From NCBI GenBank assembly GCA_963841565.1, contig CAWJCY010000003.1, positions 1 through 64,000 on the forward strand: a DNA stretch of 64,000 nucleotides, given 5' to 3'. The DNA is from an uncultured Nitrososphaerales archaeon. GTDB taxonomy: Archaea > Thermoproteota > Nitrososphaeria > Nitrososphaerales > Nitrososphaeraceae. A program made the translations under genes and the position numbers. Below are positions 1-64,000 of this stretch, piece by piece. A model generated the notes under the pieces. That model had not been told where the DNA came from, did no database searches, and worked only from the letters and a program-made list of their open reading frames with translations. The first letter of the stretch is position 1; each line of letters begins with the position of its first letter.

Positions 1-568
1 AGTCGCTATCGGCTATATCAACCAAAAAATTTGACAATTCTAATTGTAATTCGTAGCCTCATAATCTGTATAAGGACCATTGAAAGCTTAAGAAAGAAAA
101 AACTTTGCGAGAAGTAAGAGGTACTAGTCCTAAAGCTGCTGTTAATTACTATACGTACTTGCATTAGGACCTCCTATCATGTGGAACCTTCTGATCGTCT
201 AATAATATAAAGTCTGGAAAATTTGGAATTGCTTTCCCCCCCTTTTCGCCCATGGTTTCGTATTAAGTTAGCTCTATTTGCAGCGCAGCATCACAATTGA
301 CATTAAACTTTGACTGGAGAATCATAATTTCTATCGTCAATCTTGATGCCCTTCTAATTGAAACGAGTTTAGCGAAGACTCCGTAGCAAGCTGATACCAC
401 TAGCAAGAGCTAGCAGTTCCATGAACAGTACCTGTGAATGCACATCGTAAACCGACCCTTTGTTGCATGTTGTCTTTGTTGTAATTAGTGTTCGATTACT
501 CAAAACTACTGTATTCGACTCTAGCTTATTAAGTTAGGAGTACCTGTACATCTGACGAGATAACGATA

Positions 569-1183
569 ATGAGTGATAAACAAGTACCATTTTTTACTGC
601 AAATGATTTGATATATGGCAAGACTTATGGGAACTGGACGGTTGAGTGGTGGCGCTGGATTTTAGGGATCCCAAAGCAGGTAAATCCGGTTGTTGATTTG
701 AGTGGAGAATACACTAGAATGAATCAGCAAAATCGAGATGTATTATTCCTTGCTGGAAAATTGGCCGAAGAAGACGGAAGTCTCCCTGAGCGTAGTTGCG
801 ACGTATCAACCCAGAAATCAATTCTAGTACCTGTGATTAACTGCGAAGCGAATTTGATAGAGAACCCTGAATTAAAAACTTATAAAAACATCATTAAACA
901 TGTAAAAAGTGATGAAGATACTATTATCTGGGCTAAGTGCTATTTGGATGGTAGGGAAATTCAAACACAACGTATTAGTTCAGATCCTCTAGTATTTGAA
1001 GTAAAAATGGTGGACGACAATATATTTGACGTTGGGATGGGAGGAACTACTCATGCATCTGCTGATGGGTACTGGGCATTCTTGAAACCTCTTCCGAGAG
1101 GTAACCATACTATCTCTTTCGAAGGTTCGTGCGAGATGGGAAGATTGCATTCTGGAGCTGTATATCAGATAAATGTTGGGTAG
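569..1183 (+). CDS. Uncharacterised ~200-aa domain protein, paralogue 1 of 5 (cytoplasmic)
   Basis: Motifs YGNWTVEWWRWILGIP..NP..D..G, R.C.V...KSILVP, ASADGY, L.PL..GNHTI.FEG shared with four other ORFs in 0.5-10.2 kb; no signal peptide. Confidence 0.85.
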   Translation: MSDKQVPFFTANDLIYGKTYGNWTVEWWRWILGIPKQVNPVVDLSGEYTRMNQQNRDVLFLAGKLAEEDGSLPERSCDVSTQKSILVPVINCEANLIENPELKTYKNIIKHVKSDEDTIIWAKCYLDGREIQTQRISSDPLVFEVKMVDDNIFDVGMGGTTHASADGYWAFLKPLPRGNHTISFEGSCEMGRLHSGAVYQINVG

Positions 1184-1464
1184 AAAAATGAGGATCCCTT
1201 TGATTGTGCCGACACCTATGCATTATGATGGTTATCCAAGTTCGAAGATCCTTCTAGCCAAAGTTGAGGCATCGTATATTTAATAAAACTGGAGACCCCC
1301 ACAGGACAATGTGACAAATCTAACGAAATTTAAAAGTCGCGATTCGGTCCTGGTTTACCAGAAGAATTTTCGACATAATAGTACCATATTATTCAATTTT
1401 CAAAATTCTATCTGCCTACATTACTAGTTAGGTCATTTGGCAGGAGAAATTTTTAGTCGTGAAG

Positions 1465-1490
1465 TTCCATATGGAATACTATTTATTAAT
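1465..1490 (+). promoter_or_regulatory. Perfect palindrome TTCCATATGGAA followed by TATA box (TTTATTAA) of the small ORF at 1511
   Basis: Palindrome at 1465-1476; TTTATTAA at 1482-1489 lies -29 to -22 from the ATG, the spacing expected for a leaderless archaeal mRNA. Confidence 0.55.
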
Positions 1491-1510
1491 AAGCACTTCG
1501 TAGATATTGC

Positions 1511-1630
1511 ATGGATAAGGCACTAGCGACCCTAAAGGCGATAATTCTCGGCACTGCATCAATAGAATACGCTGGCAAAACGCCAATTAAAAGAACACCA
1601 GGAGACACGACCCAGATGGGGCACAACTAG
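1511..1630 (+). CDS. 39-aa small protein, candidate precursor peptide for the adjacent YcaO (MDKALATLKAIILGTASIEYAGKTPIKRTPGDTTQMGHN)
   Basis: Manual translation (below the ORF track cutoff); well-spaced TATA box upstream, T-rich tract after the stop, convergent with ycaO. Confidence 0.6.
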   Translation: MDKALATLKAIILGTASIEYAGKTPIKRTPGDTTQMGHN

Positions 1631-1870
1631 CGCATTTTTATTTAGATCCTGTAGACTAGTTCGTGGAAACCATTACTAAAGCTAGTTTGACATTCAGTGC
1701 GTGAAAAATAGTCGGTAATCTTTTATCGAATACGATAGAAGTGCCTAGCAGCCATCCCAATTGGAATATGTGAGAGACAGCGTTAAAATAAGACGGACTG
1801 AATCGTATCGACTGAAATTGACCAATTCTGCAGCCCTACAGTGGTGCTGCTTGTCTCTACAATGTTGTAA

Positions 1871-3244
1871 TTATGGGCTAATGAGTCTATTGAAATGTTT
1901 CCTCGCTCTACTACCCATAATTGCTTGGGTTACTTCAAAAGTTTCAAGTCCGGGAACAATCGCTCTTACAACGGGGATCCCGATATCAGGATTTGTAAGA
2001 TTGAATATTATTACTCTTCTTAACCCCGCTTCTTTCAGAACTGCTAGAAGTAAGTTTATGTCTGTCAAAATATCTCTATTTACGTATGTTCTAATTTCGG
2101 AGAAATTCATGACGTTATGCTCACAATTTTGCTCTGTTACCGAAGAAGGCATAAATTGCCATTTCCTTTTGTAAATTTCATCACTATCTTTGTATTGTAT
2201 TCTTTTCAAATCATCCCTCGCTCCTTGGATGTTTACCGCTCTGGTTTGAGAAAGCTCTGTAATCGCTCGTATCAGTGCTACTCTGGAATCTAGGTGGGTT
2301 CCATAACCTTTCGCAAATAGCCCGTAATCATGCGTTATCCAATCAATACTGCTTGCAACAATCGTCGGAATAGGAATATCTTTTTGTGCTATATTCTTTA
2401 TCAGCAACGGAATTCCAGCTTCAGTGAATTTACGAAGTAACTTCTTGATGAAGGGGAATTCCTTAGTTACTTCATCGATCTCGACATCTGGATAAATTGT
2501 GGGGTCATCCACAAATTTTGCTCCAATGGAATCTGATAAATGCGAATTACCGTAATTGGCTGGTACGAGGGATTCTCCTATTTTGTCAACAATATTGTAT
2601 GGAATACAGGATGCACATAAGTCGGCTATGCTAACCGCATCTCTTTCAATGACTTCGCAGAGCGCATGACACACGGCCTCTTCTAGAACAGTGCCAGATG
2701 CAAGTCCATTTGTATGGGAACTTTGAAACACGGAGATAGCCGGGCGTTTTGGAAAGTATCTGTAGTAAACAATCTCTGCGGGAACTAAAATTTCCTCGTT
2801 GTTTAGCAAATCGAATCCTGTTAAGTAGTCTATTGTAGTTGCCCCGTCATAATGAGGACTAACAGGTTCTGTTACCTCTGCTGGATGCAACACGTTACTG
2901 TAAGAATTTGACAGTTCTAAATAACTTGCCTTGATGATCGTTCCTGGGTTAATGCAATGCATTGAAGAGTACCTCTCTATAGATTCCATCACAGCGCTAA
3001 CTTTCGCTTGGGTTTTTGTCGTGCCTTTTCCGCCGTAGACCCAGAATATATCGTCAGTTCCTGGTAACGTAGTAGAATAGTTTGGAATATACAGTCTATC
3101 CATAAATGTTATGTCCGAAATTCTGGTAACTCCTATCTTCTTACAAACTGGCATGACTGTGGTGCACGTTTCATCGATAGGTGTTACTCTTGGTAGCAAT
3201 CCATCCCCGTCTTCAAAATTCTTTATTCTGCTTCTAAGACGCAA
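1871..3244 (-). CDS. ycaO: YcaO-family ATP-dependent peptide backbone-modifying enzyme
   Basis: GVTRISDIT..DR..IP, GKG....A..SA.MESIERYS, TNGLASG, ALCEVIERDA, ALIRAITELSQTR...QGARDD, IPVVRAIVPGLE motifs; no C-terminal PxP. Confidence 0.93.
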   Translation of the reverse strand: MRLRSRIKNFEDGDGLLPRVTPIDETCTTVMPVCKKIGVTRISDITFMDRLYIPNYSTTLPGTDDIFWVYGGKGTTKTQAKVSAVMESIERYSSMHCINPGTIIKASYLELSNSYSNVLHPAEVTEPVSPHYDGATTIDYLTGFDLLNNEEILVPAEIVYYRYFPKRPAISVFQSSHTNGLASGTVLEEAVCHALCEVIERDAVSIADLCASCIPYNIVDKIGESLVPANYGNSHLSDSIGAKFVDDPTIYPDVEIDEVTKEFPFIKKLLRKFTEAGIPLLIKNIAQKDIPIPTIVASSIDWITHDYGLFAKGYGTHLDSRVALIRAITELSQTRAVNIQGARDDLKRIQYKDSDEIYKRKWQFMPSSVTEQNCEHNVMNFSEIRTYVNRDILTDINLLLAVLKEAGLRRVIIFNLTNPDIGIPVVRAIVPGLETFEVTQAIMGSRARKHFNRLISP

Positions 3245-3309
3245 TTACAGATGTATTCATCACAAATCGTAGATTTAGGCTTTTTAGACAGTCCTGACGG
3301 GTCGGGTCC

Positions 3310-4041
3310 TTATTCTGCGATTATGGTATACTTGATATCTTGTGCAAAATTAGGTACCGCACAACCTGGGTCACTACAAATCAAGCTTGACCTAAAATGA
3401 ATTGGGTACGTCCCGTTTGTGAGAGGCTCAGTTAATATGTAGAAGCCATCCGCAACCGCCTTAGAAGGGCCTCCCTTTGCAACACCGAAAAGACCGTTAT
3501 CAGGATAGATCACTTCAAACGGTTCCGTAGGTTGAATACGGTACTTGAGAAGATCTTCGTAACCATATTCTTTATCGCCTATCTTAAGATACAAACTGTT
3601 GACACTATCTTGATCCTTTTTTGCTGAACTGCGTAGGTCATCAACTGAAGAACCTGGGGACTCTTTATCGGACCATTCTACCTGCATTACAGGTATAAGC
3701 AGGGACTTTCCTGCAGGGACTGTACACGTCCTTACTGATTCGCCACCATTGTTAAAGCTCAAGTAGAACACTGATGAATTTGAGTTTGCCTGACCATTCG
3801 CACATTTCTCTCCAGTCCTATCATTTGCAGGATTTTCACTGGCAGGTATTTGTATCGCCCATTTCCAGAAATTTTGTGCATGGTCGGCATATGTTAAATT
3901 GTAAGGAGTGGTATTTGGTGGATAAATATTTACTGAGTTTGAAGCTGCAACTGGCAATACAGTGAAAGATAGAAGAGTGAGCACAGAAACTGACGTTATT
4001 ACGAACCGCACTCTCATTAACATTTCTTGTACACTTAACAA
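3310..4041 (-). CDS. Secreted paralogue 2 of the uncharacterised domain family
   Basis: N-terminal hydrophobic signal peptide; FWKWAIQIP..ENP..D.TG..C, RTCTVPAGKSLLIP, KAVADGFY; four Cys; true start probably 4023 or 4017. Confidence 0.85.
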   Translation of the reverse strand: MLSVQEMLMRVRFVITSVSVLTLLSFTVLPVAASNSVNIYPPNTTPYNLTYADHAQNFWKWAIQIPASENPANDRTGEKCANGQANSNSSVFYLSFNNGGESVRTCTVPAGKSLLIPVMQVEWSDKESPGSSVDDLRSSAKKDQDSVNSLYLKIGDKEYGYEDLLKYRIQPTEPFEVIYPDNGLFGVAKGGPSKAVADGFYILTEPLTNGTYPIHFRSSLICSDPGCAVPNFAQDIKYTIIAE

Positions 4042-4095
4042 ATAGCATCCCTTACAAAAAGATTATGTTAGAGAGCTCAACATTGGTATTCAGCC

Positions 4096-5445
4096 TTGGA
4101 GATCCAGTACGAAGGGTCGTATAGTAACAAAATTTTTGTTATTTTAATGGTTAGCTTAGTTGTCACTATTTTGATTGATACTTCAGTTGTTAAAGTCAAC
4201 GATTTGATCGATAGATATTTTATCCCATTGCAGAGCAAATTAATCTTATTTTCAATCAATAGCATTGCGTGTATTCTTTTACAATATTTTATTATCAGAT
4301 ATATAAGAAATTCACTCCAAGGAAAACGAAGTAGTAAGACACTAAAAATTAAATCGTTCTATTTAATTTCGATAGTATCATTGGGCATATTAGGAACCTC
4401 AATCGGCTTGTTGATATTTCAGCAGTTTTACTTTGGATATTATGAATCATGGACAAGTACGTTGATAATTATCGTTAGTTATGGAACAGGAGCAGCCCTT
4501 ATATCATGGTTGGCTATATTGTTCCTTTCATGGTACAGATCTAATCGCAGATTGATCGTGTTTTTGTATTTTGTTTCCATGATTGTGATTGCCTTTAATT
4601 TGGTGATGGCTGCTACATACGCTACTTTGAAGGCAAATTCCAGACCAGCTCAAGTCGTAGAATACGTAGGAGGATCTGGGGACATAGCTGGGGTTAGATA
4701 TAAGTCTGTTGATACTACTTACAGTATTTCTTCTTTTATGGCATTCTTTAGCATATGGCTTACTACGGCGATCTTGCTGAATTATTACAGGGAAAAGGTG
4801 ATAAGCAGGATATTGTATTGGGTTCTACTTTCTATTCCGATAGTTTATTTTGTTATAACATTCTTTTATCAGCTTTTCTTGAGTACTTTACTAATTTCTT
4901 ATCTGGAGATAGACCCGATAGCTGTTTCAATATTCTTGAGTGCCTTCTTATCATTAAGCAGACCCATTGGAGGACTTTTATTCGGAGCAGCCTTTTGGAA
5001 TATCTCTAGAACGGTAAAGTATGAGAGAAGAATCAGAACCTACATGATTATTTCTGGTTGGGGCATATTTCTGATTTTCACATCGAATCAAGCGGAAACC
5101 CAAGTTGTTGGCCCGTATCCCCCATTTGGACTTGCGACAATAACTGTTTTGAACTTGGCAGCATACTTGGTCTTGTTAGGAATTTACAATTCGGCTAAAC
5201 TCGTCTCAGTGAATAATACTCTGCGAAAAAACATATATCAACATGCCTTGCGATCTGGGCTTCTACATTCAATAGGACAGGCGGAAATGGAAAAAGAAAT
5301 TCAGAAAACAGTAAATGAGATCATCAAGGATCAGCAGGATATTCTAGCAAGAGAAAAAGTGACAAGAGCCGAGTTTGATGAGAAAGAATTAAGAAAATAT
5401 CTAGACCAGGTCATTAACGAAGTCAAGAAAGATAGATCTTCGTAA
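4096..5445 (+). CDS. Polytopic membrane protein (~10 TM) with charged helical cytoplasmic C-tail
   Basis: About ten hydrophobic segments then SIGQAEMEKEIQKTV...LRKYLDQVINEVKK. Confidence 0.85.
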   Translation: MEIQYEGSYSNKIFVILMVSLVVTILIDTSVVKVNDLIDRYFIPLQSKLILFSINSIACILLQYFIIRYIRNSLQGKRSSKTLKIKSFYLISIVSLGILGTSIGLLIFQQFYFGYYESWTSTLIIIVSYGTGAALISWLAILFLSWYRSNRRLIVFLYFVSMIVIAFNLVMAATYATLKANSRPAQVVEYVGGSGDIAGVRYKSVDTTYSISSFMAFFSIWLTTAILLNYYREKVISRILYWVLLSIPIVYFVITFFYQLFLSTLLISYLEIDPIAVSIFLSAFLSLSRPIGGLLFGAAFWNISRTVKYERRIRTYMIISGWGIFLIFTSNQAETQVVGPYPPFGLATITVLNLAAYLVLLGIYNSAKLVSVNNTLRKNIYQHALRSGLLHSIGQAEMEKEIQKTVNEIIKDQQDILAREKVTRAEFDEKELRKYLDQVINEVKKDRSS

Positions 5446-5603
5446 TCGGTCGGTCATTAAGAAATTTGTGTCTAAACCTGTTAGTGCCCCCTGCTAGTGG
5501 AAGTGTCAGGAGCAAACTACCTATATGAGGGTATATAATGTCATAAGCGCAAGGGTTTGTTGCAATTTTGACGTATGTGATCTCTTGGCTACGTAGCATC
5601 GCG

Positions 5604-6914
5604 CTACCTGAAAATGCTTGCACCGGGGAAGGGGGTTTCACTAGGAGGGACAAAGAATATACCACATGCCCTAACAGAAAGAAAATCTTTCATTCCTGGA
5701 ATGTTTTCCGTTCCTGCGAAATTACTATTACCAAGCCAGTTAGGATCAGTCAAAATAAATAATAGTCGAGTAGGATCATTTTGGAAACTAATGAAATTTA
5801 GTCCCACTTTTAAAGGTTCAGAAGAATCATGAAACGAAGGTTCGAGAAATTCGAATCCTTGCCTAAAAATTCGTCTTGAGGCAGGATCCAAACTCTTTAT
5901 ATGGTCTATGTGACGCGTTCTTCCTATATGACTTTGACTCAAGAATCGAATTGAACTATTTGTATCTATTTTAGCTTTCATGCTGATATCTGCAGATGGG
6001 GGCATCAGGAAGTAATTGGGATGGTCGTGATATCTCTTATCAAATGATCGAACCTGTGAAAATGGTGGGCAGCCGGGTTTTCTTATGGGATTCCCATTCT
6101 TGTCAATACCCACTACGGGGATGCCATCTAATTTGTCTCTTCCAATCAGGATCTCTTGATCACACCGCTTAATCTGCTCCCATGCTGCAAGATTGATTTC
6201 AATACGCAAAAATGCAAGATAAGTACCACCCGCAGTCCAGAAATCTTGGTGTACCAAATCATTATTGGTTCTATCGATCACAATCGCTTGCCTTCTCTCC
6301 CTGGTGTTCTTCATGTTTGAAATCTCATCGTGAAATCCCAACCAGCTCCTGCTGTCGTCTCTTTGGAAACCCGTAAAAAATGTAGTAAGAGCAATTCCTC
6401 TCTTTGGGGGGACATTCATCGCAATATATTTCCGCGTCTCCACAACCGCGCGATAGGTTGCTAACTGCGAGTTTGATATAAATTGGACTGTTATGTGTTC
6501 CGTAATTCCTAAATTCCGAGGTACCTCAAGACTATAATTAATTCCTGATCCGTCTAAAATTGGTTCACCACTGACTGCTTCACGAAATTGCTTTCCCCCA
6601 AGATCTCTAGGTGTTTTCTTAGTTATTCCCGGAATAACGAAAATATTAGGACCATAACCAAGGAGAACGGACAGCCCTCCTGAGGGAACACGACGGCCAG
6701 GGAGATCACCTACAACACCTTTCTTAAGTTTCAAATACATCTTCCAAAGACCTCCTAAGTATTCAGCAGTCTCAGACGATGTTATACCATTGGAAATTCG
6801 GAGGAACGCAATCGCAAAACAACTATTTCTAGTATTGCTGTTATTCAATGCTAAATCGTTCAATTGATGTCTCCGATAATAGATCCCGTTTTGTAGTTTC
6901 TTCCCTTTTACCAT
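5604..6914 (-). CDS. DyP-type (dye-decolorising) haem peroxidase family protein
   Basis: LGFHDEISN (GxxDG variant), GGTYLAFLRI, QE.LIGR.K.DG, SHIGR (proximal His), RRIFRQG (distal Arg), GLNFISFQ. Confidence 0.8.
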   Translation of the reverse strand: MVKGKKLQNGIYYRRHQLNDLALNNSNTRNSCFAIAFLRISNGITSSETAEYLGGLWKMYLKLKKGVVGDLPGRRVPSGGLSVLLGYGPNIFVIPGITKKTPRDLGGKQFREAVSGEPILDGSGINYSLEVPRNLGITEHITVQFISNSQLATYRAVVETRKYIAMNVPPKRGIALTTFFTGFQRDDSRSWLGFHDEISNMKNTRERRQAIVIDRTNNDLVHQDFWTAGGTYLAFLRIEINLAAWEQIKRCDQEILIGRDKLDGIPVVGIDKNGNPIRKPGCPPFSQVRSFDKRYHDHPNYFLMPPSADISMKAKIDTNSSIRFLSQSHIGRTRHIDHIKSLDPASRRIFRQGFEFLEPSFHDSSEPLKVGLNFISFQNDPTRLLFILTDPNWLGNSNFAGTENIPGMKDFLSVRACGIFFVPPSETPFPGASIFR

Positions 6915-6965
6915 CTCAGATTCGCTTTTATTAAATCGTTATCGGATGGGTAACAAACAATCCGA

Positions 6966-7703
6966 CTATCTCCATGCACGCGTGACGATACGACGTCTGG
7001 CAGAAACATCCTCCATAGTTTCTTTTCTTTTTCCTTGTATTGTGATGTCATAAACAGAATCAGTATGATATGCTCCAGTTACACCACCAAAATTAATACG
7101 ATAAGTTGAGGGAGGAAGTGAGTCAATCAACAAGAAGATTCCTGCGGCGACCATGTCGTAAATTCCAGGGTCATAAGGATTATCGGCTTTATCCTTCAAG
7201 GAGCTGCTTTCTGGAACGTTCAACTTAAACAAAGGAGTTGCAACGTAATATTTCTTCAAATTATTTACGATTTTGCGTGCCTTCGCATCTCCTTTTTTCA
7301 TGATCGTAGCCCAAATAGGTCCACACTTTCGGATATCTATATTAGCGCTATATCGCAGCTGCTCTGGTGTTCTAAGCATCTTCCCCTCATATAGCTCCCC
7401 CACAATAAGCATCTCAACTATTACAGGAACTAAAATGGCTGTTCGTTCAAATACAGTCTGACCATTTTGCCCTGTTCTGTCGTAGATTGCCTTAGGATCA
7501 ATGAAGCGCGGCCCGATGCCAGAATCATTGACAGGAAGATAATTCACGTTTCCTCTCAGAAAAACTATATCGCCTCCATCATACGTATCAGGATATTCGG
7601 AAAACAACCAATTACACCATGTTGTCACCCATTCACTATATGACATACCAAGAAAGTTTTCGGAAGGTCTAACAATGTTAGCTCTCAATACTAAAGTCAG
7701 CAT
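6966..7703 (-). CDS. Paralogue 3 of the uncharacterised domain family (most divergent)
   Basis: FLGMSYSEWVTTWCNWL, IVFLRG, AILVPVI, MVAAGIFLLI..LPP.TY.I.FGG, VYDITI; start likely ATG 7703 or TTG 7688 given TATTAATA at 7716-7723. Confidence 0.8.
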   Translation of the reverse strand: MLTLVLRANIVRPSENFLGMSYSEWVTTWCNWLFSEYPDTYDGGDIVFLRGNVNYLPVNDSGIGPRFIDPKAIYDRTGQNGQTVFERTAILVPVIVEMLIVGELYEGKMLRTPEQLRYSANIDIRKCGPIWATIMKKGDAKARKIVNNLKKYYVATPLFKLNVPESSSLKDKADNPYDPGIYDMVAAGIFLLIDSLPPSTYRINFGGVTGAYHTDSVYDITIQGKRKETMEDVSARRRIVTRAWR

Positions 7704-7984
7704 CAACTCATGTGATATTAATACTTCTAATTTACAATGAGTGGGTGCATGATGGCACATAAAAATTCTTGCTCGAGTCAATTATTAGATTTCCGTTGGT
7801 TTGGATCAGATAAATTGATAGATAGGTAACTAGAAGCTTTGTTCTGTCCTCAGAAATTGTGAGAAGCGATACCGCTGACCTCCCCCCTTTATAGGTGGAA
7901 TCTTACCCTTTCGTAATCCATTACGATTGCCCTACTGAACGAGATGGATTCAGTTTCATATTAAGTCAAAAAGGCATCCGAAAA

Positions 7985-8629
7985 TTACACTGACACTTTA
8001 AAAGTGTATGTTACATTCTCTACGTGGTCCTCTTTAGCTGGTTCCCCTCGGTTTGCAAACTCTATAGTGTCTTTTCTGCCTGCAAGTCTTATTTTGCCCT
8101 CAAAATGTATCTCATGATCTCCAACGGAAGGCTCCCATACAATATATACACCATCTGCAACAGCTTTGGAAATGCCTTTGTGAACGTCGAAAAGAGCACC
8201 ATCTGGAAATTCAACATCAAACGGATCCGTACGAACTCGAAAACGACTTTCCAGAGTTCTTTCGGGAAGTCGTTCTCCGTCTATTTCAATATGGCCATAG
8301 TCTATACTGTCGTGATCCACATCGGCAAATCTATACAATTGGGAAATGTCTGGACTATGACTTTCAAATTCTGAACCAATGAAGCTGAGGGAGGGTATGA
8401 ATATTTTTTTGCCGCGCTCAACGGTACCAATCTTCCGATTAAAAGGTTCAGCTAATCCTGGGGGGAGAAATATGTATTCATCCCTTTTTAGAGTAGATTT
8501 GTTCGCTTCTATAATTTTATTTCCATCACTATGAAAACCCGGACTAATAGATTCGGGAAAGCTGCAAAACCATTTGAAATACTCCTCCACAATTTCTGCT
8601 GCAGCACGACTCAGAGTATCGTTACTCAT
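7985..8629 (-). CDS. Paralogue 4 of the uncharacterised domain family
   Basis: YFKWFCSFP, GKKIFIPSLSF, DHDSID, IDG, KAVADGVY, GDHEIHFEG, VTYTFKV; start MSNDT at 8629 with TTTATTA about 30 nt upstream. Confidence 0.85.
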   Translation of the reverse strand: MSNDTLSRAAAEIVEEYFKWFCSFPESISPGFHSDGNKIIEANKSTLKRDEYIFLPPGLAEPFNRKIGTVERGKKIFIPSLSFIGSEFESHSPDISQLYRFADVDHDSIDYGHIEIDGERLPERTLESRFRVRTDPFDVEFPDGALFDVHKGISKAVADGVYIVWEPSVGDHEIHFEGKIRLAGRKDTIEFANRGEPAKEDHVENVTYTFKVSV

Positions 8630-9537
8630 TAATACTGATAACTTATTATGGCTAATAAACTTTAGATGACAGGCAATACAACAATCATAAGATTTCATTC
8701 GTCAACATGCTCGCTGATCCTGAATTTTGTTTCTTATTTTGTCTGTGTTCCCATAATGGGACCCAACTTAATTAGATGGTAAAATGATTACGTGCCTTCT
8801 CCCTTAACCTAACTAGGTAATCTCTCCTTCGTTTTCACGAAATGAGATTATCTTATCGGACAATTAGGTCCGAAGCGGGTTTGACGTACTTTCGGGGGAC
8901 AAGGCGCAAATCATCATGGTCCATTTCGAAAGGGGTAGGAATTCTGTTGCTCCGAGTTGATTAGTCGAAAAGATCGCATTCGATCTAATTCTTAAATTAT
9001 TGTTTGTCATCTTAAGGAAGACACATGAATAGAGTAGATTGTCGACAAGCAACCGTTATAGGTATCAGTTACTGTTTTGTTCTCTCTGATTCCGTTATCT
9101 GCTTTCAACCGATCCCTTTCTGTAGAATATCATAAGCGATCTGTGATGCATACGGGTTGCCGATGCGGTCTCTTCGACGAGTCCACGTAAAACATTTGTG
9201 TGGACAGAAGTCAGTTCATTTGTATCGAAATATTATTTGTCCATATAGGCAGTTGATTAGATTCATAACATAATGCGAATCTCTCCATGCACCAAAGCCT
9301 ATCTCCTTAGAAAATAATTCGAAGGTTAGAAGGAAAATCTAGGGGGCATATTTTCCATTATTTTTTTCGGCAATATGTATTATTACTTCTTACGGATGTA
9401 AGACACATTAGGTTGAATAGCTGCAAGTTCTCCGGATAGAAGCAAAACGGCTTCAGTTTGATGAACTCGATAATGATGAAGTTTCCAACAAATCCTCAAG
9501 TTTCGCATCCTACTGTAAGAAAGTACAGGTCCTAAAG

Positions 9538-10165
9538 TTAGATTATTGTCAACTTGTATGTTAAATCTTCGTTGTAGGTTCTATACTCCAAGCTGTCTTG
9601 GTTTTCGGGAATGTTCACTGTTCCTGCAAAATGTATAATGTGGTGAGACCTCAGCTTCGAATCCTTGGAGGACCAGATAGGCACCATCTGCTACAGCATC
9701 AGAGTCACCAGGGCGCGCGCTGAAGAGATTTGGATCGGGAAAGAAAACCTGAAAAGGTGTTTTAATGGGTACTCTGAAACTGTCCAGATTTGAAATATCG
9801 TTCCCGTCAATCGTGACATGGCGAGATACTTGATCGATGCTATCATGATCTATCTCTGAAAATGAATTCAATTTGTTAGTACTTGATGCAGGTCTTTCAG
9901 CTTCTGAAGCCAAGAAACTGAGGGAAGGTACAAGAACCTTTTGGTCTGAGTTAACAGTACATTCCCTTATGTTTGGTCCCTCGTGGGTCACAGATAGATA
10001 AAAAAAGTCCTTATTCCCTTCTCGGAAATTATTTGCATCTATATCCCTGGCTCCATCATTATTGAAAGTCGGATTTTGTTTTCTTGGTAATTTACAAAGC
10101 GACTGCCAAAAATCTATTACAATCTCTTCGCTTGCTTTAACAGGATTCAAGGGATTTGTAGTCAT
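9538..10165 (-). CDS. Paralogue 5 of the uncharacterised domain family (1-nt frameshift near 9650)
   Basis: FWQSLCKLP..QNP, RECTV, KVLVPSLSF, DHDSID, DAVADGAY; the shifted frame continues SHHIIHFAGTVNIPENQDSLEYRTYNEDLTYKLTII* to TAA at 9538. Confidence 0.8.
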
Positions 10166-10387
10166 TGCTAATTCTCCCCCCGTGGCACTAATAAAGTTTA
10201 ATTCTAACATAAGTTCGAAGTCAAAAACACACCTTAAATTGGATCAAGTCGAACCTAAAGGATATTTAGATACTGTACTAGGTGGCTATCCTATTTATGC
10301 ATGGACAAATCGCATAAAAGGATGAGTTGTTGTTTCTCTCCTTTAAAAGTAAAGGTAAAAATAGTGTTTGTGGAACTGAAATGATGT

Positions 10388-10555
10388 ATGCCAATCACAG
10401 ACGCTACCAAGAAACAAATCGCCCAGCAACGAAGGCTTTTCTTTAAGGTATGTTTCAAATGTGGTGGAAGGAATCCAATATCGGCATCCCGCTGTAGAAA
10501 ATGTAGAGGAAGCCAGCTAAGACTGAAGAACAGAACTCTAGGTGCCAAGAAATGA
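10388..10555 (+). CDS. rpl40e: 50S ribosomal protein L40e
   Basis: Manual translation MPITDATKKQIAQQRRLFFKVCFKCGGRNPISASRCRKCRGSQLRLKNRTLGAKK; Zn-finger CxxC...CRKC. Confidence 0.95.
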   Translation: MPITDATKKQIAQQRRLFFKVCFKCGGRNPISASRCRKCRGSQLRLKNRTLGAKK

Positions 10556-10824
10556 GCCCTAGACTTTTGTGTGAACCTTTTAGCTTCGGAGTACGATATG
10601 GTTGCTAATCTGTCTCACTAATACCCAAGATTGAATTAATGTATTGATATTTGAAACCTTATAATTTATTGACACAAGTCTATCTCATGTAGCTCGAATT
10701 AAAAGGAAAAGCGAGCAATATTAGCGCAACTCGGAGTTGGAAAATAATCTAGCATAATTTTATAGCTATGCTATTATAGTAGACATGGGATAAATGGTAT
10801 TACCGGAGCAAACCATGAGGTAAT

Positions 10825-11208
10825 ATGTACGAAGCTATTGTGGGCTTATTCATTAAGAGCATCGATCCTCTATACAAATGGCTAAGCGAGAATCTGTTAG
10901 CTCATATTTTGACTTTCGGCAAGGAATTCGGTGCAGTTGTGGTGTTCATATCAGCTGTTGTATTCCTCTTAATCACTGTATACTTTATTATGAAACAGGC
11001 AAAAAGGTTACCCAAGCGTTACGTGCTTGAAACGTTTGATCAAGATGGAAAGAAAACTGTGATTCCAGAATTAAGGATAACGTTTGATACGTATCAAGCT
11101 GCTGCGAGCTACGCCGACTTCTATACAAGGCTGTACGAATACAAGTACAAGTTTAGGTTGCTCGGAATCAGAGACAGTATTTCAATTCTTGGGCGTTTAG
11201 ATCGCTAG
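10825..11208 (+). CDS. Hypothetical membrane-anchored protein
   Basis: 127-aa ORF with one TM segment, GAGGT RBS-like motif upstream. Confidence 0.65.
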   Translation: MYEAIVGLFIKSIDPLYKWLSENLLAHILTFGKEFGAVVVFISAVVFLLITVYFIMKQAKRLPKRYVLETFDQDGKKTVIPELRITFDTYQAAASYADFYTRLYEYKYKFRLLGIRDSISILGRLDR

Positions 11209-11620
11209 CTAGTTTTAGTGTGATGGTATAGACCTAGCAGTGACCGTGAATCTCGATCCCCCCATCCAGATTAGTAGCGATCGAATTCCTGCTCAGAGCA
11301 ATCTTCGAGGCAGAGGTGGTCAGTGTTTGTAAATGGTGTAAGAGCAAACATATCTATCCACGTTTTTTTCACCATATTTTGAAACAATGAGAAATATTTT
11401 CTAAATCCTATTGAAGGAAAAAAGTAGAAGATTCATGACGGCAATCTTAATCGCGGGTTTGACACGAAAATACTGGAAATTAATATCACTCTACCAATTT
11501 AATTAGCAGAGTTACTGGAGAATTAGAATGGGATTTTTTTACTATTCCAAGCGAAATTGAAAAACTTAATATCTATCCCTGTGAAATGGATATGCTTAGG
11601 GAACGGCGTAATAACATTTC

Positions 11621-13345
11621 ATGAAATATCCTAAAGTTGTATTGACTGCAGACCGGACACTTATGTCGCCGTATAGAGGAATATCTTTAGCTTCATTCTT
11701 TGGCTGTGCTCCTGCTATTGACACTAAGAGAGATCCTACATCCCTCTGGTACAAGTTAATGGGTCAACAGATAACTCCGAGGTTATTGTTTGATTTCATC
11801 TGTAATCCGATTGAGAATATTAATGGAGTCGCAAAATACGCTCCATATGGACTAAGGAAGGTCGAGTCTTCTCTCATTAGGGATGGTTACAGCAGGGAAG
11901 ATGTCGTTGTAGCCCACCCCGATTACGTTGAAAAATTTATAGGCCCTGAAACTCAAGTCGTTGGCACTTACGAGATGGATCCTCTGGGAATGGGACCAGT
12001 CACCATGACCTTCACGTACGGACGTAAACACATGTCATATGACGAATTTTATTGCAGAGAACTGCATAGGCGAATATCCAACGCAAAAAAAGAGAATGGA
12101 AGTAATGCAAAGGTCATAGCAGGTGCATCAGGCACATGGCAGTATAACTATGATCCTGCAAAGATAGAAGAGTATGGAATCTACGGTATAGTTGAGGGAG
12201 ATCTTGGTGGAATTGGTCCGGAGATAGATGGAGCAGGTGCCAGTTTCTTTGATGCTGCGATAGCTGGTGATTTCGAAACCGCCAATCCGTTCAAGAAGTC
12301 TAAATTTAAAGTTGAAATTAAAGAATACGATCGACCTGAGCGAAAATATCATGGCCGATTTATTCATTATTGGGATGAGCCTTCGGTTGATGAAATCCCT
12401 GACATCATAAATCCAAGCATGCATGGGATGGTTGAAGTGATGCGGGGTTGCGGGAGAGGATGTAAATTTTGCGACGTAACCCTCAGGCCATTGCGTTACT
12501 ATCCTGTTGAAAAAGTGCAAAAGGAAATTCAGGTAAATATGAAATATGGCGGAAGCAAAAGTGCATGGATTCAAAGTGACGATATTTTTGTTTACGGTCT
12601 AAACCCAAGGACCACTAAGAACATGGAACCCAATAGAGAAGCTTTAGAAGAACTCTTCAAAGGTATTATGGATACGGGAATCGAACATACTAACCCTACT
12701 CATGGTACTTTAGCAGGCGCAATAGCCGACGAAAGACTCATTCCAAGTATCTCAAAGATTATCCGATCGAGTCCTGAAAATCACATAGGCATTCAATGTG
12801 GCTTCGAAACGGGGAGTACTCGTTTAATAGGCAAGTATGCTGATCGAAAGCTAGCCCCATTCAAACCGAACGAATGGCATTGGGTTGTAAAGCATGGAGT
12901 CAAGACTTTGAATCAGGACTACTGGGTTCCAGCGTTCACGTTGATAATGGGTTTGAATAACGATGAGACTCCTGAAGATAGTTGGGAAACCATTCAATTG
13001 ATTCATGAATTAGAAACCGAACAGCCAGATTCAAGATTTACAGTTACACCGTTGACATTTGTCCCTATTGGGCTGTTAGAGAAATCTGAATTCTTTGACA
13101 TAAACAATACAATGGACCCCCCTAAACTAGGAGTAATGTACAAAACATGGCAGCATAATTTCAAATATGGAATTCAGAAATTCATGCGAAAAGTTGGGCG
13201 AGATAATCCGATGAAAAACTTGTTCTTTGCTGGTTTGGCGAGGTCATTAGGAGGTGTTCCACTAAATGCTATGGAGAGATTCGCAAGAAGAAAGGGTCGA
13301 GAGCACGAATTGGTTATAGAGAAAATAAAGGCCAGTTACTGGTAG
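11621..13345 (+). CDS. B12-binding-type radical SAM protein, GDGT ring synthase (Grs)-like
   Basis: VVLTADRTLMS, APYGLRKVE, HPD, MDPLG.GP N-terminal motifs; RGCGRGCKFC CxxxCxxC. Confidence 0.8.
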   Translation: MKYPKVVLTADRTLMSPYRGISLASFFGCAPAIDTKRDPTSLWYKLMGQQITPRLLFDFICNPIENINGVAKYAPYGLRKVESSLIRDGYSREDVVVAHPDYVEKFIGPETQVVGTYEMDPLGMGPVTMTFTYGRKHMSYDEFYCRELHRRISNAKKENGSNAKVIAGASGTWQYNYDPAKIEEYGIYGIVEGDLGGIGPEIDGAGASFFDAAIAGDFETANPFKKSKFKVEIKEYDRPERKYHGRFIHYWDEPSVDEIPDIINPSMHGMVEVMRGCGRGCKFCDVTLRPLRYYPVEKVQKEIQVNMKYGGSKSAWIQSDDIFVYGLNPRTTKNMEPNREALEELFKGIMDTGIEHTNPTHGTLAGAIADERLIPSISKIIRSSPENHIGIQCGFETGSTRLIGKYADRKLAPFKPNEWHWVVKHGVKTLNQDYWVPAFTLIMGLNNDETPEDSWETIQLIHELETEQPDSRFTVTPLTFVPIGLLEKSEFFDINNTMDPPKLGVMYKTWQHNFKYGIQKFMRKVGRDNPMKNLFFAGLARSLGGVPLNAMERFARRKGREHELVIEKIKASYW

Positions 13346-13357
13346 GAATTAGTTTTT

Positions 13358-14142
13358 TTACCCTAATGTGAACCCACTGATACAACTATCGTGCATAGCA
13401 CCTGATCCAATAGACTGAAGAAGTTTCCTGCCTATCTCGCTCTCAGGTTCAATTATTGCACCTCTCATTGGTTTATGACATATTGAACATACGAACGGCC
13501 TAAATGAGTCAATTGAATCGCCATTTCTCATACGTTTAATCACCGATAACTCGCCCCCAGAATAAGAGGAAGTTGATGCAAATTCAAACAGCTCCCTTAT
13601 ATCTTCATTGCACGTAATGCCATCCTGCTCAATCTCTTGCAACAGAAGTGCAGATAAGCCTTATTGGTTGATTTCAGCACATCAACTAATTCGTGAGCCA
13701 AAGATCTGAGATTCAGACCGTTCATGCGGCAAAACCTGTTATACTCATGTTCGACTAACATAGGATTGAAACCATTAGTAGCAATAACTTCCACAGGGGT
13801 CTTACCATTCTGGAATTCACTATACATCTTCTTCAGATCTTCTTGTCCCAGAGGCGGAATGTCTGTCAAGGGTCCGAGATCGGGCCTAGTAACTAAAGTT
13901 TTAGCTTCAGCACGAGCCAAGGTTAGGGTTTCATCTCCAACAGAATGTGAAAAAACGCTTAATCTTTTATCTGTCAAAATACCTGTGGCTTTCAATTTAG
14001 ATTTCTCCTTGAACACGTTTCCTTCAGTTGTCCCCACAGTACGAGCAATCTCTCTAGCAGAGTACTTGTTATCATTGTCAAGGAGCATCTTCTCTATCAT
14101 CTCCTTTTTGGTGCCACTTTGTTGAAAAGTTCTTCTGGTCAA
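13358..14142 (-). CDS. HTH DNA-binding protein with C-terminal Zn-binding motif (split by a frameshift near 13640)
   Basis: YSAREIARTVGTTEGNV HTH; overlapping downstream ORF has CSICHKPM...HDSC. Confidence 0.6.
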
Positions 14143-14149
14143 TTAATGG

Positions 14150-14275
14150 TATAATATAGTAAGGTAAATAGGGTAAATATACTTACCGTTGGATAAGGGC
14201 AGTAAATTGGAGTGCCATTTACCATATCTACATACTTACCTTACTGACCTTACCTATAATATGGCCTGACCTTAT
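14150..14275. repeat. Cluster of short direct/inverted GGTAA-TTACC motifs upstream of the HTH gene
   Basis: GTAAGGTAA 14159-14167 is inverted to TTACCTTAC 14236-14244; ATACTTACC at 14179 and 14232; CTGACCTTA at 14244 and 14266; TATAATAT at 14150 and 14255. Confidence 0.55.
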
Positions 14276-14804
14276 TGCGAATAGAATTAGGACAACTGCG
14301 TAAGCTGAAAGGCGGCTGTTTGGCGTTACAGGTTACCACCACCACCAATTCCAATATATTCTGGCTATTCATCCCCTATGCACGGATCTATAATTGGGGA
14401 AGGTGTTCACTCGGACTGATGTGCGTTGTCCATCATAAAATCAAAATACTTCGTAGCAAGTGCTGTTTACGCGTTCAAACATCTCTGAGAAATCTCCTTG
14501 ACTTCTTCTTGCAAATTTCTTGCCTCCTGCGTAATTTCGAACGCAAGAAATTATTCATATTTTTAATGAACCGACCAAACAATCTGAAATATGGGCCCAG
14601 CAAAACTGAGGTTCGAATTTCAAGATGCATGGTCAATATATCGCTAGGTAACGGTTCTTCGATGTAGACAAAGCTACATTTGTGTTTTGCCTAAAGACTT
14701 TTCCGATGCATGAAGTTAGTTTACACCTTAGCACAAACATTTTGGGTATCTCTCGTCCTTATGTATGCTGATATTCTTCAAGATGTGCCAACGAACGATC
14801 CAGT

Positions 14805-16379
14805 GTGTTTATCCGCTTGGGCGGAGTGTGGTACCGCAAAGATTTTGTTAGAGAGAGTGTACATGAGGTACTTAGACTGCTTTTGTCTCCTACATTTGAT
14901 TTTATAAAAAACCGATTCAAATCCAAATCCAAACTTAAACCAGAGTCTTCAGATCAACGTGACAGGTACTCAAAAGGTGAGAGAAATAATGATCTAGACA
15001 GGGATTCTAGCACAGATGGATATGACCAAAGCGAATTGGCATTGGAGCAAAGTGACAGGTCTGACCCCCAACGACTAGCGGAATTGTCTGGAAAAGGTAT
15101 CAGCATTGAGGATGCAGCGAATCGGCTTCGTAGGATTGAAGAGCAAAAGACAGATGAGCTTGTCCAACAGCTTTCTCCAATTAGAGACTCTGCGCAAGCA
15201 AGTTTGCAGTCAATCGTAGACTTGGCCGCTGATCTGCAGAATGAAGAGATTAAGGTAGAGGATCAACGATTTGAATCAGCAGTGGAAAACGCTCGTAGCA
15301 CAGTTATTAACTCTATATTGAAGGATGCGAATTCTAGCTTTCCAGAAATAGCCTCCTACAGTGATGCACTCAAGTTCAAAGACCGACTAGAATCAATTAC
15401 TAATCGTTTCGGTCAGCTAACTGGCTCCCACAGCAAACTTTTCAATGTATTTCTAAAGAAGTATGCTGACAAATTCAGATCTGAATTTGCAGACTTTACT
15501 AACCTGAACAAGAAGACATCAAAATTGATCAAAAACTATGACCTCGATTTGGAAGACACAAACGCTTGTAGCCAAAAAATTGCCGACCTATCTAACAACA
15601 TATCATCTTTGAGTTATTCTAAGGAGAGAATAGCCACCATGTCAGCAGAAGTAAGTGAATTGGAAAAGGATATTACGCAATTGACAACGCGTCGTCACGA
15701 AATAGAACAGTCTGACGAGTACAAAAATTATGCCCTTCTTGAATCTGAAGCTAGAGAATTGGAAAAAAGCAAGGCAGAATTCCGTGAATACGTCTCTGAT
15801 TTGTTCTCGCATCTTAATCGTGCTTTTACGAAATATTCTTATGGTGTCTCAAAGAGCGTGGCAGCAAAAATCGACGTTCTTTCTAACTCTCCATGGGAGA
15901 TATTTTTGAATCAGAGAAGGATTGAATCAGACGGTCTTTCAGATTCATCCAACCAAAATTTGGAACGAAGCAAAGAGGACTGTGAGATAATTGAGGCTTA
16001 CAGAACATTACTCGTTGAGATACGGGGAGCTGTCAATAAAGGTACAATAAGTTTAAAGGATTCAGACAAGGTTTCGACATATTTGGAAAAGGCGATCGAC
16101 ATGTTTCCCAAAATTGAGTCTAGAGGATGGGAGATACAACAGAAGGTAATAAGCATAAAACAAAATCAGAATCGTAAGGCATTTAATTCGATAAAGTCTC
16201 TTGACGATTTGATCCAGCGAAACAAGAGAGAGATCGAAGAAAAGAAGATTCTGGTTGCAGAGACACAAGCCACTTTTGAAGCAAAAAAGAAGGAAATCCA
16301 CGATTTGACCGATGCATGTAGTACCTTGTTAACTGAGATAATCGGGCAAGAGAAAATCATAACGACGACTCAGGATTGA
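14805..16379 (+). CDS. Long coiled-coil hypothetical protein (true start probably downstream of 14805)
   Basis: Heptad-rich charged helical sequence; TTTTATAAAA at about 14900 suggests a later start. Confidence 0.75.
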   Translation: MFIRLGGVWYRKDFVRESVHEVLRLLLSPTFDFIKNRFKSKSKLKPESSDQRDRYSKGERNNDLDRDSSTDGYDQSELALEQSDRSDPQRLAELSGKGISIEDAANRLRRIEEQKTDELVQQLSPIRDSAQASLQSIVDLAADLQNEEIKVEDQRFESAVENARSTVINSILKDANSSFPEIASYSDALKFKDRLESITNRFGQLTGSHSKLFNVFLKKYADKFRSEFADFTNLNKKTSKLIKNYDLDLEDTNACSQKIADLSNNISSLSYSKERIATMSAEVSELEKDITQLTTRRHEIEQSDEYKNYALLESEARELEKSKAEFREYVSDLFSHLNRAFTKYSYGVSKSVAAKIDVLSNSPWEIFLNQRRIESDGLSDSSNQNLERSKEDCEIIEAYRTLLVEIRGAVNKGTISLKDSDKVSTYLEKAIDMFPKIESRGWEIQQKVISIKQNQNRKAFNSIKSLDDLIQRNKREIEEKKILVAETQATFEAKKKEIHDLTDACSTLLTEIIGQEKIITTTQD

Positions 16380-16591
16380 ATAATGAATGCACCAACAGTT
16401 TCGACTACCATGGCTCATAGTTCACGTCATACGACAGATCTATGCTGCTGTTCAAATTTTTGACACTTCTAGAACTTGTAATGCCGTCTGTAAACAATCA
16501 TAATAATTTTCTTGGTAGATACAAGTGCCTCCGCGGCACCAGTATGAGTAAGGGAAATAGGTAGCGGATGCCGTAGTCAAACCCAAATAGT

Positions 16592-17284
16592 TTGATACTG
16601 GGAAGATTACTAAAGAGGAGTTTCCATATTAAATTCAAAAATCGGACGAGCGCAGGGGAGATACTTGCCAGCGTCTTAGCTGACTATTTCAAAAAGGAAA
16701 GCAGGACGGCACCTGTTACGGTATTAGCAATACCACGTGGAGGAGTCATTGTAGGAGATGCAATTGCCAATAAATTCAGCCAGAGCGAATTTGATATCGT
16801 TATTCCTCGCAAATTGGGGGCGCCCTACAATCCAGAACTCGCAATTGGAGCAGTAATGCAGGACCGCACGGCATACCTCAATGAACGTCTAATACAAACA
16901 CTCCAGGTTTCAACCGAGTACATCGACGGTGAAATAGACCGACAAGTGCAAGAGATTCAAAGAAGGATCGCCCTTTACCGTCCCGCATCGAAACCGTACA
17001 ACATTGCAGGTAGGTCGGTGGTTATTGTAGATGATGGAATCGCTACAGGCGCTACAGTAATGGTAGTAGCTAAGTGGATTAAGAAATATGATCCAGCAAG
17101 TGTTTTAATTGCAGTACCGGTTGCCCCTGAGGATACGGTCGCAGAACTGTCCAGGCAAGGAAATATTGTTCAAGTCATAACTACACCATCTTCTTTTGGC
17201 GCCGTTGGCCAGTTTTATGAAAATTTCGACCAAGTTACCGATGAGGAAGTAAAGGAAGTTGCCAGAAAATGGGGGCTCCTATAA
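16592..17284 (+). CDS. Type I phosphoribosyltransferase family protein
   Basis: LAIPRGGV, PRKLGAP.NPELAIGA, VVIVDDGIATGAT PRPP loop, AVGQFY..F.QV.DEEV. Confidence 0.9.
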   Translation: MILGRLLKRSFHIKFKNRTSAGEILASVLADYFKKESRTAPVTVLAIPRGGVIVGDAIANKFSQSEFDIVIPRKLGAPYNPELAIGAVMQDRTAYLNERLIQTLQVSTEYIDGEIDRQVQEIQRRIALYRPASKPYNIAGRSVVIVDDGIATGATVMVVAKWIKKYDPASVLIAVPVAPEDTVAELSRQGNIVQVITTPSSFGAVGQFYENFDQVTDEEVKEVARKWGLL

Positions 17285-17420
17285 TAAAAATCAGTCCTGA
17301 ATAAATGAATGAATACACCAATCCAAGTCTTCTCAAAGCGACATAGTTATAGATCGTGAAGGGTAGTAGTCGTTCGATCATAGAATATCCTCGCCCAGTA
17401 AAATGCATGTACTACTAGAT

Positions 17421-17660
17421 CTACGTACTCTCAAGCTCTACCTTAATGACATCGCCTAATTCTTTTGGTAAATAACGCGCACTGTTCATCTTTTCAGTAA
17501 GAAACTTTTTCCAGTCCACAGTTGATCCCTTAGAGGTCTTCTTGACCGCATCAAACTCTGCAATTAGACTGTCATAAACCTGCCGATGAAGATAACAGTA
17601 TCTTCCTGAATTCGCCGAAGGTATGGTATTTTGACATACCTGACATGTCTTTTTCGACAA
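17421..17660 (-). CDS. Small putative Zn-binding protein
   Basis: CQVC...YCYLH. Confidence 0.6.
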   Translation of the reverse strand: MSKKTCQVCQNTIPSANSGRYCYLHRQVYDSLIAEFDAVKKTSKGSTVDWKKFLTEKMNSARYLPKELGDVIKVELEST

Positions 17661-17951
17661 TTGATTAACCGTAGATATACCAGTAAGGGAAATATATGTT
17701 CCCCATTATTATTTTTCCATTTTTTAGGGCGTTGGTGGTGCGCTAGATAATCTGGGAACGAGGTTGACAGCTACATTTTGTTCCCACAAAAAAACATAAA
17801 GGTTATCTTTCAATAGGCATGATTTAATTTAGGAACTTTTTCTTTCGAAATCAAGCCTGAGCCTTTTTACGTCGCTAATTTTAGTGGTATAAAGCAATTC
17901 CAATCAGAAACTATTATTAGGTTTGGAGTCCTAATACCATCGGTAAGTAAC

Positions 17952-18182
17952 ATGACAAATAGTAGTGATAAAGATTCTAAATCTGCTAGCCAATGGGCCG
18001 ATCTCTTGGCAGACTTGTTTGATAGGCTGACGGGGAAAGAGGCCGAAGTGACCTACACGTTTGATAACCTTGAAATTAATCTTCCGGAAGCAGTAGGTCC
18101 TGATGGAAAAACACTTGGCAGTGCAAAGTGGACTATTAACGGCAAAATTCTGATAAAGGCTGAAGCTCACAGAACCGCTTAG
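17952..18182 (+). CDS. Small hypothetical protein
   Basis: 76-aa ORF with protein-like composition (WADLLADLFDRLTGK...WTING). Confidence 0.7.
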   Translation: MTNSSDKDSKSASQWADLLADLFDRLTGKEAEVTYTFDNLEINLPEAVGPDGKTLGSAKWTINGKILIKAEAHRTA

Positions 18183-18293
18183 GGCAAGATATTGCTTCCG
18201 CTTGAATATTGTACTGTTGTTTGAGGGTCAATTCCGAACCTGAATCCTGGATTCATGGTCACAGATTGTTGAAAACATTTACCTAAGAATCGA

Positions 18294-18569
18294 TCAGTCG
18301 AAAGTGACGGATTCCTTAAACAACCGACGTAAGTTATCCACCTCATTTGAGCTGAGTTCATCGGTAGAATTATCGACTAGTTCTCGAAACTTCTTTGCGC
18401 TTTTACCACCCAGGATTTCTTCAAGCTCTTTTTCAGACGCACGACCCTTCCATGTTTCAAATATTCTTACAATTCTTTCCTTAGTTTCTGGGCGTAGGTC
18501 TTTCAGTGCATTTTGGAATATCTTCCGACGATTCTTGGCGACATCCTCTGAGTCAAATACTGCTCCCAT
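18294..18569 (-). CDS. Small helical hypothetical protein
   Basis: 91-aa charged ORF, TTTATTAT upstream on the minus strand. Confidence 0.65.
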   Translation of the reverse strand: MGAVFDSEDVAKNRRKIFQNALKDLRPETKERIVRIFETWKGRASEKELEEILGGKSAKKFRELVDNSTDELSSNEVDNLRRLFKESVTFD

Positions 18570-18785
18570 TACTACTAATGAGCACTAAAGGGATAATAAA
18601 GTTCGCTTATCACAAAAATAGCCGTCAGATGATATTCCTTGAGAATTCCGAGTTATTATCCTACTCAAAAATAAGATGCCTTGCTTGAAAAAATGAAACA
18701 AAATAAAATAAAATTAGAACAAAAATTGGTTTAGCCTCTGTTGAGGTAAGTCGATGAAATTTATCTAGATGAATTATTTGACTAG

Positions 18786-18935
18786 CTATCGCCAGAAGTA
18801 CGAAATTACTCCCAATCCCATAATTGCAAGTCCTCCTGCTACTAACGACAATATCCCCAGACCGCCGCCGATTCCAGCAATTGCTATACCGCAGACAATA
18901 GTGAGCGCTTCCCCGACGCGTCTCTGGTGTTTCAT
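18786..18935 (-). CDS. 49-aa Gly-rich two-TM small membrane protein (MKHQRRVGEALTIVCGIAIAGIGGGLGILSLVAGGLAIMGLGVISYFWR)
   Basis: Manual translation; TTTATAAT/TTAATA upstream; the + strand ORF 18769..18990 is its shadow. Confidence 0.7.
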   Translation of the reverse strand: MKHQRRVGEALTIVCGIAIAGIGGGLGILSLVAGGLAIMGLGVISYFWR

Positions 18936-19198
18936 ATTCGAGATGCGGTTGTATATTAATTGGAAGATTATAAACGTTAAACTCGCGTAAATTTTAAATA
19001 ATGACTATTTTAAAGAACGATTACCTTTACGAGATAAATCTCAGCCTATCGAGTCCTATCATTTCCTATCACACTAGTACCATCAAAATAGAACTTGATT
19101 TTGAATAACCATTCAATAGTAATAGATCACACTGTTGAGCAATCTTTTATACAAGGTAGAATAATACTTAATCTGGACAAGAGGTAAAAAAAGGTTCC

Positions 19199-20453
19199 AT
19201 GATCGGAGATAAAGAGAGACAAGATGAGGTAAATGATGATTATATCGCAAATTCCAAATCTCCGAATAAAAGGGCTGGTGGTAATAATCAATTTGATTCA
19301 CGAAATCGTGATGATTATACGCAATTACACGACGATATAATCTTTCAAGGAATTTCTTCTGATTTCTGTGTATGTATGCTTGATGTAGTCAACTCGACGG
19401 CGATCACCTCTTCGTTGGCTCATGAAGACAAAATTAGAAAGTTTTACTCCCTATTTGTTAATTCAGTTTCACCTATAATTACACACTTTGGTGGAAGGGT
19501 TCTAAAGACAGGCGGTGACTCAATGATCTATTATTTTCCAAATACAGCTGAGGTAGCGCGCATCGAGGGCTTTAGGAATGTGCTTGAATGTGGGATATCT
19601 CTATTGGATTTGAGAAGCACGGTCAACAGCCTTTATAAAAAGGAAGGAATTCAGCCTATAGGGTATCGAATAAGCGCTGACTACGGCAGACTTGAGCTGA
19701 GCTGAGTCAAGGTTTTCAAGAGACCAGGATTTCTTTGGACCTACAATGAACTTGTGTGCCAAGATCAATAACAAGGCACCTCCCAACTCAATGGTTATAG
19801 GAGGCGATCTGCACCAGGTGCTCAAGAAACTGAATTCTCTAGAAAAACAGTTTCAATTTGAAGAAATATCTGAATTTTCGATCGGGCTTAAACAGAGATA
19901 CCCAATCCATTTAGTTGTACCAATGGATTTGGATCGTCGAGTGAAATATCCAGAATTAAAGGACCTTATACTACGCCAGCATGATGTTCGAAGACAAAAT
20001 GAACACGCTATGCAACAAATTCGTCTCACAGAGGAACTGCCGTCTCGGCTTAGTGTCGAAGGAGATGACACATTCCGAGGGAATATAATGCTAGTAGATG
20101 ATCAACCAGATATGCTCTTTACTTACCGATCCTTTCTTGAGGGTCAGGGATTTAAGGTCTATTCATTTACAGATCCTACTGTGGCACTGAGGCAATTTGC
20201 AAAAGAAGACTCGTCAAAATATGACCTTGTGGTAATGGATATTCGTATGCCCCAACTTAACGGCTTACAGCTTTACCAGAGGTTGAGGGCAATTAATTCA
20301 GCAGTTAGGATCCTTTTCGTAACAGCACTCGATGCGGCCGAGGAACTCATTTCATTGTTGCCTGACGTGGCGGCAAACCAAGTCATAATGAAACCTGTTA
20401 GTCGGGATAGATTTCTAAACTATGTGGATCTTGCAGTTAGAGAAAAGGGCTAG
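19199..20453 (+). CDS. Class III adenylate/guanylate cyclase fused to a C-terminal receiver domain (frameshift near 19700)
   Basis: VCMLDVVNST, KTGGDS, YRISADYG, FFGPTMNLCAKIN, then IMLVDDQPD, VVMDIRMP, FVTA, KP; removing one base at GAGCTGAGCTGAG joins the two ORFs. Confidence 0.85.
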
Positions 20454-20898
20454 CCTGGCATGACTTGCATCACTCTATTGGTCTGAATTGTAAGAGGTAA
20501 TGCTCGAAAATCCATACTTTCGATAGACTACTTCTATCAGTAGCTTTACTTTTAATCGTATCTCGTTGTCATTTGTTCTATAATTGATATATAATACTAG
20601 GCAACAATTACTATGCAATTGCTCAGGTATGAAGTTCATTACTAGATGTGGGAGGGTTAAGAATGAGAGACAAATCTTTAGCTGAGGCAGTAGTTGAGAT
20701 TTCTTGCTTGCAGCTAAGGACTATTGACTGCCCCACCTTTAGTAGGGGAAATAAATCCTTAGGCCAATCTGTGGTCTTTATGGTTTATTCCTCGCGTCAT
20801 CATCATCTGTTACTATGCTTTTGTGAACTGATCTTGATTTGTAAATTGCTTTTTACCTTGAGAACCAGAGGTGGAGAAGTATTACTTTAAAGAAAATA

Positions 20899-21249
20899 AT
20901 GCTAGTCGATGATGAGGAAGACATCGTACTATCAATTACTGCGAGCCTTGAACGCAGTGGCTTCGAAGTAGACGGGTTTACTGACCCAAACGTTGCCCTC
21001 CAACATTTCATAAAGGGAAAATATGTAATGGTGATTGTCGACATTCGAATGCCTGAAATAGATGGTTTTGAATTGTACGAGAAGTTAGAAGAAATCGATC
21101 AAGATGTGAAGGTTTGCTTCATTACTGGCTTTGATTTCAATTACCTTGCCCTGAGAGAAATTTATCCTTCTCTCAACTTTGGCTCTTTCATAAGGAAGCC
21201 GATTGAAACTAAAGAACTGCTCAACAAGATAAAGCTGGAGTTAGGCTGA
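20899..21249 (+). CDS. Single-domain response regulator (receiver)
   Basis: LVDDEED, VDIRMPEIDG, CFITG, IRKP. Confidence 0.92.
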   Translation: MLVDDEEDIVLSITASLERSGFEVDGFTDPNVALQHFIKGKYVMVIVDIRMPEIDGFELYEKLEEIDQDVKVCFITGFDFNYLALREIYPSLNFGSFIRKPIETKELLNKIKLELG

Positions 21250-21378
21250 CAATAATAAATAATAAAAATAAAAATAACAATAATGTGTGAATTGACCAAG
21301 AAAATGACTGGTCGTTGACTGGCTTTTTGACTTTGCAAGTTAAAGATGAAATTAAATCCACTTCATGCTATTTAGTTG

Positions 21379-22293
21379 TCAGAGCTGCTCAGCCGTCTTG
21401 CTCAGCGATTCAGTCAAACTCTCTATCTTCTTGGCAAATGGATGAGCAGGAAACTTTAAAGCGGTCAGGAATTCTTTTCGAAGGAACTGTATATCACAGT
21501 AGCATGGAATAGAGGACATTATCTTCATTCTCACCTCTCTCGCAAGCATTTCATCAGTATCCTCAGATGTTTCGATAATGATAGTCGAAGGTACAGATTT
21601 GTTACTGGTAGTCATTTCTGGCTTTGCAATTAGCGGATTTGGAGCACAATATCCAGATACTCTATTTAGCAACAGGAATGACTTGGTCCCAAATTTAGTG
21701 AAAGAGCTGTATATTTCTTCGGCCATTTTCTTTGTTCCTTCGATATCAAGGTCTCCCGCTTTAAGGGTCAGAAACAAAATATCTGCCACAGCTAATGCAT
21801 TGATAGACCAATATCTAATTCCGGGGCTAGTATCAATGACAATATAGTCTGCATCATAGTTTGTTATCAGCTGTTCTCTCAACAAGATGAACCTCCTTAA
21901 GAACTGCTTACGTGTGGTATCTGCACCTCCTTCGAGCTTGTATATCTCCTCCTTCCTCGCATTGCTAAATCCAACCCAGAGCTTACCTTTGACGTTATCA
22001 TCGGTGCCTCGAGGGGAAGTGGACCGCATCACCTTGCTTTGCGTATCGATTTCCGAAACTTTCGGGGTGAGATCTTGCATTACCTCCCCGATATCGGCTT
22101 CTGAGTAAAGATAGTCATTTATCCACTTTTTCGGTTCAATCATAAAATACGACTGAAGACTTGGAGCGTAAACATCCAAGTCCAGCAAACACACTCGGAA
22201 GCCCGACTTTGCCAATACAGCGGCAAAATTCCCAGCTAGTGTAGTCTTACCGGTACCACCCTTGTACGAGTGAAATGCGATACACTTCGTCAT
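21379..22293 (-). CDS. MinD/ParA-family ATPase
   Basis: Deviant Walker A SYKGGTGKTT, LLDLD..APSL, YIVIDTSPG. Confidence 0.9.
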   Translation of the reverse strand: MTKCIAFHSYKGGTGKTTLAGNFAAVLAKSGFRVCLLDLDVYAPSLQSYFMIEPKKWINDYLYSEADIGEVMQDLTPKVSEIDTQSKVMRSTSPRGTDDNVKGKLWVGFSNARKEEIYKLEGGADTTRKQFLRRFILLREQLITNYDADYIVIDTSPGIRYWSINALAVADILFLTLKAGDLDIEGTKKMAEEIYSSFTKFGTKSFLLLNRVSGYCAPNPLIAKPEMTTSNKSVPSTIIIETSEDTDEMLAREVRMKIMSSIPCYCDIQFLRKEFLTALKFPAHPFAKKIESLTESLSKTAEQL

Positions 22294-22377
22294 GCGCTAA
22301 GCACTATATTCGGTATTACTCTAATTCACTCATATAAAGAACTTTCCGCATTCCCACTTCAAAATTGCGTATATGCA

Positions 22378-22400
22378 AATTATGAAAAATTTTCATAATT
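22378..22400. promoter_or_regulatory. Perfect 11-bp inverted repeat AATTATGAAAA-A-TTTTCATAATT upstream of the MinD-like gene
   Basis: Read directly from the sequence; about 85-107 nt upstream of the start codon. Confidence 0.5.
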
Positions 22401-22600
22401 GAGGGATTTGCAAATAATTCATGATATTTTTCAGACCCAATTGCTCGAACATAATACGAAAATAGCCGTCATCTTTCACGGCACGGTGTGATACGATCCC
22501 TTTTTGTATACCATATCGTAAGTGAAGACGAGCTTTGCTTCGGTTCACTTTACTAAATTAACCTGGTTCGCAGAAATATTGTGCTTTAATGCACAAAAAA

Positions 22601-23194
22601 TTAAAGGTGTATTAGGCTACCTTGATCACCTGTATGAGGTGACTGACCAACAAACTTCCTTCTAAAGTGACCGGAGGGCCTTTTTGAGAGTAGTTCTATA
22701 AACCATGCTTCGTGTTCAACTTCCTCTTGCATAATGCGTTGAGCAATATCGTAGGTACGAGGGTCCTTACCTGTCGTCATATCACAGACTTCACCCCATG
22801 ATCTTATAGCACACTGTTCGGCCTCTAATAGAACCTTTAGGATCGAGTTAATATCTTCCCAATTATCTGGCAAATAAGCATCAGGACACCCTGCTTGATC
22901 AGCGAATTTCCTAATATCTCTGGGTAAGGCACCACCTAATTCATACAACCTGGGAACCATAGCCTCAAAGTGATTTCTATCTTCAATACGGGCATCTTCG
23001 ACTATTTCCTTAATTCCTTCTCCCTCGAGACCTGTGCAATGCATTCTCAAGATAGTATAATAATAATAAGTCGTGAATTCAGCGCCAACACCTTTCGTTA
23101 TTAGTTCCTTCAAGCGATCTACATTCACACCGTTCTTTTCTAGAACTTCTAAAGCCACTATCTTAGGGACTTTACTTTTTTCACTGGTTGTCAT
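22601..23194 (-). CDS. dps: DPS-like (DpsL) ferritin-superfamily DNA protection protein
   Basis: [55 protein letters not shown]; start MTTSEK at 23194. Confidence 0.9.
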
Positions 23195-23432
23195 ACCAAG
23201 AGATATTTTACTATTATATAAAAGGGTTCGTTTGAACCTTCTTCGTTTCGAATGCAGTCGGTCATCGGCGGATGTTATTATCAATAATCAAATCCACCCT
23301 TTTATTTAAGGAGGGAAAAGAATAGAACTTCTCGTTAGAGAATAAAGACCATATCAGGTGACCTCACCAGAATGGAAAAAGTCCATCATCATTTTTCTAA
23401 CGGCTGAGCATTTAAAGGTAGACAGATAAGGG

Positions 23433-25124
23433 TCATTCGATCGGAATCGTAAAGGAAAAGGCTCCCCCTTCTCTTTCTTGGGGGTATCTGCCCATATCTC
23501 ACCACCGTGGGCTTCAACAATGTTCTTTGAAATGAAAAGTCCTAAACCCATACCCTTCTCTGACTTTGACGCGAATTTCTTGAACAATTTAGGCATTATT
23601 TCTGGATCTATCCCTTTTCCTGTGTCTTCAACTCGTACTAGCAGCATTTTATTCCAGCTGTTGCCATTATCACGCTTCTTTAAATCTCGTATACTATTCT
23701 CCTCTGATACTGAAACAGTAACCATGTCACCTTCGTTGGAGAATTTAATTGCATTTCCAACGAGGTTAGTCATTACTTGAGTTAATCTTGATCTATCTGC
23801 CTTAACAGAGAGAGAAGATCCTTTGCCTGCTGATCCAAAGGCTATTGATGATTCAGAATGACTAGTAGGCAGGGCAGAATCAAATTTTGTTTTCTTATCT
23901 TGATTATAAACTAGTCTTACGTTCCTAGAAATTTCAGATTCATCCAAGGCATCGTTAAGTACGCCGATCACTATTTCGTCAATATTCAGAGGTTCCTTCT
24001 GGAGTTCTAATGATTTATTCTCAATTCTTGTGATGTCCAAAATGTTCTCTGTTAATTCCTTAAGCCTCTTCGCATTACGTATAATAACAGAAAGAAGTTC
24101 TCTCTGTTTTTCCATTTGCACCTCTTGTCTTGATTTAAGAACTTCTGCAAGGCCTAAAATTGGTTGGATAGGAGCACGAAGTTCGTGAGCAGCAATACTG
24201 ATAAATTCTCTTTGGTCGGTTTGCTGATCCTTCAGCTGTGTACAAAGTGAATTCACCTGCTCAATTAATTCAACTTGCTTCCAAAGACTTTCGAATATCG
24301 CAACATAAGAAATGGCAGCAGACTTTGAGTTAGAATAAACCGCGGATCTGAGTGCTTGCTGTATATCGTCCTGTGAATCGTCTTTTAGTTCGACGGCCAA
24401 AGAAAGTTTTCTATCCACCACAACGACGGTCACCTTAGTCTGTAATGTAGCTTCCATGTTTCTCACAATCACGTTATCCAGCTTAGTCCCTAAAACAACG
24501 GATGCTAATTCTACGTCCCGGTCTGCTGGAGTAAGAATTCTCACTTCAAGATCTTTTCTGGAAGAAGTGACTTCCTTAATCAATTCTGGCCCGCCAATCG
24601 ATATCTGTCTCCTAAAGGCATTTGCAGTAGAAAACATAATTAGTACTTCCTTCTTCGCGGATCGTATCATCTCAAATGCTACATGTATAATTTTATGTGG
24701 CTCTTCGATTATCTGAATAATATCTTGGGCATCTACTCTCCTTTTGAGACTCATTTTGCATTTGAATCATTTCGCCCTCATCTGGAGTAACTCTATTCCA
24801 AAAGGGATCGGAAATGAACTGCTCCAGACCCAACAGACCAGTTAATCTTTCACCATAGACACTCTTCAAACGTTTGAACATAACTGCGCAATCAGGTGAA
24901 TCAAATTCATAGTTCGTGCCTTCAACGGTTTCTATTATTGGAGAGTAGCTTACATTGTCACCACCAGCACTGGTGCTGCGAGGACCCTGTGTTTCTATCT
25001 TAATCTGCTTACCACAAAGAGCACATTTTCCTTGTGGGTCAGATGACTTGCTTGGTGGCTTTTGTCCAGAAATACCCAAGCTAAAGGGGCGTTCATCGTT
25101 GTCTTCCTTTCTTCCGTTATCCAT
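23433..25124 (-). CDS. Sensor histidine kinase with N-terminal TRASH/YHS-like Cys motif (two apparent frameshifts)
   Basis: CALCG...YEFDSPDC in 24693..25124 overlapping the kinase ORF; AAHELRAP H-box, NLVGNAIKF, DTGKGI, GMGLGL; adding one G in a G-run near 23465 gives the canonical end GAFSFTIPIE*. Confidence 0.8.
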
Positions 25125-25308
25125 AATCTAATGCTACCATCCCTTCGCACCCTGTAAATTCCAAGATTGTCCCAACTGCGACATTACACTGTTCTATATC
25201 CTTATGACAGGACACACCCAACTATTCCTTAATTCTATGTGATTTAATATTTTCGCTTTCACCTATGCATCGTTCGTAGAAAACAAAGTGTTATTGACAC
25301 CCACTGCA

Positions 25309-26796
25309 TTACTGACTGAATCCATACTCTCCCCATCTGTTCGAGACGTGAGTCTGAGTTTCTTCGTCAACGGTGGCCAAAACTTGTATCTCCCGACTAA
25401 ATCCCTCCTGATGCCATTTTGTTGTCGCGTCAATTCCAACTTTAGACCCTAGGTTAAGGAGAGGTGATGAAGGATCTAGAGTATCAGTTGGTGCGTTCTC
25501 GATAAACATTAAATCGCGTTTAGGATCGGTTCTTGTTGTCACTGCCCAAATGACTTCATCCATGTCGTGTACATTTATGTCGTGATCTACTGTAACGAAC
25601 ATCTTAGTCAGGGAGAGCTGTCCCATTCCCCAAAGTCCCATCATTACCTTCTTAGCCTGTCCCGGATATCGTTTCTTGATAGAAATAATCGCAAGTCCTT
25701 GAAACCACGCTGCAGGGGGCATTGAGAAATCAACTACCTCTGGATGGAACATCTGTATCAGAGGCAAGAATGACCGTTCTATGACCTTCCCTATGTAAGC
25801 ATCTTCAAGGATCGGTTTGCCTACAACTGTAGTGAGATATATCGGATTCTTTCTCATGGTTATGCAGGTCAGATTGAAACACGGATAGGGCTCAGGAGGA
25901 GTATAGTAACCCGTATGATCACCAAATGGTCCTTCCATTTGCATATCATCTGAGTCGACATAGCCTTCCAATACTATCTCCGCATTTGCAGGAACCTCAA
26001 GATCTATTGTATTACATTTGACTAACTTTAAGCCCTTCTTCCTTACGATTCCTGAGAACAGATATTTGTCCATCCCTTCTGGAACTGGTGCCACAGCACT
26101 AAACAAAGTCGCCGGATCTGCTCCAATTACGACTGCGACTGCAATTTGTCGATCTCTACTACCTTCTGCTTCATTTTTTGACCATTTATCTTTCATTATC
26201 TCTAGATGTTGTGCTCCACGTTTATGTATCTGCCAATGCATTATTGCCTTCCTTGCATTCAAGATTTGCATCCTGTATACTCCCATGTTAGTAACCTCAG
26301 TGTCAGGATGTTTTGTCACCGTTAGGCCAAAAGTGATGAATTTTCCTGCATCACCTTTGAATGACCTCAGTATTGGAAGAGTATAAAGATCCGCTTCCTC
26401 TTGGGTTAGCACAAGTTCTTTGACCGGGCCATTGTCGATGTGCTTCGGACCATAGTCCGAAATTTCAGAAAGCTCGGGCAGCATTCTAAGCTTGCCAAAA
26501 ACACCGGTGGGCATTTTCATTCTTGTGAGATCTACGATCCGATTACCTATCTGGGAAAAATCATCTTCTTCCAGTGCTAAACTCAACCGCTCATTTGATC
26601 CGAATGTATTTCCCAATATTGGGATTGTATAACCTTTGACATTCTCAAAAAGAACTGCAGGCTTATCCTTATCGTACATGAGTCTGCGCATTATTTCAGC
26701 CACTTCTAATTCAGGATCCACTAAAGTCTTTACTCGGGTCAGTTGTCCCTTTTGTTCTAGAACATCAACTAGATCTCTTAGACTCTCAAGAGGCAT
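25309..26796 (-). CDS. UbiD-family (prFMN) decarboxylase, menaquinone-biosynthesis type
   Basis: NMGVYRMQ, VPANAEIVLEG, EGPFGDHTGYY, DTLDPSS, SKVGIDAT. Confidence 0.92.
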   Translation of the reverse strand: MPLESLRDLVDVLEQKGQLTRVKTLVDPELEVAEIMRRLMYDKDKPAVLFENVKGYTIPILGNTFGSNERLSLALEEDDFSQIGNRIVDLTRMKMPTGVFGKLRMLPELSEISDYGPKHIDNGPVKELVLTQEEADLYTLPILRSFKGDAGKFITFGLTVTKHPDTEVTNMGVYRMQILNARKAIMHWQIHKRGAQHLEIMKDKWSKNEAEGSRDRQIAVAVVIGADPATLFSAVAPVPEGMDKYLFSGIVRKKGLKLVKCNTIDLEVPANAEIVLEGYVDSDDMQMEGPFGDHTGYYTPPEPYPCFNLTCITMRKNPIYLTTVVGKPILEDAYIGKVIERSFLPLIQMFHPEVVDFSMPPAAWFQGLAIISIKKRYPGQAKKVMMGLWGMGQLSLTKMFVTVDHDINVHDMDEVIWAVTTRTDPKRDLMFIENAPTDTLDPSSPLLNLGSKVGIDATTKWHQEGFSREIQVLATVDEETQTHVSNRWGEYGFSQ

Positions 26797-27142
26797 GGAA
26801 CGGTAATGTCGTTGCTCTTAACTAATAAATGAATTCAATTAGTACTAAATCTGATTACTGTAGTCTGCCAATATACATTAGAAGAATACGGGTAGCGTAT
26901 ATCGAGAGAAGTGCCATGTGGAATCACTATAAAGTGCTATCACTACCATCCGGACTCGCAACTGATTTTACGGCGAGGGACTCGACTTGAGAAGTGAGGC
27001 GTTGAAAGGAGAAAATAATCAATAGTTTAAAGGGCAGTTCGAAAGAATGCGAATAGCAACTGAATGGCTGAGCAGAAGGGTATCAAACAGATTAAGTCTA
27101 TAAGGTACTCTAACATGTTTACCCAATGTGCAATAAGCTTAT

Positions 27143-27919
27143 TTGGCAAAAATTGTAGTAAAGGATGTAACTAAAAGATTTGCAGAAAGCAGGACAGGGA
27201 CAGAAGTAACAGCCATAGAAGACATAAATTTTAGTATTGACGAAGGGCAGTTCGTTTGTCTAGTGGGTCCATCTGGTTGCGGTAAATCTACTATGCTGAA
27301 TATTCTTGCTGGTCTGGAAAATCCTTCAAGTGGGACTGTGATACTTAATGGAAACCCTATTGTTGGGACTGGACCAGATCGGATTATGGTTTTCCAGGAA
27401 AATGCCCTTTTTCCGTGGTTAAAAGTAATTGAAAACGTTGAATTTGGCCTGAAAATGGCTGGGGTAGATAAGGCTAAACGCTATGAGATAGCGATAAGAT
27501 ATCTTGATATGATGCAATTAACTAAATTCTCTCAATCGTATATCTATCAACTTTCTGGTGGAATGAAACAGAGGGTCGCTATCGCTCGAGCATTGGTAAT
27601 GGATCCCGAGGTACTTCTAATGGACGAGCCATTCGCGGCGTTGGACTCCCAGACCCGCGATTTACTATTAGTAGAATTACAGCTAATTTGGGCAAAGACT
27701 AGGAAAACGATTGTCTTTGTGACTCACAACATTCTTGAATCAGTCTGTCTTGGGGACAAGGTTATTGTCTTTACAAGTAGACCAGGACATTTAAAGAAGG
27801 AGATCGCTGTCGATTATAGAAGACCTCGACTCAGCGAGGATAGTAACCTTCAACCATACTACCGTACTATATTGGATGAAGTAAAGTCCGAAATGATAGC
27901 TGCAAAAAAGCTGGAATAG
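27143..27919 (+). CDS. ABC transporter ATP-binding protein (NitT/TauT type)
   Basis: GPSGCGKST, LSGGMKQRVAIARAL, LLMDEPFAALD, VTH. Confidence 0.93.
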   Translation: MAKIVVKDVTKRFAESRTGTEVTAIEDINFSIDEGQFVCLVGPSGCGKSTMLNILAGLENPSSGTVILNGNPIVGTGPDRIMVFQENALFPWLKVIENVEFGLKMAGVDKAKRYEIAIRYLDMMQLTKFSQSYIYQLSGGMKQRVAIARALVMDPEVLLMDEPFAALDSQTRDLLLVELQLIWAKTRKTIVFVTHNILESVCLGDKVIVFTSRPGHLKKEIAVDYRRPRLSEDSNLQPYYRTILDEVKSEMIAAKKLE

Positions 27920-27991
27920 AATTGATACGGAAAAATGAAAATCGCTCAGGATCTTTCAAATCAACCTGTACAGTTCACGAAATTGAAGGCT

Positions 27992-28762
27992 TTAAACCTG
28001 ATTTGATATAACCTTTAGGATGTCAATTGCAGCTGAGAAATGATTTGGTGAGGTGAGCAGGACTTCGTCAGCAATCTTATTCGCTTCAATTATGAAGCTG
28101 ACTGGGTCTTTTGAATACTCGTGCCAGTCTAACCGTATCTTCTGAGCCGACTTGAGATTCTTCTCTGAAGGAATCATTATACATGCTACAATTTTTATGC
28201 CATGCTGTTTTGCCAAGTCAGCGAGTTCCCCCAAGTCATCTAGAGATTCGATAGATTGAGTAACCAAGGAGTGTGGCCTCGAGAATATCTTTTTTTCAAT
28301 CTGAAGTTTGTCAATAGCCTTCGAAGGAACGGCCAGGCTAAAATCGATGTATCTATCATAATGTTCACTTTGCAAAACCTTAAGAATTTCGGTCGGTCTC
28401 AAGTTAGAGGTCGATAAATCTGGTCCTAGTTCATCCCCTTTCAATATGAGTATACTTTCGAGTCCCAACAGGATTGCATCTCCAACAAATTGCATAAATG
28501 AGGTATAATTGCGATCACGAGCCCTTAAGCTGCAGCTAATAGGTAAACTGTTTCCAGCATGTCTGATGAAGTGGGCAAAAGAAATGCCCGAAATTCTTGG
28601 GACCCCCAGGACTGAATCAGTGATGTGGATTCCATCAACTAACCCAACCAATTCACTTGCCCTCTTAACCAATGACGATAACGATCCTCGTAATCCGTGT
28701 TCCTCAAAGTAGCGATTCTGTATTGTTTTTGGAGGATTTAGTTCAAATCGTATCTTTTTCAT
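27992..28762 (-). CDS. Methylenetetrahydrofolate reductase-like (MetF-like) protein
   Basis: FELNPPK, IHITDSVLG.PR, SLRARDRN, LILKGD, VTQ. Confidence 0.7.
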   Translation of the reverse strand: MKKIRFELNPPKTIQNRYFEEHGLRGSLSSLVKRASELVGLVDGIHITDSVLGVPRISGISFAHFIRHAGNSLPISCSLRARDRNYTSFMQFVGDAILLGLESILILKGDELGPDLSTSNLRPTEILKVLQSEHYDRYIDFSLAVPSKAIDKLQIEKKIFSRPHSLVTQSIESLDDLGELADLAKQHGIKIVACIMIPSEKNLKSAQKIRLDWHEYSKDPVSFIIEANKIADEVLLTSPNHFSAAIDILKVISNQV

Positions 28763-29174
28763 TTGTCCATCAGCGGGCTCTTTTATACAGAACGTCTAGA
28801 TGTCCAAAAATAAGGCATTGTTGAATAATTACATATTGAAGGGCGAGCACGTTCACTCTTAACAAATTCGCCATGTAATTATTAAATGCTTTTTAAAAGC
28901 TACATCTGTTTACCTCTTATTCGAAGTTCTAGAATGGATTACGAAGAATAATAATGGATTAGAGCCTCCTTCTATAATTGCAAACAATCTTAGACTCATT
29001 CAATCTTGTTTTTTTACCTAAGGCAGGGCATAGGTCCTGTATTCTACCATTGTTCGTTTTGATTTGGCCATATTCAGACAGACGACTCTCAATTAAACTT
29101 GTATTGGTTGGTCCACTATCAAATGTGTCCTTCCTCTTAAGCGAAATATAGATACCCATCTGATAACATATCGT

Positions 29175-29750
29175 ATGATCATGGACAAGGCGGATCTCCT
29201 TGCAAGAATCATGCCCCACTTAAGTTGGCCATCATCGCTGGGAAATTCGATTTACGACACATTTAGTCTATCCTCTGTAGTTGTTCTCATACACTTTACT
29301 CGATCTTCTCCTCATGTTCTTTTGACCAAAAGAAGTTCTAACCTCAGATCACATGGAGGAGAGATATCATTTCCCGGAGGCCGATATACCAAGGGAGACG
29401 AAAATTTACTGAATACTGCTATTCGAGAAACGGGTGAGGAGATAGGCATCAAACTTACAGCAAGAGACATTTTAGGCTCTCTTAAGGCAGTGAAGACTCT
29501 TACCTCGAATTTTTTTATCGTCCCGTTCGTCAGCATTCTACAGAATATCGATCAACCTATTCCATTCGCAGACGAGGTCGAAGCTGTATTGGATCTTCCT
29601 CTGGTGTCCCTACTATCCACGATGAGTCCAGACACAGAACATGTTTCGATTGACGAACTATACAAATTCAATTACGATTCATACTTGATCTGGGGAGCGA
29701 CTGCCAGAATCCTCAAACAGCTAAATGATTTCATCATCCCGTTACGTTAA
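29175..29750 (+). CDS. Nudix hydrolase, CoA pyrophosphatase type
   Basis: LLTKRS..LRSH.GEISFPGG, AIRETGEEIG Nudix box, IWGATARIL. Confidence 0.92.
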   Translation: MIMDKADLLARIMPHLSWPSSLGNSIYDTFSLSSVVVLIHFTRSSPHVLLTKRSSNLRSHGGEISFPGGRYTKGDENLLNTAIRETGEEIGIKLTARDILGSLKAVKTLTSNFFIVPFVSILQNIDQPIPFADEVEAVLDLPLVSLLSTMSPDTEHVSIDELYKFNYDSYLIWGATARILKQLNDFIIPLR

Positions 29751-30089
29751 GAGCTAGTTTTTGCGCTAGGTTATTTTTTAATATACACATTCGAATAAGA
29801 CGGTAATCTGGGGCCAGGATACGGCACCATCAAATTCTTGACCCTCTTCTTTTTCGCAGACTTATTAGAATAAATGCATGTGAAATTACGAGACAGTAAA
29901 AGCAGTAGAAGCAGCAACACTTGGAGGCAATAGATGTGAGCGAGGTGGAGATTTGACTACCACGCAGACTATCCCCTACCAGCTATTGAGTAGATTTAAC
30001 CCATTACACCCAAAGGAAAGTACAACTAGACCTTTGATCTTATGTACGCATTTTCATAATTTACCCAAGGACATGGGGAGACTTTGTAG

Positions 30090-30335
30090 ATGATGAGAGT
30101 GCTTGATCTTGTTGGGAGGATTCTTACACACGGAAATCACGTAGAAGTCAAGAAATCGACTCAAGGTTTAATGTTAATAGTCAGACCCCAAAAAGTTCTC
30201 TCTCGTGACATGGGTGGTCTGATAAGAGAGGGAGGTTTTAAACTCCAGCGATGCTATAGCGAGCCGGGAGGAAGAGCAGTACTAGTGTTCCTAAACGACC
30301 GAGTTAAGGATGGCGAATATGTTGAATTTGGGTAG
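30090..30335 (+). CDS. Small hypothetical protein
   Basis: 81-aa ORF, no recognised motif. Confidence 0.45.
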   Translation: MMRVLDLVGRILTHGNHVEVKKSTQGLMLIVRPQKVLSRDMGGLIREGGFKLQRCYSEPGGRAVLVFLNDRVKDGEYVEFG

Positions 30336-30497
30336 GTAGGTAGCTGGTTGCTATGTGTATCCTTAATTGCTGCCAACTACATGTAGTGTGCAGCAATGCT
30401 TACAGGTTTAATATCATTTTGATGCATATAAAATAAAGCGAAAAGAAGAAAAAGTGAAATAACAACAACAGCAATTCAGACAAGCATTATCTTAACT

Positions 30498-31938
30498 TTA
30501 AAGCAGTCTTTTTATCTCTTCCATTGAAGCATTAGTCTTAAAACCAGTAGGTCTAAATGAGGTCCTACTTCCTCTAAATCCTCCTTGAACAATCCTCTCC
30601 AAAATTGAGTTCATTGAAGGAGGGCTTGTCTTCAATGCAGAGCCAACTTCATCAATAGTATAGTAGTAAGGCGGGTCATCGAGCTCCAATCTCAGCTATA
30701 TGGAGCAGCTGAAATATATGACGAAAGTATTTTTGAGACGATACTTGGATTGAGTTATCTGAGCAAGGTAATTGTGATGGTAGTAACGAAGCTTCTGAAT
30801 AGTACCCGGTAAATCTATTATCTCCTGACATAGAACCACCACTGTTATGGTTCTTAGGGTGTAGTACATGCTCATCTCGACTCAAAACATCGTTTCGAGC
30901 ACCATAATTATCTCTGTCAGCGCATAATACATCAGAAATTAGTCGTTTACTAAATATCGGTTTAGTCCATAGAGGGCCGGCAACATTTAATTTTCTTTCA
31001 TTCTTATTTCTGTTATTGCTTTCACAGATACTACACGAAAGTGGTAATTGAAACGTAAGCGGATACTCTCTTCTATCGCCGCAGTTGAAGCAGTGAGTGA
31101 TATAGCCCAAGTTATCAACTAGTTTGTTCGCTTCGTTACTACTCACATGAACTCTTACATACACTCGAGAATAATGACGATGGGAATGAGCAAATACGGG
31201 CTCTATTGAGAGATCCATCCTTCCAGCAATTAACCCAATGAAAGATATCAAAATTCGAATGGCAGTTTCATTTGAATATGTACAGTTTATGGGTCTACTA
31301 AAATACTTTCTGAAACAGACTTTTGGATATTTTCCATAGAGTACTGCAGAATCAGTTGCAGTAACAGAAATGAGTCCACCATCAGTTACTGCCCTGAGTA
31401 GGGAATCCACATATGGTGACGGGCTCCCAAAGGGATCGAGGTCAGCTATTACATATCTTTCTTTCTTATTCGAATTGCGCTCATTTAGAAATACGTGTAC
31501 GTCTTTCTGAGAGTATGAGCACTTATCTTCAACATAGTTAATCTTAGCTGATTCCTTGGCGGCTTTTATGGCAACTGGATTAAGATCATTAAGAATCACC
31601 TTATCTACCAATGGAGTCTCCTTAGCTACTCTAATGGATCTAGCACCGACACCACTGAATGCGTCAGCGAGAGTGATTGGTACCTTCTTGAACTGAAATG
31701 AATTTAGTCTAATAAAAGAAGTGTAGATCAGAATAGATAAGTCTCTGCTAAGCCTTGCAGCAGGGTTGAAAAATGCCGGTGTTCTTGGAGGAACTTTTGA
31801 CCGAAGAGATTCTTTAGGAACAACAAGTGTAGTTCTTCCTTCGTACATTGGAGTGAATTCTTCAGTCAACTGCCGGTCAATATCATGATTATAGTTGTCA
31901 CTTTTGTCAATGAATCGATCAAATTCACCCTCTGACAA
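30498..31938 (-). CDS. trm1: tRNA (guanine-26,N2)-dimethyltransferase Trm1 (frameshift near 30690)
   Basis: FFNP...SRD, AFSGVGARSIR, DLDPFGSP, VTATD, CFNC/CSIC, GPLW; C-terminus GF..SRT.F.PTGFKTNA is in the next frame. Confidence 0.92.
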
Positions 31939-32261
31939 TGTTCTTCAAATTCATCCCTTAACTTTACAATCTAACTCAACACCTGGTATATTACATGTTT
32001 CGAAAAGTTGCAGGTGTTAAACAAACGGGGGTACGTTAGAGTGGGGAGGCTTCACATTTTGACATAGAAACACTGATGGCTTCAACGATACCAGCAAGGA
32101 ACCTTGATGGTCGAACAATCTGCTGTATTATTAATTAATTTGAAATTAGATACGGGTGCAAGGGCATCAACGAGTTTTCATTGTCTAACGAAATAAGGAC
32201 GATGGGCCGTTTGGATGAAAACTATAAGTAAGAAGGTGCTTTTTTCTACTCACAATAACAA

Positions 32262-33077
32262 GTGAATATGCAAGTTAAAGGCTCAGTAGTGGATAGGCAT
32301 TATCATTATCATTTAGGATTGAAGGTTGATCAGATCTTAAAGCTGGGTGCATTTCCATCGCAATTAGGAAATTCGACTAACAGAATCCTTGGAGGTGTAG
32401 ATGAAGCTGGGAGAGGCGCAGTAATTGGTCCAATGGTTGTTGCGGGCGTATGTTTTAGAGAAAAAGATATGCGTGAGTTGGAACGAATTGGAGTTAGGGA
32501 TTCAAAAGAGCTTTCCAGGAAGGAGAGAGCCGAAAAATATGGGCAGGTTGTCGGAATAGCAAAATCTATCTGCATTTGTGTAGTACAGACTACCGAGATA
32601 GATGATCATGTTTCTTTTAATAGACTAAACCATCTGGAAGCCTTGGCCATGGCGCAGGTTATCGATAACATGAATGCAGATAGCGTATTTGTAGATTGTT
32701 GCGATGTGAATCAAGAAAAATTTAAAGCCAATATTCTGAGCAATCTCAAGAGAAGAATTCGAATAAGAAAGGGAAAGCTAGATATTTTTTCATTCCATCA
32801 TGCAGATAGTTTGCATCTGGCCGTTTCAGCTGCTTCAATAGTTGCTAAGGTGATCCGAGAAGAAGAGCTTGGTAATATTAAGAGGGTACATCAAGGTATC
32901 GGTAGTGGATACCCTTCCGATAAGAAGACGGCTGGTTTCATTAAATCCTGGATTAATGAAGCTGGAGTGCCTCCGCCATTTGTAAGAAATTCTTGGTTGC
33001 CTGTGAAGAGGTTACTCAGGGAACGACAGCAAAGACAACTTGTACTAAGCTTCGAGTCTCAGAAATTAGACGAATAA
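32262..33077 (+). CDS. rnhB: Ribonuclease HII (true start likely further downstream)
   Basis: GVDEAGRG.VIGP, GVRDSK, AVSAASIVAKV.R, GSGYPSD. Confidence 0.95.
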   Translation: MNMQVKGSVVDRHYHYHLGLKVDQILKLGAFPSQLGNSTNRILGGVDEAGRGAVIGPMVVAGVCFREKDMRELERIGVRDSKELSRKERAEKYGQVVGIAKSICICVVQTTEIDDHVSFNRLNHLEALAMAQVIDNMNADSVFVDCCDVNQEKFKANILSNLKRRIRIRKGKLDIFSFHHADSLHLAVSAASIVAKVIREEELGNIKRVHQGIGSGYPSDKKTAGFIKSWINEAGVPPPFVRNSWLPVKRLLRERQQRQLVLSFESQKLDE

Positions 33078-33140
33078 TTAATGGTGCTGAAGAAAGAAAA
33101 TTTCATCTATCATAGTTCAATCTTCCTGCGATGACGCACT

Positions 33141-33821
33141 CTACTTCGAGTACACAGCATAAATCATTCCATGGTCCTTATCAAAGGGCTCAAGGTCAAT
33201 GATCTGCTGTATGCTGAACCCATTTGATTCAAGTTTCTTTGCCTCTTCCTTTATCACTACTCTTGGGTCTTTGACCACATCTATGCTCCTAGACTTTACA
33301 ACCAGTAGTAACACTCCTCCTTTTTCCAGATATATCTTGCAGTTCTCGATGGCAATATCAGTCTGATCGGGTTGGGCTATATCGCAGTATACCGTTTGTA
33401 CGGTCCCAAATATGGAATAGTACGATTTTGGCCTACGACCATCTTCAACAATTGGAATTATATTATATCTCCGCGTTGCCACGTTTTCTAACAGCTCCCG
33501 TGCAACCCTAACAGCAGGCTCTATTGCGAATACGATGCCTTCATTTCCGATAATATCAGATATATGACTTACAGTAGTACCTGTTGACGCGCCTAGATAT
33601 AATACCCTAGAACCAACTCTGAAGGGAAAATACTGCAATCCTTTTTGGATGGCAGCAGCTAACTTGCTCCTGTACACATCCCATTGTCTGAATTCAATAT
33701 GATTATCCTGTATGAGTCGCTCCCCGTATACATTGTTCCCTTTATCTAAATTCGGTGTGGCTAGACACTTTTGCCCATCAACATATATCCATATCTTACC
33801 GTTACTGACCAAGTTACCCAA
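33141..33821 (-). CDS. flpA: Fibrillarin-like rRNA/tRNA 2'-O-methyltransferase
   Basis: VYGE, RSKLAA, VLYLGASTGTTVSH, DIAQPDQ, LEPFDKDH. Confidence 0.96.
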   Translation of the reverse strand: MGNLVSNGKIWIYVDGQKCLATPNLDKGNNVYGERLIQDNHIEFRQWDVYRSKLAAAIQKGLQYFPFRVGSRVLYLGASTGTTVSHISDIIGNEGIVFAIEPAVRVARELLENVATRRYNIIPIVEDGRRPKSYYSIFGTVQTVYCDIAQPDQTDIAIENCKIYLEKGGVLLLVVKSRSIDVVKDPRVVIKEEAKKLESNGFSIQQIIDLEPFDKDHGMIYAVYSK

Positions 33822-33893
33822 ACTCCTTTGTCAAGTTATTTTGAATAACTTGTGCACTAATTTGGAAATAGTCCGAATCTATTTGAAACATTT

Positions 33894-35210
33894 TTAGCTC
33901 TGCCTCCTCTTTTTTTTCTTATTACTTCTAAATTTTGTTCCCCCGCCATAGCCTCTAACTCTATCCTCTGAATATCTACCTCTTCCTCTTCCTCCTCCTC
34001 CTCTTCCTCTAGGTCCTGGCCCGGACCTGTCAAAGGGTCGGTTTCTAAAGCTTCGATTAGGTCGTTCTGGAGGCGGCTGACTATATTTCTGTTGAATTTC
34101 ATTTATTCTAAGTTTTAATTTGTCAGAAAGAGAGAGGTCTTTTTCACCTTTTCTGTATAGGTCGATCCTGGCAGCAATCGAGGCTTTGGAGGCTACAGAT
34201 CTTGCTATTTTTCCTCTCTGCCACCTTGGAGCAGAATGGATAAGTGGGTGCTGAAAGAGAATACCATGCTTAGGGGTACTAGCTCCTGTTTTTAAAGATC
34301 TAAACAAGGCCTTTTCTGCACCTAAAACTTGAACAGTGCTGGACGAAAGGTACGCAAACTTTTCCAGACTTCCTGCTTTGGCTATCATCCTAGCTCCAAC
34401 TAAAGGACTTAAGAGTTCCTTTGTATTTGGCGCAATTAGCTCCATCGTGCTTTCGATGTGATCTGCGATGATTCTTCTAAGCTCTGTCTGAAGAATCACT
34501 TGGTAGGCAAGCTGTTTTATAATTGCCAGGTTCTCCGAGGTGATATCTCCACCCCTGCTCCTCTGAGCTGCTTGAAGTATAATCTGCGTCCGCTTTTCAT
34601 CCAATCCCAGTCTTTCAAGCAATTCTCCAGTTATACCAGCCCTAAATCCTGCTTCTCTAACTATATTTGCGTATAGGGATAGGCTCTGGATCAAGTTATC
34701 GAGCTCAGGAAAATGCAGACCATACCATTCCCTCATTCTTGTCCCGATCGTGTTGATAATCTTGTCAAGCTCATCCAATGCGCTGACAGCTTGTATGACA
34801 TGCAAGTCAAGCTGCTCTGATGATTCCTTTATTTTAGAGGAGGAGAGATCTATTGCGAATTTGCGGAGCTCGCGCTGCGCCTGCGTCTCATTGGAGACAA
34901 ATTCCGCCTTTTCTAGAATAGATTTCTTTTGCAAAAGCAATACCCTAAGTTCTTCATCGTTCATCAAGGTGCTACTAATGCCATTCTGCTGTAGAACGAA
35001 ATTTAGGTTCTGGTCGTTAGATCTCACGTCTGAGTAATTTCCAATCTTTGCAATAATCTGTCCTAGACCAGTAAACCTGCCACCATTCTTAATTAAACGA
35101 TAAGATTCGATTGGATTCGTGAATTTAGTTGAACCTGATACATTTTCATTTTCATCTAAGAGGATGATTCCAAGTTCGCACAATACAACCGAACATTTAC
35201 CATCCGACAT
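33894..35210 (-). CDS. nop5: C/D box RNP core protein Nop5 (Nop56/58)
   Basis: REWYGLHFPEL, APN, VQVLGAEKALFR, PKHG..FQHP, RGKIAR; RGG/K-rich tail. Confidence 0.96.
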   Translation of the reverse strand: MSDGKCSVVLCELGIILLDENENVSGSTKFTNPIESYRLIKNGGRFTGLGQIIAKIGNYSDVRSNDQNLNFVLQQNGISSTLMNDEELRVLLLQKKSILEKAEFVSNETQAQRELRKFAIDLSSSKIKESSEQLDLHVIQAVSALDELDKIINTIGTRMREWYGLHFPELDNLIQSLSLYANIVREAGFRAGITGELLERLGLDEKRTQIILQAAQRSRGGDITSENLAIIKQLAYQVILQTELRRIIADHIESTMELIAPNTKELLSPLVGARMIAKAGSLEKFAYLSSSTVQVLGAEKALFRSLKTGASTPKHGILFQHPLIHSAPRWQRGKIARSVASKASIAARIDLYRKGEKDLSLSDKLKLRINEIQQKYSQPPPERPNRSFRNRPFDRSGPGPRGRGGGGRGRGRYSEDRVRGYGGGTKFRSNKKKKRRQS

Positions 35211-35567
35211 TATCTATCTACAATAAATGAGAGGTACTTGAGGCTATTAAAAACATATCACAGGATGTTAATCATCAAATTCACAATGCTCACGTAAGCA
35301 GAATCTCCATGCAACTTATTTGGAGAAAATTTGCGATCGGGAATCAATAACTGAATTTTGAAAGAAGCGCGTTGCCACAGGAATTTTGTTCACCTGGCAA
35401 ATTAATTAATTTGTCTCTCTATTATCGACTACATTAGCAGAAGAGTGTCCTTACCCTACTTTTACATTTCACTTCGCTTCCACAATTGACTCCAAGTCAT
35501 CGTATTAAACCAACCAGTAACGTGGCAATGCTCACATACGGATTATTCAGCACATGTTGGTCAAGTC

Positions 35568-35876
35568 TCATATGCCAAGTAGGGAATCGTTCTTAATCTT
35601 GATTATTGAGGCCTTGTTCATCTGAGTTAGCATGGTTCTTAGGGATTCCCTCACTCTAGCTTCCTTATCGCTAGAGATCGAGAGTACCTCATAAACCAAA
35701 TCTTGGAAAGATATCCCGTTACACATATTCCAAAGGGAGACGGCTGTGTCACTAACCCGAAATCCTTCACCCTTGAAATTTATCAAGAGTGGTCTTCCGT
35801 CCAAATCGTTACTCGCAAAACCCCTTCGCAATATTATAGAATCTGAATCAATTTTTCTATCCCTCAGCCTCAACAA
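35568..35876 (-). CDS. Stand-alone PqqD-like / RRE-like small protein
   Basis: Beta-strand start then F.VSDTAVSLWNMCNG.SF.DL...V...L..M....II, resembling the PqqD pattern. Confidence 0.55.
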   Translation of the reverse strand: MLRLRDRKIDSDSIILRRGFASNDLDGRPLLINFKGEGFRVSDTAVSLWNMCNGISFQDLVYEVLSISSDKEARVRESLRTMLTQMNKASIIKIKNDSLLGI

Positions 35877-36185
35877 TTCGGACCGGCATCTATTCTTTGT
35901 CAGAAAGTTATTTAATCATTTGTAGATCAATGACCATTAACTAATTACTTGAATATGGTTAAACGAGATAATATTCATCTTTCATTTCAGTGTCGTCACT
36001 ATAATTGCATCATCCAAATCCATCTTTATTGTTATGAACACCTTCTTAACTTCACCACTTCTTGTACTGCTGCCTTAACCCAGAGAGTTCCTTATCTATC
36101 GTTGCCAAAAAAATGCTATATCCGCTAATAGACAAATCCGATAATGCTTAAATTTAGTTGGAGGGATCGTTAAGAGTAAGATTAG

Positions 36186-36656
36186 TTGTCATTTTTCAAG
36201 AGGTTATTGAATCAAAACGATAGCAAGAACCAAGGCCAAATTTCCCCAAAGGAGGAAAAGAAACCACCAAAAGTAAATCGCACGATAATTCTGACTCGGG
36301 AAACGGCAGACGGTATCATAACATTTGCAAAGAGCTGGCATCCTAATGAAGGAATATTAATACTCAGAGGGCAACATAAACACAGGAAGGGCGAGGTACA
36401 CATTGACGGGTTAGTCGTGCCTCCTTTTGCCTCGCATGGGCCATACTACTCAGGTTTCCCAAGTTACGACTTACCCTTTGACCTTTCATATGTCGGTACG
36501 GCTCACTCACATCCTGGAGGATCGAATCGTCCATCATTGCAGGACTTGAACAATTTCTTTGGATTGGTCTCAATAATCATTAGTTTCCCTTATGATGAGA
36601 ATTGCATTGGGGCATTTGATCGAAATGGAAAATCGATTCCGTTTGCTATAGTGTAA
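36186..36656 (+). CDS. JAB1/MPN/Mov34 (JAMM) metalloprotease
   Basis: HPNE..L, GTAHSHPGGSNRPSLQD JAMM motif. Confidence 0.9.
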   Translation: MSFFKRLLNQNDSKNQGQISPKEEKKPPKVNRTIILTRETADGIITFAKSWHPNEGILILRGQHKHRKGEVHIDGLVVPPFASHGPYYSGFPSYDLPFDLSYVGTAHSHPGGSNRPSLQDLNNFFGLVSIIISFPYDENCIGAFDRNGKSIPFAIV

Positions 36657-36817
36657 CACTTCTCAAGTCCAATTGCAATGCTAGCAACTGGATATCTATA
36701 GACCACTCTGGTCTAGAATATTTATTGATCCTAACTACCTTTTCATTCATATTCTGTCATTTTATTTAATATTATCTCATGCCGTTCGCGTTCGCCCTTC
36801 TGCGATTATTTTAACTC

Positions 36818-38256
36818 CTAGGAAAATCTCACTTTTGACTGGGTACCCGATCCTCTAGGATTGGTAACCGATTCAATAGCACTTCCAATCAGCGCAAATG
36901 ATATGCCTGCCGCAGCTATCATAATGCCAGGCGGTAGTATCCACCACCAGAGACCTCGGGCAGCCGCTGAAGCAGTATTTGCGTCATGAAGAATGCTTCC
37001 CCAGGTCGGGATCGAAGGATCACCTAGACCTATAAAACTCAACGTTGCTTCAGTTAATATCGCTGCAGGTACTGCTAAGGCGATGCTTGCAAACGTAAGT
37101 GGTAGGAGCTGAGGCAAAATATGCCGCAGAATGATCCTAATATCTTTCTCGCCCATGAGCTTCGAGGCTTCAACATATTGAAGATTCTTTATCTGTAATG
37201 CAAGGCTCCTTGCGACTCTTGCAATGCCACTCCATCCAAAGATGACGAGGAAAAGGGTTATGAGGTAAATACTGCTGCCAATAGTGATAGAAAGGATAAT
37301 AAGGAAAACGAATGTAGGGAGGGAAATCACGAGGTCGTTGACCCTCATCAAAGCCTCATCAAACCTTCCTCCTTTATAGCCAGCTAGGAGGCCATACAAC
37401 ATGCCAATAATAACTGAAGAGATAGCAGCTGTTAAACCTACAAATAATGCTACAGGGGCCCCCCAGAAAATACCTATACTCAAGTCTCTACGTAAATCAT
37501 CAGTCCCCATTAGACCGTACACCTTACCGCCTAGGATTACTTTTGTATTCTCTACTTTATCCTCCGCACCAAAAAGGTAGTACGTAATATTAAATAGGTA
37601 TTGTCCCTTAAGTACCGCCTCTTCGTCAAGCCTAGAAAATATCATCTTTTGAGGTGAAGATAGGTCAGGACTATAATCGAAAAGTCCGGTGTATGCTTGT
37701 AAATTGTCTCTTATTGATCCATCAGTAGAGAAGATCCTAGAGCAGTATTCATTTAGGTTAGATGTGCTTTCCGATGATATTGCGCTTGATGGAAGTGGAG
37801 AATTGTATATCATGAAGCTCTCGCCATCCGGCCTGGTGACATCAACCTGGATTACTGGAGGGATGTCACCATATCTTAAGCAATAATCAATGATGAAATC
37901 TGTGGGAAACGAATTGTAATTAAAGTCAATATCAAATAAGAACGAATTGGTCGGAATGCCCCCAAATGAACTATTCTGTGTTTCTTGCATCGCTAGGTCC
38001 GAAGATCATGTGGTTAGGAAGATTATTTTCTGGAAGCAGCCAATTTACCCATGCAGGTGCGGCAGATTTCGGATAGTCTATCCAAAACCCGGGATTGTTC
38101 CACTGACCAGAGGATTCAAGCGGCACTGCTACGAATGCATAGATAGTCATTGCGGTCAACATCACCTAAAATGAAAAAGCCCCCAATGGCGGCCTTGGTA
38201 TGCAGGATCCGACGAATTAATAGATTGAAATTGCTTGCAGATTCCGAGGCTTTCAC
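36818..38256 (-). CDS. Oligopeptide/dipeptide ABC permease DppC-like (frameshifted)
   Basis: GLMGTDDLRRD, YVEASKLMG EAA loop, EATLSFIGLG...TWG; N-terminus in other frames, GTG start overlaps the upstream stop. Confidence 0.85.
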
Positions 38257-39305
38257 GAAGACACCTTAACTCTTGGATCGAAATATGCATAGAGGAGATC
38301 GGCTATCAACATTGTCATTACATACATTAATGTAAACACATATGTGCTTCCCAAAATTACAGGAATGTCCAATACAATTATTGCATCATAAAGTAGCTTT
38401 CCGACCCCAGGCCAGTCAAATACTGCTTCCACGATAAAACTGCCACTTATCGAGGCAATTAGCGCAGTGACTATCCCAGTCAAGATAGGAGGGGCTGCAT
38501 TTTTGAGCGCATGAGAGTATAATATTTTCCGTTTTGGAATTCCCATCACCCTTTTTGCTTGAATATAGTCTTCATCCAAAACACGGGAAATAAAGTAGCG
38601 GACGACAAATGACCAAACTGCAAAGCTCAAGATAACCAGTGTAATCAACGGTAACATCATATGGTACAGACAGATCCAAAACGTAAAAAGGTTCTCCAGG
38701 TGAGGTCAACGGAGTAGAACGAGCAGGAAAGATACCAAGCGAAAATGAAAAAAGCAGTATCATCAACATACCTACCCAAAATGTCGCAAAGCTATTGCTA
38801 ACAACAGCAACAAATGAAATCCCTTTGTCGAGAGATCGAACCCCTTTTCTCTGCCATATAAGTTCCCAAAAACAGACCAATGATGACTACCACCACTGTT
38901 GATGTAGTAAAGAGCAATACCGTCTTAGGCACCTTCTCTATGATAATGTCGCTGACATTCGAAGAGCCGCTATCTGATGTAAAGAAATTAGACCGGCCTA
39001 AATCAAGCGTGAGTATATCAAAAAGTGTATTTACGAATCTCTTGGGTGAGTGCCATGGTTCGTCCAGTCCGAGATCTTTAGTTTTAGATCAACTTGTTCA
39101 TCGACGTAGGCCTGGCGTTGAGAAAGGGTTCTAAATTGGACATTATCTTGAGCAGATGCTTCCACCACCTCGGCTCTAGTCCTATCCAGTCAACAACCTT
39201 GTCCAGGGTTGAACCAAATAGAATCAGAGAGATAATCAAGGTAATAACAACAACTAGAATCCTGTAAGCAGTTGTTTTGGCAACATAAAAGAGAAAATCT
39301 GTCAT
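38253..39305 (-). CDS. Oligopeptide/dipeptide ABC permease DppB-like (several frameshifts)
   Basis: EDYIQAKRVMG...HALKNA, IVEAVFDWPGVG, YAYFDPRVK; N-terminal pieces lie in different frames. Confidence 0.8.
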
Positions 39306-39535
39306 CCACGAAACATCTGGCTAACTGGAGTTGATGCGTCATCTATAAATGATGTAGCTGGTCTGGTCGAAGGTGTGGCCACCTAGTCTCTGAATAGTTT
39401 TCGGTTCCAAAAAAATTCTGTCGACATTTTATTAATATCCAAACTAATCATTCTGATGTTTTATACTCAAGAAATAGGAAAAGACCGTGCATTGCCATGT
39501 AATGTACCTAACTTGCAATAATTGCAATCCGATTA

Positions 39536-41995
39536 CTACCCCTGCTGCTGTTGTTGTCTAGGACCGGACAACGGATTTACAGCTATTAGTGTTGTAGTTT
39601 GAATATCAGGTCTATATGCGGAATCACTTACCGCGAAAATCTTCATTATGCTCGGGCCAGTTTGTAAAAGGGCCGTTTTGTTCGTTGGTATCTCTATTGA
39701 ATATTTGCCATTGCCGTCTGAAACTGAGGTATTGCCTGAAATTACAGTTCTTCCATCCTTGTCGGAGACAAAGTAAAATACAGAGGCATTTTCAGCCGGT
39801 CTACCTTCTATGCTAACTGTTACATTTGCCTTGAGCGGACTCTGTCCAGCGATTATGGTTCTCGGTGCGGACTACCTTATCGATCGACGCGATCTTGGGT
39901 GTCTGGTACTGTGACCAATGGCCTTTCTCAAATGGATATGAACTGTCTCTAAAGGCCTTGAGAGTTATGACTCTCCCTTCAGGATTGTATGAGTCCAAAT
40001 AGAAAGGGCCATTACCTATAATCGCATGCTTGTGGGTATCAATCCACTTGATACTCGCATCATACCTTTTGATAGCCTCCTCAGGGGTTACAAAATCTCG
40101 GAGTGACACAGGGACAAATCCCTCAGCTTATCATATTTGCCAACTCATTTCTTATCATAGCTGCATGAGAGGGAACTATCAATGAGAGCCAAGGCACGTT
40201 TTTAGACGAAGCTTCACCCTTTGAAAAAGCAGCTTTCCCCGATGTAACGAGCCTCTCGCTTGCGGCAGTTATTTCCCAAGGCTCTCCTGCCCAGACCCCC
40301 GCTGTCCCGGCTAATTCCTTGTCGTCAAAATGCCACTGGTCTACATAGGATTCTACCGTCTGATTATCGATGAATCTTATCCCTTTTATTAGAGGAAGAC
40401 CAGGCTCCACGCCAGCCATATATTCCGGATCGTTCGTTAAATCAGCAGGATCGCCGGTATCCATCCCCCACTCAAAGACAAAATATTGAGGGTATAATAG
40501 GTCTGCAGGGGTCATCGGAATCCCGTTGTGCCAGTTCGAATAAAGGGTATCGTATTTGACAGCTGTAAACGCAGTGTTATTCTTTCCCGGACCTGTCCAT
40601 TGCTGTGAAATTGGATCCCAATTCATCGAATTATTGGGGACAACAAGTTTTTCCAGTGGTCCTTTTGTTGTTATATTGATCCAAGGAGTCCTCATTGGTA
40701 TTACCTCTCCAGTATATGGATCCCGAAAGGTACCAGGATCGGATAAAGCTGAAGAAATGTCTCTGCAATACTGGTCCGAGCAACCACCAACTCCATTCCA
40801 TGCCCCTTGGTAAATCTGCTTAACGCCAATGTCAAGGGTGTTTGAAGGATCTTGAGTTCGTGCATTTATCAGCGAAAATTTACTAGAAATTCCTGCGCCA
40901 AAATCATTTACAAGACCTGTAAGACCAGACGATGCTACGTATGGATCGACTAATTGTGCAATAAAAACTCTAACTGCCTCCTGTACTCCTAAGTCTGTGG
41001 CATTTCTAACAAGTGAATTTCTCTCTTTTTCGGAAGTAAAATTAAGGAACTGAATTCTTTGCGTTATCTTGTCTATGGTATCATTTTCATAATTCCAAAA
41101 TGCGGGGTTTTGTTGGCCCGGCATATTTCCGAAATATGGGGCGTACATTTGTGAGGGAATCACTGGGTTGTATTTCACAAAACCGCCAGTGCCACCAAAA
41201 GCCTCAGTATATATGTTCCATCCAAGATCTTGAGGATTAGAGCCGTAAACTACTGTATTCGCTTTGTTCAAGTCACCATAGTTCCTCTTCACGGTAAATC
41301 CTGCCTTTTCTATCTCTGAAGCTACTAGCTCTCCAACCGATCTTAGAGGCTGATTGTCACTTCTCATCAGTATTGAAATGGTCACTGGCTTCCCATTAAA
41401 CATCCATTTTCCATTTTCTTTCTGGGCACCAGCTTTATTCATTGCGGCTGTTATAATTTGGTCAGCGAGTCTAGGGTTATACCCTAGTCCGGAAGACTCG
41501 ACTGAATCAATTACATTGAAATACTCAGGTGAAAAGATCCCGTAAGGACCCACAAGAGGCGTACCCAATCCTTTTAGGATTTCATCTACAACAAACTCTC
41601 TGTCTACTAAATAGTTCATTGCGTACCTCACTTCCCTTAATGAAAAGGGATTCAGCGAGCTAGAATCATTTGATGGTGCAGGATTCAGTAGCAGGCCAAA
41701 TGATCCGGAAAGTTTGTCATACTCCTTTAGATTCGGAATATTTTTAATTTCAGTGGCTGCTTCTAGCGGTATTCTAAAATAGTATGTATCCAGATTTCCT
41801 GATTTCAATTCCTCCAAAGCCACATTATCGTCTAGATATTGAATGAATCTCACACTGTCGATATATGCTCCCTGTGCCATTGCTCTGCGCAGCAGCACTA
41901 ACTAGAGAAGGGGCAAAAAGAATAAGAAATAGTATGGCAAGAATGGGCAGAACTAGAATTGGTATTGGTATTGGTGTTGAAATCCTGTCTTTCAT
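39536..41995 (-). CDS. Family 5 extracellular solute-binding protein of the peptide ABC transporter (several frameshifts)
   Basis: Signal peptide from ATG 41995; NPFSLREVRYAMNYLVDR, WHNG.PMT.AD, IGNGPFYLDSY; C-terminal frame ends at TAG 39536. Confidence 0.85.
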
Positions 41996-42106
41996 CACAC
42001 GTTACCCCATTTCACTTAGTGGCAAAAAACTGGGTTCCATTCTTTTTTCAATTTTCTGTAATTACATCATCATATAATAAGTGGGGAGTGTTAGTGAGTT
42101 CTAAAA

Positions 42107-42496
42107 CTAATAGGTAAATTTCCCCAGACGTCGTCGGTTTTCAAAATAGCTAGCATTTCCGAAAGGATTTACATGGTTACTTGATAAATATTTTCTAATG
42201 TCTGAGGCTATCGTAGTTTGGTCAGTAGCTATGCGTCGCGCGTAGCTTCCAGGAAATAGATTGGGAGAATCTATTTTATGCCTACCAGCCCTCTCCTCAC
42301 CCTCAATGCGCTGAGCTTCAACATGATCCGTGCTATTTGAGCTTGTATTTTCAGACGAATTTGCATTGGTTACAGGACTAGGATATCCATCGAAATCAAG
42401 AAATGACGGGTCTTGCTGGTCAATAGATTCAGAATGTGGTATCCTATTTCCGTAGGCGGGGGGAATTCTGCGACGAATAATTTCATCTGGGATCAT
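42107..42496 (-). CDS. Hypothetical protein
   Basis: 129-aa ORF, largely disordered composition. Confidence 0.4.
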   Translation of the reverse strand: MIPDEIIRRRIPPAYGNRIPHSESIDQQDPSFLDFDGYPSPVTNANSSENTSSNSTDHVEAQRIEGEERAGRHKIDSPNLFPGSYARRIATDQTTIASDIRKYLSSNHVNPFGNASYFENRRRLGKFTY

Positions 42497-42811
42497 TACA
42501 AATAGCTACGCACTGGGGCGGTATTAATTTGTACTGCAAATATCGCTATCCGGTGGTGAAGTGTTTGATTTTCATGTTAGTTTGATATGTAGTGTTTGAT
42601 TGGATTGACTAAATTGTCATGATTTAATACATTTTCCATAAAATATAGAAACAATATTAATTCATAGTAAAAACATTATGCGTTTTAAATCATAGTTGTA
42701 AGAATTTCAAATCTGGGTCGTGAATCCTTGTCCAATAGGATTAACTTTATATACTAGAATAAAACATTTATACTAGATGCGATATTCTGACAATTTTTCT
42801 GGTGAAAAACC

Positions 42812-43727
42812 TTGGTAAAGGACATCACACTATTCAATGAAAGATGCCCGCGATGCACAAAGGGCCCCATGGTTACAGATAATTCTAGTGGAGAGATGTT
42901 TTGCGGAAACTGTGGGTTTGTGATTACAGAAAGAATCGAAGAAATGGGTCCAGAGTGGAGAGCATTCTCGAAGGAGGAGCATGAGGATAGGAGTCGAGCT
43001 GGTGTGCCTACTTCACTAGCCATGCATGATATGGGACTGGCTACTATCATCGGGCCTATCGATAAGGACGCTTCTGGTAAGCCGTTGTCGGCCTCTATGA
43101 AAAGCACAATTGAAAGGCTTCGAACTTGGGACAGTAGGAGCCAAGTACATGAACCAGTAGACCGTAATTTCAGGCAAGCGTTCAGTGAGCTCGATCGACT
43201 GAAAGATAAGCTGGCAGTAGGGGATGCTGTAATAGAAAAGGCGAGCCTACGTGTATAGGAAGGCTTTGGAACGCGGTCTGGTGAGAGGGAGATCTATTTC
43301 AGCGCTAGTAGCAGCTGCTTTATACGCGGCGTGTAGAGATACTGAAACACCCCGGACATTGAAGGACATTGCCAATGCTAGTAATATCAAGAAGAAGGAT
43401 GTCGCTAGGTGTTATCGGCTTTTAATAAGAGAGCTTGACTTAAAGATGCCTGTTGTCGACCCAGTCAAGTGTGTGGCTAGAATTGCAAGCAAGGCCGGGC
43501 TTTCAGAAAAGACGAAGAGAAAGGCCCTTGAGATCTTAAAGAGGGCGGAGGAAGGAAAAATTTCCGCAGGTAAAGACCCAATGGGACTTGCGGCAGCTGC
43601 ATTGTATGTCGCTTGCGTGATGAACGGTGAGAACAAGACACAGAAAGATGTCGCAGAAGCAGCCGGAGTAACCGAGGTCACAATCAGAAACAGATACAAA
43701 GGATTGAAATTGCACCTAAAGTTGTAA
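42812..43727 (+). CDS. tfb: Transcription initiation factor IIB (frameshift near 43243)
   Basis: CPRC...CGNCG Zn ribbon, GPEWRAF, two cyclin repeats, GVTEVTIRNRY; one extra A at GCGAGCC splits the ORF. Confidence 0.95.
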
Positions 43728-44047
43728 ATTTTGATTTTAGGCTGTAAACAGGGCGGAGCAAACTCCATCACTATGCTAAAAGAATTAGTAAAGATTCGTG
43801 CGGCTAGGATTGTGAGAGGTTGAAGAGTGTAATCAAATGTATGTATAATTAAAATGACCATTATGTACTAATTACATGCTTTAGCCCCATTGAAATACTA
43901 AAATATCTAAATACTATACTTTCACGCAAAAAAGGTAGCAATGTTAACTAGCGCAAGAAACTAAAATAAGTCTGGCTACCTAGTCTATTACATAGACAAC
44001 CTGTCACCTATCACCATTCAAAAGGAATTCAATGAGGGTGTGCCAAT

Positions 44048-44356
44048 TCACTGAACTTCGATAGCCGCCTCATTGAAACCCATTCTAAGCAGGTAACTCT
44101 TGACATCATCTCGATGGTCACCTTGCAGCATTATGAACCCGTCTTTTGCAGTGCCACCGCATGCAAACCTGCTTTTCAATTCCTTAATAATACTCTGAAC
44201 ATCACTTTGTTTTGGATCAATACCTTCAATCATCGTAGTTGTTTTGGAGAAACGCCTTTTTTCTAGTCGAACGATGATTCTTGTATCCTCTTTCTCCAAT
44301 TCGCCACAAGCACAAAGATCGTCGGGAAGGCCACATTTCTTGCATATAACCGCCAT
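44048..44356 (-). CDS. Translation initiation factor SUI1 (aIF1)
   Basis: CKKCGLPDDLC.C, LKS.FACGGT, LQGDHR. Confidence 0.95.
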   Translation of the reverse strand: MAVICKKCGLPDDLCACGELEKEDTRIIVRLEKRRFSKTTTMIEGIDPKQSDVQSIIKELKSRFACGGTAKDGFIMLQGDHRDDVKSYLLRMGFNEAAIEVQ

Positions 44357-44542
44357 CTATTGATAGATATTTCCCCAATTCTTACTTTTAAGCCTTGCCT
44401 GATGAGAGTGGATTGTCAGGATGTTCGCTACGTATCCCATCCCTTGATGCAATAGGCTGATACATGACTGGACTAACCGTACTAATTCTCAATCCGTTAT
44501 CGCAATCTATTTAACCGTGTTAAGGTTCTTCAACCTGTAGCA

Positions 44543-44713
44543 ATGAGTAGCAGCAAGAAAAAGAATGCACCTCTTCCAGCCTCAAGCGCAGGGTTACTTC
44601 GATTCTTTGAAGATGAGACTAAGGGAGTAAAGATTAGGCCCGAATTGGTACTTGGGATAGCAGGAGGAATAATTGGTGTTTCTATCCTCATTCGCATAAT
44701 ATTCCCTGTGTGA
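44543..44713 (+). CDS. secG: Preprotein translocase subunit Sec61beta/SecG
   Basis: Manual translation MSSSKKKNAPLPASSAGLLRFFEDETKGVKIRPELVLGIAGGIIGVSILIRIIFPV. Confidence 0.93.
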   Translation: MSSSKKKNAPLPASSAGLLRFFEDETKGVKIRPELVLGIAGGIIGVSILIRIIFPV

Positions 44714-44724
44714 AGTCACTTTTT

Positions 44725-46509
44725 ATGTTTAGTCAGGCAGAGGATAGCGTTTCAAATATACATAAAAGATGGGCTCTAACCAAACTTAATCCATCCACTA
44801 GCAAAGTTTCTTTTGTAATTACATGTTGCGCCTTCAGTGCCCTTGTTGTCCTCACCAATGCTTACGTAACTGGTGTTGGATTCGATAACCCTACGTATCT
44901 CATTTACTATGTTGTAGTGGGCAACGCTGCCCTATTCGCACTGACGTATTTGGATTATACCCTTTTGAAGGGAACCTCCCTAACCAGACTGTCAAAGGTT
45001 TTTCATGTTTCTGCGTTCTCGTATCTTATCTGGTTGCTTACCTTGATCATTGGAATGCTGGCTCCTAATTTGATAACCAATGATGGTTCTGCAACCAACT
45101 CAAGTTATCTGCTGGAAGGACTACTCTTCGTGGCTGGATTTAGAATATGCATGTTTAAATCTGTTTTTGGAGCAACATTAGTGCGAGCCATCCCTGTAGG
45201 ATTGGTCGCTCCATTTATCATACTCCTTTTCTTTGTGCCACTTCAATTTGTTCCGGAGGTGTTTTCTGACCCGATTGCACTTGGATACGGGTTAGCTCTA
45301 GTCGGTATGGGGATTCTGTGGGCCATTATGGCAGATCGTGCGGGAAGGCCAGAGATAAGGAGCACGTTTGAAGTCTTGCAGGCATTTTTGGCCGCCTGGA
45401 CAGAAAAAGACGGAACAAGATTTGAGCGGATTGCCGAAGAAAAAGCAGATGAAAAACCTGTTTCTACGTTCATGTTGAAATTTTCACTTGACAAAACCGA
45501 TGGATACTCACTTGTTATCCCCGAAGTCCATCCTGGCCCTTTCCTGTCTGTGGGAGGCGAGCAATCTACCATATGTTCTATACAATGCATTTTCGGGAAG
45601 GGCGATGGTTTTGCATGGAGTATCTGACCACGCATTGAATATTCCCTCCAAAGATGAGCTGGACAGATACTTGAGAAGTCTCAAATCAGCAAAAAGCTCT
45701 CCTCCCATAGCCGTTGTTCGAGGCCGATCAGAGTTGAGAATGGTCACTGCAGCGTGACAGGAATTAGATTCGAAAGAGTCTGTATGCTAATTTTGTCCAT
45801 GTCTCCAAAAGGTATGGAGGATGTTCCATATTCAGTGCTCTCTCAACTTAATCTATACTCAAAGAAGATCGGATTTGATTCCTTGCTATTAATAGATAGT
45901 CACAACGCAATGGGTGTTTCATTAGATGCTCAGCAAACTGATCGGCTGCTCAGGACTTCCGAGCGCTGTTTAGACAAACTAGTCACTGCCGTAGAATATC
46001 CGTTTCGAGCAGGCTATGCTAACATTAAGGACATATCTGTCGGAACTGGCTTCGAGGACGATTTGGGTGAGTCTGGATTGGCTGTGCTTGCGTTGTGTAT
46101 CGACAACAAGTGGAACTTGCTGGGCTGGGCTGATTCTAATAACATGAAAAATGGACTGCGTGAGGCCATTTTGAATAAACTGACAAGCCAAGATCGCCAT
46201 TTGGTGGAAATCTGTACTTCGGATACTCATAGTACTTCAGGCAAAAGGACTAGGAATGGCTACTTCGCACTTGGAGAGCTTAGCAAAGAGGATTCGATCG
46301 TAGAAGCATTTCAAGCATTGTCACATCGAGCCATGGAGTTAGCAGAGTCTTCATCATTGGAGTTGTACTCGGCTATATCGAGCATAAAGGTGATGGGATC
46401 AAAACAGCTTGACGACTACTCATCTGCATTAGATAGATCGATGATGCTGACAAAGATATTCTTGTGTGCCTTGGCGGTGACTTTTGTTAGTATGACACTG
46501 TTGACTTGA
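44725..46509 (+). CDS. DUF2070-type archaeal membrane protein (two frameshifts)
   Basis: N-terminal TMs; PEVHPGPF..GGSNLP, LHG.SDH..N.P, IDSHN, DSNNM, TSDTH pieces across three frames. Confidence 0.75.
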
Positions 46510-46651
46510 ACTGTGAAAAAAAGAGTGTTGGATAACCGCTGCTATTGCGATTGCTTATGTTATCTTTTGAATGAAATCGAATTACATCGTCTTTATCTTA
46601 GGATTGGCATGCAGCAAAATAAAGGAAGCCAATTTTTCGCTTTCAATTGAG

Positions 46652-46726
46652 TGGATGGGGAGAGATTTGAACTCTCGATCACCTGTGTGTGAGACAGGTA
46701 TCATAACCAGGCTAGACTACCCATCC
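46652..46726 (-). tRNA. tRNA-Val(CAC)
   Basis: Minus strand GGATGGG...CCCATCC-A acceptor stem, CCTGT-CTCACAC-ACAGG anticodon arm, GTTCAAAT T-loop; no intron. Confidence 0.95.
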
Positions 46727-46864
46727 AAATTTTTATCGAAGAGCAAGCCCTTCGCACCTCTTCTACAATGCTAGACCGTGTATTTCAATATATTTCACTC
46801 GACTTCGTCTCCTCCATTCTTTAAGGTGATTTTATTCGGTGAGGGCGAATCTGAAGGTTGGGAG

Positions 46865-48118
46865 CTAAGTCCCTTGATCAAAGCCCTTCAAGTATTTCTG
46901 TTGATCTTGCGTCAGCTGGTCGATAAATACCCCCATGGAATGGAGCTTTGCCTCGGCTATGACCATATCCTGTTCTCGTTCAATTTCATAGACTCTGGAT
47001 TCAAGCGAACTATGTGTCTGTGCGATTCGGATGACCGAAAGAAGTTGATTTGCAAAGCTCATGTCCATAACTTCAGAGGGATGTCCTTCTGCTGCTGCGA
47101 GGTTCACCAGCCTGCCCTCTGCAATAAGGTATACGCTCTTCCCATTTGACAACTGATACTGGTAGACATGATCGTTTATCTTATTTTTCGCAGCCGCATT
47201 TTTCTCCAGAGCATCCACTGAAATCTCTACATTAAAGTGCCCTGCATTAGCCAATAATGCCCCGTCCTTTAACTTTAATATAGTTTCATAATCGATCACA
47301 TCTCTACAACCTGTTGTTGTTATAAACAGATCTCCTGTAGGGGCGGCCTCCGAAACTTTTGCAACTGAAAACCCATCTAACTTAGCTTTCAGAGCAGCAA
47401 TTGGATCGACTTCAGTAACGGTTACATTTGCTCCCAAGCCTGCCGCTTTTCGAGCAATTCCTTTGCCCACGTGTCCGTATCCAGAGACGACGACATTTTT
47501 TCCTGAAAACAAAATGTTTGTAGCACGAATAATACCATCCAACGCGGATTGACCAGTTCCATAGAAATTATCAAAGTCATGTTTTGTCTCTGCATCATTT
47601 ACCGCAATGATTGGGTATTTGAGAATGCCGCTCCTCTCCATAGATCTTAGCCTTACAACTCCTGTTGTTGTTTCTTCCGTTCCACCATAGACAGTCTTAA
47701 ATCTTTGAAAATCTTTGTGCATTTCTAGCGTGAGATCGGCTCCATCATCGATGGTTATGTTTGGATCGATCTTCATTGCTGAGTGGATGTCCTCGTAATA
47801 TTGTTGGGTTGATACACCTCTAGTGGCAAAAATTGATATTTTATCATCCTCAGCGAGGGATGCGGCCACGTCATCTTGGGTACTGAGAGGATTACATCCG
47901 CACCAGGAGAGTTGTGCACCCAAAGCCTTTAAAGAGTCAACCAATACTGCTGTTTCTTTCGTGACATGAAGACAACCTGTAACGCGAACACCCTGTAACG
48001 GTTTGCTTTTTTCATATTGCTTGGTCAAAGACTGCAAGACAGGCATATGGGACAATGCCCACTGAATTTTTCTCCTTCCTTCATTTGCTAAGGAGATATC
48101 AAGAACACGATAACTCAT
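46865..48118 (-). CDS. ahcY: Adenosylhomocysteinase
   Basis: GCLHVTKETA, NPLSTQDD, GTEETTTG, KHDFDN.YGTG, NAGHFNVE, GHPSEVMDMSF. Confidence 0.97.
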   Translation of the reverse strand: MSYRVLDISLANEGRRKIQWALSHMPVLQSLTKQYEKSKPLQGVRVTGCLHVTKETAVLVDSLKALGAQLSWCGCNPLSTQDDVAASLAEDDKISIFATRGVSTQQYYEDIHSAMKIDPNITIDDGADLTLEMHKDFQRFKTVYGGTEETTTGVVRLRSMERSGILKYPIIAVNDAETKHDFDNFYGTGQSALDGIIRATNILFSGKNVVVSGYGHVGKGIARKAAGLGANVTVTEVDPIAALKAKLDGFSVAKVSEAAPTGDLFITTTGCRDVIDYETILKLKDGALLANAGHFNVEISVDALEKNAAAKNKINDHVYQYQLSNGKSVYLIAEGRLVNLAAAEGHPSEVMDMSFANQLLSVIRIAQTHSSLESRVYEIEREQDMVIAEAKLHSMGVFIDQLTQDQQKYLKGFDQGT

Positions 48119-48493
48119 ACTGCTTGCCGATACGCGTGCCCTATATTATTTTATCTTCACGAGTCTTTGATAGGTTTTCCGTCTAGCCTCATAGTATAAC
48201 TGAGAAGTTAATTCTATTCCTTGTCAAAAAAATGTGTGTGAAGAGTACCTGAATGATCGGAATTAGAAAAGAAGACTGGGAGGAAATAACGAAGAAGCAG
48301 AAGAAAAGAGAGGCATTGCAATCGTCTGAGAAAAAGAGAAACTAAGAGTAATCCTGTTGTATTCTTGGAAGGGGTAAGCCTACATAATCGCCAGTGATAC
48401 TCTGATAGTTAGTGAAGATCACTCCAGACTAGGCTACCTTGCCTCTGGTTGGAGCGCAAGGTATATGATGATCGGATCGATTCTAGGTAAATT

Positions 48494-49012
48494 GTGCGGA
48501 AGTTTCAGATAGGCGTGATCGGCTACAACGATGATCGTTGCACCGAGGTCGCCAAAGAAATAGCATATGAAGTCGGTAAAGAAATCGCGCTCTCCGGCTC
48601 CGTGTTAGTATGTGGAGGTCTTGGAGGAGTAATGGATGCCGCATGTAGAGGTGCAAAGGAAGTGAATGGTGTTACGGTTGGCATTATTCCGCAAGATAAC
48701 TTTAGTTTCGCGAATCAATTTTGTGATATTGTGATTTGTAGTGGCATCGGATTTGCTCGAGATTTCATAGTGGCCACATCCTCTGACGGAATAATTGCAG
48801 TAGGTGGAGGAATTGGAACCCTTATTGAGATGTCAGTGGGCTACATGATCAAAAAGAAAATAGTTGCTATCTCGTCCAGTGGCGGGGTTTCTGATGTTTA
48901 CGCCGGTAAGTATCTGGATGAAAGGAAAAGGGTGCTAATTGAGGCGGCGCCAGACGCCAAGGCCGCCGTGCAGGCCATTCTAGATGATGATATTAAAAAG
49001 CACTTAGATTGA
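48494..49012 (+). CDS. LOG-family (TIGR00725-like) protein
   Basis: CGGLGGVMDAACRGA, VGIIP, GGGIGTLIE. Confidence 0.88.
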   Translation: MRKFQIGVIGYNDDRCTEVAKEIAYEVGKEIALSGSVLVCGGLGGVMDAACRGAKEVNGVTVGIIPQDNFSFANQFCDIVICSGIGFARDFIVATSSDGIIAVGGGIGTLIEMSVGYMIKKKIVAISSSGGVSDVYAGKYLDERKRVLIEAAPDAKAAVQAILDDDIKKHLD

Positions 49013-49134
49013 AGTCTATGCGCTATCTGTTAGCTTTCAGTCGTTGGAGCAGTCTCAGAGCGTTGTTGAAGGTACCGTCGCTAAATTTATTGTAACTTGA
49101 TGTTGCTTCCGCTTCTGCTACTTTCGCCGTAGCG

Positions 49135-50301
49135 TTAAGCTGCTAATTTGAGAAGATATGGATCAGGAGCATAAAACTTGCCATACTTGACTGACATTTC
49201 TTGTAATTTGTCGACAACCCTTTTTATCCCAAATTCCTCTGCAGTCGCCAGAAGTTCCTTTTTGAGTCCCATCCCTAGGCGTAGTGCTTTTTCTAAGTCT
49301 GATTGAGAGCAGACGCCATTAGAGAGGAGCCAACCTGCGTTGTTTGAAGCAACCGCCAGCATCACAATAGGGTCAAAAGCTGTGGCATCAGCTTGAACAA
49401 GATCTTTGCGCTCGTATTTGTCTGACGAATAGGAATAGAAACCTTCCCCAGTTTTTTGTCCGAGCTTTTTCTGTTCGAACAATTTTTCGATTAAGGGATG
49501 TGGATTAACCACCTTTTCATCCCTAAGATACATTTCATGACTTGCCTTGTTAACAACATCTAACCCAGTATAATCAGCCAGTTCAAATATCCCCATTGGA
49601 AAGCCTAGTTTGGATTTCATTGCAGCATCTATTTCCTCATACGTGACTCCATCTCGTTCCTTACAGAAGACGGCTTCATGAACCAGTGGTATGAAAATCC
49701 TATTTACTATGAACCCAGCTACATCTTTCTGTACAAGTACTGGAGTCTTTCCTATATCTTCTACAAAGCCCATTAATTTTTCAACAGTAATTTGATCGGT
49801 CTTGTGACCTCGGATCACTTCCACCAATTTCATTAGCTGAGGGGGATTGAAGAAATGTAACCCAATAAATGACGCAGGACGGTCTGTTAGGTCAGCCATC
49901 TCGCTTATTGGTAGAGTACTTGTGTTTGATGCGAAAAGAGTCTTGGGATCGGCATAGGAGCTTACTTCTTTGTAGACTATTCTTTTTAACGAAAGGTCTT
50001 CAGGTACCGCCTCGATAACAAGATCTGCATCCTTCAAACCTTCTTTCAGGTCTATCACAGGTACTAATCTGGAAAGTGTCTGCTCATAAGATTCTTTGGT
50101 CATCTTGTTTTTTTCAACCAACTTATTTAGTGACCACCTGATCTTATCCATAGCATTATCCAGGAACCTCTGCTCGACATCTCTCAATCGAACGTTGAAT
50201 CCAGCCATTGCGGCTATCTGTGCTATTCCGTGTCCCATAGTCCCTGAGCCTAGTACTGTAACATTTGCGATCTTGTCCATTCTTCGATCACATTGTATCA
50301 T
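49135..50301 (-). CDS. 3-hydroxyacyl-CoA (3-hydroxybutyryl-CoA) dehydrogenase
   Basis: GSGTMGHGIAQ, IEAVPE, SNTS, GLHFFNP, GFIVNR, PMG.FEL.D..GLD. Confidence 0.93.
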   Translation of the reverse strand: MIQCDRRMDKIANVTVLGSGTMGHGIAQIAAMAGFNVRLRDVEQRFLDNAMDKIRWSLNKLVEKNKMTKESYEQTLSRLVPVIDLKEGLKDADLVIEAVPEDLSLKRIVYKEVSSYADPKTLFASNTSTLPISEMADLTDRPASFIGLHFFNPPQLMKLVEVIRGHKTDQITVEKLMGFVEDIGKTPVLVQKDVAGFIVNRIFIPLVHEAVFCKERDGVTYEEIDAAMKSKLGFPMGIFELADYTGLDVVNKASHEMYLRDEKVVNPHPLIEKLFEQKKLGQKTGEGFYSYSSDKYERKDLVQADATAFDPIVMLAVASNNAGWLLSNGVCSQSDLEKALRLGMGLKKELLATAEEFGIKRVVDKLQEMSVKYGKFYAPDPYLLKLAA

Positions 50302-50379
50302 TGGAAGGGGGCTTTTAGTCTTGCCTTAAATTGAAACCAATTTAAGAGAATGATTCTTTAAAGCCACCAGTATCAGTAA

Positions 50380-51048
50380 TTGGATCTATTTAGATTTACT
50401 GCTGACGTGTCCTCCCTTTCAGAGCGTATGACAAAGAATTCATCGGCAGAGGTAATTGATAGACTTGAATTTGTTAGAAATCGCTTAGTTGATCTCTACA
50501 AACGAAATCTAGTGAAAATAAATCACTCTGTTATGGAGCTTGTTTGTGCAAAACACTTGATAGAGTTTGGGTACACAGTCGATGTTGAGAGAAGATTAAC
50601 CGATATTCTGGTTTGCGACGTCTTTGCGAGCAAAGGCGACGGTGAAGCAATAGTTGAAATTGAAACTGGCTTCATACCTCCCGAGCATGCTCTAGATCCC
50701 ACGGCGTACTATGTTGCAAGAATTGCCAGCAAGATCTCTCGATACAGCAAGCATGCTAACAAATTTGTTCTTGCTACAACTCCAGTAAGCATTTTGCCGA
50801 TCCCAAACCTTTTTAGATTCCCTGTGCGAGCAAGGAGATCCGACGAGATTCAGAAATTAAAACTCGTATGTGACAACTATTACAAGGATCCTCCTATAGA
50901 AGTAGATGACATTCTCAATGGTAGGTTACATATGATCTATATCATAGACATCGATGAGGGGAAAATCCAAGAAATGGATGTGGAGACTTACTTCGATGAA
51001 CTACAGATTGCTTTTGATCTTTCGACTAGAATAATGGAAAAATTTTAA
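50380..51048 (+). CDS. Hypothetical protein with PD-(D/E)xK-like pattern
   Basis: 222 aa; GY.VDVE, CDV, IVEIETG. Confidence 0.7.
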   Translation: MDLFRFTADVSSLSERMTKNSSAEVIDRLEFVRNRLVDLYKRNLVKINHSVMELVCAKHLIEFGYTVDVERRLTDILVCDVFASKGDGEAIVEIETGFIPPEHALDPTAYYVARIASKISRYSKHANKFVLATTPVSILPIPNLFRFPVRARRSDEIQKLKLVCDNYYKDPPIEVDDILNGRLHMIYIIDIDEGKIQEMDVETYFDELQIAFDLSTRIMEKF

Positions 51049-51255
51049 GTCATGATAGATTCTCTAGTATGATACTAATAGTCGTCGTTGTCGAAGTACA
51101 TCAAATTAGACAGCCATAACACACAATTTCAAATCAACACATCTAAATTCTTCTTTATATTAAAATAATAAGATTCTGAATAAGCAATATTTGAATGCAT
51201 AGTTATACTAGTCTTCGTCCTACCGCTTAATAAATATGTAAAAGGAAATCTTGCG

Positions 51256-52185
51256 ATGTCTGACAACAAAGAATTGCTAACGATAGCAGCCATAGCTGCA
51301 GCATTGATGATGGTATTAGGTACTTCGATACCATCAAATGTATTAGCAAGCACTGGTATTGAAGCCGCACCAACAAGTGACGAAAATGGAAATGATGACA
51401 CTAGTAATAGTGATAGTGGTGACGGCAGTGGCGACAACTCAAATGACAACAGTGATAATAATAAAAGCAATGACAATAGTGATAACGGTAGCAAGGATGA
51501 CAGTGGAAATGATGAAAATAGTGATGATAGCAGTGGTAATAATGATAGTTCCGACTCAAACAACGAGGGCACTGGCGGCGTCCCTGAAGAGTATCTGGGA
51601 GAATATTCAACATGCGTTTCAGATCTATCTTCAGACGACAGCACGTTATCACAAGATGATGTAGTTGATTGTTATGGGCAAGTTTTTGGTCCTAATCCGA
51701 GTCATGATCTAGGTCCATTGACACAGAATGCTCCAACATCGCCTGCCACAAATATGCCAGGATTTGAAAACATGCCATCTGCGATGCAACAACCCGGAGA
51801 TCAACAACAGATGCAGCCTTTAGGTCAAACTCAGCCACAGGACGGACAACAACAACCAATTCAGCAACAACAATCATATCCTGCAGCAGGAGATCAACAA
51901 CAGATGCAGCCTTTAGGTCAAACTCAGCCACAGGACGGACAACAACCACAGATGCAGCCTTTAGGTCAAATTCAGCCACAGGACGGACAACAACAACAGA
52001 TGCAGCCTTTAGGTCAAACTCAGCCACAGGACGGACAACAACAACCAATTCAGCAACAACTGCAACAACCACAAACTGGCATGGGAAACCAACAGCAAAT
52101 GTCGCCAACAGAGCTTCCAATGGATGCGGGAATATTGGATGTAGAAACGATTAAGGAGATAGTAAAGCACAGATTAGCGCAATAG
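51256..52185 (+). CDS. Secreted low-complexity protein (D/N/S-rich, then Gln/Pro repeats)
   Basis: Signal peptide, acidic DNS tract, Cys pair, QMQPLGQTQPQDGQQQ repeats. Confidence 0.85.
   Translation: MSDNKELLTIAAIAAALMMVLGTSIPSNVLASTGIEAAPTSDENGNDDTSNSDSGDGSGDNSNDNSDNNKSNDNSDNGSKDDSGNDENSDDSSGNNDSSDSNNEGTGGVPEEYLGEYSTCVSDLSSDDSTLSQDDVVDCYGQVFGPNPSHDLGPLTQNAPTSPATNMPGFENMPSAMQQPGDQQQMQPLGQTQPQDGQQQPIQQQQSYPAAGDQQQMQPLGQTQPQDGQQPQMQPLGQIQPQDGQQQQMQPLGQTQPQDGQQQPIQQQLQQPQTGMGNQQQMSPTELPMDAGILDVETIKEIVKHRLAQ
51796..52061 (+). repeat. Intragenic tandem repeat, four near-identical 48-nt units
   Basis: CAGATGCAGCCTTTAGGTCAAAYTCAGCCACAGGACGGACAACAAC starting at 51808, 51901, 51949 and 51997. Confidence 0.9.
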
Positions 52186-52308
52186 AAACCAGCTGTCTGT
52201 GAACTCAAATGATTTAGCAGTCAGCTAATTCTTCCCTCTTTTTTGGATTCAGAAATATTAGTAAGGATTAAAGAACTAAACACTACACTTAATTGAGAAA
52301 GTTTCCTC

Positions 52309-52815
52309 ATGAACCTGTTTGCCATCTTATTAAAGCAAGATGATCCATCAAAATGCACAGCTACGAAACTCGCTAAATTTCATTTATTGAAAACTGTCGT
52401 TCGTCCAAGACATGATACTTTGATCCTGAACCCGTTTTCTAGAGTTTGTTTGACGCGAAAGGATCGCGGCCTCTCTTCAGCCCTGTGTGTTATTGATTGT
52501 TCGTGGGAACGATCCGGTACAATACTTCAAAACCGGAAATGGCGATCCTATCCCCAATTACGCCGTCTTCCTGCATTATTGGCCGGAAACCCAGTCAACT
52601 ATGCAAAATTGGGGAAACTTTCAAGTGTTGAGGCGTTATCAGGGGCACTCTTAATACTGGGATATGATTCACAGGCATTTGCTATTCTTGACAAATTCAA
52701 ATGGGGACACACTTTCTATGAACTCAATTTGCATGCTATACGCGAATATTCTAATGCTGTGGATGAGGATGAGGTTTGTGAAATCCAGCGTCAGTATTTT
52801 GAGCAAGGAACTTAA
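52309..52815 (+). CDS. tsr3: rRNA aminocarboxypropyltransferase Tsr3
   Basis: QDDP.KCT..KL, IDCSW, RRLP.LLAGNPVNY....KLSSVEAL, FKWGHTF.ELN. Confidence 0.93.
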   Translation: MNLFAILLKQDDPSKCTATKLAKFHLLKTVVRPRHDTLILNPFSRVCLTRKDRGLSSALCVIDCSWERSGTILQNRKWRSYPQLRRLPALLAGNPVNYAKLGKLSSVEALSGALLILGYDSQAFAILDKFKWGHTFYELNLHAIREYSNAVDEDEVCEIQRQYFEQGT

Positions 52816-52857
52816 ATTATGGCTAGGGGTAATAATGATGAGCTGAGAGGTGGTGAG

Positions 52858-53132
52858 CTGGTGTGTGGGTTACTCGAAAGAGAGGAAACTCCTCCCTCTA
52901 TGCAGGCACTCGGATCAGAGATGATCGATCGGAGACGGTCGGCTCCGGAACAGAAAAGATATCCAGCCTGGACAAGTATAAAGCTGTGATGGTGAATAGC
53001 CTGAGTGTCCTTAACTGGAATGAAACTGCCGACCCGAGTGGAGCAAGGCCAAACTGAGCATAAGACCCTGCAGCAGCTAAGGTAGGCCGCTAAGCGGAAT
53101 CCCACTTAAAACAGAAGGAGGGTTATTGCCAG
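52858..53132 (+). ncRNA. rnpB: RNase P RNA
   Basis: CR-I GAGGAAACTCC at 52882-52892, TGAAAC and GAGCAAGGCCAAA internal motifs, CR-V AAACAGAAGGAGGGTTA near 53109-53125; termini can pair; ends approximate. Confidence 0.9.
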
Positions 53133-53232
53133 GACACCATTTCTCAGTTTGCCTTTACTCATTGCTTATTTTCTAATGTTTTCAGGTACTAATTAATACA
53201 GGATGAACCACAAGTATTGATAATCTGGTTAG

Positions 53233-54195
53233 TTGAGAACTGCAATTTTTCCACAGACAAACGCTTCACGAGATCTGGCAGACACTTACGGCTACCACGA
53301 ATGGATGATTGGCCGATTCCTTGAATACATGCCTGATGTAGAGAAATGCTTGGCCTTAATGGAGTCCTCTTCAAATGCATACATTCGAACTAACAGCTTA
53401 AAGATTGATCCAAAGTCTCTTCTGAGCTTGCTTGAGGCTAGGAACATTGAGGTAGAGTCCACAGTGTTACCTGAAGTTTATAGAGTAGTCAGTACTTCCG
53501 TACCAATCGGAGCTACTCCGGAATATCTAGCTGGATTATACTACATTCAAGACCTTAGTTCTTGTATTGCCGTCGATGAACTGGAAGTTTCATTCAATCA
53601 ACAAAATATAGACATGGCTTGTGCCCCGGGAGGCAAAACAACCTTCATGGCCCAGAAAATGTGCAACTCAGGGGCGATATTTGCTATTGAGTCTAATCGA
53701 AGACGGATCCCATCGGTAATTTTCAATTTGTCTAGATGTGGAGTACTAAACACTTCACTATACAACATCGATGCTCGGTCAGTCGGCAGCTTAAACATGA
53801 CATTCGATAGGGTACTACTTGATGCCCCATGTACATGTGAAGGTATTATTTCCAAAGACAAAACAAGAAAAATTAGCCACGATCCGTCTGATATTGAAGA
53901 GTCTAGCCGACGGCAGCAGGAGATGCTTTTAGAAGCAACTAAGGTTGTTAAACCAGGAGGCCTCATAATCTACTCTACGTGCTCCTTTGCGCCGGAGGAG
54001 AACGAGGTAGTTATAGATGAGTTGTTGGAGGTCTTGGGTACCTCAATCGTCATTGAACCCGTTCGACATGGGCTCCCAGGCTTGACTCATTTCGGCGGTC
54101 GAAGGTTTCATTCAAGCCTCAGCCGCACGGCGAGACTATATCCACATTTGCATAATACAGTTGGTTTCTTTATTGCAAAGCTAAAGGTGAACTGA
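53233..54195 (+). CDS. RsmB/NOP2-family RNA cytosine-C5 methyltransferase
   Basis: IRTN.LK, GLYYIQD.SS, DMACAPGGKT, DRVLLDAPC, YSTCS..PEENE, GFFIAKL. Confidence 0.93.
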   Translation: MRTAIFPQTNASRDLADTYGYHEWMIGRFLEYMPDVEKCLALMESSSNAYIRTNSLKIDPKSLLSLLEARNIEVESTVLPEVYRVVSTSVPIGATPEYLAGLYYIQDLSSCIAVDELEVSFNQQNIDMACAPGGKTTFMAQKMCNSGAIFAIESNRRRIPSVIFNLSRCGVLNTSLYNIDARSVGSLNMTFDRVLLDAPCTCEGIISKDKTRKISHDPSDIEESSRRQQEMLLEATKVVKPGGLIIYSTCSFAPEENEVVIDELLEVLGTSIVIEPVRHGLPGLTHFGGRRFHSSLSRTARLYPHLHNTVGFFIAKLKVN

Positions 54196-54229
54196 TGATT
54201 CTTTTGCCATAACTATTTAGTGAGCATAC

Positions 54230-54784
54230 TTGATACCATATAGAGGACCAACACGTCAGGAACATACTGTGCTTCGCAGAGGCTTCGACCGTTGGGGAAT
54301 ATTTGATTACATTGTCGACAAAGAGATACTCCTTAAGGAAAAAAAATTGAACGGTTCTAAAATTAAGGAGGTATATTTAACCACAAGAGATAACTTTAAA
54401 ATGATACCCGAGAACACATCGTTATCCCATATTGGGATGTTAATTGGGCACCTGAAGAGAAGGAGTTTTGTCCCATCTATGGCGGGAGCAGACCTGATTG
54501 CTAGAGTAGGCGTTAAATTTCCGTTTGTTACAGTGAACCAAACTGCTGAGGCATTGGTTCTGTACGGTCGAGATATAATGCACGGTTCTATCGTAGACTA
54601 CGGGAATTTGAGTCAAAATAATACTATTGTTATCATATTTAATAAAAATCGAGTCCCTATTGGCCTGGGAATAACTATGCTGGCTATTGGGAAAAATATA
54701 CACAGATCAAATGAGAGAATCGTTATAAAGACAATAGCGGACGCTGGACACTACCTAAGGAATGAGCGACTGATAGACAGGTGA
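54230..54784 (+). CDS. NIP7-like PUA-domain ribosome biogenesis protein
   Basis: V...AE.L.LYGRDI, PIGLG, DAGHYLR. Confidence 0.75.
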   Translation: MIPYRGPTRQEHTVLRRGFDRWGIFDYIVDKEILLKEKKLNGSKIKEVYLTTRDNFKMIPENTSLSHIGMLIGHLKRRSFVPSMAGADLIARVGVKFPFVTVNQTAEALVLYGRDIMHGSIVDYGNLSQNNTIVIIFNKNRVPIGLGITMLAIGKNIHRSNERIVIKTIADAGHYLRNERLIDR

Positions 54785-54997
54785 GAGAGACATGAACTGA
54801 TGCTAAAATGAATGCAGTAGGATCTATCTCCAGGATATGCAGTGGGCAGCGAAAGAATCGCCTTATGAATGTTATTGACACCATTCATATATAGGCAGGT
54901 GCGTCAGCATTTGTAGGATACCGATCCCATTTTACTGGTATTAAAGTAAGAAAGTAAGTAGGTGAGTGAGCTGGCATATTTCTAAGATGAGATCTCT

Positions 54998-56062
54998 CTA
55001 TTTTCTCGTTTTTATTAGGACGAAAACAGCAACTGCGCCCATCATACCACCTAGAACCAGCAGTACCTGTATCGGAAATCCCCCAGTAGCGGTCGTAGTT
55101 CCTGCTGGTGCTTGTTGGGTTACGACGGCAAACTCCGTATCTCCGGTCCTTTGTATCTTCGAGAAACCGGCTATGATCATCTGTGCTGATGTTGGGGGTG
55201 TAGTAGATTCAACCGTGATTGGTGTGCCATCCATGGTGGCACTGGCTTGCTTTTCTGTTTCTTGGAACGTCCCCTCTCTAAAGCTGCTTTCTCCAAGAGA
55301 GTATATCGATACTACTCTCGCACCGCCTATCTCCTCAAATCCAGAACTTGCGGCGCCAGCTTGGCTACCTGTCGGATCAAAGAGAAAGTGCCATGTATCC
55401 ATCGGGTGGTTCGGGAGTCCTACATCCTGAAAATTAAACAGCGGATCTGCCATAATTGCTGCCGCTTCAGTGTTCATTAATTGTCCCGCGACACTTGAAT
55501 GATTGGCTTGTAGAAGGCCGATTGGGTGGTTGACGTCAATGTCTCCATATGGAGTAGAAAGCGTGATGGGTTCCGCTACGTTGATGCCTCTCCAATCCAA
55601 GTCAACTACATCAGCAGTTTGATTCTCCCTAGATAACGTAGTTCCATTAATAAATGAAGGCTTCAACTGTACGTTGTATGAAAGTGATAATTCATCCTCT
55701 GTTCCTTTCAGCTGACCTGTGTAGGTCAAACTAGCATTTGTAATTCTCACAGGACTATTCTTTTGGGAGGCAATCGCATCGTTGAATGCCTGTATAAGCT
55801 GTGGCATGCCATCTTCGTCGGCCTGCATAGTGAACCTAACGGTTTCAGATTTGCCATTAAACTCTTCGGCTAAAGGACTATTCGGAGGATACTTAATCGT
55901 CAAAAATCGAATAGCACTCCAATCAACCTCGCCATGTCCTGTACTAGGTACCAAAGACGAAGTCATCTGAACTGCATGCACACTCAATATCTGACTAAAG
56001 AGCAGGACCGACATCAAGCCAAAGGAAAGAATGAGAACTAAAGCCTGCACATGAGAAATCAT
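54998..56062 (-). CDS. Exported/surface protein with signal peptide and C-terminal TM anchor
   Basis: N-terminal hydrophobic segment, beta-rich body, FPIQVLLVLGGMMGAVAVFVLIKTRK anchor. Confidence 0.8.
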   Translation of the reverse strand: MISHVQALVLILSFGLMSVLLFSQILSVHAVQMTSSLVPSTGHGEVDWSAIRFLTIKYPPNSPLAEEFNGKSETVRFTMQADEDGMPQLIQAFNDAIASQKNSPVRITNASLTYTGQLKGTEDELSLSYNVQLKPSFINGTTLSRENQTADVVDLDWRGINVAEPITLSTPYGDIDVNHPIGLLQANHSSVAGQLMNTEAAAIMADPLFNFQDVGLPNHPMDTWHFLFDPTGSQAGAASSGFEEIGGARVVSIYSLGESSFREGTFQETEKQASATMDGTPITVESTTPPTSAQMIIAGFSKIQRTGDTEFAVVTQQAPAGTTTATGGFPIQVLLVLGGMMGAVAVFVLIKTRK

Positions 56063-56262
56063 CGTTTTCTTGCTTATATTCCTTTTTGAAGCTAATTATT
56101 GGTAGCATAATAAGAACAAAATGAAGAGGCAACTTGAGCTGGTGTAAACCATAGGAACAGTCGCAGCACAACTATTCATCACATGATGGCAACAAATACA
56201 ACCACAACTACATCTACGACGAAAATTTTACATTCCCAAGTACCCTTTTAAAACCCAATCCA

Positions 56263-57177
56263 TTGATCACTATTCTTTCTGGTGGCACAGGTTCCATGAA
56301 ACTGGTACGAGGGTTCAGTCAGATTGACAATTCATTCGCAGTTATCTTGAATGTTGGCGATAATGTTTGGAAATATGGATTGTACATTTGTCCTGATATT
56401 GACACCATATTCTATGGCTTGTCAGGGATGCTTGATGTAGGCCGGGGATGGGGGATAAAGGGTGACACATTCAATTTCATTGACCAGATTGGTGAACTTG
56501 GAATGGAGAATTGGTTTCGAATCGGTGATCGAGACTTGGCCACTCATGTCCTCAGAACAGAGTTGATCCGAAAGGGTATGACATTGACTCAGGTAACTGA
56601 ATATTTTCGATCGGTTTACAAGCTGAAGGCTAGGTTGATTCCAATATCGGATGATAGTATCGAAACTCGCATTATTACGAGCCGTGGTGATATGAATATT
56701 CAGGAATTCTGGGTGAAGTATAAAGCTGCCCCCAAGGTAGTCGGAGTAGCATACAGGGGAGCAGATGATTCACGGTTGACTGCCGGTGTCTTGAGGCTGA
56801 TACGTAGCTCGGAAAGAATCATTATTGCGCCCGCCAACCCCATAAGCAGCATAGGGCCGTCACTGGCGGTTCCGGGGGTCAGGAATGAATTGGCCAGGGT
56901 CAAGAAGAAGGTAATTGCAATTTCTCCTATAGAGGGCAAACAAGCATTCAGCGGTCCAGCCAGTAAGTATATGAAGGCATTAAAACTGGATATATCTCCA
57001 GTGGGGATAGCCAAATTCTACTCAGATATTATTGGTTCGATTGTAATTTCGAAGGCGGACCGGGCGTATGAAGGGATACTTAAGAAGCTGGGATTAAATG
57101 TTTATCTTAATAATATTGCGATGAACTCATTCCATGAAGAGCGCAGGCTAGCTGAGTTAGTCGCAGGCATAACATAG
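56263..57177 (+). CDS. cofD: 2-phospho-L-lactate transferase (F420 biosynthesis)
   Basis: LSGGTG..KL, NVGD, ICPDIDT, WF.IGDRDLATH, QEFWV, PANP..SIGP. Confidence 0.95.
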   Translation: MITILSGGTGSMKLVRGFSQIDNSFAVILNVGDNVWKYGLYICPDIDTIFYGLSGMLDVGRGWGIKGDTFNFIDQIGELGMENWFRIGDRDLATHVLRTELIRKGMTLTQVTEYFRSVYKLKARLIPISDDSIETRIITSRGDMNIQEFWVKYKAAPKVVGVAYRGADDSRLTAGVLRLIRSSERIIIAPANPISSIGPSLAVPGVRNELARVKKKVIAISPIEGKQAFSGPASKYMKALKLDISPVGIAKFYSDIIGSIVISKADRAYEGILKKLGLNVYLNNIAMNSFHEERRLAELVAGIT

Positions 57178-57195
57178 GGAATCATAGTTGGTAGC

Positions 57196-57949
57196 ATGGA
57201 TATATGTGCGATCATTCCAGTAAAGAGCTTTGATCAAGCCAAATCCAGGCTTTCAGCTCTCTTGGATAAAGACCAACGCGTCGAATTGTCTCGTTTTTTA
57301 TTGCAAGACACACTGAACACCCTTTCACTCTCCCGTGCATTGGCGAAAATTATTGTTGTGTCAAGTGATCCTTTGGTGAAGGAGATAACCCAGAATCTGG
57401 GACTGGAGTGCCTATTTCAATCTAGGGACAAGGGTGTCAATAATGCAGTTAAGTACGCAGACAAGTATCTGAGCACCAGCGGAAATTGGATCAGCATTAT
57501 ACGTACCATGCGATTTACCATTACTCTTGCCAAAAGATATCGACGGCGTATGCCAAGTAATCCCCAAGGAAGGCGCCTGTGTCATCGTATGTCCTTCATA
57601 CAAATTCGATGGAACTAATTTGCTTGTACGGAACCCATTTAACATCATCAGTGATACCAGGTATGATAGTGACAGTTTTCATGGGCATCTTGAGGCTTCG
57701 ATAGAAGCGGAGGCGAATACAAAGGTGTTACTATCCACCAGATTAATGATTGATCTCGACACTCCTGAGGATCTGCGGCTTGTCTTGAGCAAAGATGCGT
57801 CAGCAAAGAATTCGATCTCATACCTCCGGAAGATCAAGAAAAATAGTTTTGGGTCATCTACCACATCAGCTACTATAAAGACAGAAACGAAAACAGAACT
57901 GAACACAGACTCAACTGATTCCGCCTCGAGGCCAGTAAGAGATCTCTAG
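57196..57949 (+). CDS. cofC: 2-phospho-L-lactate guanylyltransferase (frameshift near 57500)
   Basis: IIPVK....AKSRLS, GVN.AV; next frame PCDLP, DGTNLL, SF..H, DLDTPEDL. Confidence 0.9.
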
Positions 57950-57969
57950 AGGCAGTGAGTCAATACTAG

Positions 57970-58626
57970 ATGTATCCAAATGCAACCCTCCTTGTAGACT
58001 GTATCAGCGCGATCTGTGAAGGTACCTTAACCGTCGATGGCTTCAGGGCCTTAGCTTGCATTAGAAGTGCAACTGTTGCAAATGAAATTTTGAAATTCCT
58101 ATTAGCAAGAGGAATAGGCAAGCGCCCTAGCAGAGCACTTCTTTCATTCTCGTCGACTGATAGATTGAAAGCGTCAATTTTAGCCGTCAGTTTGGGCGCA
58201 GACGTCATGAAAATCTCCCAACTTCTGTCCTGGAAAGACTTCGAAAGGTTTGCATCAGAGATATTGCTCAGCTGTGGGTTCCGAACTATTAACAACGTTC
58301 GATTCACCAAACCTCGAGCAGAGATTGATATAGTAGCAACCAAATCTCAGTTAGGCCTGTCTATCGACTGCAAGCATTGGGCCAACAGTGGGCGGAGTGG
58401 GCTATTTGCGCACACTCAAAAACAGATTCAAAGAACAGAGCGACTACTTAGCAGCCCCTATGAATTTAGAAAAGCAGTTCCTGTATTGCTCACCATTTAT
58501 CCGAACTTTCAGCCTTGCTTCTCCAATCTAGTTCCAATAGTAGACATAAGCAAGTTCCGATCTTTTGTAAATGAGATAGAATCCAATACGGACAATGTAC
58601 TGTCCATAAGCAGAGAAAAGATCTGA
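57970..58626 (+). CDS. Mrr-like restriction endonuclease-fold protein
   Basis: LSWKDFERF...L...GF, EIDIVA, IDCKHW. Confidence 0.75.
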   Translation: MYPNATLLVDCISAICEGTLTVDGFRALACIRSATVANEILKFLLARGIGKRPSRALLSFSSTDRLKASILAVSLGADVMKISQLLSWKDFERFASEILLSCGFRTINNVRFTKPRAEIDIVATKSQLGLSIDCKHWANSGRSGLFAHTQKQIQRTERLLSSPYEFRKAVPVLLTIYPNFQPCFSNLVPIVDISKFRSFVNEIESNTDNVLSISREKI

Positions 58627-58677
58627 CCGCCAATTACTCTTGCTTCATAGTTCTGAACATAGATTGAGGATGCTTGT

Positions 58678-59163
58678 CTATACGTTTAGCATTTTGTGGG
58701 CTTCCCAAATCTTGTCGCTTATGTAGTGCAAAGTCTGAATAACATGGCCTTTTTGTTCTTCGATCGCCTTGTCGCTATCAATTAATGCTATACCAACGGC
58801 TAAAGGTTTGTTATGTACTTCGTCCTTGATTACGACTATGTTCCCCTTCTTAAAGTTATCAAAAGCCGTAATTCCAGGCCTTGTCACCTTTGCTCCATTG
58901 CAGACAAAGCGAACAGCACCCATATCGACTGTAACCGACGGGAAACGAGCTAGGAGCGAAACATCTCCAAGAAAAGGAACAATGTACCTCTCCTTACCTA
59001 TTTGAACTGCAGTAAATTCGTCAGATTTGAAGAGTGATTCATCTCCATCTACTTGGTATTCTTTAATAGTCTTCGTTTTAGGAACAATATCCATGGGCCA
59101 AGAAGCCTCGATCCTCTTGACGAGCAATGCTGTGTCTCTTTTAGAGAGAAAGGTCGACTTCAT
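58678..59163 (-). CDS. PUA-domain RNA-binding protein
   Basis: VTVDMGAVRFVCNGA.V..PGI, KPLAVG, LHYI.D.IW. Confidence 0.9.
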   Translation of the reverse strand: MKSTFLSKRDTALLVKRIEASWPMDIVPKTKTIKEYQVDGDESLFKSDEFTAVQIGKERYIVPFLGDVSLLARFPSVTVDMGAVRFVCNGAKVTRPGITAFDNFKKGNIVVIKDEVHNKPLAVGIALIDSDKAIEEQKGHVIQTLHYISDKIWEAHKMLNV

Positions 59164-59202
59164 ATAATCCTGACTTCTAATCTAATCACATTTCAGTAAA
59201 CT

Positions 59203-60381
59203 TTAGTTTTTATCTGTTCTATTATTGATTGGTATGTATTCACAGCCCATGGGTCCACAATATTTACCAACATACAAAGCTTTCGGTCTGTATAGCGCAG
59301 GTCTGGGAGCAGCTTCAGCAAATTTTTCTTCAATAACATGAGTTGTCCATCCTGCAATTCTGGATATGGCAAAGATAGGAGTATTGAGCTCGATTGGTAT
59401 TCCCATGCTGTAATACAATGATGCACTATAAAGATCCACATTTGGATATATTGGCTGCTTCTTGCGTTCTCTCATATACTTCCTAGTAGCATCTTCAACC
59501 CGAGCTGTTATATCGTACCAAGGTGTATTTCTTTTTCTTGAAATAATTTTCGATAGTCTGGCTAGGATATCTGCTCTAGGATCGGTTGTCTTGTACACGG
59601 CATGACCCATTCCCATAATCCTTTCTCCATTATCAAGTCTGGACTTCACCCACGTATCGACTTTATCCACTTTTCCTATCTCGAGAAGCATTTTCATTAC
59701 CTGAATGTTTGCTCCACCATGTAATTCTCCAGAGAGCGCGCCAATAGCTCCTCCAATGGACGCGTACATATGTGCCCTAGTAGACGCTATTTCTCGTGCT
59801 GCGAATGTAGAAGCATTAAAGCTATGTTCGGCATGTAGGATTAATGAAATGTCAAATATTCTAGATTCCTCTTTAGACGGCATTTCGTCCGTTAACATGT
59901 AAAGAAAGTTAGACGCATGATTCGCGTTATCGCCAAGTGGTTCCACAGGCTCTTTTCCCTTTCTAATTCGGTCCCATGCTGCCACAAGCGTCGCAATCTT
60001 AGCTATAAGATTTATGGCCCTCTTGATGTTTGCTTCCTTAACATCGCTATTCATGTCAGGATCGTAGTCCGGTAGTTCAGAAATAGTCGACTGTATCACA
60101 TCCATGGGTCTGGCTGATTTTGATCTATTTTTCATATTGTCGATAACTGATCGAGGAAGATCTCTTGCACTAGATAACTGCTCAGAAAATTCTTTAAGAT
60201 TGACCTTATCTGGCAAGTCTCCGAAAAGCAAGAGGTAGGACGTCTCTTCAAATGTAGAATGGTTGACAAGATCAAAGATGTCATAACCACGATAAATAAG
60301 TTTACCATTTTCACCATCAATGGAGCAGATTTTAGTATCTGCAACTTCAATATTTCTTAAGCCGATATTCCTTGTATCCAT
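59203..60381 (-). CDS. gltA: Citrate synthase (citrate/2-methylcitrate synthase family)
   Basis: LIYRGYDI, LHAEHSFNAST, LSGELHGGAN, MGMGHAVYKT.DPR, YPNVD; start MDTRN at 60381. Confidence 0.95.
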   Translation of the reverse strand: MDTRNIGLRNIEVADTKICSIDGENGKLIYRGYDIFDLVNHSTFEETSYLLLFGDLPDKVNLKEFSEQLSSARDLPRSVIDNMKNRSKSARPMDVIQSTISELPDYDPDMNSDVKEANIKRAINLIAKIATLVAAWDRIRKGKEPVEPLGDNANHASNFLYMLTDEMPSKEESRIFDISLILHAEHSFNASTFAAREIASTRAHMYASIGGAIGALSGELHGGANIQVMKMLLEIGKVDKVDTWVKSRLDNGERIMGMGHAVYKTTDPRADILARLSKIISRKRNTPWYDITARVEDATRKYMRERKKQPIYPNVDLYSASLYYSMGIPIELNTPIFAISRIAGWTTHVIEEKFAEAAPRPALYRPKALYVGKYCGPMGCEYIPINNRTDKN

Positions 60382-60723
60382 CTGATAACTACTGATTTTT
60401 CTCACTTTCTATATTAAAGTAATGGACATATGAATTCTTCCAATATTCATTTCATGCGAAATAAGTATTCATCTCGAATTCTCGTATTTTTTATAGTATC
60501 TAGAAGAGCAAAAGTATGAGAATTATGTGTCTCATTCAAAAAATCCTATCTGCTCCCTACTCAGACTTTATGGAAATGTCGTTAGTGTTCCATCCGCGAA
60601 CCCCTTCCTTTTACAACTGGGAAACACTTAATTTATGAAAATATGCTTGCTTGGTAACAAACCGTTGACTTACACGCAGAGAACATATCACTTTTAAGTA
60701 GGTCATGGAAGTGAACTAGTACA

Positions 60724-61512
60724 ATGGTCTTTGGTAGGGACATTAGACTCAACCGGATCTTAAGGGATGGAAAAATGGTATGCATTCCTATGGATCATGG
60801 AATTACCAACGGTCCAATACCCGGCTTGGAGAATGTTCACGGAGTCATATATGATTATCAAGACGCAGGGTTGACTTGCGTCTTAATTAACAAAGGGATC
60901 ATAAAATCAATGCCAAGGGCTCCTAAAATTGGATTGATTGCTCATCTTTCGGCGAGTACGGTATTGGGACCTTCACCAAACCGAAAGATACTCATAGGCA
61001 ATGTAGAAGAAGCCCTCAGACTGGGCGCAGATGCCGTATCCATACATCTGAATATTGGTTCGAAGGAAGAACCAGAGATGCTACAAAAATTAGGGATCAT
61101 TTCTGACCAATGTGATGAATGGAGTGTTCCGCTCGTTGCTATGATGTATCCTAGAGGAGAAAATGTCAAGGATCCACACGATCCAGGGATCGTCGCCCAT
61201 GCTGCCAGGATAGGAGCCGAAGGTGGTGCTGACATGGTAAAGACGATATATACGGGAGATATTGACTCCTTTAGAAACGTAGTTAAATCCTGTCCAGTAC
61301 CTATAGTAATAGCTGGAGGTCCTAAGGCAACTAGTGATGCAGAAATCATGCAGCTATGTTATGACGCAATGGAAGCTGGAGTTAAAGGGATAACATTTGG
61401 TCGAAACATTTTTCAGCACAAGGACCCATTCATGATAATTAAACTACTAACAGAGATTGTCATGTCTGGAAAAACTCCTGAAGAGGCGAGGATGGTTTCT
61501 GCATACAAATAA
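60724..61512 (+). CDS. aroA': 2-amino-3,7-dideoxy-D-threo-hept-6-ulosonate synthase (DhnA-type aldolase)
   Basis: IPMDHG...GP, AHLSAST, MMYPRG, GAD.VKT.YTG, AGGP, GRNIFQ; immediately upstream of aroB'. Confidence 0.9.
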   Translation: MVFGRDIRLNRILRDGKMVCIPMDHGITNGPIPGLENVHGVIYDYQDAGLTCVLINKGIIKSMPRAPKIGLIAHLSASTVLGPSPNRKILIGNVEEALRLGADAVSIHLNIGSKEEPEMLQKLGIISDQCDEWSVPLVAMMYPRGENVKDPHDPGIVAHAARIGAEGGADMVKTIYTGDIDSFRNVVKSCPVPIVIAGGPKATSDAEIMQLCYDAMEAGVKGITFGRNIFQHKDPFMIIKLLTEIVMSGKTPEEARMVSAYK

Positions 61513-62560
61513 GAATAAGGTTTTAATCATCAAGCCGGATTTCAACGAAATTGATACTAGTCGATTTCTCAATTCCATTTCAAGTCAACACATTGTCTAT
61601 GCGAATCCAGAGCAAGTACGCGGATCGCCTGCAAAGACAATGTATGAATCAACGCAGGCCGATTATGTGGTATTTCGGGAGATTGAGCAACTCCGAAAGT
61701 TTAATGACCCTCAGAAAGTCAAAGGATTTTACAAAAAGATAGAGAGTAACAATGATTTAGATCAAATCATTAAAGCTGCAGAAGCGGGTGCCAACTTCAT
61801 AATAGTTGATACAGTGGATTGGAGAATCATACCACTCGAGAATGTAATAGCAACTTTGCAGAGGACTAATACTAGAATTTATGCTCCGGCATCAAGTTCT
61901 AACGAGATAAAGACCCTTTTCTCTGTTTTAGAGCTTGGGGTGGATGGCGTGATACTAACAACCAGAGACCTTAATGACATAGAAGGTGCCACTAAGTTGA
62001 TGGATCCTTCTAATTTGAGCATGAGTATATTGAAGATACGAGATGTAAGAGAGGCTGGAATTGGAGAACGCGTCTGCATTGATACAGCCTCAATTCTAGG
62101 GATGGGGGAAGGAGTCTTGGTGGGTAGCAGATCGAATTTTCTTTTTCTAATACATAACGAATCTCAAGGGTCTTCGTTTACATCACCCCGACCATTTAGG
62201 GTCAACGCGGGAGCAGTTTACTGCTATACCTTAGTCCCCGGCAAGAAGACAAAATACCTTTCAGAGATAGAATCAGGATCTGAGGTGCTTGTTATTGGCA
62301 AAGGGGGAAATGTCAGAGTCGTTACTGTTGGTCGCTCAAAAATTGAGACAAGACCTCTCACTATAATTATGGGCGAATCGAACGGGCAACGAGGTACGGT
62401 TATTCTTCAAAATGCAGAAACGATTCAGCTGATAAGGGATGATGGTTCATTGATTCCAGTCACCAATCTGAAGGTTGGTGACTCGGTACTTGGCGTTGTT
62501 CAACCGAGCTCGGGGAGACATTTTGGAATGGAAGTTTCGGAATATGTATTGGAGAAATAG
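61457..62560 (+). CDS. aroB': 3-dehydroquinate synthase II
   Basis: DWRIIPLEN, LELGVDGV, GERVCIDT, RPFRVNAG, VGRSKIE.RP, LQNAETI, GRHFG. Confidence 0.93.
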   Translation: MSCLEKLLKRRGWFLHTNKNKVLIIKPDFNEIDTSRFLNSISSQHIVYANPEQVRGSPAKTMYESTQADYVVFREIEQLRKFNDPQKVKGFYKKIESNNDLDQIIKAAEAGANFIIVDTVDWRIIPLENVIATLQRTNTRIYAPASSSNEIKTLFSVLELGVDGVILTTRDLNDIEGATKLMDPSNLSMSILKIRDVREAGIGERVCIDTASILGMGEGVLVGSRSNFLFLIHNESQGSSFTSPRPFRVNAGAVYCYTLVPGKKTKYLSEIESGSEVLVIGKGGNVRVVTVGRSKIETRPLTIIMGESNGQRGTVILQNAETIQLIRDDGSLIPVTNLKVGDSVLGVVQPSSGRHFGMEVSEYVLEK

Positions 62561-62640
62561 ATTGTGTAAATAATAATATCTTGGAGAGTCCATTTTTTTA
62601 AAGCATTTGGAATATCACCACACGGTTAAAGTAGACTGCT

Positions 62641-63513
62641 ATGCTAGTCCAAAAGAATCCATTGGATGATATTATCGCCGGGGATTGTAAGAATATATTG
62701 TCATGCATCCCAGAAGGCTCGATTCAAGTGACAGTTACTTCTCCACCTTACAGAAACGCAATCGATTATGGTATGCATGCTTCGGGCACAGGGGGATACT
62801 ATAGAGGTAAACATCAAGTAGAAACAGATCAGTATCTACTTGAGATGCAGGAAATCTTTAATGAAAAGATATACCGGGCGACCAAAGAAGGTGGATACTG
62901 TTGTATAGTAATAGGAAATGAAGTGGTAAACGGGACCATCTTGCCTCTGCCTCATATGTTACTTTCGAAACTTGTTCAGCCATTTGGTAACTGGCATCTT
63001 CATGAGGAAATTATTTGGCATAAGGTTACTGGTGGCACCAACAGGTACGGGTCATTTGTGATTAACCCGTATCCAAAGTATTTCAGGGCTAATATTATGC
63101 ACGAGTTTATCCTTGTTTTGAGAAAGGGTGATGTCTCAGTAGGGAGAAGAAGGAAAGAGGCCTTACCGGCTACTCACGAAGAGTGGACGAAGGAAATTGC
63201 TAATTCCATTTGGCATATAACTCCAATTCCTCCCGGCTATATACGTCATCCCTGCCCATTTCCAGAAGAAATTCCATATAGATTAATGAAGTTATATTCG
63301 TACAAGGGAGATACCGTTCTAGATCCGTTTAATGGTAGCGGACAAACTACAAAAGTCGCATCTCATTTTGGACGCCACTATATTGGAATTGAGATAATTG
63401 AGGATTATGTGAAACTTGCACTTACTAGACTAAATGAAGAAGAACTGCACATTCGTCCTGAGGCTCTTATTGCTAAGTGGAAGAAGATCCCATCTCATTG
63501 CATAACACGATAG
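62641..63513 (+). CDS. Orphan N4/N6 DNA methyltransferase (beta class)
   Basis: VTSPPY motif IV precedes HPCPFPEE and VLDPFNGSGQT motif I. Confidence 0.9.
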   Translation: MLVQKNPLDDIIAGDCKNILSCIPEGSIQVTVTSPPYRNAIDYGMHASGTGGYYRGKHQVETDQYLLEMQEIFNEKIYRATKEGGYCCIVIGNEVVNGTILPLPHMLLSKLVQPFGNWHLHEEIIWHKVTGGTNRYGSFVINPYPKYFRANIMHEFILVLRKGDVSVGRRRKEALPATHEEWTKEIANSIWHITPIPPGYIRHPCPFPEEIPYRLMKLYSYKGDTVLDPFNGSGQTTKVASHFGRHYIGIEIIEDYVKLALTRLNEEELHIRPEALIAKWKKIPSHCITR

Positions 63514-63650
63514 TCTGACTCAAACTTTCTGGCATGGGTAAATCTCATTAATCTACCTGTGTCAATTACGCTGAAGTTCAGGCTACCTAACAGTATTTCA
63601 TCACTATTGGAGAAGGCTCATAAATATAGCTTCAAGTTCTAATAGTCCCT

Positions 63651-64000
63651 ATGATAAAGATTTGTGCATCTATAGCAGAGATAGAATCAAAAGAATTCAG
63701 CAAGTCTGCTGTTCGAGCCTTTGATATGGGTGCCAGTTTCCTGGAGATTAGATTTGATTATATTGCGTCTAGCAGGTTTTCAGAAGCATTAGCCGTGGTT
63801 CAACCATTCAAAGCAAAATGCATCTACACTCTAAGAAGGATTAGCCAAGGTGGAAAATTTGATGGATCCGAAATGCAGCGTCTTAGTTATTTGAAAGAGT
63901 TAGCCAGCCAGTTGCCGATGATGATCGACGTGGAATACGAGACCTTACAAGAATTTCCTGAAATTGACACCTTTATCAAGTCGTTGAATACACCAATGCT
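63651..64000 (+). CDS. aroD: Type I 3-dehydroquinate dehydratase (truncated by the window end)
   Basis: Manual translation MIKICASIAE...LEIRFDY...IYTLR...QGGKF.G.E..R...IDVEY. Confidence 0.88.
   Translation, partial: MIKICASIAEIESKEFSKSAVRAFDMGASFLEIRFDYIASSRFSEALAVVQPFKAKCIYTLRRISQGGKFDGSEMQRLSYLKELASQLPMMIDVEYETLQEFPEIDTFIKSLNTPM

Follow-up and report, generated by a model that had tools for sequence, protein, structure and literature searches.

Methanogens carry YcaO enzymes that, with or without TfuA, thioamidate a glycine of McrA (TIGR03266; MJ1094, PDB: 6pe3 and 6peu), and the YcaO of the archaeal island analysed here resembles them most. The methan_mark_1 model (TIGR03266) is its best-scoring NCBIfam model, MJ1094 is its nearest solved structure (1.1e-40), and its three YcaO motifs align with those of MJ1094 and are invariant in alignment A4. 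PMC5589413 (2017) had already placed the YcaOs of ammonia-oxidising archaea in the McrA-thioamidation clade. However, the island YcaO scores below the equivalog cut-off of methan_mark_1 (266 versus 365 bits), and its host has no MCR. Furthermore, the island gene is an additional, accessory copy that falls into a separate clade, and its partner is a dedicated 39-aa gene instead of a large enzyme subunit. Like the island YcaO, MJ1094 presumably lacks an adjacent TfuA in its own genome.

The bacterial TfuA-YcaO clusters for thioamidated RiPPs (thioviridamide-type thioamitides and "TfuA-related" biosynthetic gene clusters) contain a YcaO of non-azoline type next to a short peptide gene, as does the island, and backbone thioamidation is the expected chemistry of both. 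The island differs from these clusters in its archaeal host, the lack of an adjacent tfuA, the convergent orientation of its peptide gene, and a peptide that matches no known precursor family. Because tfuA is not adjacent, mining that requires TfuA would miss the island. PMC8120280 reports eight Thaumarchaeota TfuA-related clusters, which correspond to the core YcaO-TfuA pair type.

The azoline-forming TOMM cyclodehydratases (SagD, TruD, LynD, and MusD) share the YcaO domain, and TruD, MusD, and LynD match the island YcaO over residues 287–435. The invariant Thr34 of the island peptide could in principle be cyclised. Nevertheless, the island YcaO has neither an E1-like or ThiF-like partner nor a fused N-terminal domain, and its TIGR03604 score is 149, against a cut-off of 219. 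Azoline-forming YcaOs have a proline-rich C-terminal tail, whereas the island enzyme ends with ...NRLISP, and the core of the peptide contains no run rich in Cys, Ser, or Thr. The TIGR00702 model is matched with 206.6 bits (cut-off 75.65). Since the methan_mark_1 and SagD-type models both score under their cut-offs, the chemistry is not settled by homology.

The remaining genes of the island recall the parts list of EfeUOB-type systems, which combine the DyP peroxidase EfeB with a membrane permease and an extracytoplasmic beta-sandwich/cupredoxin protein; the island counterparts are the DyP, the polytopic membrane protein, and the anchored beta-sandwich paralogue. The nearest solved relatives of the island DyP are "deferrochelatase/peroxidase" EfeB-like enzymes, the GFKDG sequence of which aligns with GFHDE of the island protein. 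In contrast to EfeUOB, the island membrane protein has no FTR1/EfeU match, the DyP is optional and has no Tat or signal sequence evident by eye, and the beta-sandwich is not recognisably a cupredoxin (amicyanin Z score of only 4.1). The membrane protein also resembles prokaryotic 7TM sensor modules: its C-terminal half (approximately residues 207–444) shares homology with the membrane part of ~1000-aa histidine kinases from the same genomes (e.g., G000:C2, 1036 aa, HisKA and HATPase_c). However, its matches to 7TMR-DISM_7TM (E 0.085) and to an atlas cluster with HisKA_7TM (0.82, a lead only) are below threshold, and it ends in a C-terminal helix instead of a kinase or other output domain. No published description of such a system was found.

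Gene content and recurrence of the island

The window, the whole 64,000-nucleotide stretch analysed, starts at the first nucleotide of its contig, and therefore no sequence to the left of it is readable in this assembly. Every gene of the island at positions 569–10165 was found where the original prediction had placed it (Table 1). The L40e-like gene to the right matches Ribosomal_L40e weakly (20.7 bits, cut-off 23) and is 89–98% identical across related loci, and the right flank is syntenic.

Table 1. Features of the island and its right flank, in window coordinates
Feature	Position	Strand	Remarks
P1, paralogue of unnamed beta-sandwich family (204 aa)	569..1183	+	peptide-adjacent subfamily; neither signal peptide nor hydrophobic segment at N-terminus
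TATA-like box TTTATTAA	1482..1489	+	-29 to -22 from ATG of 39-aa gene
39-aa peptide gene, candidate YcaO substrate (precursor peptide)	1511..1630	+	conserved beside island-type YcaO
Island-type YcaO (457 aa)	1871..3244	-	Pfam YcaO 2.3e-70
P2 paralogue (243 aa), divergent from membrane protein gene, with hydrophobic N-terminus (signal peptide or anchor)	3310..4041	-	
Polytopic membrane protein (449 aa)	4096..5445	+	AF2: ~10 long helices + C-terminal helix
DyP-type peroxidase (436 aa)	5604..6914	-	Dyp_perox_C 6.6e-19
P3 paralogue, DyP-adjacent subfamily	6966..7781	-	
P4 paralogue	7985..8698	-	best profile score among paralogues, 3.2e-96
P5 paralogue	9581..10210	-	last island gene, then conserved core genes
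L40e-like gene	10388..10552		core gene right of island
127-aa membrane protein	10825..11208		core gene right of island
Radical SAM	11621..13345		core gene right of island

Searches with YcaO, for related loci, and with a peptide profile in 121 family genomes yielded 22 distinct Nitrososphaeraceae loci, many of them on contigs shorter than 10 kb; being related, these loci are not independent observations. The island-type YcaO and the 39-aa gene occur together in 20 of the 21 assessable loci, in convergent orientation every time. One locus (L068) contains the peptide, with a P30H substitution, but not the YcaO. Paralogues are present in 20 of the 22 loci, the membrane protein gene in 13, and the DyP gene in six, so that the predicted co-occurrence of YcaO with a short ORF and the domain family was borne out, whereas that with DyP was limited to a minority of loci. 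Neither the peptide nor a paralogue was found at 14 core (TfuA-linked) YcaO loci used as a control. The islands have no conserved partner of the protease, exporter, TfuA, E1-like, or dehydrogenase type.

The island YcaO and the 39-aa peptide

In the phylogenetic tree, the island YcaOs form one clade with 100/100 support (13 island rows versus 15 core rows), and the island YcaO shares 49% identity with the core copy at C7 of its own genome. There is one TfuA per genome, each time beside the core YcaO and never beside the island YcaO. The island YcaO is an accessory second copy, a paralogue of the TfuA-linked YcaO of the lineage.

The 39-aa ORF, predicted to be equipped with a promoter, is a real gene tied to the island YcaO. 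In addition to the linkage described above, it is under purifying selection (pN < pS in 55 of 55 pairs; median pS 0.75, pN 0.32), and all 14 peptide loci have a TATA-like A/T box ([TC]TTA[TA]...) at an equal distance upstream of the gene. The genome studied here holds a single copy. The peptide has no match to any known family in Pfam or NCBIfam, and public data contain 184 clusters of it. Among the 120 clusters listed, all have P30, G31, and T34, 111 end in H-[N/Q], and 80 are exactly 39 aa long. The peptide has a helical N-terminal half and a C-terminal part with an invariant P30-G31-x-x-T34 ... H38-N39. Its conservation runs the full length, and a clearly variable core is absent. Such full-length conservation would fit a small functional protein or a cofactor precursor equally well as a leader/core RiPP.

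The complex of the YcaO and the peptide was predicted with a median ipSAE of 0.79 (runs 0.79, 0.72, and 0.79), whereas the best of three control complexes reached 0.04. Of 80 solved complexes, 58 attained this ipSAE mark, as did two of 110 mismatched pairs, counts that are only rough here because the analysis used its own alignments. The runs share at least 66% of contacts, and the pLDDT of the partner is at least 58. In the models, peptide residues 21–37 lie on YcaO residues including 329 and 332–337 of the TE..Q.R..N motif. The success of the modelling may be partly owed to solved YcaO-peptide complexes. The predicted complex supports the proposal that the peptide is a partner of the YcaO, and the peptide is probably its substrate.

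Paralogues, membrane protein, and peroxidase

The five proteins P1–P5 are paralogues of one domain, as originally proposed, and align with 22–28% identity and 13 invariant columns (alignment A1); the paralogue alignment A2 has no invariant column. They belong to a large beta-sandwich family without a Pfam model, and P1 has no match in Pfam or NCBIfam. The AlphaFold2 model of P2 residues 35–243 (pLDDT 97.3, pTM 0.93) has no solved relative. A profile of P1–P5 found only these five proteins and one C-terminal fragment (C12:286450–286752) in the 2.05-Mb assembly, and thus their clustering is unlike that of a dispersed family. Paralogue subfamilies follow the neighbouring gene, be it peptide, membrane protein, or DyP, and the tree requires three label changes compared with a shuffled mean of 11.2, a figure not reached in any of 200 shuffles. 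P1 orthologues adjoin the peptide gene in L013 (71% identity) and L018 (52%) and the YcaO in L019 (41%), and P1 falls into a clade of six rows with 100/99 support. In L013, which is syntenic to the island, a P3 orthologue (84%; subfamily clade support 99/98) lies beside a DyP orthologue (77%), and P4 has an orthologue with 60% identity. Translation of P3 probably starts further downstream than the listed TTG.

An N-terminal hydrophobic segment is absent from 48 of 58 paralogues in a scripted count, and in many of them the residues after the preceding stop codon are too few for a signal peptide. Most paralogues therefore probably reside in the cytosol and do not act as extracellular binders. 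Eight of the ten paralogues with the segment adjoin a membrane protein gene, and the secreted or anchored paralogue and this gene form a conserved divergent pair. The membrane protein belongs to a multicopy family specific to Nitrososphaeraceae. The predicted ten transmembrane helices agree with its AlphaFold2 model, which has about ten such helices and a C-terminal helix (pLDDT 78.9) and matches no solved fold.

The DyP exceeds the Dyp_perox_C cut-off (68.7 versus 20 bits). Its homologues adjoin paralogues at seven of eight places in relatives, and there is one natural fusion of DyP with the paralogue domain (P0218). DyP is not an obligatory tailoring enzyme, given that it is optional and is also encoded in islands that lack both YcaO and peptide (L020, L021, and L022).

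Tens of copies of the membrane protein-paralogue cassette are present in related genomes, mostly without YcaO, and the two families have up to 38–39 matches per genome. This makes the island a mosaic, with YcaO plus peptide and DyP as add-on modules. The proposal of one functional unit is supported as far as the recurrence of the linkage is concerned. Because YcaO and peptide are missing from most cassettes and from several DyP islands, and no more than 15 of the 121 family genomes contain the peptide, the function of the cassette cannot depend on the peptide.

Alternative explanations and proposed mechanism

We somewhat favour the interpretation that the island is an undescribed archaeal RiPP-like system, a conserved accessory island of soil Nitrososphaeraceae, which are ammonia-oxidising archaea, with a YcaO-peptide core within a membrane protein/beta-sandwich cassette. 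A chance pile-up in a variable region of one genome, with the 39-aa ORF not being a gene, is highly improbable. The region is accessory and its gene content differs between genomes; nevertheless, the YcaO-peptide and paralogue linkage, the frequent pairing of DyP with paralogues, the selection on the peptide, its promoter box, and its many public clusters all indicate a recurrent unit, and related genomes did not show the unlinked genes that the original prediction had named as evidence against itself. Unlikely, but the most probable of the alternatives, is that two systems share one hypervariable region by the L40e and radical SAM genes, a self-contained RiPP-like YcaO and peptide and an unrelated sensing or surface cassette, with or without DyP, and are neighbours only because both accumulate there. 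Island content varies at the same chromosomal site, where L020 and L022 carry DyP, membrane protein, and paralogues without YcaO or peptide, the cassette families lie mostly away from any YcaO, the peptide is rare while 19 of 24 sampled genomes of the family have paralogues, and within the 9.4 kb of L059 no paralogue accompanies the YcaO-peptide pair. However, the pair is accompanied by paralogues in several genera and in rearranged gene orders, including sites away from L40e (L030, L031, and L034), specific paralogue subfamilies adjoin the peptide gene, and paralogues are absent from the core YcaO loci.

It is rather unlikely that the island YcaO modifies one or more of the cytosolic beta-sandwich paralogues, with the 39-aa product being an accessory or regulatory YcaO subunit, e.g., a TfuA stand-in. 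The closest characterised relatives of the enzyme (methan_mark_1 family, MJ1094) act on a protein (see also PMC5589413 and PMC7581889), and the thioamidation of McrA by YcaO(-TfuA) in methanogens provides an analogy. The end-to-end conservation of the peptide, the proximity of mostly apparently cytosolic paralogues, and the absence of a protease and exporter from the islands are consistent with such a target. On the other hand, the complex model lays the most conserved stretch of the peptide in a substrate-like manner on the YcaO face with the invariant motif, few paralogue positions are invariant across subfamilies, and the paralogue family is abundant without island YcaO.

In the favoured RiPP-like system, the modification of the peptide, the chemistry involved, and every role of paralogues, membrane protein, and DyP, all of them inferred, would be as follows. 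The enzyme would be a TfuA-less YcaO from a clade split from the TfuA-linked, McrA-thioamidation-type YcaO of the lineage, and its substrate would be the 39–40-aa peptide, expressed as a separate transcript from a gene tail-to-tail with that of the YcaO. The conserved C-terminal half of the peptide (approximately residues 21–37) would bind to the YcaO groove, and YcaO with ATP would activate a backbone amide near the invariant P30-G31-[D/E/N]-x-T34. The most likely product would be a thioamide, formed with the single TfuA of the genome acting in trans or without TfuA; cyclisation of Thr34 to a methyloxazoline, or other amide chemistry, would be less likely. The YcaO-peptide pair would have entered a cassette expanded in this lineage, composed of a sensor-like 10-TM protein together with a divergently encoded membrane-anchored beta-sandwich protein, and accompanied by differentiated cytosolic beta-sandwich paralogues and, in a subset of islands, by a cytoplasmic DyP. 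For these proteins, binding or processing of the product, or a response to it, is the probable role.

Gene content and genomic setting of the island

The assembly comprises 2.05 Mb in 13 contigs and is 88% complete; the first 64 kb of its contig C3 make up the window. The YcaO, 39-aa ORF, five paralogues, DyP-type peroxidase, and membrane protein that the original prediction had described were all found between positions 569 and 10210. The gene calls, the Pfam and NCBIfam matches, and a paralogue profile that is limited to the island, apart from one fragment on contig C12, therefore confirm the initial observation. The only name attached to the nearest homologues of the window proteins is 'hypothetical protein [Nitrososphaeraceae archaeon]'. 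The 880 nt between paralogues P4 and P5 (8699-9580) contain no ORF longer than 62 aa, and none of the ORFs of at least 50 aa in this stretch matches the paralogue profile.

Genes of the island, with their positions in the window
Gene	Position	Strand	Domain or family match
Paralogue P1	569-1183	+	~200-aa domain
39-aa ORF	1511-1630	+	
YcaO	1871-3244	-	Pfam and NCBIfam
Paralogue P2	3310-4041	-	~200-aa domain
Polytopic membrane protein	4096-5445	+	
DyP-type peroxidase	5604-6914	-	Pfam Dyp_perox_C
Paralogue P3	6966-7781	-	~200-aa domain
Paralogue P4	7985-8698	-	~200-aa domain
Paralogue P5	9581-10210	-	~200-aa domain

Within the genus, the island occupies one shared site to the left of three genes, which encode a conserved L40e-like protein, a membrane protein of 127 aa, and a radical-SAM protein. 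The content of the site varies: it holds the YcaO, peptide, and DyP in the window and in locus L013, the YcaO and peptide without a close DyP in L018, and a DyP without a YcaO in L020 and L022. The YcaO/peptide pair of other genera is found in different contexts. The 127-aa protein (window 10825-11208, +) contains a single hydrophobic segment and matches no family; it lies at the island border, between the L40e-like and radical-SAM genes, in at least six related loci, with 60–83% identity. The radical-SAM protein directly to the right of the island (window 11621-13345, +; 574 aa) is 88–96% identical across genomes of the genus and behaves as a core gene, not as part of the island. Its score against the B12-binding/radical-SAM family TIGR04013 (8.8e-11) is under the cut-off, and the similarity to the MCR glutamine C-methyltransferase model is insignificant (E 0.04). 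No recurrent extra flanking genes were detected among 10 proteins scanned from L018, L030, L031, and L034, which included a photolyase, a fumarase, a Snf7-like protein, a PRTase, a hydrolase, and two peptidases, each non-recurring. The peptidase genes, of the thermolysin (M4) and papain (C1) types, are located to the left of the island in L018 only (L018:1092-5620).

Linkage of the YcaO, the peptide, and the paralogues

Island-type YcaOs, accessory copies located beside the peptide gene, were identified on seven further contigs from five genomes, every one of which also carries paralogues. A search with one genome per species yielded seven more distinct loci, and a peptide-profile search of 121 family genomes, which found the peptide in 15 genomes from 7 of 18 genera, provided seven more independent loci. 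The resulting set contains 22 distinct loci, many of them metagenomic contigs of a few kb, and because the loci are mutually related, their counts represent non-independent events. As expected for a RiPP cluster, in which a short precursor gene lies beside the modifying enzyme and is conserved with it, 20 of the 21 assessable loci contain both the YcaO and the small ORF, tail-to-tail every time. The exceptions in the set are L037, where the contig stops inside the YcaO, and L068, where a peptide with the substitution P30H occurs without a YcaO. The retrieved stretches of 20 of 22 loci include a paralogue; the two that lack one are L039, of 3.2 kb, and L059, of 9.4 kb. None of 14 control loci of 5.5–7.5 kb around core YcaOs, the TfuA-linked copies, contains the peptide or a paralogue. 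The linkage of YcaO, peptide, and paralogues, which had been set beforehand as the point on which the prediction could fail, is thus borne out. Gene order and chromosomal context differ among the loci, and the linkage has therefore outlived rearrangement. The membrane protein is present in 13 of the 22 loci and the DyP in six. The proposed functional unit is matched by recurrent gene linkage for the YcaO, peptide, and paralogues, with the DyP as an optional member that also occurs without a YcaO in L020 and L022. DyP homologues of the relatives adjoin paralogues in seven of eight places.

The island YcaO belongs to the YcaO superfamily according to PF02624 (237.9 bits, cut-off 25.7, E 2.3e-70) and TIGR00702 (206.6 bits, cut-off 75.65). 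The closest solved structure is that of M. jannaschii MJ1094 (1.1e-40), and the aligned motifs ME.IER, E..ERD, and TE..Q.R are kept in the island protein. Residues E86, E89, R90, E196, E199, R200, D201, E329, Q332, and R334, which belong to the ATP-Mg site of YcaO enzymes, are invariant in 19 island and core YcaOs. The genome encodes a second, core YcaO on contig C7 (436 aa, 49% identity to the island copy), which is directly followed by the sole TfuA of the genome (C7:75265-75621); this pair (C7:73805-75768) has no island-like peptide gene nearby. In a set of 41 related genomes, which was also used for the paralogue and membrane protein tallies and includes the unpublished genome G013, which contributed no locus to the locus analyses, a core YcaO with a single adjoining TfuA is present in 24 of 24 other family genomes and, of 16 other families of the order, in two. 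TfuA is single and located beside the core YcaO in all 27 genomes that carry it. Maximum-likelihood analysis of 13 island and 15 core YcaOs groups all island copies in a single clade (support 100/100); since the tree was rooted at its midpoint, it does not give the order of descent between the island and core copies. Only ORFs of at least 380 aa were included, and the tree thus lacks the broken YcaO of L038 and the partial ones of L039 and L061. In L038 (6815-8348, +), the island-type YcaO is split across four overlapping frames next to an intact peptide gene, and it is either a decaying gene or the result of assembly indel errors.

The best NCBIfam model for the island YcaO is that of McrA-glycine thioamidation (TIGR03266), although the score of 266.3 bits is below the cut-off of 365. 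The model of the azoline-forming SagD type (TIGR03604) produced a lower score of 149.1 bits, also below its cut-off of 219.25. Azoline-type partners (an E1-like or ThiF-like protein, a fused domain, or a dehydrogenase) are absent from the Pfam and NCBIfam matches of the island proteins and 10 flanking proteins. A TfuA-associated YcaO is expected to adjoin tfuA, whereas the island YcaO does not, and neither a TfuA nor an E1-like or dehydrogenase partner was found for it. A review (PMC7581889) describes thioamidation of an McrA peptide, with ATP and sulfide, by the YcaOs from M. acetivorans, M. kandleri, and M. jannaschii. YcaOs of ammonia oxidisers were placed in the methanogen McrA-thioamidation clade in 2017, and ammonia-oxidising archaea lack MCR (PMC5589413). 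Genome mining of the kind described in PMC8120280, which requires an adjoining TfuA and presents eight Thaumarchaeota clusters in its supplementary tables, would miss the island. A published description of the island was not found among the papers listed for YcaOs, RiPPs, and DyPs of ammonia-oxidising archaea outside subscription journals.

The small ORF is a genuine gene, as judged from its sequence conservation. Fourteen aligned copies retain an intact frame throughout, with M1, A10, S17, P30, G31, T34, and the penultimate histidine invariant. Among 11 of the genes, pN is lower than pS in 55 of 55 pairs (medians of 0.32 and 0.75, respectively). The ORF had been predicted to possess a promoter, and a TATA-like box ([T/C]TTA[T/A]...) is indeed located at a fixed distance in all 14 loci, at positions -29 to -22 relative to the start codon. 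A box in this position fits a leaderless archaeal transcript. Public protein data contain 184 peptide clusters at E<=0.01; of the best 120 of these 184, every one contains P30, G31, and T34, 80 have a length of exactly 39 aa, and 111 end in His-Asn or His-Gln. The peptide matches no Pfam or NCBIfam family, and the only name attached to it is 'hypothetical protein'. A profile search of all genome ORFs of at least 20 aa detected neither a second copy nor a similar host protein beyond the island copy; the next-best match (E 0.1) is unconvincing. Locus L030 contains two peptide genes in tandem after the YcaO (L030:8609-8874, -), the first with cysteines at two positions of its C-terminal part (...PGDCTECSHQ) and the second shortened, divergent, and ending in ...DLTQH.

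A complex of the island YcaO with the peptide was modelled from a YcaO alignment (A4) and a peptide alignment (A5) in three runs accompanied by three controls. The runs reached ipSAE values of 0.79, 0.72, and 0.79 (median 0.79), compared to 0.04 for the best control, with contact agreement of at least 66% and partner pLDDT of at least 58. The ipSAE mark is attained by 58 of 80 solved complexes versus 2 of 110 mismatched pairs, a calibration that applies only roughly here because our own alignments were used. The confident interface includes residues 21–37 of the peptide and residues 121–126, 208–219, 240–245, 307–311, 329–337, 344–363, and 435–447 of the YcaO, among them invariant residues of the TE..Q.R..N motif. 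The model supports a putative binding of the peptide by the island YcaO, and its score may owe part to solved YcaO-peptide complexes.

Beta-sandwich paralogues, membrane protein, and DyP

The five paralogues align with 22–28% identity and 13 invariant columns, and match no Pfam or NCBIfam family. The sixth match of their profile in the whole assembly, the fragment on contig C12 (C12:286450-286752), covers profile positions 132–234, about 100 aa, and thus only the C-terminal half of the domain. The family contains 5,168 clusters at 50% identity and E<=0.001, or 2,585 at 1e-10, and a Pfam scan of 96 members returned nothing at E<=0.01. Among the relatives sampled, 19 of 24 family genomes carry it, with a maximum of 38 matches in one genome, whereas the 16 genomes from other families of the order have none. 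Elsewhere, the domain forms tandem repeats or is fused to Ig/HYR, phytase-like, GDSL-lipase, and Cache-like domains. One protein, P0218, named 'Dyp-type peroxidase family', combines a DyP with the paralogue domain; the DyP of L014 was checked for such a fusion and contains no paralogue domain. Proteins of about 600 aa from two other genera (L026:2913-4730, -; L027:3973-5760, +) consist of an N-terminal paralogue domain and a Cache-like region, with dCache_1 scores of 44.4 and 36.3 bits, under the cut-off of 45.

Modelled by AlphaFold after removal of the N-terminal segment, P2 is a beta-sandwich with an N-terminal helix, predicted with very high confidence (pLDDT 97.3, pTM 0.93). The single Foldseek match in the PDB at E<=0.001 is a chagasin-type protease inhibitor (3pnr_B, E 4.3e-5); its TM-score is only 0.26–0.38, and the fold was not assigned. 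The VIA-align wide comparison reached a best Z of 5.3 with generic Ig-like folds, which also permitted no assignment. The chagasin-type matches and the M4 and C1 peptidases of L018 are two separate weak hints. A simple script detected an N-terminal hydrophobic segment in 10 of 58 island paralogues, eight of which adjoin a membrane protein gene. In most other copies, only 12–30 residues separate the preceding stop codon from the domain, leaving no space for a signal peptide. A tree of 61 paralogue copies, from which profile matches shorter than 130 positions and loci L024, L038, L039, and L059 were omitted, contains a clade adjacent to the membrane protein (9 of 11 rows), a P3-type clade adjacent to the DyP or YcaO, and clades adjacent to the peptide. 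The three neighbour labels require 3 changes on this tree, compared to a mean of 11.2 after shuffling, with 3 or fewer in none of 200 shuffles. Since subfamily tracks neighbour, the paralogues are differentiated components rather than recent random duplicates. We flag the domain, which is strongly expanded in Nitrososphaeraceae, as uncharacterised: its more than 5,000 clusters at 50% identity lack a Pfam model and a solved relative.

The membrane protein family is distributed similarly, with members in 22 of 24 family genomes, none in 16 outside the family, and up to 39 matches per genome, and it often adjoins a paralogue. Residues ~207–444 of the island protein are homologous to the membrane region of proteins of ~1000 aa. 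One such membrane region occurs in a 1036-aa kinase of the same genome with HisKA and HATPase_c domains (contig C2; L054:2199-5309, -). Stand-alone copies without nearby paralogues are located on contig C11 (L055:1232-2614 and 13754-15175). The predicted structure (pLDDT 78.9) has approximately ten long helices and a C-terminal helix. Foldseek returned no known fold at E<=0.001; the best rows are GPCR- or rhodopsin-like with TM-scores of at most 0.32, and no fold was assigned. The match to 7TMR-DISM_7TM (13.2 bits) is below the cut-off of 29, and the atlas entry HisKA_7TM (0.82) provides a lead only. The protein resembles a sensor module that lacks an output domain, a likeness that does not amount to family membership. 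This sensor-like protein represents a second uncharacterised family strongly expanded in Nitrososphaeraceae. EfeUOB-type iron uptake would require an FTR1/EfeU permease, whereas a Pfam search of the island membrane protein, extended to E 1, detected no FTR1.

The DyP is identified by Dyp_perox_C (68.7 bits, cut-off 20, E 6.6e-19), and its score of 79.6 against the superfamily model TIGR01413 is under the cut-off of 100.5. The catalytic aspartate of GxxDG is present in the sequence GFHDE, which has glutamate in place of the last glycine and aligns with GFKDG of 6i7z. The alignments of the distal arginine and proximal histidine are weak or not displayed.

Putative product and its significance

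The best-supported interpretation is that a YcaO from a TfuA-less clade and a dedicated 39-aa peptide constitute a putative RiPP-like enzyme-substrate pair. The pair lies within a lineage-expanded cassette of a sensor-like membrane protein and beta-sandwich proteins and is genetically coupled to it; the DyP is an optional addition. Homology favours thioamidation, which the YcaO would introduce near P30–T34 of the peptide; it may instead cyclise the invariant Thr34 or perform a different amide chemistry. The islands contain no conserved generic RiPP leader peptidase or exporter, and the peptide is conserved over its whole length, which together leave two options for its role. In the first, the modified peptide would be retained inside the cell, bound to a protein or resembling a cofactor. 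In the second, the peptide would serve as an accessory subunit, and the paralogues would be the true substrates of the YcaO.

Read jointly, the components would define a new class of ribosomal peptides or peptide-derived cofactors of ammonia-oxidising archaea, which we regard as rather unlikely. The 39-aa precursor with the invariant C-terminus PG[D/E/N]xT...H[N/Q] would receive a backbone thioamide, or another amide modification, from the TfuA-less YcaO. Oxidation or cross-linking of the peptide would follow in some strains, carried out by a dedicated DyP peroxidase of the cytoplasm. The product would be handled by purpose-built beta-sandwich binding proteins and perceived by the 7TM-like sensor that lacks a kinase.

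The island supplies a concrete, expressible candidate substrate for one clade of ammonia-oxidiser YcaOs, and genome mining that needs an adjoining TfuA or a known precursor family would overlook it. It could be the first described RiPP-like system in Nitrososphaeraceae, soil nitrifiers of global importance. If the joint reading is true, the island encodes a system for the production and perception of a peptide in a group without known peptide signalling.
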